The notes below the pieces were generated by a model. It saw only the letters and a list, made by a program, of their open reading frames with translations, was not told the DNA's origin and did no database searches. This document shows, piece after piece, positions 1 through 64,000 of a stretch of 64,000 nucleotides of DNA (positions within the stretch are counted from its first letter, which is position 1; every line of letters starts with the position of its first letter). Source of the stretch: Octopus vulgaris. Its lineage: Eukaryota. The position numbers were made by a program, and so were the translations under genes. The DNA is taken from the NCBI GenBank assembly GCA_951406725.2, contig OX597838.1, forward strand, positions 13,330,001 through 13,394,000, read 5' to 3'.

Positions 1-5
1 TACAC

Positions 6-35
<30 letters not shown>

Positions 36-44
<9 letters not shown>

Positions 45-331
45 TATAGAAGGAGCTTCTACAGGACTAGTACTGTTTCATTCAAGAGAAATCTTCAGGA
101 TTTCTTGAATGAAACTATGTCAATCCCCAACAAAGGCCGCCTGTGGTATGCAGGAAACCGACTAGGAGAGCAATGCCCATCATCGCCGCAGATGGAGGAA
201 GCAGGTTAAGGACTGGGTCGGCACCTTTGAAAGGGCATGTATTCTGCATGAAGAATTTAAGCGTGCTGCTTGAAAGCGTACTTGAATGAAACAGTACTAG
301 TCCTGTAGAAGCTCCTTCTATATAATAAATT
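36..331. mobile_element. Penelope-like/retrozyme remnant: perfect 51-bp inverted repeat (36-86 / 281-331) with two hammerhead remnants
   Basis: AATTTATTATATAGAAGGAGCTTCTACAGGACTAGTACTGTTTCATTCAAG and its exact reverse complement. Minus strand reads CUGAAGA(92-98)..GAAACAG..CUGUA. Plus strand reads AUGAAGA(248)-AUUUAAG/CUUGAAU-GAAAC..GUA(305-307). (TA)n on both sides. Confidence 0.65.
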
Positions 332-394
332 AATTTTACTCTGCTATGTATTGAGTACCTTACTTACTGTGGTTAACCCCGAATCAACCCGGGA

Positions 395-460
<66 letters not shown>

Positions 461-461
<1 letters not shown>

Positions 462-586
462 AGCCCTCGTCGTCGTAACCGGCGGAGTGCCAGATTTAAA
501 TATATTTGTAACCTCTGAAATGTGCAGCTGTCCGCTAAATGATACCGTTTAAATCTGGCACTCGGCTGGTTACGACGTCGAGGGTC
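461..586. repeat. ~38-bp imperfect inverted repeat (fold-back of a repeat fragment)
   Basis: GCCCTCGTCGTCGTAACCGGCGGAGTGCCAGATTTAAA vs TTTAAATCTGGCACTCGGCTGGTTACGACGTCGAGGGT. Confidence 0.7.
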
Positions 587-730
587 CCAGTTGTTACAAG
601 TTGGTGTTACATCATTCGTAGATAAAGTGTGACAATTAAAAGATAGTAATTTTCGGTTCGAAATTGCCTAGAATGTATTATAATTAGAAAGACATCGCCA
701 TATTCAAATTGCAGGTACGGCAGGCAGATG

Positions 731-1162
<432 letters not shown>

Positions 1163-1550
1163 GAAGAGACAGAGAAGTAATTGTGTACAGATTCTATGTA
1201 TTGAGATTAATTTTAATCTCCCGAACTCCTTGCCCTTTCACAAAGAAAGCATTACACATAACCCAAACTCAGTTTATATTTGTGGGGTTCATTTTCGTGT
1301 CTCCCTTGTGTTTTTCATATGTGCGCTAACATGTCACGACCAATCCTGTCTCATCTTTGTCTGTTCCCCTTTTGTGTGTTCCTCAAAACATCCCACTTTT
1401 TTAAAATCTAGAGGGCAGATATTGTTGGCTCTGCTATATACTATGAACACATCGGTTGTCAGCAATGCTCAAACACAGACACACACAAACACGCGCGACC
1501 GCATGTATATGTATATGTATGTATGTATGTATGTATATATATATATATAT

Positions 1551-1970
1551 ATTTCTTTATTACCCACAAGAAGGACAGACATAGGTTTTAAGTCGATTAC
1601 ATCGAATCCAGTGTGTAACTGGTACTTAATTTATCGACCCCGAAAGGATGAAAGGCAAAGTCGACCTCGGCGGAATTTGAACTCACAACATAACGGCAGA
1701 CGAAATGCCTATTTCTTTATTACCCACAAGGGGCTAAACACAGAGGGGACAAAGAAGGACAGACATAGGTATTAAGTCGATTACATCGAATCCAGTGTGT
1801 AACTGGTACTTAATTTATCGACCCCGAAAGGATGAAAGGCAAAGTCGACCTCGGCGGAATTTGAACTCACAACGTAACGGCAGACGAAATACCTATTTCT
1901 TTATTACCCACAAGGGGCTAAACACAGAGGGGACAAAGAAGGACAGACATAGGTATTAAGTCGATTACAT
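1551..1970 (-). mobile_element. SINE family B, head-less tandem array (~2.3 units)
   Basis: Repeats of the family-B body joined at GAAAT(G/A)CC|TATTTC, the same junction as in the 16377 array. Confidence 0.9.
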
Positions 1971-1988
1971 ATACATATATACGTATAT

Positions 1989-2930
1989 ACATATATACGA
2001 CGGGCTTCTTTCAGTTTCCGTCTACCAAATCCACTCACAAGGCTTTGGTCGGTCCGGGGCTATAGCGGAAGACACTTGCCCAAGATGCCACGCAATGGGA
2101 CTGAACCCGGAACCAAGTGGTTGGTAAACAAGCTACTTACCACACAGCCACTCCTACACCTGTATGTTCTCTTTCTGTTTTTTTTGTTTTTTTTTTAATT
2201 TAGAATACCTTGTCTTAACCACCACCCTGTAAATCCTAAGAAAGTTTTCCAGATTTTTACAGTCTCAGATATCGTGATCATTTGTAGCATCCTATGTATT
2301 TACTCTTTTACTCTTTTACTTGTTTCAGTCATTTGACTGCGGCCATGCTGGAGCACCGCCTTTAGTTGAGAAAATCGACCCCGGGACTTATTCTTTGTAA
2401 GCCCAGTACTTATTCTATCGGTCTCTTTTGCCGAACCGCTAAGTTACGGGGACGTAAACACACCAGCATCGGTTGTCAAGCAATGCTAGGGGGACAAACA
2501 CAGACACACAAACACACACACACACACACACTTATATATATATACATATATACGACAGGCTTCTTTCAGTTTCCGTCTACCAAATCCACTCACAAGGCTT
2601 TGGTCGGCCCGGGGCTATAGCAGAAGACACTTGCCCAAGATGCCACGCAGTGGGACTGAACCCGGAACCATGTGGTTGGTTAACAAGCTACTTACCACAC
2701 AGCCACTCCTACTCTTTTACTCTTTTACTTGTTTCAGTCATTTGACTGCGGCCATGCTGGAGCACCGCCTTTAATCGAGCAACTCGACCCCGGGACTTAT
2801 TCTTTTGTAAGCCCAGTACTTATTCTATCGGTCTCTTTTGCCGAACCGCTAAGTAACGGGGACGTAAACACACCAGCATCGGTTGTCAAGCAATGCTAGG
2901 GGGACAAACACAGACACACAAACACACACA

Positions 2931-2979
<49 letters not shown>

Positions 2980-3140
2980 GACGGGCTTCTTTCAGTTTCC
3001 GTCTACCAAATCCACTCACAAGGCATTGGTCGGTCCGGGGCTATAGCGGAAGACACTTGCCCAAGATGCCACGCAATGGGACTGAACCCGGAACCATGTG
3101 GTTGGTAAACAAGCTACTTACCACACAGCCACTCCTACAC
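1989..3140 (-). mobile_element. SINE family A cluster: 5' half (1989-2160) and two tandem full copies (2301-2712, 2711-3140)
   Basis: tRNA-like head (A box TGGCTGTGTGG, B box GGTTCAGTCCC on minus), internal (TA)n(TG)n, (GTAAAAGA)n tail. Confidence 0.92.
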
Positions 3141-3459
3141 CTGTATGTTCTTTTTCTGTTTTTTTTTTGTTTTTTTTTTAAATTTAGAATACCTTGTCTT
3201 AACCACCACCCTGTAAATCCTAAGAAAGTCTTCCAGATTTTTACAGTCTCAGATATCGTGATCATTTGTAGTATCCTATGTATGTATGTTTTCCCTTTGA
3301 GTTTTATCTAAGTTCTTCTTGAGAGAGTTCAAGCCGATCGCTAACTAATTGACCAGGCTTTTTGAGTTAAGGAAGTTTCCGGTGTTTGTAAGTATGTGGT
3401 GGGGGGTTGGTGCGTTGGTGGAACTGCCGATGAATATGTCTTTTATTCTTGTCTTTTAG

Positions 3460-3664
3460 TCTTTTACTTGTTTCAGTCATTTGACTGTGGCCATGCTGGA
3501 GCACCGCCTTTAGTCGATCGAGCAAATCGACCCCAGGACTTATTCTTTGTAATCCTAGTACTTGTTCTATCAGTCTCTTTTGCCGAACCGCTAAGTTACA
3601 GGGACGTAAAAACACCAGCACCGGTTGTCAAACGATGTTGGGGGACAAACACAAAGACACACGA

Positions 3665-3753
<89 letters not shown>

Positions 3754-4160
3754 GACGGGCTTCTTTCAGTTTCCGCCTCTACCAAATCCACTCACAAGTC
3801 TTTGGTCGGCCCGAGACTACAGTAGAAGACACTTGCCCAAGGTGCCACGTAGTGGGACTGAACCCGGAACTATATGGTTCGTAAGCAAGCTACTTACCAC
3901 GCAGCCACTCCTACGCCTATGTATGTATCCTTTTCTTTGATTCTTTTACTTGTTTCAGCCATTTTGACGGCGGCCATGCTGGAGCAGCGCCTTAAAGGGG
4001 TTTTTAGTCGAAAAAATCGATCCCAGGACTTATCTTCTGTAAGCCTAGTACTTATTCTATCGGTCTCTTTTACCGAACCGCTAAGTTACGGGGACTTAAA
4101 CATACTAATATCGGTTATCAGACGATGGTGGGAAGACGGACACAGCCACAAAGACGCACA
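3460..4160 (-). mobile_element. SINE family A full copy (3460-3918) plus older 3' half (3941-4160)
   Basis: Similarity to other family-A copies. Confidence 0.88.
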
Positions 4161-4194
4161 CATAGCCTGCGCCTATGTATGTATGTATGTATGC

Positions 4195-4297
4195 CATTAT
4201 TCAGTTTAATTGAAGATTTCTTGCTAATAGAGAAAGAACCGGTTTCTAACCTAGATCCAAGGCTCCTTCATTGGAATTTCAACATGAACAACAGGGT
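4195..4297 (-). mobile_element. Short 3' tail of an R4/Dong-like LINE family inside (TATG)n
   Basis: GGTTTCTAACCTAGATCCAAGGCTCC resembles GGTTTCCAACAAAGATACAAGGCTCC at ~19942-19967; (TATG)n on both sides. Confidence 0.5.
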
Positions 4298-4303
4298 ACT
4301 TTT

Positions 4304-4432
4304 GTTTGTATGTATGTATGTATGTATGTATGTTTGTATGTATGTATGTATGTATGTATGTATGTATGCATGCATGCATGTATATATGTATATATGTATG
4401 TATGTTTGTATGTATGTATGTATGTATGTTTG

Positions 4433-4463
<31 letters not shown>

Positions 4464-4568
4464 TCATGTTTGTATGTATGCATGTATGTATGTATGTATG
4501 TATGTATGTATGTATGTATGCATGTATGTATATATGTATGTATGTATGTATGTATGTTTGTATGTATG

Positions 4569-4601
<33 letters not shown>

Positions 4602-4690
4602 TTGTATGTATGTATGCATGTATGTATGCATGTATGTATGCATGTATGTATGTATGCATGTGCATGCATGCATGTATGTATGTATGTATG

Positions 4691-4719
<29 letters not shown>
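4304..4719. repeat. (TATG)n microsatellite
   Basis: Direct reading. Confidence 0.95.
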
Positions 4720-4722
<3 letters not shown>

Positions 4723-4805
4723 CAATGGACATGAATTAGAATAAGAACATTATAATAAACGACTGAAGAACGAATATGTAGTGCGCGTGTTTATTTGACA
4801 AAAAA

Positions 4806-5025
4806 GGCGGCGAGCTGGCAGAAGCGGTAGCACGCTGGGCGAAATGCTGAGCGGTATTTCGTCTGCCGCTACGTTCTGAGTTCAAATTCCGCCGAGGTCA
4901 ACTTTGCCTTTCATCCTTTCGGGGTCGATTAAATAAGTACCAGTTACGCACTGGGGTCGAATTATCGACTTTACTCGTTTGTCTGTCCTCTCTGTGTTTG
5001 GCCCCTTGTGGGTGGTAAAGAAATA
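4806..5025 (+). mobile_element. SINE family B, full monomer with ~17-bp TSD
   Basis: GGCGGCGAGCTGGCAGAA head, GAGTTCAAATTCC B box, AAAGAAATA end; GTTTATTTGACAAAAAA duplicated at 4789-4805 and 5026-5042. Confidence 0.92.
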
Positions 5026-5406
5026 GTTTATTTGACAAAAAAAATTGACAGTCTCGAAATACAATATGTGTGTGTGTGTGTGAGTGTGTATGTGTGTGTG
5101 TGTGTATGTGTGTAATCATATATGTTATATACGCCAAATGGGCCAACAGCTGGGACAAAAGCACATAGAGTGGTGATATGAAACACCCCAGACTGAGGGA
5201 ATCAACAAAACCACGGCGGTACTCGAGCATAAACGCAGCCGCATGGCTGGAATGAATAAAAGAATAAAATATATTTATATACATACACACACATACATAT
5301 ATATATATATATGAATATATATGTGTGAGTATATATATATACATAAATATGTATGTATATATAAATACATAAATACATACACCCATATATATGTGTATGT
5401 ATGTAT

Positions 5407-5800
5407 GTATATTTCTCCCATCTCACCCATACAAAATACTCCATCCCTAAGTCTCAAACCCCGCCCTCCATAGACAAAGTCACCCTCATCCGCATCCGCA
5501 CCCATAAAATTTCCCACCCCCGCATGATTCTCACTGCATCCGCCACACCCACCTTGCTCTCCCCATCTCTTACCACACGCACCTCCATACTACGCTCCTC
5601 CATCGCATTGTCCAACGTGCATTTTGAATTCTCATATCCTTTATCTCTCCAAACCATCCTTCCATCATTAAAAAGGCGCTTGTAACCCTTACGTGACCAA
5701 CTCGCCCATCGTCCCTCCCTGCTCCCCAGTCCCGCTTGCACCCTGGGTCCCTTACTTACCGTCGCTCCTGTTGTCACACTTGTCCCTTCCCCTTCAACAC
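5407..5800 (-). mobile_element. Possible degraded non-LTR retrotransposon (Tx1/L1-like) fragment
   Basis: Purine-rich minus strand with W/R/G-rich reading frames; no diagnostic motif recognised. Confidence 0.25.
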
Positions 5801-5878
5801 CACCGAACCCAGCCACCACTTTCTGTCTCAGTCTCTCCCTCTCTCTGTACACACACACAAACATATATACATATATAC

Positions 5879-5911
<33 letters not shown>

Positions 5912-5913
<2 letters not shown>

Positions 5914-6261
5914 CGAGAAAGAAGCAACAAGAATGGATTAGATTTTAGTACAATTGTTTCATACAAAGACAGGCTTTATTAAAAGTTGCAAATATTGCAG
6001 CAGATAAAAGTGTCCCGTACTCATCAGCTAAAACACATATGAGTTCTCCAAACATCTTAGTGGGTGAGGCTACACTCATGAAGTATCGGAGATAATTTCA
6101 TAAAAAGCAAATTCAGGTTGTAAACAGACTTCCAAAGTTCTTTAATGATGATGCACAGCCCTATCACAGGTTTTAAAAAAGCATATTAGCTTCACAGAGA
6201 AAGTGAATCAATCCATAGTGTAAAAACTAAAAACTAATCCATTCTTGTTGCTTCTTTCTCG
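5912..6261 (-). mobile_element. Penelope-like remnant with 29-bp inverted repeat and minimal hammerhead-like motif
   Basis: ACGAGAAAGAAGCAACAAGAATGGATTAG (5912-5941) inverted at 6233-6261; minus CUGAUGA-GUAC-GGGAC at ~6012-6027 (GAAA mutated); (TA)n flanks. Confidence 0.5.
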
Positions 6262-6379
6262 TTTATAATCACCCCACATTATTGTATGGTTAACACCATA
6301 TAGTTTTTCTGGTGCATCTAAGTTAAGTACCATATTCAAGTGAATTCACTAGAACTGACTTGAATCTTAATTGCTTTTA

Positions 6380-6454
<75 letters not shown>

Positions 6455-6562
6455 TATATAAAAATACAAAAAATGGGACAAGAACGCAAAATACACAAAT
6501 AGACGACACAAAAAACGACGGGTCATTCGAAGCCTCTAATCTTCAGTCAGGAACCGGATCAT

Positions 6563-6606
<44 letters not shown>

Positions 6607-6702
6607 ATAAAAATCGTAAGACAACAAAAGAAAGAAAGAGACCTTCATATTATGTAAATAGAGGAATTTATCTGTAAATGTAATATGTGACAATTATTCA
6701 GT

Positions 6703-6774
6703 AGCCATGATAAAACTCCGAGTTTCGGATGCCGATGTGGAAATCCACGCCACCATCTCTTCAGTTATCTGGCC
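6703..6774 (-). ncRNA. Type I hammerhead ribozyme, inside (TA)n-flanked element 6603-6884
   Basis: GGCCAGAUAA-CUGAAGA-stem II (GAUG..GUGGA/UCCAC..CAUC)-GAAA-CUCGGAG-UU-UUAUCAUGGCU; 30-bp inverted repeat 6669-6698 / 6855-6884. Confidence 0.75.
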
Positions 6775-6879
6775 ATCGGAAAAATGCTATGAAAAATGAT
6801 CGTTATACAAAGGGAAATTACTGTGTGATTGACCGTTATCAAGACAAAAGAGCTAATAATTGTCACATATTACATTTAC

Positions 6880-6958
<79 letters not shown>

Positions 6959-6959
<1 letters not shown>

Positions 6960-7000
6960 TAGCAGTAATACCCGTCGTTGATCAGGGCGTTACTTTTACT
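6959..7000 (-). mobile_element. Helitron 3' terminus (5' extent unclear)
   Basis: Minus strand CCC-TGATCAACGAC-GGG hairpin followed by TATTACTGCTAG|T. Confidence 0.5.
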
Positions 7001-7417
7001 GTTTCTCGGGGGCCACATTCAAAGTATTGTCATATTATTTCCTCCTCCTGTATGTATGTATTTTTATAAGAGAAAAATATGTTATAATTGAGGAAGAAAA
7101 AAGATCAATTTCATGCATGAACTTCTGTTTGTTTATTATATGATAATAATAAGTGAGTTGTATGTGTTATTTTATTTATCAATACAGTAATGGCAATCAT
7201 ATAATATAATAAGTTTATTCAATAGCATATTATTAATGCTGTGTACAGCAACATATATATAGAGGATTCTTTCAGTTTCCGTCTACCAAATCCACTCACA
7301 AGGCTTTGGTTGGCCCGAAGCTATATATATATATATATATAAAATTATGCTAGATCACTGATTTTAAGTTGATATTAATCAAATTATTATTCAATTTTTC
7401 ACCCTTATTATTTAAAA

Positions 7418-7452
<35 letters not shown>

Positions 7453-7668
7453 TAATGTAGGATAAAAATTTTTTTCGGGAAAAAAATTTTGTCAATGGCC
7501 AGCATATCAAAAAATACCTTTAAAGGTTAAATTTATAAATAATTTACAAAATTAGGGCGAAAGAAAAATTCTAATGCCAAATATGCCGAAGAAAAGACAA
7601 AAATTGTCAATAACCATTATAATTTATGCGTCTCGAAACAAACCGATAGAAATTTCTAAAAAATCCGT

Positions 7669-7734
7669 TATTACCGTATTGGTCCCAATTTCGGGGTTAA
7701 TTCATAAGAATTTTCCCTTCTTCAGCGACAAATA
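7669..7734 (-). ncRNA. Type I hammerhead ribozyme
   Basis: UAUUUGUCG-CUGAAGA-AGGGAAAAUUC/GAAUUAACCCC-GAAA-UUG GGAC CAA-UA-CGGUAAUA; element 7451-7750 lies between (TA)n tracts. Confidence 0.7.
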
Positions 7735-7745
7735 CGTGAGATATA

Positions 7746-7841
<96 letters not shown>

Positions 7842-8554
7842 TTCAAATGTTCAAAAAACAAAAACAGGGAAAAGAGACAGATGAGGGTACAAATAAGATA
7901 TGTTGGTTTGACCCTTTGGGAAAATGGAAAAGTCTTTGACGTTTCAGTCTTAGATACCAGATAGGGATTCAGAGAATCGTGCAGCATACATATATATAAA
8001 TTGCAAACGTTCACACATAATTTCTTGCATACTGAAACTAATGCTACATGAAGAAGGCTGCGAAACGGCCGTAACCCTATGGAAGTGACGTAGTTAAATA
8101 AATATTTATTCACTTCTCGAAACTCCTGACTTGTTTACAATGTGTGTGTGTGTGTATGTGTGTGTGTGTGTATGTGTGTGTGTGTGTATGTGTGTGTGTG
8201 TGTATGTGTGTGTGTGTGTGTTAAGGCGCGTAGCCTATCAGTTACGGTGTGAACACGGATCTTTTAAATATTATTGTTCTTAAATTTGACAGAAACGGGG
8301 GAGTTTGGTTCGCTGGTGTAAAGGTAACACACTTACTCGCGTTAACAAAAGGATGTTGGTTCGACTTCCACGCGGATAAGAAAGCCTTCTTTTTTCTGTC
8401 GAGGGCTTATATACCCCTTTATTAGACTATTTTTCTTAGTCATTGCACGGTGATCGCTTTAAGCTTATTTAAAAATGCCATTATCGTTATTTACAGGATT
8501 GTAAAATATGGCGCCGTATAAAAAGCAATTCGCACCGAAAGAGTATATATATAA

Positions 8555-8754
8555 ATCCTTTAAAATGTTTTAGCCCGAAGGCCGCGGCCATGCTGGGGCA
8601 CCACCGCTGAATGAGCTACACTAATATGTGAATCCACCTCTGATACGTGGCACTTGGTCAACAAGGAAGTTCGATGCCGCTACCCGCATCTCTGTCTCCT
8701 GTCGTAAGGTAGGTTCATTTGGGACCCCCGACAAGAAGAGATCCAGTTTAGTTT
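8555..8754 (-). mobile_element. CR1-like LINE 3' end fragment
   Basis: Encodes KLDLFLSGVPNEPTLRQETEMRVAASN; same tail as 21445-21960. Confidence 0.8.
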
Positions 8755-8761
8755 ATATAAT

Positions 8762-9963
8762 TATTCAAAATAATCTTAAGGTAGGATAATGAAATTTGGC
8801 ACACACATTCTAATGTGAATTGTTAATCCATTGCAGTAATTCAATTTCAAAATGACCACCTTTCACCTTGACCATAGCCTGCAAACGAGTGGTCACTGAA
8901 TTGCATCCAACTTGACCCATGAAGACGAAAGGGCGTTCTTCAGATCTGACACATTTGAACAGGAGCGAGCAGAAACATTACTCTCTATGATGGACTAGAT
9001 AGTAATGTCCATGGGATTGATGTCTGGACTTGAGGCAGGCCATATCGTCTTGTCCCCAAAACCGCTGAAATGTTCTTTGCACCACCTCTGAGTCCAAATT
9101 AGAAGTGTGGGCCAGAGTCCTTGTCTTGAGTGTAGATGTAACAGTCAGCAAAAGTTTCTGTGACCCAGGGTAACACTTTCTCATCCAATATTTCCACATA
9201 AACTTCACCGTTGACCTTGACACCAGCATCGATGAAGATCAAGGGCGACTTGGATCCATCAGATGCAACTGCGGCCCACACCATGAGTGAAGCTGGTTTC
9301 TAACATTGTAAATGACTCCTGCTATTTTCGGGCAACTCTTCTGCATTACGTGCATTAAACCTGTCATTCTGCCTGTTGGTAACTGCCTCCACGGTGAAGA
9401 TCTCGTCGGGCTAAGTCAACACTTTGTTAGCGGCGCACTTCATCTCAGCTAACATGGTTTTCACCCCTGTCGAGTCGTTTCTTCTAGGAAGCTGCTGAAA
9501 TTAACTGCCGGGATTATTTCTTGTCTGCAGTTAACTTTAAATCCTCTTTAAAAAATCCTGAGTATTGAGGATTTCGAAATACCAAAGAGCTTTTGCAGTT
9601 TTTCTTGCAGTTTTTCTTGCACTCCTTTGGAGATTTTTTCACAGCTTCAACAGTTTGTTTGGTACGAATTGGCTTGCTAGAAGTAGTAGCTGACTCCATA
9701 TATTTTTTCAGCTATCAAACACTGTTTTATGGCACATATTCAACTGTTTTGTTATGCCCTTGTTGCTCATTCCACCTGTTTTCAAAGCCACAATCTGGTT
9801 ACGTTTTGCTTTCGACGCTAAGTTTATTTACAAACCTGTTATAGGCGAACGAAACAATAGACTCACGAACAAAAGACATACGCAAATGTTTACGTAAAAT
9901 TATATTACCTGAACCGATAGTCTTGAGAAAAAGTTTTAAACATGGCTAAATCTTGCTGAGACA
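8762..9963 (-). pseudogene. Decayed Tc1/mariner-superfamily transposase, maT/DD37D-like
   Basis: MVWAAVASDGKSPLIFIDAGVKVNGEVYVEILDEKVLPW..TQD..FWGQD..WPASSPDINPMD-type motifs with frameshifts and stops; boundaries approximate. Confidence 0.85.
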
Positions 9964-9973
9964 CATATATAAC

Positions 9974-10043
<70 letters not shown>

Positions 10044-10139
10044 TCAGCAAGATTTATATACATATATATATACATACATACATACATACACACACACATA
10101 CATACAAACACACACACATACATACATTCATACATACAT

Positions 10140-10350
<211 letters not shown>

Positions 10351-10683
10351 TAGATATATAGATATATATAGATGTGTGTATTTCTCCCTTGTTAACAATT
10401 AACACGGGAAAAATATATAAATATAGTGTCATTGAAAAAAAAAATATATATATATATATAAATAGTTGCCAGGGTAGCAAAAAATCACACAAGTAAAAAG
10501 GTTTTTGCAGAAAAATTTATCGCCGACAGATTTTTCTGCAAAATATGCGCGGTTTATCCTGTTCATGCTATATTATTACCATTTTCCTGCGTTTGAGAAT
10601 AAAATTATTTCCTTATCTTTCGATACATATCAATGCTTCTAAAACAGACGTTGTTTGTTGACTTTCAGCGTAAGTTGAATTTA

Positions 10684-10725
<42 letters not shown>

Positions 10726-10755
10726 ACATATGTGTGTGTGTGTGTATATATATAT

Positions 10756-11163
10756 ACTCTTTTACTCTTTTACTTGTTTCAGTCATTTGACTGCGGCCAA
10801 GCTGGAGCACCGCCTTTAGTCGAGCAAATCGACCCCGGGACTTATTCTTTTGTAAGCCCCAGTACTTATTCTATCGGTCTCTTTTTGCCGAACCGCTAAG
10901 TGACGGGGATGTAAACACACCAGCATCGGTTGTCAAGCAATGTTAGGGGGACAAACACAGACACACAAACACACAGATATATAGATATATATATATACAT
11001 ATATACGACAGGCTTCTTTCAGTTTCCGTCTACCGAATCCACTCACAAGGCTTTGGTCGGCCCAGGGCTATAGCAGAAGACACTTGCCCAAGATGCCACG
11101 CAGTGGATTGAACCCGGAACCATGTGGTTGGTTAGCAAGCTACTTACCACACAGTCACTCCTG
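10756..11163 (-). mobile_element. SINE family A
   Basis: Full-length family match. Confidence 0.92.
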
Positions 11164-11192
11164 CTGTGTATATATGTATGTATATATGTATG

Positions 11193-11267
<75 letters not shown>

Positions 11268-11274
11268 ATATATG

Positions 11275-11600
<326 letters not shown>

Positions 11601-11616
11601 GTATATATACATATAA

Positions 11617-11665
11617 CTAGCTGAGCTACCCTGCCGGTAATACCCGGGAGCGGGGATATTCCCAC
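11617..11665 (-). mobile_element. Probable Helitron 3' terminus
   Basis: Minus strand GC hairpin CCGG-GTATTA-CCGG then ..GCTCAGCTAG|T. Confidence 0.4.
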
Positions 11666-11932
11666 CACCCATTCTATTACAATGCCTAATTTCTCTGCTG
11701 ACGGAAAATGAAACCAAGACGTAGGACAGATAATAGAAGGCGTCAGCAAATTCATTCACAAAACAATAATATAAATAAATAAATACGTATGAAATCGGAA
11801 AATGACAATCGTTTGGTCAGGTGAGTGGAAGCTACAGGTGTATAATCAATGGAAACATCAAGAATTTTAGAGGAGCGCTACGAAAAAAAAAAAGAATTTA
11901 AGAGTTTGAAAAGTAAACAAAAAATTATTTAG

Positions 11933-12342
11933 AGGTGCAGGAGTGGCTGTGTGGTAAGTAGCTTGCTAACCAACCACATGGTTCCGGGTTCAGTCCCACT
12001 GCGTGGCATCTTGGGCAAGTGTCTTCTGCTATAGCCCCGGGCCGACCAATGCCCTGTGAGTGGATATGGTAGACGGAAACTGAAAAGAAGCCTGTCGTAT
12101 ATATGTATATATATATGTGTGTGTTTGTGTGTCTGTGGATGTCCCCCTAGCATTGCTTGACAACCGATGCTGGTGTGTTTACGTCCCCGTCACTTAGCTG
12201 TTCGGCAAAAGAGACCGATAGAATAAGTACTGGGCTTACAAAAAGAATAAGTCCCGGGGTCGATTTGCTCGACTAAAGGCGGTGCTCCAGCATGGCCGCA
12301 GTCAAATGACTGAAACAAGTAAAAGAGTAAAGAGTAAAGAGT
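11933..12342 (+). mobile_element. SINE family A
   Basis: Full-length family match. Confidence 0.92.
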
Positions 12343-12371
12343 ATATATATGTGTGTGTGTGTATGTATGTT

Positions 12372-12407
<36 letters not shown>

Positions 12408-12412
12408 CATAT

Positions 12413-12471
<59 letters not shown>

Positions 12472-12512
12472 TACATATATAATTAATATAAATTTATTAT
12501 CAGGAAACACAA

Positions 12513-12543
<31 letters not shown>

Positions 12544-12879
12544 CATAGATTAATTCATATCCACACGCTCAAGTCCAGATCCAAACAAACACGACACTAA
12601 AGCAAACAAATTTTATTTACCGAAAAAGGGGCCGTTCAATAAAGGGGTCCAGGTTAAATATCACTGGCCCCCCACGCGCCCACTCTCCCTACACGGCCAT
12701 TCCACCCCACCCCACCTCTCCGCTTCATTAATTTCTCCCTTTATGTGACAAGATGAAACAATATCGTGTGGTGACAAGCACAGGGTTCTCTTCTGATCGA
12801 GTTCACCCAAGTACTTATTGGTGCTGTGTGTATGTGCGTGTATCATCGCGTGCGTCTGTGCGTATGTATGTATGTATGT

Positions 12880-12920
<41 letters not shown>

Positions 12921-13149
12921 CGTGTGTTTGTTGAGCGTGTGTTGTGTGCAGATGGAAGAAAATCGTACACTTTGGACAAACGTCTCGAACGTAGCCTTCC
13001 TCAGCAGCAGCAGCAGCAGCAGAAGTAGCAGCACTAACATCTTCTTCTTCTTCTTCTTCTTCTTCTTCTATATATATATATACTTATATATATATATATA
13101 TACTTATATATATATATAAGTATATATATATATATATTTATAAGTATAT

Positions 13150-13269
<120 letters not shown>

Positions 13270-13324
13270 TATAATACATATATCTATCTATCATATTCTC
13301 TTTATATATTCTCTTTATGTATAC

Positions 13325-13357
<33 letters not shown>

Positions 13358-13367
13358 TGTATGTATA

Positions 13368-13709
13368 AAGGGTAAAGACCCCCTTCGGTCATGAATGACC
13401 ATGGGATTGCACCTAGAAAGTTACCCTCCTAGTCACAAGTCTGGGCAAGGTGGTTTATGGAAGACCAGCAGTCGCCCATGCATACCAGCCTCCCCTCTCC
13501 ACGCCACCAGTGTTATCCAAGGGAAAGACAAAGGTCGATACAGCTTGGCACCAGTGACGTCGCAACTCATTTCTACAGCTGAGTGAACTGGAGCAACGTG
13601 AAATAAAGTGCCTTGCTCAAGAACACAACACGCAGCCCGGTCCGGGATTCGAGCTCACAACCTCACGATCGTAAGCTCGACGCTCTAACCACTGAGCCAT
13701 GCGCCTTCG
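13368..13709 (-). mobile_element. SINE family C (tRNA-derived)
   Basis: Reverse complement of 28378-28724. Confidence 0.92.
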
Positions 13710-13710
13710 C

Positions 13711-13863
<153 letters not shown>

Positions 13864-13934
13864 ATGTACACTTATATATATATATATCTCATGGAATCGA
13901 CCTCCTCAATCATCATCAGTCAACATCTCTTCTA

Positions 13935-13982
<48 letters not shown>

Positions 13983-14096
13983 GCTATCTCAAGGAATTTA
14001 CCTCCTACAGGTCACAAAGGTCGCCAAAAACCTCAACAAACTATCATCTACACCTCTCACAACTCACACACACCCACTCGAAACCCCATCATTTGC

Positions 14097-14203
<107 letters not shown>

Positions 14204-14342
14204 TATTGAAATGGATAAATGAATTATCTTGTTAAGGATTATTCAAAATATATATATATATATAAATATATATAAATATATAAATATATACATATTATAA
14301 ATATATACATATACACAATGATAACTGTATAATAATATATCA

Positions 14343-14385
<43 letters not shown>

Positions 14386-14642
14386 TAATAATAACTATAA
14401 TATGTGTGCGTGTGATTTCAAATCGGTCATTTCAAAATTAACCGAAATGTCGATAATGCTTCGTTATCTCTTCAACGCGCCAAAAAGATAACGAAAGATT
14501 TGCGATCGTTCTTGTGTTTGTCGATTTTTATCTGACGATGAATACATTCGCTCTTACATAGTTGTTTTTTATTGTGTACTCGCTTATGTTTGACCGTATA
14601 TTTCTGTTATCACTAAACACACACACAGAGACAGACAGACAA

Positions 14643-14758
<116 letters not shown>

Positions 14759-14815
14759 CACACACACACACATACACAAACACACACACATACAAACACA
14801 CACACACAAACAAAC

Positions 14816-14867
<52 letters not shown>

Positions 14868-14872
14868 ACACA

Positions 14873-14921
<49 letters not shown>

Positions 14922-14974
14922 ACATATTAGTTCAAGAATCTCTTTTGTTGTAACTTTGCCTCCCACCCAAGTGA

Positions 14975-15136
14975 TTTTGGGGGGTTGAGTTTTTCACTGC
15001 ATGGCTGCAGCATGGGCGAGCGCCTGCTACTATGGCCCAGGGTCAACCAACCAAAGCCTTTTGCAAGGTGGATTTGGTGGAAGAGACTAAAACAAGCCTG
15101 TCGTGTTTTTATATGTATGCGTGAGCCTGCGCGCGC

Positions 15137-15185
<49 letters not shown>

Positions 15186-15220
15186 TGTGTGTATGTGCGT
15201 GAGTATGCGTGTGCCTGCGT

Positions 15221-15254
<34 letters not shown>

Positions 15255-15315
15255 TCGTGTGCGTGAGTGTGTGTGTGTATGTGTGTGTGTGTATGTTCGT
15301 GAGTATGCGTGTGCC

Positions 15316-15349
<34 letters not shown>

Positions 15350-15535
15350 CGTGTCTTTGGCCAATCACAGCTTGACAATCGGTGCGGGTTTGTTTACATT
15401 ACCGTATCTTAGTTATTCGGCACTTGAATTGATAAAATAAGTACCAGATTTTAAAAAATCATAAGTTCTGGGATCGATTTGTTCAATTAAAACTCTCGTA
15501 GGCGATGCCCGCCAATCTTACGACTGAAACAAAAT
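14975..15535 (+). mobile_element. Old diverged SINE family A relative
   Basis: Recognisable CCAAAGCCTT..GTGGATTTGG and CTGAAACAA blocks around an expanded (TG)n. Confidence 0.7.
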
Positions 15536-16322
15536 ATAAAAGATAAACGACGTCGAAATAAAGAGTACTTTATATAACTGATCTGAGAGTCTAACTTCGT
15601 GTATTATCAAATACGAAAGGTTCGGCAAATATGAACTCGCAGTTTATCTTACGTAACTGCACACAGTGACCCAGCAGTGACCTAGTCTTTATGCGGATAT
15701 AACTTTGCACATGCACCGATGCAGAAATTTAATATAAAAGATAAACGACGTCGAAATGAAGAGTACTTTATATAACTGATCTGAGAGTCTAACTTCGTGT
15801 ATTATCAAATACGAAAGGTTCGGCAAATATGAACTCGCAGTTTATCTTACGTAACTGCACACAGTGACCCAGCAGTGACCTAGTATTTATGCGGATATAA
15901 CTTTGCACATGCACCGATGCAGAAATTAATATAAAAGATAAACGACGTCGAAATGAAGAGTACTTTATATAACTGATCTGAGAGTCTAACTTCGTGTATT
16001 ATCAAATATGAAAGGTTCGGCAAATGTGAACTCGCAGTTTATCTTAACGTAACTGCACACAGTGACCCAGCAGTGACCTAGTCTTTATGCGGATATAACT
16101 TTGCACATGCACCGATGCAGAATTTAATATAAAAGATAAACGACGTCGAAATGAAGAGTACTTTATATAACTGATCTGAGAGTCTAACTTCGTGTATTAT
16201 CAAATATGAAAGGTTCGGCAAATGTGAACTCGCAGTTTATCTTAACGTAACTGCACACAGTGACCCAGCAGTGATCTAGTCTTTATGCGGATATAACTTT
16301 GCACATGCACCGATGCAGAAAT
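15534..16322. repeat. Tandem repeat, ~198-bp unit x4
   Basis: Units begin ATATAAAAGATAAACGACGTCG at ~15534, 15732, 15929 and 16127; near identical. Confidence 0.95.
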
Positions 16323-16376
16323 TTGGGATTTGTACATGTCTTGCACTATCGGCCACAAACGCACGAAACCATTACC

Positions 16377-17526
16377 TATTTCTTTATTACCCACAAGGGG
16401 CTAAACATAGAGGGGACAAACAAGGACAGACATGGGTATTAAGTCGATTACATCGACCCCCAGTGCGGAACTGGTACTTAATTTATCGACCCCGAAAGGA
16501 TGAAAGGCAAAGTCGACCCCGGCGGAATTTGAACTCAGAACATAACGGCAGACGAAATACCTATTTCTTTATAACCCACAAGGGGCTAAACACAGAGGGG
16601 ACAAACAAGGACAGACATAGGTATTAAGTCGATTACATCGACCCCAGTGCGGAACTGGTACTTAATTTATCGACCCCGAAAGGATGAAAGGCAAAGTCGA
16701 CCCCGGCGGAATTTGAACTCACAACGTAACGACAGACGAAATACCTATTTCTTTATTACTCACAAGGGGCTAAAAACAGAGGGGACAAACAAGGACAGAC
16801 ATAGGTATTAAGTCGATTACATCGACCCCAGTACGTAACTGGTACTTAATTTATCGACCCCGAAAGGATGAAAGGCAAAGTCGACCTCGGCGGAATTTGA
16901 ACTCACAACGTAACGACAGACGAAATACCTATTTCTTTATTTCCCACAAGGGGCTAAACATAGAGGGGACAAACAAGGACAGACATAGGTATTAAGTCGA
17001 TTACATCGACCCCAGTGCGGAACTGGTACTTAATTTATCGACCCCGAAAGGATGAAAGGCAAAGTCGACCTCGGCGGAATTTGAACTCAGAACGTAACGG
17101 CAGACGAAATACCTATTTCTTTATTACCCACAAGGGGCTAAACACAGAGGAGACAAACAAGGACAGACATAGGTATTAAGTCGATTATATCGACCCCAGT
17201 GCGGAACTGGTACTTAATTTATCGACCCCGAAAGGATGAAAGGCAAAGTCGACCCCGGCGGAATTTGAACTCACAACGTAACGACAGACGAAATACCTAT
17301 TTCTTTACTACCCACAAGGCGCTAAACATAGAGGGGACAAACAAGGACAGACATAGGTATTAAGTCGATTATATCGACCCCAGTGCGGAACTGGTACTTA
17401 ATTTATCGACCCCGAAAGGATGAAAGGCAAAGTCGACCCCGGCGGAATTTGAACTCACAACGTAACGACAGACGAAATACCGCTAAGCATTTCATCCGGC
17501 GTGCTAACGTTTCTGCCAGCTCGCCA
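16377..17526 (-). mobile_element. SINE family B hexameric head-to-tail array (~184-bp period) within one 12-bp TSD
   Basis: One tRNA head (~17480-17526) and five GAAATACC|TATTTC junctions; GAAACCATTACC at 16365-16376 and 17531-17542. Confidence 0.92.
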
Positions 17527-17649
17527 GCAAGAAACCATTACCAGTTTATCTTCCAACCAACATGCAACTAATCACTTATGCTTTCCTTCGATATCTCTTC
17601 ATTTTACTTTTTTCTCTTTAATTATGAAACTATACATTGTTATATTCTA

Positions 17650-18163
17650 CTAGCAGTATCGCCCGGCGTTGCTCGGGTTTGTAAGGGAAATAACTATATA
17701 AGCATTTTTAGAGAGTTACTTCCCTTATAGATGCCAATTCGGGCTTTCTTAGCCATTTCTGTTTTGGTGTCTTCAAGCCATGAAGCCGTTGTTCTAAAAG
17801 AACGCTGGTCTCCTTGACAACGCTTTGCGACGTTGATTTCCTTACACTCCCTTCCCCACAGCTTCACGAGGGAGGGAAGAAGGGGGAGAAGCAAACAGGT
17901 GCAGGTGTGACCATGGACGCCAACTCCGCCGCCATCGACACACGAAAAATTATGCATTAAAATGGAATAAAAAAAGGATGTTAAATTATTTTTAAAATCG
18001 TAGACTCATCGTAGACGCGCGCTAATACTCAGACGGGCTCGATATGAATCACGACTATAAGATACCCGAATTTGGTTAAACTGCACCGCAAAATGTGGGA
18101 GGAGTTAGGAATCTAAATCGAAGGGGACAGACACTCACACAACTACAGTTTTATATATATAGA
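17650..18163 (-). mobile_element. Non-autonomous Helitron with ~225-bp cargo
   Basis: A|TC 5' end, CCCG-AGCAACGC-CGGG hairpin, CTAG|T 3' end, no TSD. Confidence 0.9.
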
Positions 18164-18306
18164 TTTCCCGCTTCTCTATTATTTCTTATTTCATCATCAG
18201 GACTGAATCCGTCCGTTTCTCAAATGAATTAATTTCATTAGCAAATTTATCAATGATCTCTCTTTGATCACGTGTCACGGACTTAACTAAATGGATTCTT
18301 CCCCCA

Positions 18307-18536
18307 GCGGCGAGCTGGCAGAAACGTTAGCACGCCGGGCGAAATGCTTAGCGGTATTTCGTCTGCCGTTACGTTGTGAGTTCAAATTCCGCCGAGGTCG
18401 ACTTTGCCTTTCATCCTTTCGGGGTCGATAAATTAAGTACCAGTTACGCACTGGGGTCTATGTAATCGACTTAATACCTATGTCTGTCCTTGTTTGTCCG
18501 CTCTGTGTTTAGCCCCTTGTGGGTAATAAAGAAATA
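18307..18536 (+). mobile_element. SINE family B with 14-bp TSD
   Basis: GGATTCTTCCCCCA at 18293-18306 and 18537-18550. Confidence 0.93.
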
Positions 18537-18598
18537 GGATTCTTCCCCCATCATCTCCCATCTCAGCATTCTCTGAATGCACCAAACAGATAAACGTC

Positions 18599-18791
18599 GC
18601 CCTTTTTCAAGCCTAGCCAGGCTCATGGGCCCGGTTTCCCGCTTTCTGTGGCGTATGTGTCCCCCCCCCCCAGCTGGACGGGACACCAGTCCATCGCAGC
18701 GTTACTCAAGAAACAGGAAGAAAGAGAGAGAGAGAAAGTTGTGGCGAAAGAGTACAACAGGGGTCGCCACCATCCCCTGCCGGAGCTTCGT
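18599..18791 (-). mobile_element. SINE family D, 3' half (V-domain-like CTGCGATGGACTGG..CCCGTCCAG)
   Basis: Matches 32054-32255. Confidence 0.85.
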
Positions 18792-18794
18792 CAA

Positions 18795-19145
18795 TAGAAC
18801 TGGCAGAAATAAGGATCCTCCGAAGAACCTCTGGACTAACCTTACATGACAAGGTGCATGGATCTGCAGGTAGAGCCGCTACTTCTCTGGTACTACTGAC
18901 ACGTGACTAGAATGCCACAGGGAAGAATTAAAGGACGGATTTTCCAAGCAGAGCCAACCAGCCGGAGATCTAGGGGTAAACCAAGAATGAAATGATCGGC
19001 TAATACCCATAGTCTCAGATGGTCACGCTTGGGAATCCGGTGGAAAGTATAATGACGGTTGCTTCTGATAGGACCCTACGGAAGAAGTGCTTGAGGATTC
19101 TACAGTAACGATCCTCCTACAAATGATGGGTGAAGATGAATGAAT
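18795..19145 (+). pseudogene. Degraded RTE-clade LINE 3' end
   Basis: HVTRMPQGRIKGRIFQAEPTSRRSRGKPRMK resembles the RTE C-terminal GHV.RM..R.RG.PR..W motif; GAAT-repeat tail. Confidence 0.7.
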
Positions 19146-19201
19146 GGTTAAACTTCCCAACGTTTCCACAACGATTTTTTAAAATAGATAGATAGATAGA
19201 T

Positions 19202-19398
19202 AAACTGTGTTAGTCTAATTATACATACATACTCGCACGCACACACAAACACATATCTCCATACGAATTTGTTGCGTAAACTGACGTTGCAAGCAGAGTT
19301 GGTACAGAAACAACTGTAACGACTCATTAAAGATGTGTATGGAGATATGTGTTTGTGTGTGCGTGCGAGTATGTATGTATAATTAGACTAACACAGTT

Positions 19399-19399
<1 letters not shown>
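19202..19399. repeat. Perfect 63-bp inverted repeat enclosing a degenerate hammerhead
   Basis: Arms 19202-19264 / 19337-19399; spacer reads CUGACGU(19281)..GAAAC-AACU-GUA(19316). Confidence 0.75.
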
Positions 19400-19450
<51 letters not shown>

Positions 19451-19453
<3 letters not shown>

Positions 19454-19845
19454 TTATATATAAAAAGTGAAGTTGTGTGTCTGTTTCCTACGATTTAGAT
19501 TCCTAACTACTCCCACATTTTGCGGTGCAGTGTAACCAAAACCGGGTATCTTATAGTCGTGATTCATATCGAGCCCTTCTGGGTATTAGCGTGCGTCTAC
19601 GATGAGTCTACGATTTTTAAAAAATTTACCATCATATTTTTCCATTTTAATGCATTTTTCGCTATTATATAAGGGAAGTAACTCTCTAAAAATATCTACG
19701 ATGTGTCAACGATTTAAAAAAAAATTTACCTTAATTTTTTTTCCATTTTTAATGCATTTTTTGCTATTTTTGGGCTATAACTCTCTAAAAATGCTTATAT
19801 AGTTATTTCCCTTACAAACCCGAGCAACGCCGGGCGATACTGCTA

Positions 19846-19846
<1 letters not shown>
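19451..19846 (+). mobile_element. Non-autonomous Helitron
   Basis: A|TC start, hairpin + CTAG|T end; internal duplication. Confidence 0.9.
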
Positions 19847-19903
<57 letters not shown>

Positions 19904-19921
19904 GCCTATCTGTCTGTCTAT

Positions 19922-20261
19922 CTTCCACTGAGGAGGGAGTTGGTTTCCAACAAAGATACAAGGCTCCATGTTTGGAATGTAGTTAACACAGACAAATTCA
20001 CATTTGGAACTTGAGAAATGTCTTGCATATTTTTACAGTTCCACTCACAGATTGCATTTTCTCTTTCTGAAAATCCCAGTTTATTCAGATTTCCTTTAAG
20101 CATTTACTAACAAAACATAGTGCTCCAATTATTATTCGTATGAATATGAATTCATAGTCTGGATATAGAAGCTGGAGGTTTCGAACCAGTTGTCCATAGA
20201 TATCCTCTTTTCCTTTGATTTTCAAAAAGATATACATATCACCAGGGCAGCTGACCTCTAT
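19922..20261 (-). pseudogene. 5'-truncated R4/Dong-like (restriction-like endonuclease) LINE 3' end
   Basis: IEVSCPGD..K..KEDIYGQLVRNLQLLYPDYEFIFIRIIIGAL..V resembles an RLE domain; abuts (TACA)n. Confidence 0.8.
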
Positions 20262-21035
20262 GTATGTATGTATGTATGTATGTATGTATGTATGTATGTA
20301 TGTATGTATGTATGTATGTATGTATGTATGTATGTGACGGGCGCGCGCACATTTGCATGTATGTATATGGACACACACATATATATATTTCTTTACAACC
20401 CATAAGGGGCTACACACAGAGAGGACAAACAAGGACAGACAAACGGAAACACACACATATATATGTAAAAGGTTCCCCGCCTTTTGTGTAGCGCTTAAGT
20501 GACGCTATATTTTTTAAGCAGGTGTATAAGGAAATAATTTGAACCATATGCGTTGAATAAACATAGTGACTCAATCAAATTTAAATAGACTAATCTGTGA
20601 AATATTTCTACACCCCCAACTATATCCATCTCAAAGACACTGTGTGGGCTGATGCTTGCTATGTGTTGGTTATGCTTCGCTTCGTTGTTGTCGCCATGGC
20701 AACTAAAGATGAAACTCACTCCCCCTCCTCACTCCACATGTGCATAATCACCTTTTCAAACTTGGTCATTTGAAATTTCAAAGTTTTCCCCCTTGCCGCT
20801 TTTGATAAATGCATTGTCATTCACAATAATATTTCCTCTCGCTTTCATTCTCTTTACACTTATAATATAAGATTTCAGCATTCTCAGGTTGCTGTAACAT
20901 GCATTTTCTTCACAACGTGCACTTAAAATTATCGGTGCTAACCCGCTGCAATCGATATTTGATTCTCACGATCACTGGAACTACAACCATGAATTACAGT
21001 CGTCAAATTAAGCGCCTTTTCTCTCTCTCTCTCTC

Positions 21036-21435
21036 TCTTTTACTTTTTTACTTGTTTCAGTCATTTGACTGCGGCCATGCTGGAGCACCGCCTTTAATCG
21101 AGCAAATCGACCCCGGGATTTATTCTTTGTAAGCCCAGTACTTATTCTATCGGTCTCTTTTGCCGAACCGCTAAGAGACGGAGACGTAAACATACCAGCA
21201 TCGGTTGTCAAGCAATGCTAGGGGGACAACCACAGATACACAAACATATATATACATATATATATATATACATATATACGACAGGCTTCTTTCAGTTTCC
21301 GTCTACCAAATCCACTCACAAGGCATTGGTCGGCCCGGGGCCATAGCAGAAGACACTTGCCCAAGATGCCACGCAGTGGGACTGAACCCGAAACCATGTG
21401 GTTGGTTAGCAAGCTACTTACCACATAGCCACTCA
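21036..21435 (-). mobile_element. SINE family A
   Basis: Full-length family match. Confidence 0.92.
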
Positions 21436-21444
21436 TATATATAT

Positions 21445-21960
21445 AAATCCTTAATAATGTTTCAGCCCGAAAGCTGCGGTCATGCTGGGGCACCACCGTT
21501 GATTGTGCTACGCTAGTATGTGAAACCCCCTCTAATACGTCGCACTCGGTCAGCAAGGGTGTTCGATGCCGCTGCCCGCATCTGTGTGTCTTGCCGAGAG
21601 GTAGGTTCATCTGGAACTCCTGACAAGAAGAGATCGAGTTTAGTTTTAAAGAAACCCACATCCACATCATGCAGGTCTCTCAGGCATTTAGGAAGGGTAT
21701 TGAAGAGCTGTGGTCCCCTGAAACCCAAGCTGTTGCAATATCTGGTCCTGTATTTTAATAGCGATGTTGGGATCTTTGGCATCATGCAGTGGCGCCCCGT
21801 TCTGCTGTTGGGCCAAAATTTGGGACAAGGCCCTCTAGGATTTTCCAGATGTATACCACTGCATATCTCTCCCGCCTTCGCTCCAGGGGGAAGAGTTTTA
21901 ATACTTTCGGTCTTTCCCGGTAGTTGATATGTTGCATTGAGACGATCTTCTTAGTGTAAC
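21445..21960 (-). pseudogene. CR1-like LINE ORF2 C-terminus and 3' UTR
   Basis: RTGRHC..RTRYCNSLGFRGPQLFNTLPKCLRD..FKTKLDLFLSGVPDEP; frameshifted upstream; stem-loop tail. Confidence 0.85.
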
Positions 21961-22087
21961 TGCCGGAGCCTCGTGGAGCTTTAGGTGTTTTCGCTCAATA
22001 AACACTCACAACGCCCGGTCTGAGAATCGAAACCGCGATCCTATGACCGCGAGTCCGCTGCCCTAACCACTGGGCCATTGCGCCTCC
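21961..22087 (-). mobile_element. SINE family D, 5' half (tRNA-like head)
   Basis: GGAGGCGCAATGGCCCAGTGGTTAGGGC..GGTTTCGATTC on minus. Confidence 0.85.
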
Positions 22088-22276
22088 AAGAATAATATAA
22101 TACACCTAATAATAATAATAATAATTGATTCCTTGGTATGCATATACATATGAATATAAAAATATAGAAATATATGTACATGCGTTTATGCATGTTTATG
22201 TGTACGTATGTATATGTATAAGTGTGTATATGTGCATGTATTTGTATTTATAACTTAACCTTATGAACTTTTTAAA

Positions 22277-22400
22277 CTCTCTGACGAAGCCCAGAGACAC
22301 ACCCAAGTACCTGAATCTTATCTACCAAATACTTCAGTTCACTGAAGGGACATAAGTAGATTGGTGTACTTTGGCCTCTTGGCTGAAACAGCTGTAAGCT
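22277..22400 (+). ncRNA. Hammerhead ribozyme with ~97-nt stem II domain
   Basis: CUGACGA(22281)-AGCCCAGAG..CUCUUGGCU-GAAAC-AGCU-GUA(22394-22396); stem I is short; element continues to 22580 then (TA)n. Confidence 0.65.
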
Positions 22401-22578
22401 ATTATCCTATTTTTTGTGACCTACGTTATATATTTTAATAATTACTGGTATTTTTATATATTGTATATGTAAAGCATGAATGTATATTGTTATAATGTTT
22501 TTTTTTAAATAAATAGACATAATATAATGTCTAAAAGTTCATAAATACCACCTCTTGTTCCCCTCCATTTTCTTATTG

Positions 22579-22632
<54 letters not shown>

Positions 22633-22787
22633 TAGAAAAAACACCTTTTATCAATTCGAAATGAACAATTAAATTACACAATCTAGAAAATTACATATAA
22701 CAGAAATATTAAAATTAAATTAACAATAATATACCGATGATTAAGTAAATTGCAAAATAATAATAAAAACGTATATATTTGGTAGAA

Positions 22788-22892
22788 TAACGACACGTGT
22801 TTCGTGGCTATATTTAAGAAATGATTATAGTAAAAAAATTTAATAGTAGTAGTAAAATCACTTCGATATAAATATAGGAACTCATCAGGTTA
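22788..22892 (-). ncRNA. Type I hammerhead ribozyme, canonical core, long stem II
   Basis: UAAC-CUGAUGA-G..CUAUAUUUA..GAAGUGAUU/AAUCAUUUC..UAAAUAUAG..C-GAAAC-ACGU-GUC-GUUA. Confidence 0.82.
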
Positions 22893-22934
22893 AAAATTAA
22901 CTAGAATAACAAAATAATTAATTAATAAATATAC

Positions 22935-23005
<71 letters not shown>

Positions 23006-23183
23006 ATTCTAAATATACATTAAGTGAAAACTAACAATAATACTTAAATTATTCAACTATATTATAGTGTGATATATTAAATCTATAGATACTACACATA
23101 TATATTTTGATTACAATATTAATGGCTTGTACTAGCATTGTATATATTAATAAATTTTAAAGTATTGAATGATTTAAGTATTG

Positions 23184-23841
23184 CTCAGGTTTTCGGTACA
23201 TCTAGTGCGACTTTCGTGCGTCGCAGAGTTGGGGAAGCATCTATGGCTGAATGTCTGGTACCAACCGTAAAACATGGAGGGGGGGTTCTATCATGGTATG
23301 GGCCTGCATGTCTGCCACAGGACCTGGAGAAATGTCTTCATGTCAGGAAAGAATGCATTCAGCTACCTATGTTTCTATGTTAGCAGATGCTTTAGAGCCA
23401 TCAATTGCTAAATTGCATCCAGGGGTGTCGTGAAACAGTGTTATCTTTCAACAGGACAACGCTCCATGTCATACAGCAAAGAATACTCGTCAATGGTTTG
23501 AGACACAGGGTATTATTCCCATTGACTGGCCAGCTCAAAGTCTCGATCTAAATCCGATCGAACACCTATGAGGAACTCTTGGTGAAGCTATCAGGAACAC
23601 AACAATTAAAAATAAAGAGCATTTGTACCATAAGTTGAGAGAAGAATGGAGTAAAATTGCTTTTTGTAGCTGCAAGAAACTAGTTGATTCAGTGCCTAAC
23701 CGCATAAAAGTGGGGTCAACCAAATATTAAAACTAATGTATATTGTGAAATATACAGTAATCTACCATGTGCACGAGTTTCACTAACATTGAGATAGCAG
23801 AACCCCAAAACATTGGGATGGCCTAATACTTTTGGCCAAGG

Positions 23842-23844
<3 letters not shown>
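23184..23844 (+). pseudogene. Tc1 (DD34E) transposase 3' half with right TIR
   Basis: PTVKHGGG.SIMVWACM..FQQDNAPCHTAK..WPAQSLDLNPIEHL, with 34 residues between D and E; stops and a frameshift; ends CTAATACTTTTGGCCAAGGCTG|TA. Confidence 0.92.
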
Positions 23845-23889
<45 letters not shown>

Positions 23890-24022
23890 AATATATATAA
23901 AGAGATGTGTGTATTTTCCCCTTGTTTACAATATGTTGAATATATATATATATATATATGCGCAGCAATAATAAATCTCTGAGCGAGGTATACACAGTAG
24001 CTGCACGACATCGTGAAGTATA

Positions 24023-24152
24023 TTTGCCACTTAAATGTGGCTAATCCCTAAAGGTGGATGCTACTGTAGCTTGTAGACCCAGGAGGGTCCTCCTGGGGCT
24101 ACAAGCTACAGTAGCATCCACCCTTAGGGGTTAGCCACATTTAAGTGGCAAA
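24023..24152. repeat. Near-perfect hairpin, ~62-bp arms, 4-nt loop
   Basis: TTTGCCACTTAAATGTGGCTAA..CCCAGGAG-GGTC-CTCCTGGG..TTAGCCACATTTAAGTGGCAAA. Confidence 0.9.
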
Positions 24153-24572
24153 ACATATTACAGACAAGAAAGTGGATTTCGAACGCAGTAAAACGATATG
24201 AACAGTGGAGAAAGATTGAGTGTTTATATATTTAGCAATACATATATTATTTTGGTTGAGTCAGTTTCTTCCTAGTCTGAATTTCACCTGTAGATAAGTT
24301 AACTGTCATAACCTGTCAAAACTTGCCTCAAATCCCTGCGCACCTGCAGGCGAAACTCATAATAGCGAGAGATTGATCCGACCAAACTAAAATACACTAT
24401 TAATCTCTACTATGGTATTGAGATATATACTTCTCACTTTTCCGACACTTAACAGTAAATGGATGTGTGTGTGTGTGCGCGTGTGTGCGTGCGTATATAG
24501 AGACAGAGACACGGAATAATAGATACACAGATATATACATATATATATAGAGAGATAGATAGATAGACAGAT

Positions 24573-24649
<77 letters not shown>

Positions 24650-24730
24650 TGAATATATATCAATAACGATATAGTTGTATATACACGTATGTATATACGT
24701 AAGTACATTAAGCACGCACACACACACACT

Positions 24731-24785
<55 letters not shown>

Positions 24786-24889
24786 AGAATTCACACAAAA
24801 AAAGACGAAGACAGGTGGTTTAGACAACAAATATGTTTGTATTAGTTTAACGCTCGGGATACTGTTAAGACAGATAGGCAAACATAGGT

Positions 24890-24941
<52 letters not shown>

Positions 24942-24943
<2 letters not shown>

Positions 24944-25753
24944 CAAGAAGAAAATGGAGGGGATCATTAGGTGGTTCATCAACCTTATATTATGTCAATT
25001 TATTTATTCATTTACTAAAATGGCAATTACAAGAATATACATACATGTATAGCATATGCTTTACATATAAAACTAGCAGTATCGCCCGGCGTTGCTCGGG
25101 TTTGTAAGGGAAATAACTATATAAGCGTTTTTAGAGAGTTACTTCCCTTATAGATGCCAATTCGGGCTTTCTTAGCCATTTCTGTTTTGGTGTCTTCAAG
25201 CCATGAAGTCGTTGTTCTAAAAGAACGCTGGTCTCCTTGACAACGCTTTACGACGTTGATTTCCTTACACTCCCTTCCCCACAGCTTCACGAGGGAGGGA
25301 AGAAGGGTAAGAAGCAACACAGGTGCAAGTGTGACCATGGACGCCAACTCCGCCGCCATCGACACACGAAAAATTATGCATTAAAATGGAATAAAAAATG
25401 ATGTTAAATTATTTTTAAAATCGTAGACTCATCGTAGACGCGCGCTAATACTCAGACGGGCTCGATATGAATCACGACTATAAGATACCCGGTTTTGGTT
25501 AAACTGCACCGCAAAATGTGGGAGGAGTTAGGAATCTAAATCGAAGGGGACAGACACTCACACAGCTACAGTTTTATATATATATAGATATATAAAGATA
25601 CCAGTAATTATTAAAATACATAACATACAAGAATAGAAATTGGGAAAAATATCTTACAGCTGTTTCAGCCTAGAGGTCAAAATACCTCATTTTACTTTTA
25701 TCTCTCATGTAGACTGAAGTAATTAGTAGATGAAATTGAGGTACTTGGGGTTA
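24942..25753 (-). mobile_element. Second copy of the 22290-22580 HHR element, split by a Helitron
   Basis: 24942-25072 and 25590-25753 align to the reverse complement of 22290-22580, including GGCTGAAACAGCTGTAAG. Confidence 0.7.
25073..25588 (-). mobile_element. Non-autonomous Helitron (same cargo as 17650 copy)
   Basis: TC/hairpin/CTAG termini; near-identical to 17650-18163. Confidence 0.9.
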
Positions 25754-25754
25754 A

Positions 25755-25852
<98 letters not shown>

Positions 25853-26156
25853 GTGTGTGCGTGTGTGTGTGCGAGTGTGTGTGTGTGTATACACATATAT
25901 ATAACGCAATACACATTATATGATATTCTTTTCCACTATAGGTACAAGGTCTGAAATTTGTGGGGAGATGGATAGTCGATTATATCGACCCCAGTACGTG
26001 ACTGGTTCTTAATTTATCGACCCCATAATAATACACATAGACACACACGTTTGCGCACGCACACACTCGCGTGTTAGCGTGTATCTGCGTGTAATGTGTG
26101 TATCGAAATATAATCAACAAAATAGCAACGATAGTATTTAAAAATCACCCTGTATA

Positions 26157-26188
<32 letters not shown>

Positions 26189-26454
26189 CGAGATCACACA
26201 CATACACGCACACATACACACATACATACGCAGACGTACACACTTTTAAATCAGTCTTGGGCTGAACTTTGCTTCTCCCAGAGAGAAAGAAGCATAGACT
26301 GTAGGTCGACATAATCAACTAGAAACCCTTGAAAGAGGGGTTCCCACCGTCACCACCGCCATCACCGCCACTACAGCGTCACTACACCGTCACTACACCG
26401 CCAAGACTACAATCCAGTAATACATACATACATACATTCGTATATGTATCTATG

Positions 26455-26493
<39 letters not shown>

Positions 26494-26519
26494 TTATTTA
26501 TATATATATATACATATGT

Positions 26520-26631
<112 letters not shown>

Positions 26632-26934
26632 GCACACACATAAATAAATATAGGTGTGTGTGTGACGGAGAAGAGTAAATGTTATTGTTGATTTTAATCA
26701 ACTTTTTGGTAAAAGGTCAAGAGAAATTTTGTAAATAATTTGATTAACATTTAAACAACCAATCAACAGCCGTGTCTTCTCATCCGAAAGATCTTCTTTC
26801 AGATAATACCTCCTCGCCCCCCCCCCCGTACACACATACATACACACATACATACATACATACATACATACATACATACATACATACATACATACATACA
26901 TGCATACATACATGTGTATATATATATATATATA

Positions 26935-26985
<51 letters not shown>

Positions 26986-26989
<4 letters not shown>

Positions 26990-27230
26990 TGTTATATTTC
27001 GGAATGGTATATTGCCAGTTTAGCCAATAAAAACACACGCACATATATTTGGTGTTATTTGCTTCAGTGATATTTATTTTTTACATTAATCTTAATCTTA
27101 TTTCGGCCAAAGTTCTTTCGTCACACTCCTGTGACCGCATCATGGTCCTTTGTTTCTTCTCACTTACTTGTGTCTCTCCTTACTAACCTTGGCTAAACTG
27201 GCAATATGACATTCCGAAATATAACAATAT
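26986..27230. mobile_element. (TA)n-embedded element with 42-bp inverted repeat and degenerate HHR
   Basis: Arms 26986-27027 / 27189-27230 (2 mismatches); minus UGAUGC-G-GUCAC/GUGAC-GAAA at ~27110-27148. Confidence 0.6.
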
Positions 27231-27282
27231 CTGTTTCAACACACGACTTCACATAAAAATCTTGCACAACAAATATTTAAAC

Positions 27283-27928
<646 letters not shown>

Positions 27929-28377
27929 GCACACACACACATATATATCCAATCCCAAAATAAATGTGTGTGAACACAGACACACAAACGCGCACACAGC
28001 CCTGGTCAAAAGTCTGAATACAAAAGCGATGAAAGTATTTTTATACGGTAAATACTGATGTCGATAAAAAAATATATATGAATAGAACATCGGATATAAT
28101 ATTTAGGTTTTGTTTCGTCAGTACTTTGGGTTTTGTTTTGGGTTTTTTTTTTGTTTGTTTTTTTGTAAAATACCCCGATAACCCAGTAACATTTTACAAA
28201 AGTACAGATATCATTGATATATTAATTCTCTACTCGTTATGGCACTCCGTTTGTCCCGAGTACACCGAAAATGCAGTCAGGTGTGTTTTCTGCAAAATGT
28301 TTGCACCTGTTCCCTGTCTCCCGTGTCCAAGAACACAGTATATTTTTTAATTACTTGTAAGTACACGGTACACACAT

Positions 28378-28724
28378 GAAGGCGCATGGCTCAGTGGTTA
28401 GAGCGTCGAGCTTACGATCGTGAGGTTGTGAGCTCGAATCCCGGACCGGGCTGCGTGTTGTGTTCTTGAGCAAAGCACTTTATTTCACGTTGCTCCAGTT
28501 CATTGAGCTGTAGAAATGAGTTGCGACGTCACTGGTGCCAAGCTGTATCGACCTTTGTCTTTCCCTTGGATAACACTGGTGGCGTGGAGAGGGGAGGCTG
28601 GTATGCATGGGCGACTGCTGATCTTCCATAAACAACCTTGCCCGGACTTGTGTCTAGGAGGGTAACTTTCTAGGTGCAATCCCATGGTCATTCATGACCG
28701 AAGGGGGTCTTTACCCTTACCCTT
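28378..28724 (+). mobile_element. SINE family C with 13-bp TSD
   Basis: TGGCTCAGTGG A box, GCTCGAATCC B box, TTACCC tail; TAAGTACACGGTA at 28358-28370 and 28725-28737. Confidence 0.93.
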
Positions 28725-28755
28725 TAAGTACACGGTATTTCGTTATGCAACGAGA

Positions 28756-28964
28756 AGGCGGCGAGCTGGCAGAAACGTTAGCACGTCGGACGAAATGCTA
28801 AGCGGTGTTTCGTCTGCTGTTACGTTCTGAGTTCAAATTCCGCCGAGGTCGACTTTGCCTTTCATCCTTTTGGGGTCGATTAAATAAGTACAAGTTACAC
28901 ACTGGAGTCAATATAATCGACTTAATCCGTTTGTCTGTCCTTGTTTGTCCTCTCTGTGTTTAGC

Positions 28965-28967
<3 letters not shown>
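28756..28967 (+). mobile_element. SINE family B (3' end lost in (TA)n)
   Basis: Family match. Confidence 0.9.
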
Positions 28968-29010
<43 letters not shown>

Positions 29011-29060
29011 TTATGCGTATATATATATATATACGTATATATATATATACGTATATATAT

Positions 29061-29360
29061 ATTGGTCAGAATCTTGATGACGTCCCGTTCTGCTTGACTA
29101 AGCCACCTAACGAAACGACTGGTCAAAACAGGATACAGACAAGAGGCAGTTATAATACAGCGATAGGTCACGATTGGTCAGAATGTTGATGACGTCCCGT
29201 TCTGCTTGACTAAAGCCACCTAACGAAACGATTGGTCAAAACGTTGATGACGTCACGCTACGCTGGACTGACCACCTAACAGGCATTATAAAACCCGAAC
29301 AATTCACAAGACTCATCAGAATTCACCAGAATCACCCAGCGAACACCCACCATGGGTCAT
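29061..29360 (+). promoter_or_regulatory. Pol II promoter-like module with triplicated CCAAT/CRE unit
   Basis: 3x ATTGG + TGACGTC, TATAAAA at 29287, TCA initiator-like site ~29313, CCACCATGG at 29347-29355. Confidence 0.45.
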
Positions 29361-29608
29361 CACAATTGCTCAAGGTAAAAATGAATTCCTCGCTCTTTCG
29401 GGAACATCAATCTTCTGTATTGACTGCTTTCCACCACTTTGATCTGTTTTATATATTGAATACGTATCGCCACCGTGGGCCACTACATCGAACACTTTGA
29501 ACATATAGCATGAATGAACTTACTTCAAACTATATATGAACTTTAAAATGTCTGACTCCGTTGTGTATTGTAAATGAATTTCTTGTGTTTGACGGCATGA
29601 GCTGTCTT

Positions 29609-29680
29609 TTTTTATATATAACTTTTTTTTGATAAGGTTCATTTCAGGAACTGAAACATGTTATAATGTATATATAAAAA
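29609..29680 (+). ncRNA. Hammerhead-like motif with U3-A8 core
   Basis: UUGAUAA(29629)-GGUUC/GAACU-GAAAC-AU-GUU; distal stem I TTTTTATATATA/TATATATAAAAA. Confidence 0.55.
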
Positions 29681-29725
29681 TTAAAAATTGTATAATATAG
29701 CAGCATTTTCGAACTTCATTTTTTA

Positions 29726-29813
<88 letters not shown>

Positions 29814-29917
29814 GTATATATATATATATATATATACGTATATATATATATGATTGATTGATTGATTGATTGATTCTAGTTTCAGCTCATGAGCTGTGGC
29901 CATGCTGGGGCACCGCC

Positions 29918-29976
<59 letters not shown>

Positions 29977-30395
29977 TACGTGGTGCATTCAGAAAGTACC
30001 CGTCAAATGCCTGCTGAATCTTCTGGATGGTTTGAGCTCGGGTATCAACAAGCTTTTGGCAAACCTGGATGTAATATCTCTGCTCTATGCATTCGGTGGA
30101 AACGAAAATCTGACGAGCTCACACGACATGTCTGTACTCTAGGCGTAATAGAATGTAAGAAGTGATACGGTGGGGGGGGAGAAAAATAGCGGGAGAAACG
30201 GAGAAAAAGAAAAGAACGACGGAGAAAGAGGCTGATAAACAGACGGGAAAAGACCAAAGATTAGACGGGGTGAAAGGGGGTGGGGAGAGGGTGGGTGACA
30301 GAAAGAGGGAGGGAGAGAGAGAGGTGGGGTTAGACGAATAGAGATAGTAAGAAGAAGCCAAAGTCCAGTTGGGGAGAAAGTGATAGAGACTTACA

Positions 30396-30453
30396 GAGAG
30401 AGAGGGAGAGAGAGAGAGGGAGAGAGAGAGAGGGAGAGAGAGAGAGAGAGAAG

Positions 30454-30487
<34 letters not shown>

Positions 30488-30668
30488 GGGAGAGAGAGAG
30501 AGGGTGGGAGAGAGAGAGGGAGAGAGAGAGAGAGGGTGGGAGAGAGAGGGAGAGAGAGGGTGGGATGGAGAGAGGGAGAGAGAGAGGGTGGGAGATAGAG
30601 GGAGAGAGAGAGGGGGGAGAGAGAGGGTGGGAGAGAGAGGGGGAGAGAGAGAGGGAGAGAGAGAGAGG
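30396..30668. repeat. (GA)n/GGGA purine tract
   Basis: Direct reading. Confidence 0.95.
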
Positions 30669-31444
30669 GGTAAGCAGACAGACACACACACAGAGAGAAA
30701 GAGAAGCTAAAGGCCACTTAGAAAAATGAAGGGAAGGGAGAGAGAGGAGGAAAGCGACAGAGAGAATGAGAGACTGGCAGACAGAGATTGAAAGAGGTAG
30801 AAAGAGATGTTGATTGACTTGTCAAATTGACAGATTAGCAGATTGACAGATTGACAGATTGACAGATTGACAAACCGGTAAACATAATTGTTAGAAGTTC
30901 AGGCAGGTACTTACTACAAAAAAAGTAATTAGCTTGGTTTAGCAGAAAGAAGGCTTAGTATTAATTATAACGGTGCGGTGGGGGGTGGGGGTGGGGCTGG
31001 GGGGCTGGGTGAGAAGCATAATAACTTGGGATGGGAGAATATCGCGGGGTGGCTGGTGGGATAGGTAGAAGGGTGGCGGGTGGGGAGTGACGATGGTGGG
31101 GTGGGGTGGGGTGGTGGTGGGTGGGTGGTGATGATGATGGGTTTCAATGTACTGAGACGTTGCACTCTTAAACGTTAGGGTGATCTGAATCCGATTCGTT
31201 ATTTGAATAGAATAAAGTGAAGGTGAGAAGAGAGAGAGAAGATGGGGTGGGGAAAGAGAGAGAGAGACAGGTAGACAGACAGGCAGACAGAGTGAGAGGG
31301 TGGAGAAAGAGGAGACAGACTCAATGTGTGTGTGTGTGGGTGTGTTTGTTTGTGTGTGTGTGTGTGTTTGTGTGTGTTTGTGTGTGTGCGTGTGTTTGTG
31401 TGTGTGTGTGTTTGTGTTTGTGTGTGTGTGTGTGTTTGTGTATT

Positions 31445-31491
<47 letters not shown>

Positions 31492-31811
31492 ATGTGTTTG
31501 TGTATTTGTGTGTGTTTGTGTGTGTTTGTGTATTTGTGTGTGTGTGTGTGGTACCAAGAATAAAATAGTATTGAGTGAGAAAGAAAGGATGAAACAGAGA
31601 AAGAAAAGGAGAGCAAACGAAAAAAAGAAGGTAAAATAAATAGAGAAGAAGAAGAAGAAGTACTGCAAGAAAAGGAAAGACGACAAGATATATGAATAAA
31701 TTATATTCTGTTACACTCATTTCTTATATGTGCATATGAGTGAGTGTGTGTGTGTGTGTGTCCCCGCGCGCGTGAGTATATATATGTATATATATATATA
31801 TATATATACTC

Positions 31812-32001
31812 ACGCCCGGGGTACCGTTGGCGATTTTTTTTCCCTCTGTCTTCCCTTCTCCTATGTTTCCGACGAAGAGCTCCGCTCGAAACGTTAAACC
31901 CTCCTTCTTCCCTTCCCTCCTGAGCGTCTAATAATACTATATTTGTTCCACGTCCTCGCGTTGTCGTGTTTTCTCTTTGTGTTTTCATGTTTGGATTAAC
32001 A
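31812..32001 (+). mobile_element. (TA)n-embedded Penelope-like tail with HHR (CCGACGA variant)
   Basis: CCGACGA(31869)-A-GAGC/GCUC-GAAACG..CGUC(31926-31928); copy at 39462-39660. Confidence 0.65.
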
Positions 32002-32038
<37 letters not shown>

Positions 32039-32053
32039 AATATATATGTTTCG

Positions 32054-32330
32054 CGCCCTTTTCAAGCCTAGCCAGGCTCATGGGCCCGGTTTCCCGGTTT
32101 CTGTGGCGTATGTGTACCCCGCTCCTCCCCAGCTGGACGGGACGTCAGTCCATCGCAGCGTTACCCAAGAAACAGGAAGAAAGAGCGAGAGAAAGTTGGT
32201 GCGAAAGAGTACAACAGGGGTCGCCACCCCCACCCCCACCCTGCCGGAGCCTCGTGGACCGGTCTGGGAATCGAAACCGCGATCCTCCGAACGCGAGTCC
32301 GCTGCCCTAACCACTGGGCCATTGCGCCTT
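32054..32330 (-). mobile_element. SINE family D with internal deletion
   Basis: Joins the 21961 head and 18599 tail sequences, lacking ~40 bp. Confidence 0.88.
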
Positions 32331-32353
32331 CACACACACACACACACACACAC

Positions 32354-32417
<64 letters not shown>

Positions 32418-32569
32418 GCAGGCGTGGGTGTTTGGTAAGGGGCTGCTTCCCAACCATCCTGTTCAGGGTTCAGCTGCATTACGTGGATTCTTGAGCAAGT
32501 GTTTTCTACTATAGCCTCGGGCCGACCAAAGCCTTCTTACTGGATTTAGTAGACGGTTGTTTATGCAAA

Positions 32570-32930
32570 TATCGGTGGTTTGAGAAAAGGTCGTGATTTA
32601 AGCAAAGGTCAGTGGTTCGAAAAAAGGTCGGGGGTTGAGAAAAATGTCAGCGGTTTGCGTAAAAGTCGATGGTTTGAGCAAAGATCAGTGGTTTGAGCAA
32701 AGGTCGATACTTTGAGCAAAGGTCGATGACTTGAGCAAAGGTCGGTGGCTTGAGCAAAGGCAGGTGGTTTGAGCAAAGGTCAGTAGTTTGAGTAAAGCTC
32801 GTTGGATTGAGCGAAGGTCAATAGTTTGCGTAAAGGTGGATGGTTTAACCAATTGTCGGCGGTTTGAGCAAAGCTCGATGATTTCTGCAAAGATCATTGA
32901 ATAAAAGTCAGGGGTTTGAGCAAAGATCAA
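32570..32930. repeat. Degenerate ~20-bp minisatellite (GGTTTGAGCAAAGGTCRGT-like), ~18 units
   Basis: Periodic TTGAGCAAAG. Confidence 0.85.
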
Positions 32931-34484
32931 TAAACGGAAGAACGTTAAAATTTGATGTCATTGAGTGTGTGTGAGAAAAGCTGGTTGAACGTTAGGTCTG
33001 TTAGGCGACGACGTGCAGGATAGTTTGAGCTGCGTTATTTCTTCCGTTTCTCTGTACTCTTACATTCAGCTTTGCTAGGTTTAAAATACCCAATACACGC
33101 AGTGTATCCCGTTGGCGCTCTTGCGATTCTATCAGGAATCGAAACAATAGCAAAGGTGAAGCTGAAGGTCAGTGATTTGGAGGGAAGGCCTATAGTTGAG
33201 TCTGACCTATGATTAATAATTATCCAACCGTGACCGTCCCATCTTTCATTCGGTTTTAGTCTATGTGTTCTTCTTCTTCTTCTTTACTTCTTTTACCTTC
33301 TTTTTTCGTTTGCTCTCCTTTTCTTTCTCTGTTTCATCCTTTCTTTCTCACTCAATACTATTTTATTCTCGGTACCACACACGCACGCACACACACACAT
33401 ACACACACACACAAACACACACAAATACACTAACACACACAAACACACACACACACACACACAAACACACACAAATACATAAACACACACAAATACACAA
33501 ACACACACACACACAAACACACACAAATACACAAACACACACACACACACAAACATCATCAAATGTTTCCTTCGGTTTATTTCTTTTTTTTTTTAAGACG
33601 ATAGGATGTGAATCGAGAGAAATTTCATTCGGCTGCAGTTTCTTGCTAATCCATGACCGCATGAAGGCCACGTCATTAGCTCTTGAAACGATACCTACTA
33701 CGGATCCTCTTTCGTTATGTTTCTGACGCCAGGCCGGGAACATTATATTTCTAGATGTAACACTATTGCAATTGTCATTGTTGTTTGACCCCCACGTGAG
33801 TCCTGGTCGAGTAGAACAGTATTTCCCTACCTATTTACCCCCAGGCCCCCATTTATAGCTTTCCAGAAAAATGTATGCCCTACCGGTAGTTGGGAAAAAA
33901 AACAAACATTATTTCTGATATTTCATAATTATATGACCTCCCTTTGCGAATATCATAAGGGCACAGAAAGTGTGTCTAAAGCCAGCTGGAGACGATGATC
34001 TCCTGGGGCTAAAAGCTTCAGTAACACCCACCCTTAGTGGTTAGCCATATTGAGATGGCTAGTATACTTTACATAATTATATACTTTCCTTAAAGACATA
34101 TCCATGCTAGGAGATTAGAATAGATAGACCTATACTGTAGCAAATAGTCTTCACCCAGTATGTTTGGCTGGGGGGGAGGGGTTTAAGTCTGCTGCTGCTG
34201 CTGTTGTTGCTTCTGTCCTCCAAACCCTGATTAGCCCCTAATCGAGCAGACCCACAGCCATAGGCGTCCCAGCCCCGAATTTCTAGTAAATACACGCCAC
34301 AAACGTAGCGGTTCTATTGTTAGCTCCAGTATGCTAATGTAATGGAAAAGGTCAGGGGACAAAAGTCAGAGGTCAAAGTGGAAAGGCAACGTCTGTCTCA
34401 CGTTCCGCACATTGTTCGGTTGCAATGAGAGAAGGATTTATATGTTGAATACAAGGCGAATTCCACGAATTTTCTTGGCTCCAT

Positions 34485-34485
<1 letters not shown>

Positions 34486-34533
<48 letters not shown>

Positions 34534-34852
34534 AAGAGAGGGAGAGAGAGAGAGAGCAAGAGAGAGTATGAGAGCGAGAGCGAGAGAGAGAGAATGGGAG
34601 AGAGAGAATGAAAGAGAGAGAGAGAGAGAATGAAAGAGAGCGAGAGAGAGCGAGAGAGAGAGAGAGAGCGCGAGAGAGAGAGCGAGAGCGAGAGAGAGAA
34701 TGAAAGAGAGAGAGAGAGAGAGAGCAAGAGAGAGAATGAGAGCGAGAGAGAGAATGAAAGAGAGAGAGAGAGAGCAAGAGAGAGTATGAGAGCGAGAGCG
34801 AGAGAGAGAGAATGGGAGAGAGAGAATGAGAGAGAGAGAGAGAGAGAGAGAA

Positions 34853-34892
<40 letters not shown>
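34486..34892. repeat. Complex (GA)n then (CAGA)n
   Basis: Direct reading. Confidence 0.95.
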
Positions 34893-34893
<1 letters not shown>

Positions 34894-35081
34894 AACTATC
34901 TAAAATTACAGACTTGACTTTCAAACAATTCATTTGTTTGTTCATTTATTTCACATTTTTGCCCCATTTTTAGAGGTTTTTTTAATCCCGCCTCGTTGAG
35001 ATTTTGGAATGCCTTTATGTATTGTTACTTTGGGGCACCACCCTAGGTATGTGTGTGTGTGTGTGTGTGTGTGTGTATTTA

Positions 35082-35408
35082 CAGGGTGCAGTGAATATAT
35101 CGTTTAAATTACGCAAAAAGGAAAATAACGCTGACACCTCATTTCATCAGATATATTCACTAAAATATCTTGAAATGCTAAAGAGTAAAATTGTTCAATA
35201 AAATCGCCATTGACTTCAACCACGGACTCCAGACGACTTCGGAATCTCCTGCAACTCTTCTGGACGGTCTCCTTGTTTAAGTTGGTGAATGCTGCCATAT
35301 AACCCTTGCCTGCAGTTCCTCTTTGGTGTTTCAAGGGGTTTCGTTGACCTCTCACTCATCTGCGCCCCACATATAATAATCAAGAGGGTTGCAGTCTGGG
35401 AAGTTAGG
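35082..35408 (-). pseudogene. maT/mariner transposase C-terminus with TIR
   Basis: [48 protein letters not shown]; TA|CAGGGTG end. Confidence 0.85.
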
Positions 35409-35708
<300 letters not shown>

Positions 35709-35983
35709 AAAAAAATACGCAAAACATTTAGAAGACGATACAAAAAACACGGACGGGACATTCGAAGCCTTCAATCTTCAGTCAAGAACCGGACCATCCT
35801 CGCAATTTCGGCTGATTAATCTTGAGACTGCTCCGACCTGGCCAGCCCTAAAGGAAAATCTAAGCCAAGCGCATTAGATTCCTTGGAAGAAAGCCTCGAA
35901 TGTAAACAAAACAAGGACGGGAAAAATGTATAATACTTATTATATAATGTTTATTCATGTTTTTGCACTTTTTGTTTTATTAT

Positions 35984-36281
35984 ATCGCAGTATCGCCCGG
36001 CGTTGCTCGGGTTTGTAAGGGAAATAACTATATAAGCATTTTTAGAGAGTTATAGCCAAAAAATAGCAAAAAAATGCATTAAAATGGAAAAAAATTATGG
36101 TAATTTTTTTTTTAAATCGTAGACTCATCGTAGACGCGCGCTAATACCCAGAAGGGCTCGATATGAATCACGACTATAAGATACTCGGTTTTGGTTAAAC
36201 TGCACCGCAAAATGTGGGAGTAGTTAGGAATCTAAATCGTAGGAGACAGACAGCACACAACCTCTCTTTTATATATAAAGA
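35984..36281 (-). mobile_element. Non-autonomous Helitron, cargo-less short form
   Basis: Same termini (CTAG mutated), no internal cargo. Confidence 0.85.
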
Positions 36282-36427
36282 TTTTATTTTTTCTATATTT
36301 TTATAATATATTTTATTTTTTCTATATTTCTCTATATTTTATTTTTTCTATAAAATTATTCAAAGCGTTACTCCAACACGGCCGCAGTCCAAATACTAAA
36401 ACATCTAAAAGTTAAAAGGCACACAAA

Positions 36428-36512
<85 letters not shown>

Positions 36513-37007
36513 ACTATTGGCTTTGAGCTATTTTTGTTACCAACTTTGCTATAGGTTTCTCTCGTTGGTTCTCATCCAGAAAGTAGGTGGAGGTTTTGAT
36601 TATCAAAAACGTGATGTTTTCAATAAGTTAACTTATTCATACATACACACAAATACTTATATACATACATACATACATACATGTTTTGTCAAACTATGTA
36701 TAAAAGTAATTTAATACGAAACGTGATGTAGTGAATAAGTTAACGGTTTTGGGCATGTTAAATATACATACAAATAGAGACATGTCCGGCTTATAAAGGG
36801 ACGAAATTTAGTTGAAAGAAATGTTCGTGTTTGATAGTTGGAATAAGGGAAAGCTCCTTCCGAAAGCTCTAATCCCAAAACTTTTATATTAATAAGTTCA
36901 GGGGTCGTGTTATAAACGATGTATGTAAAAAAAAAAAAAAAAAGCGAAAGACAAATCGAAAAAATCCCAATTGATAAGAATTGCCTTCTTAGTTGGCGAA
37001 AGAAAAT

Positions 37008-37640
37008 AACCACCTGGCGGAGATTCTCAGCAACTCCCAAAGAAAAGGGAAGATAATTTTTTAAGAATTTTATATTTTTACTTAAGCTCAACGCCAGGAA
37101 TTTTGGGGATAGGAAGGAGCAGGCAATTCTATTGACTCCAGTACTCGACTGACACTCAAATTTATCGACACCGGAGGGATGAAATGCAACCACCTGGCGG
37201 AGATTCTCAGCAACTCCCAAAGAAAAGGGAAGATAATTTTTTTAAGAATTTGTATTTTTATTTAAGCTCAACGCCAGCAATTTTGGGGGTAGGAAGGAGC
37301 AGGCAATTCTATTGACTCCAGTACTCGACTGACACTCAAATTTATCGACACCGGAGGGATGAAATGCAACCACCTGGCGGAGATTCTCAGCAACTCCCAA
37401 AGAAAAGGGAAGATAATTTTTTAAGAATTTATGTTTTTATTTAAGCTCAACGCCAGCAATTTTGGGGATAGGAAGGAGCAGGCAATTCTATTGACTCCAG
37501 TACTCGACTGACACTCAAATTTATCGACCCCGGAGGGATGAAATGCAAAGTTGAACTCGACTAGACTTGAACTCAGAACATAAGGAGTCGGAAACACATC
37601 AAGGTCCTTTGTCCGACGTTCTAACGATTTTGCTAATGAC
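37008..37640. repeat. ~180-bp tandem triplication containing part of an old family-B-like SINE
   Basis: Units start AACCACCTGGCGGAG at 37008, 37188 and 37368; the last unit continues into the SINE head. Confidence 0.9.
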
Positions 37641-37940
37641 TGCTTAAAATTGTTTCTAATTTAGGCAGCACAAGGCCAGCAATTTTGAGGAGAGGGAGGT
37701 GGATGATCAACTTGATCCCCCAGTACTTGACTGGTACTCTGTTTCATCGACCCCTTAGGGATGAAAGGCGAAGTTGACCCCAGCGGAAATTGGGCTTATT
37801 TACAGGTTAAAATTGGACTAACGTATTAGAACTGATCTAAAAGGTGCCTACAAAATATTTCGCTTCAACCTGGTGACGTCTACAAATAGTTTCAACTGAT
37901 TTTCCATGAGGAAATTATGGTTTCCCAAGTCATTTCTACA

Positions 37941-38705
<765 letters not shown>

Positions 38706-39036
38706 GATATCTGGTATTGAAATGCATTCATCGATTAGATCCGAAAAGGTCCTTACAAACTAAAATCAACCTAGGGGCAAAATTCCCTGTTCCTCCTCTT
38801 TTAACCCGTGTGAACTGGTCTAAGGGATATAAACCGTACTCGCCGACCCAAATTATTTATTGTTTGTTTACTGACAGCGGATTCCTACCCCAAAGAGTTG
38901 AAAATGATATGCCTTCGTCTTTAGAGTCTGACGAGTTGTCCATGGGGCTAAGCCCTTCATGGATACGAAGCCGTTGGCCACTCTATGACTGGACATATAT
39001 TTAACTGCATATATATATGTGTGTGTGTGTGTGTGT

Positions 39037-39432
39037 AGGCGCAGGAGTGGCTGTGTGGTAAGTAGCTTGCTTACCAACCACATGGTTCCGGGTTAAGTCC
39101 CACTGCGTGGCACCTTGGGCAAGTGTCTTCTACTATAGCCTCGGGCCGACCAAAGCCTTGTGAGTGGATTTGGTAGACGGAAACCGAAAGAAGCCCGTCG
39201 TATATATGTATATATATATATATGTGTAAGTGTATGTTTGTGTTTGTCCTCCTAGCATTGCTTGACAACCGATGCTGGTGTGTTTATGTCTCCGTCACTT
39301 AACGGTTCGGCAAAAGAGACCGACAGAATAAGTACTGGGCTTACAAAGAATAAGTCCCGGGGTTGAGTTGCTCGATTAAAGGCGGTGCCCCAGCATGACC
39401 GCAGTCAAATGACTGAAACAAGTAAAAAGAGT
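39037..39432 (+). mobile_element. SINE family A
   Basis: Full-length family match. Confidence 0.92.
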
Positions 39433-39656
39433 AAAAAAAAAAAAGATATATATATATATATTTTCTCCTCTGTCTTCCCTCCTTGGGATCTTTCCTTCTC
39501 CTTGTTTCCGACGAAGAGCTCCGCTCGAAACGTTAAACCCTCCTTCCCTTCTTTCCTGAGCGTCAATAATACTTTAATTGTTCCACGTCCTGCGTTGCTG
39601 TGTTTTTTTCTCTTTTTTCTCTCTTTTTTCTTTTCTGTGTTTTCTTGTTTGGATTA

Positions 39657-39709
<53 letters not shown>

Positions 39710-39871
39710 ATGAAAAAAGGGGGTCGAATTAATTAATTATTAATAAATTCGACCAAGCAGTATTCGGTATGTAAAGACCATTTACGGTATATTTGAAGTA
39801 TTAATTTATAAAAATATGGTAAAGTAAATGAATTCACTTTACCACACACCGAACTTTTCAGAAATAGCAGT

Positions 39872-39991
<120 letters not shown>

Positions 39992-40187
39992 TGTATATAT
40001 AAAACAAACTTTGGTTGTAGAACAAACAACATATATAAGGTCATTCACCTAATATATCACATTTCGAACATTTAATCACATATAAAGAAACATAATGCTT
40101 TTCCTTATACATAGAATACGGATGCATAAAATCACAAAAGATTTCATTTAGACAAGCCTATATTTAAAAAAATGTGAGTACAGCCTA

Positions 40188-40307
40188 TCGCAAAATAAAA
40201 AATTAAAAATGAATACTTCGGCGTCTAAAAAAAATTTTTTGACATTATAACACCTAAATTTTTTTTGACGCTGAGGCATTAATTTTTAATTTTTTTATAT
40301 TGCGATT
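40188..40307. repeat. Imperfect AT-rich hairpin, ~50-bp arms
   Basis: ATCGCAAAATAAAAAATTAAAAAT..CTTCGGCGTC vs GACGCTGAGG..ATTTTTAATTTTTTTATATTGCGAT. Confidence 0.7.
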
Positions 40308-40395
40308 TTTTTTAATTACCGATTTGTTAATAATAGATAATTAATTTTCTACTCTCCATTTCCTTTTCTTTACTTGACTGGATATGAACTATATG

Positions 40396-40465
<70 letters not shown>

Positions 40466-40475
40466 TTTATATATT

Positions 40476-41569
<1,094 letters not shown>

Positions 41570-41574
41570 TATAT

Positions 41575-41611
<37 letters not shown>

Positions 41612-41706
41612 AGACAGACGACACAAAGAAAACAAGGACGAGTCTTTCGGAGTATTCTATCCTCAGTCGAGTTCCAGATTATCTTTGCAATTTCGGCTGG
41701 TTATAT

Positions 41707-41771
<65 letters not shown>

Positions 41772-41831
41772 AAATCAAACAAACAAACAATTCAAGAACA
41801 GGGGAAAAAGAAACAACGAACGTGTATATTG

Positions 41832-41897
41832 ATTTGACGCTCTGTGAAGGGGGAGAGTTGCTGTTAACGTTTCAAGCATAGCTCCTCTTCAGAAACA
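41832..41897 (-). ncRNA. Hammerhead ribozyme, canonical core, long loop III
   Basis: GUUU-CUGAAGA-G-GAGC UAU GCUU-GAAACG..CGUC-AAAU. Confidence 0.65.
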
Positions 41898-42012
41898 GGA
41901 AAAATAAGGAAAAATTGCCAACAGACCACGTGCGATTATATTTCTAAAGTGCCACATATACATACATATATATGTATATATATACATATATATGTACACA
42001 TACATACATGCT

Positions 42013-42043
<31 letters not shown>

Positions 42044-42051
42044 CTATATGA

Positions 42052-42162
<111 letters not shown>

Positions 42163-43234
42163 AAATTAATAAATAAATAAAACATGCATATATACATACA
42201 TATATGTACGTACCTACCTCTACATGTATATATACATGCATATATGGGTACAGGACAGCAAAAAACGTCGAACACACTGAGAAACGAAAACATAAACACA
42301 AAACCAAGGAACTGGACATTTTTCTTAAACAACGAAAAAATAGAGTACAGGACATACAATACAAGGAAAATTCCCCTTCTTCAGTCGCCTTTGTTTCATT
42401 TACTCCACGTTTCGAAAGGTCAAGGTGATACATGACTCCGATGAAACATTCCTTCCCGCGAAAATCAAATTAAATTAAATTTGGTAAAAATGGTAACAAA
42501 TTTGGTAAAAATGGTAACAAAAACAGGACAGTAACGACAGTACAAAATATAAACAGTAAAAGACAGGACAAGGAGAATAACAGTAACACAAACAAGAAGG
42601 GCTGTTAAGCCGAACGAGATAAACATTTTTTTTTTTTTGTGTGACGTATGTGCAGTGTAAACAATGCTGTCGAGGAATACTAAACCGAAAGAAGCAAGTA
42701 ACGAAATTGCAAAAGACAAGCATACACGTACATAGAAACACTCACATACAAAAGCAATGCACACACAAACCCATACGCGCGCGCAGTTACGATAGCATCT
42801 AGTATTATAAATATTGCGGGCTTACGTCTAGCATCTAACGTTACAGTGAAATAAATCCTTGAAAATAAACACGCTATTTATACCCATCTCATCCCTTCTC
42901 ATCCCTTCTCTCCACCTCCGCATCTGTTTTTCCTGCTTTCTTTTCTTTTCCTATGACCCCCCCCCCATCTCGCTTATTTCCCGCCCCGTCTTCTTTCTCT
43001 TACACTTTCTACGTATAACTTTCTTCTTCTCCCCCCTCATCTCTCTCTCTCTCTCTCTCAATCTCTCTCTCTTCTCCTTACCTACCTACCTAACTACCTC
43101 CATATCTATTTCACTGTCTATCTATTCATATCTGTCTTATTTTACACATATGGTGTGCAGCGTGCTTGAATATCTATGTAGCTGGATGGATAGACAGACA
43201 GACAGACAGACAGATAAATGGAAAGATAGATAGC

Positions 43235-43486
<252 letters not shown>

Positions 43487-43829
43487 TAGACCGACAGACA
43501 TGCCACAATAAACTCTGGGACCAATCAAAAACGACACACACACATAAACACGTGTATATACACACACACACATAGAGACGTGCACAGAAACACACACATT
43601 CACACCATTCTGAGCTCAATGACCAGTCCCCAAAACCACTGAACCATGACAGACTAACCCAGAAACAAAAAAAATCCTGTTAATTCCACATTGCTCCTCC
43701 ATCCCCCACCCCAACCTTCCACACTGTCCTTTAAAATAGCAAACATTTCTTAATAAACACACAAGACAGAAACAATTCCAAAAAGGTTGGGTCTTCTCCA
43801 ATCTTTTGTAAATTCTTTAATATATCTCC

Positions 43830-43850
43830 TTCTCTGTGTGTGTGTGTATG

Positions 43851-43902
<52 letters not shown>

Positions 43903-44175
43903 TACCAAACAAACATGATTTTTATTGAACTCCTAATACTTTTGTTGAGTATTTTCTTAAATACTTTCTTATAAACTGTTTTTAACATTTTCTTATTATT
44001 GTCAAAGAATGTATACATGTATTTTAATACCTTCGTGACAACCAGTACTTAACACAATAAAGCTTATACAAAGCTTTACATTTCACCTTCGACAATATTT
44101 TTCTAAAAACGTGAAACAGGTCAAATGAATAAACATCTTTAAAATTGCATTTTCAAACCATCTTTCATATGTGTG

Positions 44176-44220
<45 letters not shown>

Positions 44221-44540
44221 ACGTGTGTGTGTGTATGTATATATATATATATAAACTACCAAACAAATATGATTTTTATTGAACTTCAAATACTTTTGTT
44301 GAATGTTTTCTTAAATACTTTCTTATAAACTATTTTAACACTTTCTTATTTGTTGTCAAAGAATGTATACATGTATTTTAATACCTTCGTGACAACCAGT
44401 ACTTAACACAATAAAGCTTATACAAAGCTTTACATTTCACCTTCGACAATATTTTTCTAAAAAAGTGAAACAGGTCAAGTGAATAAACACCTTTAAAATT
44501 GCATTTTCAAACCTTCTTTCATATGTGTGTGTGTGTGTAT
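43830..44540. repeat. Tandem duplication, ~355-bp unit x2
   Basis: AAACTACCAAACAAA..TTTTCAAACC at ~43898-44160 and ~44253-44514. Confidence 0.9.
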
Positions 44541-44559
44541 AAGAACTTACTGTGGACAA

Positions 44560-45275
44560 AGTTGAGTGCCATTCAATCATAAATAAATAAAAAATACACA
44601 TCAAGTACAGGACACCACCAAAGAGTGAAAAATACTTAAGCATAAGAGAGATAAGTACGCTAAAATCCTGTACTTTCGGTGCGTCTTGTGCCAGACCAAG
44701 AAGACCACCATCGAGAAATAAGCGGCAAGCCTCTGCAACTTGAAGTCGCATGTCAAAAGGAAACACCCAGCGCATGCCATCCAGTTTGAGGAGAGGATCA
44801 AGGTTGGCTCTTCCCGTGGGAAACACAAGCAATCTTCTGGTAGCAGTGCCAGTAGCCAGTCATCGCAGCCATGTGCAAAGAAAGCACGCCATCCTAGCAC
44901 TGGCGAGGTGTTTGCCCAAACTGCTGGCACTGGCGTCCATCAGACTATATTGAACAGTAGGATTGTAGGAGCTGGCAGAAACGTTAGCACGCCGGGCGAA
45001 ATGCGTAGCCGTATTTCATCTGCCGCTACGTTCTGAGTTCAAATTCCGCCGAGGTCGACTTTGCCTTTCATCCTTTCGGGGTCGATAAATTAAGTACGAG
45101 TTAAGCACTGGGGTCGATGTAATCGACTTAATCCGTTTGTCTGTCCTTGTTTGTCCCCTCTGTGTTTAGCCCCTTGTGGGTAGTAAAGAAATAGGATTGT
45201 AGACCTGTTTGTCGACAACATGCTACTGCTGCATGTAGTAGAGTCCCCCAGCTTTGTCGGCCTGATCAAGACAAT
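44560..45275 (+). pseudogene. hAT (Ac/Tol2-like) transposase N-terminus, interrupted by a SINE
   Basis: BED finger CVLC..NLKSHVKRKH; removing the SINE gives NSRIVDLFVDNMLLLHVVESPSFVGLIKT (Hermes-type DNA-binding motif); in-frame stops. Confidence 0.82.
44969..45191 (+). mobile_element. SINE family B with 11-bp TSD
   Basis: TAGGATTGTAG at 44958-44968 and 45192-45202. Confidence 0.93.
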
Positions 45276-45658
45276 ATCCTCCTCTTTTTTCAATGTTTCC
45301 ATATTAGAAGCGAAGTTACTGGAGCTTGCTGCCATAACCACACAAAACACGGCGTCAAATTTGTCAACACGTGCTTCTTCGCAGATAAAAAGACTTTTCA
45401 AAGACTGCTTGGTTTCGCTTGTTACTATGGCAACAGGCATGTGCTTTCTCGCTGACAAAAGAGTTCTCATGTTCCGCTTCTTACTATCGAAACAGACATG
45501 AATGTGTCTGGGCTTACGATTGGCTAAATTACCGAAATTTTCAAACTTTAATTGCTAATGACTCCTTATTGATTGATTTATAGCAAAAATTACTTTCACG
45601 TAATTAATTAGCCTATAAAAGCGTATCAATACACACACACATACATATAAATATACGT

Positions 45659-45819
45659 ATATACGACGGGCTTCTTTCAGTTTCCGTCTACCAAATCTAC
45701 TCACAAGGCTTTGGCCGGCCCGAGGCTATGGTAGAAGATACTTGCCCAAGGTGTCACGCAGTGGGACTGAACCCGGAACCATGTGGTTGGTAAGCAAGCT
45801 ACTTACCACACAGCCACTC
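45659..45819 (-). mobile_element. SINE family A 5' half
   Basis: Family match. Confidence 0.88.
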
Positions 45820-45953
45820 TAACATTTTAATTATAAATCTATAGCAAAAATGATTTTCGTTTTCATAAATAATATGCAAAACTTAATCCATATACTAAAT
45901 TTGAAAACAATTGGAGATAGTGATTCAAACCACAAAGATCTGTGTATGTGTGT

Positions 45954-46014
<61 letters not shown>

Positions 46015-46122
46015 TGTGTGTGTTTGTGTGTGTGTGGAGAGAGAGAGAGAGGGGTTCATACATTTCAGCATCTATTCGCACTGCATATAAACACACGCAC
46101 ATTCACACATATACATAATGTG

Positions 46123-46185
<63 letters not shown>

Positions 46186-46295
46186 CTAAAAGGGAGACAA
46201 CTGTTACGTGTGCAGTTTCGATACACACTACATAACTTGAATAGTTTCTAGTAGTAGTAGTAGTAGTGGTGGTGGTGGTGGTGGTGGTGGTGGTG

Positions 46296-46359
<64 letters not shown>

Positions 46360-46390
46360 CAGCAGCAGCGGCGGCGGCGGTGGTAAGCGG

Positions 46391-46424
<34 letters not shown>

Positions 46425-46433
46425 TAGACAGAC

Positions 46434-46498
<65 letters not shown>

Positions 46499-46553
46499 CA
46501 TACATACATACATACATAGATAGACAGACAGACAGACAGACAGCTAGCTAGAG

Positions 46554-46605
<52 letters not shown>

Positions 46606-46896
46606 GGATGGATGGATGGACGGACGGACGGGTGGGTGGATAGTAAAACTGAAAGAGTACAGTGTTTGAGTACATAAATATAAGATAAAAATGCGAAAAG
46701 TACTTCATTTCTATAATATGCATAAGTCACGCCCACGCAATGGAGTGCCGGGGTCGTCGTCATCTTCTTACTAAGGAAAGCTTATTGCACAATGTGCGGG
46801 GGGGTGTGTGTATCTGTGCATGTATGAATATGTGTGAGTGTACATATATGTATATACTATTATTGTTCTCCGTCGTTTTGCATGTATGTGCTTACT

Positions 46897-46968
<72 letters not shown>

Positions 46969-46977
46969 CATATATAT

Positions 46978-47460
<483 letters not shown>

Positions 47461-47660
47461 TCACACACACACACATACACACACACATACACACACATAT
47501 AAACTTACTGTTAACAAAATTCGGGATGCGTGGCTTTCAGTTAATAAATGGAAAATGCTTTAAATACTACAAAACGTACACGTAGGACAGACACATCAGT
47601 TATCAACCAAAATTACTAATACTCAGTTTCGTACCTACACACACACACACACACAAATAA

Positions 47661-47717
<57 letters not shown>

Positions 47718-48151
47718 TATATCGGCCACGGTACTTAACTGGTGCTTTGTTTTATTGATCCCAGGATGTCTGAAAGTCAAATGTTGACCTCAACCTCAAC
47801 GGCGAGACTCGAACTCAAATCCCAGGACGTAAAGATTTAAAAAAAAATTTTTTTTAAACAGAGACAAAAAACCGCCATGTGTATTCACAGCCAACTATCC
47901 AGAGCCGGCTCAAGGTACCGGCAACTCGAGCATTCGCCCGGTGCGCCATGTGCTGGGGTCTGCCAAGGAAAACGCAACAAAGACAAGGAGATTTCCACGA
48001 TCGTCAGCTTGTACACGCCGGAGTTCAGTTTGCCTGAGGCGCCAGCAACCCCAGGGCCGACCCTGCCATTATCTCCTCCTCCACCACCACCACCACCACC
48101 ATCACCACCACCAACAACAACAGCAACAACCACTCCGATGCCACTTTGTCT

Positions 48152-48522
48152 GCGAGCTGGCAGAAACGTTAGCACGCCGGGCGTTCAAATTCCGCCGAGG
48201 TCGACTTTGCCTTTCATCCTTTCGGGGTCGATTAAATAAGTACCAGTTACACACTGGGGTCGATATAATCGACTTAATCCGTTTGTCTGTCCTTGTTTGT
48301 CCTCTCTGTGTTTAGCCCTTGTGGGTAATAAAGAAATAGGTATTTCGTCTGCCGTTACCTTCTGAGTTCAAATTCCGCCGAGGTCGACTTTGCCTTTCAT
48401 CCTTTCGGGGTCGATTAAATAAGTACCAGTTACACACTGGGGTCGATATAATCGACTTAATCCGTTTGTCTGTCCTTGTTTGTCCCCTCTGTGTTTAGCC
48501 CCTTGTGGGCAGTAAAGAAATA
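48152..48522 (+). mobile_element. SINE family B dimer
   Basis: AAAGAAATA|GGTATTTCG junction at 48338/48339. Confidence 0.9.
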
Positions 48523-48885
48523 TATATGTCTACGTGTAAGCATGTCGCTCCATTGCTGATCCGACCCTTAATGGCTACATCGTTAAAGTATAAAGGGAAA
48601 GAAATGTCTAATGGTATTTCTACGGGCTTTTTATGTGTTTGAGTTCGTGTCATGCTGAGGGTAACTGTGACCTTCATCGTCCCGGGGCCAATAAAATAAA
48701 CTAGCAGCAAATACTGGGCGTGGGCGTTGGGTGTATTCGAGTGTGTTCAATGGCCCCCGAATTTCTTCATTTCTGTCTGAGGGAAATTGTAGCGGGTTTT
48801 ACAAAGAGTACTCAATACATTATACTGATTACATTTATAATATTTTTATAAGGTTTATATCATGCGCACGCGCGTGTCTATGTGT

Positions 48886-48931
<46 letters not shown>

Positions 48932-48958
48932 CAACGCTTTTATAAATAAAGAATATAC

Positions 48959-49010
<52 letters not shown>

Positions 49011-49039
49011 ATATATATATATACACATACATATATAAA

Positions 49040-49340
49040 ATTCAGTTTTGGGTATTCTATTTCAGATGATACAAAAAATAAACCTAATGAGTATATCTGA
49101 AGGTAAACTCGTGGTATCCATTTGCACATCACGAAATAATACTTTAAAGAATGCAACCCGTATACCAGCAAGGAAGTATATCTTGCACCCTGCTGGTAAA
49201 CTGGTTATATCCTTTAAAGTATTATTTCGTGATGTGCAAATGGATATCACAAGTTTACCTTCAGATATATTCATTAGCTTATTTTTTTTGTATTATCTGA
49301 AATAAAATACCCGCATATTTATTAATCCCCAAAACTGAAT
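49040..49340. repeat. Long fold-back hairpin, ~130-bp arms, ~20-nt loop
   Basis: 49040-49170 pairs with ~49191-49340, with one bulge and scattered transitions. Confidence 0.9.
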
Positions 49341-49430
49341 AATTATTGATTTCTATTATATATTTTGTATATATTTCTAGATAGATATATAAGTACATGA
49401 TAATCAAGACCCCACTGTACGATACGCAGA

Positions 49431-49468
<38 letters not shown>

Positions 49469-49613
49469 TAATTTAGGGTATCTAAGAGATACCACCATGC
49501 TGGAAATAGCAGCCAAAACTTGACTCTAAAGCCACATTAAATGTTCATATAGCACCAGGAGAGAAGACAAAGAGACAAAATAAACTAGCAAAAAAAAAAA
49601 ACATTACTGGATA

Positions 49614-49677
49614 ATTCCAGATCCCGGATCTCTGACTCTGCATAAGAAATGCTCTGCTCTGCCTTCATCAGTGGAAT
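49614..49677 (-). ncRNA. Hammerhead remnant (GAAA to GAGA)
   Basis: AUUCCA-CUGAUGA..GAGA-UCCGGGA-UC-UGGAAU; perfect 6-bp stem I. Confidence 0.55.
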
Positions 49678-49827
49678 ATACTCAGATAACACATAAATAC
49701 AAATATATACATATATAACATACGAATACCTACATATACATGCTGGCCACCTGATACGATCGGCATTTAAATAACGACCTTATATCCTTATTTATATAAA
49801 TTTATATACAAACATACATACATACAT

Positions 49828-49909
<82 letters not shown>

Positions 49910-50046
49910 CTTTGTCATTGCCATACAAATAACTTGGTATACAACTCATTATACATATGCTTCTAAACGAAATGTTAGTCGAGTGCAGAGCGGTAAGAGG
50001 AAAAAGAGATGGCAAAGGAATAAAGGATTATCTTATCAACTTCATT

Positions 50047-50127
50047 AGCTCTCAGCTGTTTCTGGCATAAGATGTAGTGGACTCATAATTGAGTGGTTGA
50101 GTAACACCTTATAGCTTCATCGGAGCC
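50047..50127 (-). ncRNA. Degenerate hammerhead remnant
   Basis: GCUC-CGAUGA..UAUAAGGUGU/ACAUCUUAUG..GAAAC-AGCU-G-A-GAGC. Confidence 0.45.
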
Positions 50128-50199
50128 GCAACATTCTCAAACTTAAAGTGCACAAGATAATCCTTTATTCTTTTGTAATCACTTTTTTTCTTATTTATG

Positions 50200-50810
<611 letters not shown>

Positions 50811-52214
50811 CACCTAAACATGCATATGCATATGCATATTCATACATATACACATGTACATAATGTGTGTTCGTGAAAGTGTTCGTGTGAAAATTTTCGA
50901 AGCAGAAAATATTTCAGAACTTACTTTGGGACCTCGACACTCTTCCATCCATCCATCCATCCATCCACACACTCACACACTCATCCATCCACACACACAC
51001 ACACACACACACACACAACGTCTGCTGCAAACTAAAAGAGAATATATATGTACATATAACGTATCTATAACGTATAATGGTATAAAGTAGAGTAGTATAT
51101 ATAACACTATACCTTGCCTCTTAGATTTTCCCCTATGCTTGTTGTGTGCTGTGCGCTGTCTGCATGCATAGATGTATTTATTTCCTTCGTTTTCTTTCAT
51201 ATATTTATACATGTTTATTTCTATTTATTTACTTTTTGTTGCTGTCGTCTGCCAACAAGATTCAAAGAAGATAAAAAAGAAAATGGAAGACGAACCCAAA
51301 CAATAGCTTTGCAGCAGTTAAGCAGACCCATCCAAGCAAGCAACTTGTCAAAAAGTTATCACTTTTACTATTTTGTTATTTATTGTTGCTACATAAGTAT
51401 TACTGAGAATCCTCATTTTCTGTTTTTTTTTTTTTTACTTTTTCTCTCTCTGCAATTCTCTCACCCTCGCCACTGAATTCTTTTTTGTTGTTGTTTTTTT
51501 TTTTTTGTTGTGTTTTTTTTTTCTTTGTCTATTTCGTATGTCAGCCGCCCCTAATATTCTGAAACCTTGTGGCTAATAAAAGAAAAACCTATCTAACTTC
51601 GTTTATCATGGGTGTTTGGTTTTTTAAAAAAAAAACTGTTAAATGAATCAGGGGGACAAATAAATAATAGAACATATGGGGGGGGGGGGAAATAGGTTTC
51701 GTTCCGAGACCCCAAGTTGTCCCCCTAACCCAAATAACACCGCCGAACAACTTTTACAAACACACACACACACAGTAGTTTAGATTTATGTTTAGAAAAT
51801 ATTTAGAGTAAAATTTAGAGTAAAATCTTTTCTTTTTCACTCCACGCAGATCTCCCTCACCCACCTCGCTATTTCCTTTTTAGCTTTTTTCTGTGATTTT
51901 GTTTTCTGTCTATTTCGTACGTCAGCCGTCTCTAATGTTCTTGGGCCCTTGTGGTCAATAAAAGAAATCCTTGTACATCAATCCTCATATATCGAGGGCA
52001 TTAGAGCAAAAATATATAAGAGCAAAAATGCCATTTAAAGTGAATTATCAGAATGGAATAGTAGAGCACATGGGATACCAACTTATCCTCCTAACTTACC
52101 CAAACAGCACCTCCAAACCGTTTTTAAACAGACATTGTAATATTGTTCATGTTTGGAAAAATACTTAAGAAAATACAATCAAATGTATATATATATATAT
52201 ATAAGATTTTAAAT

Positions 52215-52416
52215 TTTTGCACAAGGCCAGCAATTTAGGCGAAGAACTAAGTCGATTACATCGGTCGCAAAGTTCAACTGGTACTTATTTTATCGACCCC
52301 GAGAGGATGAAAGGTAAAGTTGACCTCGGCGGAATTTGAACTCAGAACGTAAAGACGAACGAAATGCCGCTAAGCACTTCACCCGCCGTGCTCACGATCC
52401 TGCCAGCTCGCCGCCT
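52215..52416 (-). mobile_element. Older family-B-like SINE with a different tail
   Basis: Head and central domain match family B; tail TTGCTGGCCTTGTGC. Confidence 0.8.
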
Positions 52417-52444
52417 TTGATTAGTTAATGATAAATGTATATAT

Positions 52445-52878
52445 AGGCGCAGGAGTGGCTGTGTGGTAAGTAGCTTGCCTACCAACCACATGGTTCTGGG
52501 TTCAGTCCCACTGCGTGGCATCTTGGGCAAGTGTCTTCTGCTATAGCCTCGGGCCGACCAATGCCTTGTGAGTGGATTTGGTAGACGGAAACTGAAAGAA
52601 GCCTGTCGTATATATGTATATATATGTATATATATGTATGTATGTGTGTGTATGTATATGTTTGTGTGTCTGCGTTTGTCCCTCTAGCATTGCTTGACAA
52701 ACGATGCTGGTGTGTTTACGTCCCCGTCACTTAGCGGTTCGGCAATAGAGACTGATAGAATAAGTACTGGGCTTACAAAGAATAAGTCCCGGGGTCGATT
52801 TGCTCGACTAAAGGCGGGTACTCCAGCATGGCCGCAGTCAAATTACTGAAACAAGTAAAAGAGTAAAAGAGTAAAGAG
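52445..52878 (+). mobile_element. SINE family A
   Basis: Full-length family match. Confidence 0.92.
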
Positions 52879-53315
52879 TGAAAGATATAACTAGCAGAAT
52901 CTTTGACTGGTCGCTGAGCCATGTTATGACAGATTAATTCGTGATAAGCTTGACAACGGTTCGCAGCGTGCCATTTCATCTCGAATCAGTGATGAATGAC
53001 TCAGCGAAAAACTAGGGTACTTTTACCTTTTCTTGTTTCAAACATTAGACTGCGGCCGTGCTGGGGCACCACCCTGAGCAATTTTAGTCGAATGAATCAG
53101 TCCCAGTACATTTTTTAAAACCCAAGTACTTTCTTTGGAATAGAAAAAAAAAGTCTATCTTTATTTCTTCTTTTGCTGGTGTCTCAAATTTAGCTTAAAT
53201 CAGTGTTTCTCAAAGGGGAGGCCTATGGGACGGTCGGACAAGTTGTTTTGAGAAAATTTGGTTTAAATGTTTGACAACTCAGCACCGTCCATTGGACGGG
53301 GGGCGTTTTGCTCGC

Positions 53316-53350
<35 letters not shown>

Positions 53351-53547
53351 TACATACATACATGTATTCTTTTATTCTTTTATTTGTTTCAGTAATTTGA
53401 CTGAAATCGATCTCAGGACTTATTCTTTGTAAGCCTAGTACTTATTCTATCGGTCTCTTTTTGCCGAACCGCTAAGTTACGGAGACGTAGCCAAGCGATG
53501 TTGGGGTGGGGGCAAACACACAAACACATACACACACACCACACAAA

Positions 53548-53572
53548 TCTATATATATAAAGCTGAAGTTGT

Positions 53573-53628
<56 letters not shown>

Positions 53629-54410
53629 CGGGTTTGGTAGCCTTCAACTAACACTATCTACTCTGAGACCCTGCCGCGCAAGTTGATCAAAATTGAGAGT
53701 ACGATAGGAGAAGGCTTGCACTTCATTCCGTAGAAGAAAAATTCAAATCGGACCATGTTAAGACCAAAAATTATTTACATCAAAAAGGTGCTTTTTTTCT
53801 ATGAAAACCCCTATTTTTTACGATTTTTTTTTTACTGCTGTGTCGCCACTTTTCGGTGTATTCCAACCAGAAAAAGTGCGATTTGCATGCTGTTACTATC
53901 TTGATGTTGAAGTCAAACGTTCAATGGGTATGTTTTGATTTTACAAATTTTTTTAGTTATACGTGATGTAAAATAGTCGATTTTATTCATTTTACATGTA
54001 CAACCACCCGTTTTGGCTTCAAAATAACATTTTTTAAATTTTTGTAACCACAAACTGTTCTTACTAACGTTTTGGATTTTCCTGTACTTTTTTCTTAATG
54101 AATACTGTTGCAGAGTTAACTTCTTAATAGATTTTCTGTGCAGTTCGAAACTTGAGCTTCATTTTGCTTTAAATCTACGGGTAATTTTTTTCTCCATAAT
54201 GTTAATAGAAGGAATATTAACCAACAATACCAACAATCGAAGTCGGCATTACACATTTGCAGCACATTCAGAGCAAACTTGAGCATCGCCACACTATACT
54301 TTTATTCAAAGATTGAAACTATGTCAAAACTTTGTTAACACGACATCAAAGTCTGCCGTTTTCAGCGCAACTAAAAAACAAACCCGAGCAACGCCGAGCT
54401 ATACTGCTAG
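53548..54410 (+). mobile_element. Non-autonomous Helitron, long variant
   Basis: A|TCTATATATATAAAG start; AAACCCGAGCAACGCCGAGCTATACTGCTAG|T end shared with the first family; different interior. Confidence 0.85.
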
Positions 54411-54424
54411 TATATATAGGTCGC

Positions 54425-54950
54425 CATGTTGATTCGCTAGCTTCTGCACGCTTTTTTTTTCTCTCCTTGTTTCTCTCCGTGTTTCTTTTCTGTGTATCTT
54501 TCTGTTGAAGAGCGTAGGCTCGAAACGTAAAAGACTTGTTTTATTTATATTCCTGAGCGCCATACTAATACAATTGTTTGTTTGTATTCCACCTGCCTTC
54601 GTCTTTTGTTTATTTTCATAAAGCTTCCCGTTATATACATATATACATGCATATATACGACGGGCTTCTTTCAGCTTCCGTCTACCAAATCCACTCACAA
54701 GGCTTTGGTCGGCCCAAGGCTATAGTAGAAGACACTTGCCCAAGGTGCCACGTAGTGGGACTGAACCCGGAACTATGTGGTTAGTAAGCAAGCTACTTAC
54801 CACACAACTACTCCCTCTCATTTTATACTCTCTGTTTATTTCCTCACGTTCCTTTCTGTTGAAGAGCGTAGGCTCAAAACGTAAAAGACCTTCGTCACCT
54901 GCTTGTTGATTATACACCTGTCTTCGTCTTGTTATTCTGTAAATTTCAAC
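54425..54950 (+). mobile_element. Two CUGUUGA-type Penelope-like tails flanking a SINE-A 5' half (54655-54813, minus)
   Basis: CTGTTGAAGAGCGTAGGCTC at 54502 and 54856. Confidence 0.65.
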
Positions 54951-54951
54951 T

Positions 54952-55024
<73 letters not shown>

Positions 55025-55585
55025 TATACATATATATACATATATATATATATATATACATATATATACATATATATATATCCATGTATACATATATATA
55101 TACATATATATATATGTATGTATGTATGTGTATATATATATATGTATATATATATATGTGTATATATATATATATATATAGATAGATAGATAGATAGATA
55201 GATACATACATACATACATACATACATACATACATACATACATACATACATACATACGTACATAAATACATACATACATACATACATACATACATACATA
55301 CATACACACATACAAACCTTTCCCTGTATTTAGGTGTTTTGCATGTGTGTAGCCATTGTCATTTGGAACAATAACGAATGCTGGAGAAGGTAGGCTGGCC
55401 TCCTCGTGATGACCAGCGATGATCGGTATATCATTCCAGTGACCGCAGTGACCTCTAGTGTTCACCACAAGAACTCGTCTTGCCAGCGGCCCAAAGTAGA
55501 CATTTGCACCGAACGACTCCATAGCATGATGATCTGATGATTACTGACACGTTCGTGTGTATATACATGTGTGTGTGTGTGTGAA

Positions 55586-55616
<31 letters not shown>

Positions 55617-55717
55617 GCATATTTGTATATACAATATATAATATATATGTATGCACATATAGATATCATATAGATATATATATATATATATATATACATA
55701 CATTTATATATGCATAC

Positions 55718-55796
<79 letters not shown>

Positions 55797-55901
55797 TACA
55801 TACATATATATATATTGAATGCACTCAAATACTTGTCACGTTCATATATTTGTTTTACATATACTGTCATCATGTCAAATTGTTTATAAAAATTGAAGAA
55901 G

Positions 55902-56145
55902 GGATCTTTTCTTTTTGAAAGCCAGATTTTCCTAGTTAACTAAACAATTTGAAACTTCGTATACTGGTAGAATGTGTCAAAAGAAAACATAATTGTAAAC
56001 CAAAATGAAAACGGAATTGTAATTTCTAAGTTTGACGTTGTTTAAAAATTCGAATTTTAACCAATGATATTCTTTCTTTCGGTCATATTATTTACAGATT
56101 CTCAAAATATTGTTACTGTGACGTAAACAGCTATTTTGTGACGTA
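55902..56145 (+). mobile_element. Left arm of ~240-bp inverted pair (DNA-transposon end or MITE)
   Basis: Reverse-complement similarity to 58924-59153. Confidence 0.65.
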
Positions 56146-56250
56146 GTTAACGTAAACATGTAAATAGCTAAAATGTAAACATCTCCGCTTATCGTAAACT
56201 TCGTGGAGTATATATAAAATTTGTGTAGATCCTAAATAGCTACACACACA

Positions 56251-56750
56251 TCTCTTATTATAAAAGGCAGATTTTATCTGCCTCCCTTTGGGAGTTATAC
56301 AAATCTACAATATAGGATTTCTTCAATTACAATTTACCTTGCATTTTTGAGAGTACAATGCATCGCGTCATGCCAGGTTCAGTTTTTAAAATTTAAACTC
56401 CAATTAAGCAAAATTTACAGAAAACTCACATTCCGGTGTGTGTGTCAAATGCTTTTCTTAGTCTGGTTTACAGCACACGCAAACGCACACACACAGTGGG
56501 CAACGAATAAAATGAAAGTAATTGACTTACTGTAATGAGTGATTCTTTCACTCTGCCTCCCACTTCCTCTTTCAACACATAGACACGCAAATATATAAAT
56601 AAAATTGTAAGCTAACGTGCGTGTGTGTGAGTGGGTGTGTGTGGGTGTGCGCGTGTGTGTGTGTGTGAGGGTGCGTGTGTGTGTGTGTGTGTGTGTGTGC
56701 GTGAGTGTGTGACAGGAAAGTTTTTTTACGACGAATATAACACCTATATC
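56251..56750 (+). mobile_element. Probable Helitron 5' portion
   Basis: A|TCTCTTATTATAAAAGG start; no 3' CTAG end found. Confidence 0.4.
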
Positions 56751-56763
56751 CAAGTAGCAGAAA

Positions 56764-57350
56764 GATAAGACAGTAAGGTGTGATTTGAGGGAGATTTGGC
56801 TGCTATTTCTACCATGTCTAGCTGCCATGTAGGGGTCTCCCTCATAGACTCATACATACATATATACATAGATAAGACAGTAAGGTGTGATTTGGGGGAA
56901 ATTTGGCTGCTATTTCTACCAGGTCTAGCTGCCATGTAGGGGTCTCCCTCATAGGCTCATACATACATATATACATAGATAAGACAGTAAGGTGTGATTT
57001 GGGGGAAATTTGGCTGCTATTTCTACCAGGTCTAGCTGCCATGTAGGGATCTCCCTCATAGGCTCATACATACATATATACATAGATAAGACAGTAAGGT
57101 GTGATTTGGGGGAAATTTGGCTGCTATTTCTACCAGGTCTAGCTGCCATGTAGGGATCTCCCTCATAGGCTCATACATACATATATACATAGATAAGACA
57201 GTAAGGTGTGATTTGGGGGAAATTTGGCTGCTATTTCTACCAGGTCTAGCTACCATGTAGAGGTCCCCCTCATTGGCTCATATATATATACATACATAAG
57301 ACAGTAAGGTGTGATTTGAGGGAGATTTGGCTGCTGTTTCTACCAGGTCT
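56764..57350. repeat. 107-bp tandem repeat x~5.5
   Basis: GATAAGACAGTAAGGTGTGATTTG recurs at 107-bp spacing; the ATTTGGCTGCTATTTC core resembles the reverse complement of ~49500-49520. Confidence 0.95.
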
Positions 57351-57666
57351 GTTAGGCCTTCTCATGTAAACTCAAGCTTTCTCATGCCTTCAACATAAGA
57401 CCAAAGCAGAGAATGTATTCTTTTATTCTTCTGCTTTTTCCAGCCATTGGTCTGTGGCCATGCTGGGGCAATGCCTTGAAGAATTGTAGTTTAATGAATC
57501 AACTCCACTTTTATTTTTGTAAGCATTGTACTTATTCTATCTGTTTCCTTTGTCAAACCACTAGGTGACAGGGATGTAAACAAACCAACATTCGTTGTCA
57601 AGCAGTGGTGGAGGACAATCACAAGCACAGACACGCACACACACATACATGCATACACATATACAC

Positions 57667-57701
<35 letters not shown>

Positions 57702-57719
57702 TGTGTGTGTATATATATA

Positions 57720-57979
57720 TTGCAGCGTGGAAGGTGTTTGTAAGCCATTTAAGAAACACACAAAAAACCGTTACATTCACTTCAACATTTAAATTTAATT
57801 TGCCAAAATATTTTCGTCGCTTTGAGACCGCGACCTGTTCACTGACAAAAATATCGTGCTAACAGGTCGCGGTCTCAAAGCGATGAAAATATTTTGACAA
57901 ATGAAATTTAAATGTTCAAGTGAATCTAACGGTTTTTGTGTGTTTCTTAAATGGCTTATAAACACCTTCAACGCTGCAA
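57720..57979. repeat. Long fold-back hairpin, ~120-bp arms, 21-nt loop
   Basis: 57720-57839 vs 57861-57979. Confidence 0.92.
57799..57849 (-). ncRNA. Hammerhead-like motif with swapped G3-C8 core
   Basis: UUUGUCA-GUGAACA-G-GUCGC/GCGAC-GAAA-AUAU-UU-UGGCAAA. Confidence 0.6.
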
Positions 57980-58143
57980 CTGTTTTCGTTCCAGCACACG
58001 ATCTCAGATCAAGTCACTTGCTATGCAAGTACATCTCTGTAACTATATATATATTTATATATATATATATATATGTATATTGGTAAAAACAGTAAGATAA
58101 CAAAAGAAAGAAAGAGACCTTAATATTATGTAAATAGAGGAAA

Positions 58144-58536
58144 TCTTTATATATAAAAGTGAGGTTGTGTGTCTGTCTCATACGATTTAGATTCCTAACT
58201 ACTCCCACATTTTGCGGTGCAGTTTAACCAAAACCGGGTATCTTATAGTCGTGATTCATATCGAGACCGTCTGGGTATTAGCGCGCGTCTACGATGAGTC
58301 TACGATTTAAAAAAAATTTAACATCAATTTTTCCCATTTTTAATCCATTTTTGACATATATAAGGGAAGTAACTCTCTAAAATTTATTATTAAATCTCAG
58401 AACGTAAAAAGCTACAGTAACACCCCTCCCCTTTGTGGTTAGCCATATTGAGATGGCTATTATACTTTACATCTCTAAAAATGCTTATATAATTATTTCC
58501 CTTACAAACCCGAGCAACGCCGGGCGATACTGCTAG
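58144..58536 (+). mobile_element. Non-autonomous Helitron with a different cargo
   Basis: TC..hairpin-CTAG termini; abuts a tail homologous to 6603-6668. Confidence 0.9.
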
Positions 58537-58657
58537 TGTGTATATATTTATAATGTGTGTGTATTATAGATGCATACATTATATATATATAAAAGATGTA
58601 TATGTATGTATGAATATATAAGTACCACAGAATTTGAATCAAACTGTTTTGATCCAT

Positions 58658-58696
<39 letters not shown>

Positions 58697-58923
58697 AACA
58701 CTACCATCCATGAGACATCCTAACATAATCAATGCTACTACTACAATCATCATCATTATCATCATCATCCACTGCCGCCACCACCACCACCACCTCTACA
58801 AAAACACCAACACTATAATTGCTGCCATCATACACATCCACTGTCACCACTACCACCACTGCCATGATAACCACATCTACCACAGCTGTTTGCTTACTGC
58901 TTACCCACTCACAAAATAGCTAT

Positions 58924-59153
58924 CTACGTCACATTAACACTATGCAGCTAATAATTTCAAATGAAAACAGACAATATGATTGGTTAAAATTCGCAGATTT
59001 AAACTACGTTTAAACTTATAAAATACATTTTTATCAAAAAAACTAGTAGAAATTATTGTTTTTTTTTTACACATTCTACCAGTATACGAAGTTTCAAATT
59101 ATTTAGTTAACTAGAAAAATCTGAAAAATCTGACTTTCAAAAAGAAAAGATCC
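58924..59153 (-). mobile_element. Right arm of ~240-bp inverted pair
   Basis: ACACATTCTACCAGTATACGAAGTTTCAAATT etc. inverted relative to 55902-56145. Confidence 0.65.
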
Positions 59154-59452
59154 TGAAGAAGTTTAACCAAAATTTCAACACGTGAAATATGTGTGTGCAT
59201 GTATTACAAAAAGAAAATAGAAACTACACGTAGAAATGTAAGGGGAAAGTAAGAAGAAAAATTTGCGAAAATGCTCATTGGAAATCAAAAGAAGTAAAGG
59301 CTTTTTATGAACAGTAACAATAGTTATATACAATTAGATGAACTGAGGTAGGAATAAAATCAGATTTAGGACTGAATCCAATTTTATAGTAAAATATTAT
59401 ATAATATTAATTCATAACTTCATAACTTAAAATTGAATAGAAGATCTGAATA

Positions 59453-59498
59453 CCACCTGATGAATGTCCTTAGAAGAGACACGAAACAATTGTAGTGG
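59453..59498 (+). ncRNA. Type I hammerhead ribozyme
   Basis: CCAC-CUGAUGA-A-UGUC..GACA-C-GAAAC-AAUU-GUA-GUGG. Confidence 0.8.
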
Positions 59499-59591
59499 CG
59501 AATTTAATTTTATTTAATTTATATAAAATTTTTTATGTATTGGATTAAATCTTTCTTTGTTTGATTTGCATAATAGTGGTTTTGTCTCTAA

Positions 59592-59639
<48 letters not shown>

Positions 59640-60337
59640 GACCCGACACCGTTTGGTAATCGGTGTGCATTCAAAGCAGTGATTTTACGAAACCGGTATG
59701 CTTTTGAATCTCTTTAACAATTCACAATAATGACTTTTATTACTTTTATTCCTACCTCAGTTCATCTGTGCCTCATTCCTGGGTGATAGAATCACTACAC
59801 CTTGCCAAAGTACCAGCTGCTTTAGTGAATGCCGCTGAAAGACCAACCACAACATGCTCCAAACAGTTACCACTGACAAACTATTAAAGCAATACCTATT
59901 GTTACAAACAGATTTCAGCTATCAACAGGCATATTCCAGCTCTCTATCCATCCATCAATCCATCCAACTATCTTTTAATTATTCGATCGATATATCTATC
60001 TGTCTACCTACCTATATATATATATCTCAATCTATTTTCTATCTACATACCTACCTACCTCTATTCCTCTCTCCACACTTATACACACCTTCCTCACTTC
60101 CTCTTTACCTCTCTTTCTCTCCCTCTCCTTTTCTCTCCCTCTCCTTTTCTCTCCCTCTCCTTTTCCCCCCACCCTTCTCTCCCTACATACCTCCATCCAT
60201 CCTATCCCTCTATTTCTCACCAGCTATTTCATCCTACTCCACGTATACTAAACGTGCCAACACCAACATAATCTCTAAACTGCATTTTTCTCCATAAAAT
60301 AAAATTATCTTTCTTATTTTAAAAATAACATCAACGA

Positions 60338-60736
60338 CAGGAGTGGCTGTGTGGTAAAGAGCTTGCTTTCCAACCACATGGTTCCGGGTTCAGTCCCACT
60401 GCGTGGCACCTTGGGCAAATGTCTTCTACTATAGCCTCAGGCCGACCAAAGCCTTGTGAGTGGATTTGGTAGACGGAAACTGAAAGAAGCCCGTCGTATA
60501 TATGTATATATATGTGTGTGTCTGTATGTCTGTGTTCGTCCCCCCAGCATCGCTTGACAACTGATGCTGGTGTGTTTACGTCACTGTAACTTAGCGGTTC
60601 GGCAAAAGAGACCGATAGAATAAGTACTGGGCTTACAAAGAATAAGTCCTGGGGGGGGGTCGATTTCCTCGACTAAAAGGCGGTGCTCCAGCTTGGCCGC
60701 AGTCAAATGACTGAAACAAGTAAAAGAGTAAAAGAG
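60338..60736 (+). mobile_element. SINE family A
   Basis: Full-length family match. Confidence 0.92.
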
Positions 60737-61039
60737 GGAGACAGCAACAACGACAACAAAAATATTAAATTAATCAAAAAATATTATATTGTTTTAAGAA
60801 ATGTTGTCGACAACAGAGTTGGTGAGGAGCATACTTCTGACAAGCTACCTTGACCTAAAAACATTAGTTTCTTAAAGTCCATTTGTTGTTGTTGTTGTTG
60901 TTGCTGCTGCTGCTACTGCTGTTTCTGCTGATGTTGTTGTTGTTCTGCTTCTGTACTGTTTTGATCGCAATTGTAATTTCTAGACGTCGATCGTTCAACC
61001 AAAGCCGACGCATAAGCGCAGACATGGCGATATGGCGAC

Positions 61040-61314
61040 GCGAGGTGTCATGGCCGTCCGGTTAAGAAGTTCTCCTTCGAGTTCAATCCAACCACGCGCG
61101 GCACCTTTAAGCAAGTGTCTTCTTCTATAGTCCCCGGACCAACCAACCAACTAACGACCTGTGAGTGTGAATTCAGCAACCCCTACACCCATTTCAGATA
61201 TGCATTTGGGTGCGTTCGTGATTCAAGTTTTATCGATCGATCGATCGATCGATCGACTGAAAATATGGGGAACGCGCCTCACAATGAGATCTTCGTCAGA
61301 GCTAAAACAAATCA

Positions 61315-61365
<51 letters not shown>

Positions 61366-61597
61366 CTTCGCGTTTATGTTGTGCTTTTTTCCACCACCCA
61401 ACCGCTCGGCAAGCGGTGATGGTTTCTTTATGTCCCTGTAACATAGCGGTTCACAAAAATAAGAAACCGATAGAATGAGTACCAGACTTTTAAAAAAATA
61501 GGTACGGGTGTCGATTTTTTTTTTGTACTAAAACTCTTGAAAGAAGTGTCCCAGCATGGCCGCAGTTCAATGACTGAAACAAGTGAAAGATAAAAGA
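61040..61597 (+). mobile_element. Old SINE family A relative
   Basis: Diverged head and CCAGCATGGCCGCAG..CTGAAACAAG tail. Confidence 0.7.
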
Positions 61598-61795
61598 CAT
61601 CTATTAGCGACAGAGGTAATATTAATACCGAGGAAGTAATATTAATCCCACACTTAAACATGGATGTTCTGTTAGAACAAACTATACTGCGGTAGATATC
61701 ACGAGAGAAACTATCATATTGGCTTTTGGTGAATAATGCTCTCGTGTTTATATTGCTAACAGGGAGATAAATCCCCTCCACCTCCAGCACCGAGA

Positions 61796-61842
61796 CCACC
61801 AGATCACGTGATTTCAACCTTACTTGGTCTCGTCAGTGATGG
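61796..61842 (-). ncRNA. Type I hammerhead ribozyme in a pLTR-like segment
   Basis: CCAUCA-CUGACGA-GACC AAGUAA GGUU-GAAA-UCACGUGA-UC-UGGUGG; TATATAAATA ~85 nt upstream. Confidence 0.85.
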
Positions 61843-61947
61843 ACGCTCGACCGCTAGAGACAGTAGTAATTCGTCTCACCGCCAGTGATATATGGAATAA
61901 TAGCGTCAGGACAGACGCTGGTGTGGTATTTATATAGTGGTATTTAA

Positions 61948-62178
61948 GGCGGCGAGCTGGCAGAAACGTTAGCACGCCGGGCGAAATGCTTAGCGGTATT
62001 TCGTCTGCCGTTACGATGTGAGTTCAAATTCCGCCGAGGTCGACTTTGCCTTTCATCCTTTCGGGTTCGATAAATTAAGTACCAGTTACGCACTGGGGTC
62101 GATGTAATCGACTTAATACCTATGTCTGTCCTTGTTTGTCCTCTCTGTGTTTAGCCCCTTGTGAGTAATTAAGAAATA
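61948..62178 (+). mobile_element. SINE family B with TSD beginning GGTATTTA
   Basis: GGTATTTA at 61925/61939 and 62179. Confidence 0.92.
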
Positions 62179-62399
62179 GGTATTTATGTAGTGAGCTTGT
62201 TGGAAAATAAAAATTTAAAAGATATATAAAATAAAGTTTGAACATTCTCCTAGTTGAAACTAATTAATGCTAGTCACGCAGGTAAGAGCGGTTGTCAAAA
62301 TCTCTTTTAAGGTGGTTGATGAAAACTTGCTCCAATAATTCCTTAGTTTGGAGGACGTGATTCTAACCACGGCTTTCCTCTTTTGATATTTCTTTCTTT

Positions 62400-62645
62400 C
62401 TTTTACTTTTTGCTTGTTTGAGTCATTGGGTTGCGACCATTCTAGGGCACTGCCTTGAAGAGTTGGGTTTAGTCGAACAAATCGAGCCCGGTACTTATGC
62501 TAGTTTTTTTTAAGTCTGGTACTTTATCATATCGGTCTGTTTTTGCCGAAACCGCTAAGCTAGGGTGACGTAAACAAACCAACACTAGTTATCAAGCTAA
62601 AACATCGGTACACACACGCACTCACACACAGGTCTATACGTATGT

Positions 62646-62677
<32 letters not shown>

Positions 62678-62890
62678 GTGAGTAAGTGAGTGAGTAAATA
62701 TGTGTGTAAATATATACACAGCGGGCTTCTTCACAGTTTTTGTCTACCAAATTCACTTACAAAGCGTTGCTGATCCCAGGGCTATCGCAGAAGGTACCGG
62801 CTTGCCTAAGGTGCCGCGCAGTGGAACAGAGCCTGAAATCTCGTGGTTGTAAAGAGAGCCTCTTTAGTAAACAGCTATGTCTACGCCTAT
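62400..62890 (-). mobile_element. Old SINE family A relative
   Basis: Diverged family match. Confidence 0.7.
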
Positions 62891-63229
62891 ATCAAACAAC
62901 CTGTTTCACAAACTTCCCAAAAATCAATTGTCTCTGCCCCCCCCCCTCCAGTGGACGGTGCTGAGTTGTCAAACATTTAAACCAAATTTTCTCGAAACAA
63001 TTGTCAATGTAAAGAGATGAACTTATAAAGTGTTAAGAATTGAATTGAAAAAAGAGACAATTATGGAATTGGAAAAGAGATTTGAGAAGAAAATAGAGAA
63101 TAATGTGTATTGTATTTCGGACAGGTAAGTGATGATAGCGGATGGGGCCGTTAGCATCGCTTTCATCTATCATTTTCATTTTCCATTTTTTCATAAACAG
63201 GTAATTGTGATGTTTTATGTCCCCAATGT

Positions 63230-63631
63230 TACTCTTTTACTTGTTTCAGTCATTTGACTGCGGCCATGCTGGAGCACCGCCTTTAATCGAGCAACTCGAC
63301 CCCGGGACTTATTCTTTTTTGTAAGCCCAGTACTTATTCTATCGGTCTCTTTTTTGCCGAACTGCTAAGTGACGGGGACGTAAACACACCAGCATCGGTT
63401 GTCAAGCAATGCTAGGGGGACAAACACAGACACACAAACATATACACACACATATATATATATTCATATATACGACAGGCTTCTTTCAGTTTCCGTCTAC
63501 CAAATCCACTCACAAGGCATTGGTCGACCCGGGGTTATAGCAGAAGACACTTGCCCAAGATGCCACGCAGTGGGACTGAACCCGGAACCATGTGGTTGGT
63601 TAGCAAGCTACTTACCACACAGCCACTCCTG
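63230..63631 (-). mobile_element. SINE family A
   Basis: Full-length family match. Confidence 0.92.
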
Positions 63632-64000
63632 TTCTGTATCTTCTATGTTGGCCCCTTGTGGGTAATAAAGAAATCGAAAAGAGAAGTAGAGCGATAGAAA
63701 GACTGAAAGAAAGGTGGAAAGAACGATAGAACAAAAGGTGGAAAAATGAGAGGAACCAAATGCTAAGGTGAGAGCCGAAGAGAGCATAACTGGACAGGTG
63801 AGCGGTCAAAAACTAAAAGGTAGGGTGAAAGGAGAAACGGGATGGTCAGGTGGAATCGAAAAGGCAGGGGAGGGAGAGAAAACAGATAGTGAAGGGTAGA
63901 GAGGAGGGCGGTATCGGTCTCCTTGTTAATGAACCGTTGATTTACAGGGACATAAATGAACCAACGCTCATTGTCAAGTGGTGGGCGGGTGGGGTCGGTG

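Follow-up and report, generated by a model that had tools for sequence, protein, structure and literature searches.

The window analysed here, a 64,000-nt stretch of the Octopus vulgaris genome, harbors 27 pieces, as detected by BLAST within it, of a non-coding element (family B) of about 230 bp, in which a head, some 49 bases long, precedes a unit of 184 bases that begins at an internal site and extends to the tail. In the reference monomer (18309..18536, + strand), flanked by a 14-bp duplication, the A-box motif occurs once, in the head at 18316, and a B-box motif match starts at 18380 (B-box-like motif, 18380-18389); the internal site, which starts at 18353, sits between the two motifs, and a hairpin spans 18336-18365. 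Both motifs were identified by the consensus patterns of the two boxes. Judged from its sequence, the element is a tRNA-type SINE whose head has putative A and B boxes for Pol III; ARAGORN reported no tRNA genes and Rfam gave no tRNA match over 15400-17800. The six-unit array described below does not encode a reverse transcriptase and endonuclease of its own, since its unit is 184 bp long and no ORF of at least 110 aa lies within it; as for a partner LINE, no Pfam family was recognized in the 24 of 115 window ORFs that were scanned.

Marks of retroposition are evident in the family, with duplications of 9-17 bp at six loci and 5'-truncated copies at 20386 and 1970. Further monomers lie at 4809..5025 (+; duplication of up to 17 bp), 44969..45193 (+; duplication of 9-11 bp, and a hairpin pair changed on both sides, U-G to G-C, so that the internal site starts with a different base), 61951..62178 (+) and 28760..28968 (+; the 3' end disappears in a run of TA), and a 5'-truncated tail fragment with a 16-bp duplication is found inside a TA/TG repeat at 20386..20441 (-). 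Eight of the nine tail-intact 3' ends terminate at the identical base, one substitution being allowed. A T4 run is missing from 17 of the 19 aligned family pieces, and the first such run lies 67-597 bases beyond the tail. Most copies carry AATAAA in the tail (18524-18529 on the reference), which may help set the 3' end of the RNA. A related copy (52248-52412, -) has the head and core of the family and a different tail, which on the face of its sequence suggests tail exchange. The element is very abundant, between 89,306 and 241,178 contigs per public contig set aligning to the monomer reference.

A core of about 40 bp is common to repeats with other heads and tails at 121 metagenome loci (L001-L121), which are probably SINEs of animal hosts; the core pattern also occurs at one genome locus, and the alignments cover the core alone. 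A tandem repeat with a period of at least 60 was present at one of the 122 core loci, a control of little weight, as arrays interrupt contigs assembled from short reads. Searches with the tail pattern gave no matches in metagenome and viral contigs. The nearest comparison for this core is with the SINE superfamilies that have a conserved central domain (Meta, MESC, V, Nin, CORE and Ceph; PMC4824008, PMC4758252, PMC5804259); the passages of these papers that deal with the superfamilies describe no arrays of the present kind, and the core motif was not found in the searched part of the supplements to central-domain SINE papers.

Head-to-tail units joined at one point had been noticed in the sequence at three loci, and all three arrays were confirmed (1551-1970, 16377-17525 and 48152-48522). 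At each of the eight junctions (5+2+1 over the three loci) the tail AAAGAAATA is joined to one and the same internal base, 18353 on the reference; one array junction reads GGCATTTCG. The largest array, on the minus strand, begins with its sole head (17482..17525), which carries an A-box-like motif and the 5' arm of the head hairpin, and continues with unit 1 (17298..17481, 184 bp), comprising the internal site, a B-box-like motif, the common core and the tail, followed by units 2 (17114..17297), 3 (16930..17113), 4 (16746..16929), 5 (16562..16745) and 6 (16377..16561, 185 bp), the last of which ends at the tail. A private T5 run in unit 4 (16772-16776) is the sole T4 run among array units. The single head and single 12-bp target-site duplication noticed earlier in this hexamer are borne out, the 3' copy of the duplication lying at 16365..16376 and the 5' copy at 17531..17542, with five extra bases between the latter and the head. 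So is the mosaic nature of its units, all four gametes being present at four of ten informative site pairs, with the reservation that unit number and mosaic pattern come from a single assembly, in which polishing errors could also yield mosaic units.

The second array (1551..1970, -) is headless and comprises about 2.4 units, of which the first is 5'-truncated and the last bears a 24-bp deletion. It lies within a TA microsatellite that belongs to a second repeat family, and the host sequence resumes on both sides; loss of its head by a large deletion was considered and is less likely, the host repeat being intact on either side. One insertion from a multimer template would produce an array of this form. 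The third (48152..48522, +) consists of a head and two units whose sequence type is older; TA-rich DNA comes next, and a 39-nt deletion in the head of the array takes out the internal site. Tandem units derived from part of a SINE together with a longer terminal unit, the arrangement that characterizes SINE-derived satellites, are thus found here, with array lengths of six units at most in the window.

The window is rich in microsatellites and holds five other arrays (units of 99-354 bp), indicating that local tandem duplication is common there. One of these, at 15533-16324, contains four copies of a 198-bp unit that are 98% alike and unmatched elsewhere in the window, and ends about 50 bp from the hexamer. 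The remaining four are located at 37008-37548 (180 bp), 56763-57350 (107 bp), 43879-44535 (354 bp) and 19596-19792 (99 bp); the 180-bp unit is made up of part of a related SINE core and other sequence. The second repeat family is tRNA-headed, with 19 matches, and presumably resembles the octopus OR CORE-SINEs. It shows a full-length head-to-tail pair at 2301-3135 (-), and the segment 1966-2302 is duplicated at 2947-3286 (96%).

The occurrence of the junction outside this assembly was assessed in public data, using the segment 18260-18590 with its monomer as reference. Four of the 24 public runs listed were aligned to it, namely three contig sets, labelled as three organisms, and the raw-read run X23; contig counts are presence data only and represent minimum values. 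Among the 15 joints listed, that from 18536 to 18353 has the most contigs in all three sets (at least 23, 23 and 26), and the tail appears as a loose end before 18353 in at least 189-217 contigs per set. Since the joint is present in three public contig sets, the junction is no artefact of the present assembly. It also recurs in another sequence type, with C as the variant first base, in at least 4, 7 and 7 contigs. The C variant makes up 21-32% of the depth at the junction and 18-24% overall; because it is used about as often as it is present, a G in first place is dispensable and the site obeys only a loose sequence rule. In run X23, 14 of 12,895,792 reads align and one bears the junction, which is uninformative on frequency. 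That run carries the organism code of the best contig sets despite its 14 aligned reads, pointing to another organism, a generic label or filtering.

A hint of transcription in X14, a set taken by guess to be RNA, came from its head/tail depth ratio (0.63, against 1.11 in X7 and 1.03 in X8) and from its loose ends at junction and head (217/162, against 197/1289 in X7 and 189/1521 in X8). It was set aside, since expression cannot be read from the depth of contigs and the sets come from different organisms.

Constancy of the junction was part of the original observation, and one main site indeed accounts for all eight junctions in the window, yet the contigs reveal a minor junction from 18536 to 18320, 33 bases further 5' (at least 10, 9 and 11 contigs per set). 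Its site is unlike the internal 7-mer and, by inspection, lies at the edge of the loop of the first small hairpin. This second site, the spread of arrays over two or more sequence types as well as the C variant, and the head-to-head joints at three offsets considered below, which point to repeated events, all argue against a single ancestral array lineage, in which the junction would have arisen once, monomers would derive from priming at the first tail of array RNA and flanks would pair with the RNA that follows the tail. Priming inside the RNA does look normal, given that transcription by Pol III would continue for 67-597 bases beyond the tail and yet nearly all tail-intact copies stop at one base; even so, descent of all arrays from one lineage is very unlikely.

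Units resemble those of their own array. The mean difference is 2.9% within arrays and 7.2% for other pairs, and the nearest neighbour lies in the same array for all ten units (permutation p 4e-5), in a distance matrix that omits A1, 52248, 20386 and 63642. The units of array 48152-48522 (B1/B2) and the pair A2/A3 of array 1551-1970 are each 1.9% apart. Within the hexamer, units 2-3 resemble units 5-6 (2 and 3 differences), and variants at 18395 and 18446 occur in four and five of its six units, respectively, and in none of the nine other units and monomers compared. In array 48152-48522, all checked variants common to its units also occur in the 28760 monomer.

These comparisons bear on the first of two routes originally put forward, in which new copies insert into old ones and resolve their 5' ends by homology, with heterogeneous units taken as its signature. 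Units are 1-5% apart, and their nearest neighbours lie in their own array. In its original form the array would grow in place by successive outside members, with cDNA annealing upstream and leaving no extra head. Precise 5' junctions by cDNA annealing have been proposed for Drosophila R1 and R2, according to the relevant passages of PMC2718515, the target similarity and nested joints reported below agree with the route, and array 48152-48522, given its variants, could have been formed by a pair of members that share a sequence type. Growth in place is nevertheless contradicted in part, because units resemble their own array, with variants private to the hexamer among the copies compared, and because array 1551-1970 is a 5'-truncated, headless multimer in an intact host; we consider it highly improbable as originally worded. 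Mixing and expansion of units by DNA-level exchange (unequal exchange or conversion) are likely from the sequence patterns. A master array or unequal crossover, against which the original prediction had set its reading, enters in part, as multimer sources and DNA-level exchange likely contribute.

The insertion of new copies into old ones at the internal site, the other half of that route, fared better. The five 3' flanks quoted for it (GGATTC, GTTTAT, GGATTG, GGTAAT and GGTATT) are correct to the letter, but one of them is the hexamer's own flank. Their resemblance to the internal GGTATTT holds over all nine tail-intact ends, where the seven bases that follow match the internal 7-mer at 38 of 63 positions (17.5 expected; none of 200,000 draws reached this value), and GG begins four of the nine flanks (p 2e-4). 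Of the four ends beyond those quoted, three enter TA repeats, which themselves match the internal site at 4/7, and one is unlike the site; the test omits copies 25974, 47715, 52248 and 37126-37792, which have other tails or are fragments, and 28760, whose 3' end is lost. Exact 10-mer matches to the internal site number 12 in the window, 11 in family copies and one (28734-28743) just upstream of the 28760 head, with 0.13 expected per window outside a unit. This is suggestive of an insertion into a look-alike site, the 3' partner of which has been lost.

Further support comes from head-to-head joints in the public contigs, in which a head is cut 11, 13 or 15 bases beyond the internal site and is followed by a full head. 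These joints run from 18363 to 18307 (at least 0, 4 and 9 contigs), from 18365 to 18307 (at least 0, 7 and 13), from 18367 to 18309 (at least 1, 0 and 0) and, in two sets, from 18367 to 18307. They imply duplications of 11, 13 and 15 bp with differing letters between, and the copies in the window have 9-17 bp. Such joints are the 5' side expected of a nested insertion at 18353. No contig spanning both nested junctions is among the joints listed for the three sets, and the nested 5' joint is absent from all three window arrays. The joints could instead result from template jumps onto trimmed head RNAs, since they end close to the foot of the head hairpin (18365-18369). Deletions that cover this hairpin (18329-18392 on the reference) and are 31-57 bases long also recur in the contigs, a 39-base one being present in 48152-48338; they may be skips past the hairpin, or else nested insertions that were truncated and lost the target.

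The reading we favor, at roughly even chances of being right, combines self-insertion at the internal site, retroposition of one-headed multimer RNA and subsequent DNA-level exchange. New SINE copies would insert at the internal site of old copies, and the Pol III promoter of the inner copy would carry transcription on through the old unit, yielding a head+unit+unit RNA. Read-through is proposed because the site falls between the motif of the A box and that of the B box and because T4 runs are so rare in the family. Retroposed as one piece by a LINE-type enzyme, this multimer RNA would become a seamless dimer that has a single head and a single duplication, and no homology step would be necessary for seamless arrays. 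Each junction would again serve as an insertion target, and unequal exchange or conversion at the DNA level would later expand and mix the units. What we infer is that the two classes of joint coexist at individual loci, that Pol III reads through, that multimer RNA is retroposed and that units undergo unequal exchange or conversion. The added homogenisation is the weakest link of the mechanism; it must be added because a nested pair should differ by about 7.2%, against the 2.9% within arrays and 1.9% in dimers.

A route through RNA alone was the second one originally put forward. In its stated form, with the RNA cut inside an 8-nt loop and the 3' GAAAUA pairing with UAUUUC, it finds no backing in the predicted folds: the 3' arm of the hairpin, which follows a predicted 4-nt loop, starts with the junction base, and the pairing has a predicted probability of about 0 in monomer and circle alike. 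Revised, the RNA would be cut at the boundary of loop and 3' arm, and a 184-nt circle would be copied repeatedly, or end-to-end jumps would finish on a headed RNA. The junction does coincide with the point where loop and arm meet in a hairpin predicted to be strong (-19.5 kcal/mol; stem pair probabilities 0.83-1.0) in which, over seven headed copies, 96.4% of cells pair and one change affects both sides. The hairpin-loop edge at the minor junction, the use of the C variant at its population share and the resemblance of units within arrays would fit as well. Conservation of the hairpin is, on the other hand, no better than in a shuffle control (75/500 and 194/500), and the fold of the whole monomer is no better than shuffles (z -1.02). 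Rfam searches of both strands, at E up to 10, found no ribozyme over the array and one chance match outside it. Units that are 1-5% apart, with subsets sharing variants and four-gamete pairs, would not be produced by one rolling event; two of the three arrays carry a head, which a circle lacks; head-to-head joints are not predicted by a circle; and the similarity of the dispersed flanks is left unaccounted for unless pairing is added. In contigs, a circle and a tandem array would look alike. Altogether an RNA circle or jump origin appears decidedly unlikely.

Alternatively, the arrays could have begun at the DNA level, microhomology in the 3' flank leading to local duplication of exactly one unit, with read-through and retroposition spreading the product and nesting as a side product. 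The 61951 monomer, whose 3' flank equals the internal 7-mer at 7/7, is a suitable starting point, arrays of other units are frequent in the window, and duplication would give units that are identical at first, fitting their resemblance within arrays. Against this, two of the three arrays end in TA repeats devoid of microhomology, so that a retroposition step is needed anyway; C-starting junctions are unexpected at their observed depth from flanks that mostly start with G; and the second repeat family forms no such fixed partial-unit array. This origin is, in our judgement, distinctly improbable.

Within the self-insertion reading, it is possible, if rather unlikely, that array RNA guides its own targeting, a nicked old copy pairing with the RNA that follows a tail and priming there. 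Such a guide is possible because every tail on a multimer transcript precedes an internal site. If true, arrays would preferentially seed further nested insertions in a self-reinforcing loop, the passenger SINE rather than the LINE enzyme would set the target, and retroposition would start satellites.

The closest known counterparts are the SINE-derived satellites (sSats) of squamates, as portrayed in the pertinent passages of Vassetzky et al. 2023 (PMC10702118), which ascribe their origin to duplication by unequal recombination or to insertion at the same locus. Like the present arrays, they repeat only a portion of a SINE in tandem, while one terminal unit is longer and reaches the SINE end, and in snakes the units keep one boundary across loci, with alternating di- and trimeric variants as a further likeness. 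The snake unit is, by contrast, internal (positions 42-108) and its arrays are hundreds of units long; the unit described here runs from the internal site to the exact 3' end, its arrays show one duplication and 5' truncation, and the nested joints point to the unit boundary being an insertion target. Tandem copies, up to eight, also occur in SINE multimers (Dip/B1 of the Gobi jerboa) and dimers (Alu), and dimeric SINEs are transcribed and integrated as one unit (PMC10702118, same passages). The copies in multimers of the Dip/B1 type are described there as full-length; in the present arrays, a head is confined to the first unit and the joint lies inside it.

Insertion into or beside earlier copies in tandem orientation is also known, from the parts of the reports concerned, for Cnl1 of Cryptococcus (PMC9942834) and tandem R1 of Drosophila (PMC2718515). 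Those elements are autonomous and reside in subtelomeres or rDNA, R1 using a regenerated 14-bp duplication; the present element, unlike them, is dispersed, non-coding and about 230 bp long, has the site in its own head and gives a nested product that is potentially a transcribable source. Metazoan non-LTR retrozymes similarly form tandem units of about 150-300 bp, for which circular RNA has been proposed to give more-than-unit-length cDNA, but in the sections consulted (PMC7761336) they are defined by a hammerhead ribozyme and abundant circles, and the arrays described here have no ribozyme match and a Pol III-type head. Passages of two octopus repeat papers (PMC13282606, PMC12988792) make no mention of such arrays, and those on Zepp (PMC9940879) and in PMC7175516 contain nothing on self-insertion. 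A search of titles and abstracts, outside which lie most of the subscription literature and the repeat databases, found no description of a SINE carrying its own insertion site.

How a dispersed retroposon becomes a tandem repeat is an open question, of which the squamate study, in the passages cited, describes the products (PMC10702118). If only DNA-level duplication acts, the arrays would be an ordinary SINE-derived minisatellite. In the present family, the unit boundary looks set by the insertion site of the element itself and the arrays look mobile, so that the way in which a SINE may turn into a satellite becomes concrete and open to testing in a family of very high abundance, where the question whether pairing between RNA and target steers SINE insertion also arises naturally.

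What the first reader, a model, noticed from the sequence alone, without database searches (positions are those of the whole stretch)
57799..57849. Apparent natural G3-C8 swapped-core hammerhead
Seen: a complete HHR frame (7-bp stem I UUUGUCA/UGGCAAA, stem II GUCGC/GCGAC, GAAA, palindromic AAAUAUUU stem III) whose core reads GUGAACA instead of CUGANGA. The inverted duplicate at 57861-57901 has UGACAAA, which restores a perfect stem I. Established: positions 3 and 8 form a tertiary Watson-Crick pair in the active fold, so C3G+G8C is compensatory. Inference: a selected variant that CUGANGA-based searches would miss.
Basis: partly seen in the sequence, partly recalled or inferred. Interest (0 to 1): 0.8.

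Follow-up and report, generated by a model that had tools for sequence, protein, structure and literature searches.

The report
Swapped-core hammerhead in octopus retroelement
A family of Penelope-like jumping genes in an octopus genome carries a hammerhead-shaped RNA motif whose paired core letters are swapped (G-C instead of the C-G seen in its sister families), which likely makes it a natural compensated version of a self-cutting RNA that standard searches miss, although cutting is untested and this copy is probably inert.

Summary
The motif is real (minus strand, 57849-57799) and is a true hammerhead relative. It is the pseudo-LTR (pLTR) motif of a Penelope-like element (PLE) lineage. All 30 of 30 young autonomous copies (RT + GIY-YIG) carry G3-C8. 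A sister PLE found by protein homology alone (54% identity) carries the same scaffold with canonical C3-G8. Across these families, stems I, II and III change on both sides. An older family keeps G3-C8 while N7, loop II and stem III length differ. The G3-C8 copies form one side of a 100/100 branch. The extra G before stem II and U17 are known PLE-hammerhead traits. The window copy is a passenger: a truncated inverted pLTR inside a 2.3-kb non-autonomous Helitron, and it would fold into a long hairpin instead. No cleavage evidence was found: copy 5' ends cluster 60 nt upstream of the predicted cut, not at it. Other PLE families in this genome use U3-A8 and A3-U8, so all four Watson-Crick pairs occur. 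U3-A8 is published, and engineered C3G/G8C partly rescues a PLE hammerhead. I found no natural G3-C8 or A3-U8 in the papers I could search; three key papers were not held.

The parts
57799..57849 (-). Type I minimal hammerhead motif of a Penelope-like pLTR, G3-C8 core
   Evidence: homologous motif in autonomous PLE copies and in C3-G8 sisters
57843..57849 (-). Stem I, 5' strand (7 nt)
57836..57842 (-). Core positions 3-9 (GUGAACA): G3 = 57842, C8 = 57837
   Evidence: G3 in 40/40 and C8 in 36/40 free copies
57835..57835 (-). Extra G between A9 and G10.1, shared with the C3-G8 sister families
   Evidence: an extra nucleotide here is a PLE min-HHR trait (PMC4209133)
57816..57834 (-). Stem II (5 bp) and 9-nt loop II; the loop differs between subfamilies, the stem does not
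57806..57815 (-). GAAA, 6-nt palindromic stem III (A15.1 to U16.1, 57812-57807; likely pairs only between two copies) and U17 (57806); predicted cut 57806|57805
57799..57805 (-). Stem I, 3' strand (one G-U here; A-U in the autonomous parent)
57719..57860 (-). Inverted, tail-less pLTR arm that holds the motif (90-94% identical to other copies of the PLE family)
57861..58042 (+). Second pLTR arm, 5'-truncated inside the core, with the PLE 3' tail (about 57985-58042)
56251..58536 (+). Non-autonomous Helitron (about 2.29 kb) that carries the pLTR fragment as cargo; inserted between A and T, starts TC, ends CTAG
58509..58524 (+). Helitron 3' GC-rich hairpin, 12 nt before the end

Best explanation
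The motif is the pLTR hammerhead of a Penelope-like retroelement lineage in which the core pair is G3-C8 where sister lineages have C3-G8; the swap is likely compensatory and likely keeps a weak, dimer- or protein-assisted self-cleavage in the parent element, while the window copy is probably inert cargo of a Helitron. Shown: position in the pLTR of an RT + GIY-YIG element; homology to canonical sisters; double-sided changes in stems I, II and III and at 3-8; persistence of G3-C8 in an older and a younger family. Inferred: G3-C8 is the derived state; selection kept the pair; the short palindromic stem III forms between two copies in tandem transcripts; cleavage would be after U17. History of this locus (inferred): two reverse transcripts, one starting at the tail and one inside it, joined head to head into an inverted pLTR, which a Helitron later captured and spread as DNA.
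For: Parent element: RT + GIY-YIG ORF upstream of the motif in L162, L163, L231; 30 of 30 young copies have G3-C8. Sister found by protein alone (P0002, 54% identity over 742 aa) has the motif at the same place with C3-G8 in 30 of 30 loci; 1731 exact matches of the canonical sister pattern against 5 for the reversed control. On 12 family representatives 7 of 13 pairs change on both sides (0 of 500 shuffles as high; slid controls at most 3). The 3-8 pair is CG 9, GC 6, unpaired 0 in 15 rows. A tree of the region 3' of the motif puts 13 G3-C8 rows on one side of a 100/100 branch about 0.8 changes per site long. Across it U4, G5, A6, G10.1, C11.1, GAAA and U16.1 are invariant. An older family has G3 in 8 of 9 and C8 in 9 of 9 matches when both were left free, with N7, loop II and stem III length changed. 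Without the inverted arm, the parent pLTR folds stems I and II with probability 0.7-1.0. Engineered C3G/G8C partly restores cleavage of a PLE hammerhead that needs its protein (PMC11167929, passages). U17 occurs in 24 of 56 published PLE motifs (my count from PMC4209133 Fig. S3).
Against: No cleavage data. Of 68 arms picked by a 3' anchor, 27 begin at -6 to +4 around an AG about 60 nt upstream of the cut. Only 1 begins at the cut, and that one looks like an internal deletion. So uncleaved RNA is the template, as in the anole PLE, where cleavage was dispensable in vitro. The swap is one evolutionary event, so the cell counts overstate independence. Most sister and old copies were found with patterns that fix core letters; only P0002's family and escape this. 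The youngest sister carries A9C in all 51 motif instances, so active PLE lineages can tolerate core damage. Stem III is nearly unstable even as a dimer (-0.2 kcal/mol). G as the extra base is rare (1 of 56 published motifs; consensus H). Outer stem I pairs are poorly kept in sisters (72% paired). The tree is unrooted; direction rests on the universal consensus.
Confidence: 0.6

Rival explanations
1. The hammerhead fold, including the 3-8 pair, is kept for a job other than cutting, such as binding of the PLE protein or placing the reverse-transcription start; the G3-C8 form is folded but cleaves negligibly.
For: Copies come from uncleaved RNA. Cleavage-dead mutants did not change insertion in the anole PLE in vitro. 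PLE min-HHRs cleave poorly even as dimers, and the authors leave other functions open (PMC4209133). The young sister thrives with A9C. All four Watson-Crick pairs are fixed in some family, as expected if shape matters more than rate.
Against: The catalytic G12 and the rest of GAAA, U4, G5, A6 and U16.1 are invariant across the clade. The 3-8 pair is a feature of the active conformation (established; review PMC8495972, passage).
Confidence: 0.25
2. The ribozyme died in the ancestor of this lineage; positions 3 and 8 drifted and are complementary by chance.
For: A single origin. Given two changes, complementarity has roughly a 1-in-3 chance (inference). Either single change abolishes activity, so the path ran through a dead state.
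Against: About ten other core positions did not change on a branch of about 0.8 changes per site. N7, loop II and 15 of 89 flank positions differ between the old and young G3-C8 families (core columns there were fixed by the search pattern). Stem III stayed palindromic when its length changed. Independent U3-A8 and A3-U8 families show the same rule.
Confidence: 0.12
3. The 260-bp palindrome is a MITE, and the hammerhead pattern is a chance product of its internal repeats.
For: The window shows a near-perfect 120-bp inverted repeat.
Against: The palindrome centre differs from copy to copy, one arm has a tail, 44 of 98 insertions have no inverted arm, direct repeats are 8-14 bp, and the same sequence ends RT + GIY-YIG elements.
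Confidence: 0.02

Closest known systems
Minimal hammerheads (min-HHR) of metazoan Penelope-like elements, including the U3-A8 Cercyon variant (Cervera and De la Pena 2014, PMC4209133; read: main text parts 1-2 of 4, supplement parts 1-2 of 3)
   Same: Type I, in the pLTR, extra nucleotide between A9 and G10.1, G10.1-C11.1 pair, short palindromic stem III, frequent U17, copies in opposite orientation close together
   Different: Core pair is G3-C8; the 56 listed motifs start only with CUGA or UUGA. The extra base is G (1 of 56 there). Stem I is longer (7 bp). No cephalopod is in that list.
Engineered C3G/G8C mutant of the anole Poseidon (PAc) hammerhead (PMC11167929; read: passages)
   Same: Same swapped pair in a PLE hammerhead; partial rescue; tail formed by two reverse-transcription starts; no read ends at the cut site
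   Different: There a designed mutant, here the fixed natural state of an amplifying lineage
Natural U3-A8 core variants (Perreault et al. 2011, PMC3088659; read: passages)
   Same: Natural covariation at 3-8
   Different: The passages seen name only U3-A8
EN+ Penelope-like elements with a Cys linker between RT and GIY-YIG (Neptune/Nematis type; PMC8557442; read: passages)
   Same: RT then C-terminal GIY-YIG, a C-x3-C-x2-C linker, inverted 5'-truncated copy, tail at one end, (TA)n targets
   Different: Tail about 58 nt rather than 30-40; clade not tested by phylogeny
Non-autonomous Helitrons (end features recalled, not taken from a call)
   Same: A|TC start, 3' hairpin, CTAG|T end, head-to-tail arrays, captured cargo
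   Different: Cargo includes a PLE pLTR fragment; no autonomous partner was sought

Membership tests
Hammerhead ribozyme (PLE min-HHR) | Three-way frame: stem I, stem II, GAAA, A15.1-U16.1, H17 | tested here: met
Hammerhead ribozyme (PLE min-HHR) | Literal core consensus C3 U4 G5 A6 N7 G8 A9 | tested here: not met
   G3 and C8; no Rfam hammerhead match
Hammerhead ribozyme (PLE min-HHR) | Watson-Crick pair between positions 3 and 8 | tested here: met
   CG 9, GC 6, unpaired 0 in 15 rows; one origin
Hammerhead ribozyme (PLE min-HHR) | Covariation in the stems | tested here: met
   7 of 13 pairs change on both sides in 12 rows; slid controls at most 3; outer stem I weak
Hammerhead ribozyme (PLE min-HHR) | Extra nucleotide 9/10.1 and palindromic stem III | tested here: met
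   G instead of the usual H
Hammerhead ribozyme (PLE min-HHR) | Location in a PLE pLTR | tested here: met
Hammerhead ribozyme (PLE min-HHR) | Self-cleavage after position 17 | not testable with these tools
   Indirect test negative: 1 of 68 arms begins at the site; only contigs were available
Penelope-like element (parent) | Single ORF with RT and C-terminal GIY-YIG | tested here: met
   987-aa frame in L231 with YVDD and a Pfam GIY-YIG match over cut-off; no Pfam RT match, RT call rests on motifs and named homologs
Penelope-like element (parent) | pLTR, inverted 5'-truncated copy, tail at one end | tested here: met
   54 of 98 insertions inverted; tail on one arm; 17 of 98 with non-simple direct repeats of 8 bp or more against 0.14 in shuffles
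Penelope-like element (parent) | Clade (Neptune, Nematis or Poseidon) by RT phylogeny | not tested
   Only the Cys linker was noted
Helitron (carrier) | 5' TC, 3' hairpin + CTAG, insertion between A and T | tested here: met
   3' end seen in 27 of 30 loci, 5' anchor in 26 of 30; direct head-to-tail junctions in 5 loci
Helitron (carrier) | Autonomous RepHel partner | not tested
   not searched
MITE | Fixed terminal inverted repeats and fixed-length target duplication | tested here: not met
   Variable centre, one-sided tail, variable 8-14 bp repeats, RT parent

The most novel reading that the evidence does not exclude
Penelope-like elements of one octopus genome have fixed all four Watson-Crick pairs at hammerhead positions 3-8 (C-G, U-A, G-C, A-U) in separate successful lineages, and the G3-C8 and A3-U8 forms are active natural ribozymes not yet described. 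Each swap crossed a catalytically dead intermediate, so these families are a natural experiment in compensatory evolution and show that consensus-based ribozyme counts miss whole families of thousands of copies.
Probability: 0.45. Interest if true: 0.72.

Novelty: new variant of a known kind. Interest (0 to 1): 0.58.

Why it matters
The 3-8 pair was shown by designed mutants, and in nature I found only the U-A alternative in print. A G3-C8 lineage with canonical sisters in the same genome is comparative proof of that tertiary pair. It also gives matched natural constructs (C-G, G-C, U-A, A-U, plus an A9C sister) to ask the open question of what PLE hammerheads are for, given that cleavage looked dispensable in vitro. 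Practically, hammerhead descriptors and Rfam miss a family with over 2000 exact stem II matches in this genome.

Tried and rejected
Rfam: nothing relevant (the miRNA matches reflect the long palindrome and simple repeats). Conservation among the 30 best DNA matches was rejected as evidence: they are 91-98% identical Helitron copies that spread as DNA. MITE reading rejected (see rivals). The first GIY-YIG search (50 of 150 hits examined) did not find the parent; it was found through widely spaced inverted arms. My palindrome-requiring scan missed the sister motif; it was found by reading the sequence. Idea that U17 arose to compensate for G3 (prompted by a remark in PMC3884650, passage): rejected as a cause, because canonical sisters L285, L304 and L255 already have U17. 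Expression: no RNA holder listed; four runs laid were contigs only, so no ends or splice joints could be judged. Papers not held: PMC1986816, PMC4447102, PMC5785218 (Lunse et al., PLE hammerhead variants) and PMC3334697; any of them may report natural G3-C8. One supplementary file of PMC4209133 was not searchable and part 3 of the other was not read. 'Not in print' rests on searches only.

Full report
Observation. The motif reads on the minus strand from 57849 to 57799. It folds into stems I and II as described (-13.2 kcal/mol, z -2.14). A relaxed descriptor finds 2 sites in the window and none in 30 resampled windows. Rfam misses it. The inverted duplicate is on the other strand, starts inside the core and has lost C11.1.

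First layer: a Helitron. The 30 best genomic matches share 1.8-2.3 kb with the window at 91-98% identity. The shared unit starts TC after A and ends with a hairpin and CTAG before T (3' end in 27 of 30 loci, 5' anchor in 26 of 30), and it forms head-to-tail arrays. This is a non-autonomous Helitron at 56251-58536. Conservation among these copies says nothing about a ribozyme. A transcript across the palindrome would fold at -193.9 kcal/mol, against -136.0 with the hammerhead stems enforced. The window copy is probably inert.

Second layer: a Penelope-like pLTR. The stem II pattern has 2239 exact matches in G000 (control 0). Of 20 sampled matches, chosen to avoid the Helitron spacing, 18 lie outside the Helitron. 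They are short insertions with a variable palindrome centre and a tail on one arm. Of 98 distinct insertions 54 are inverted, and 17 have non-simple direct repeats of 8 bp or more (shuffles: mean 0.14, maximum 1). This matches PLE anatomy (PMC8557442, passages). Widely spaced inverted arms led to copies with an RT + GIY-YIG frame; L231 holds 987 aa with a GIY-YIG match over cut-off. The family is young (best copies 95-97% identical in protein). All 30 of 30 loci examined carry G3-C8 about 1 kb behind the stop codon. Three loop II versions occur on an unchanged core and stem II. In 40 free arms picked by a downstream anchor, G3 is in 40 and C8 in 36. Contigs from runs labelled as four organisms show no other letter at 5% or more at positions 3 and 8 (codes A, B, C, D; none confirmed as RNA).

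The comparison that decides it. The closest named homolog of the ORF is an Octopus vulgaris protein, P0002 (54% identity), which matches G000 at 100%. Its family, found with no reference to RNA, has a motif at the same place with C3-G8, the same extra G, a G-C to A-U change in stem II, changed stem I pairs and a changed 15.2-16.2 pair. All 51 instances in these 30 young loci also have A9C, and 50 have U17. Older sisters are fully canonical: 1731 exact matches against 5 for the control. One of them (L285) has the same inner stem I, A7 and U17 as the window motif, so within positions 3-9 it differs only at 3 and 8. An older family on the G3-C8 side has N7 = C, U or G, a highly variable loop II and a 4-nt palindrome. 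With 3 and 8 left free, 8 of 9 matches have G3 and 9 of 9 have C8. A tree of the sequence 3' of the motif separates 13 G3-C8 rows from 14 C3-G8 rows at 100/100, over about 0.8 changes per site (unrooted). In 15 representatives U4, G5, A6, the extra G, G10.1, C11.1, GAAA and U16.1 are invariant, and 3-8 is always paired. In 12 of these rows (the 3 old-family rows were left out because their shorter stem III misaligns) 7 of 13 pairs change on both sides. Caveats: one origin, and most rows were found by patterns that fix core letters.

Wider pattern. Other PLE families in G000 have C3-G8 (L084, L092, L122), U3-A8 and A3-U8. The A3-U8 motif lies beside a GIY-YIG frame in L101 and has 513 matches at up to one mismatch; 99 of the 100 listed are A3-U8 and one is G3-U8. 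No canonical sister was sought for that family, and its stem II is only 2-3 bp.

Does it cut? Unknown. Against: 27 of 68 arms begin at -6 to +4 around an AG 21 nt before the core, 7 run further upstream, and 1 begins at the predicted cut, which looks like a deletion. Stem III is marginal even as a dimer. For: the parent pLTR folds both stems with probability 0.7-1.0. U17 is in 24 of 56 published PLE motifs and an extra base is typical (PMC4209133). In the anole PLE the designed C3G/G8C double mutant partly restores protein-assisted cleavage, cleavage is not needed for insertion in vitro, and no reads end at the cut (PMC11167929). The negative 5'-end result is therefore normal for PLEs.

Novelty. 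PLE hammerheads and the U3-A8 variant are published. Nine literature searches gave G3-C8 only as an engineered variant and no A3-U8. Four relevant papers were not held, so priority is uncertain. Two unchecked notes of this scan describe G3-C8 candidates behind PLE RTs in other genomes; I did not test them.

Verdict. A real, lineage-fixed G3-C8 hammerhead variant of a known kind, with good comparative support and untested activity. This particular copy is a passenger. Interest 0.58.

Noticed in passing
L101 (G000:C4:866512-869775) and 513 genomic matches: A PLE pLTR hammerhead with an A3-U8 core, 2-3 bp stem II, palindromic stem III and C17; 99 of 100 listed matches are A3-U8. With C-G, U-A and G-C families, all four Watson-Crick pairs occur in this genome.
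   Followed up: partly
L251-L280: A very young sister PLE (99% identical copies, frames up to 1312 aa) has C in place of A9 in all 51 motif instances and U17 in 50; older sisters have A9 and mostly C17.
   Followed up: partly
L088-L130 (abundant 781-aa PLE family and relatives): pLTR hammerhead with U3-A8 core and A17 or U17.
   Followed up: partly
L231:6740-6766; L163:3368-3390: A branch-point-like, pyrimidine-rich stretch ending in YAG lies 21 nt before the core; 27 of 68 copy 5' ends cluster there, often with one extra G. Either a splice acceptor, as in Penelope, or a start site with a copied cap; unresolved.
   Followed up: partly
window 61785-61845 (minus strand): A second, canonical C3-G8 hammerhead motif with a palindromic stem III.
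   Followed up: no
window 56251-58536: The Helitron cargo also holds a 107-bp tandem repeat of variable copy number (56763-57350), microsatellites and a piece resembling the abundant short interspersed repeat of this genome. Its 3' hairpin recurs at 17677, 19819, 25100 and 36011.
   Followed up: no
L161 (G000:C1:32969400-32974200): An 850-bp inverted duplication in which both arms carry about 270 bp of non-family sequence in front of the pLTR and flanking DNA behind it.
   Followed up: no
P0082: A protein named as an octopus dynein regulatory complex subunit 6-like isoform contains a 71% identical piece of this PLE protein: exonisation or an annotation error.
   Followed up: no
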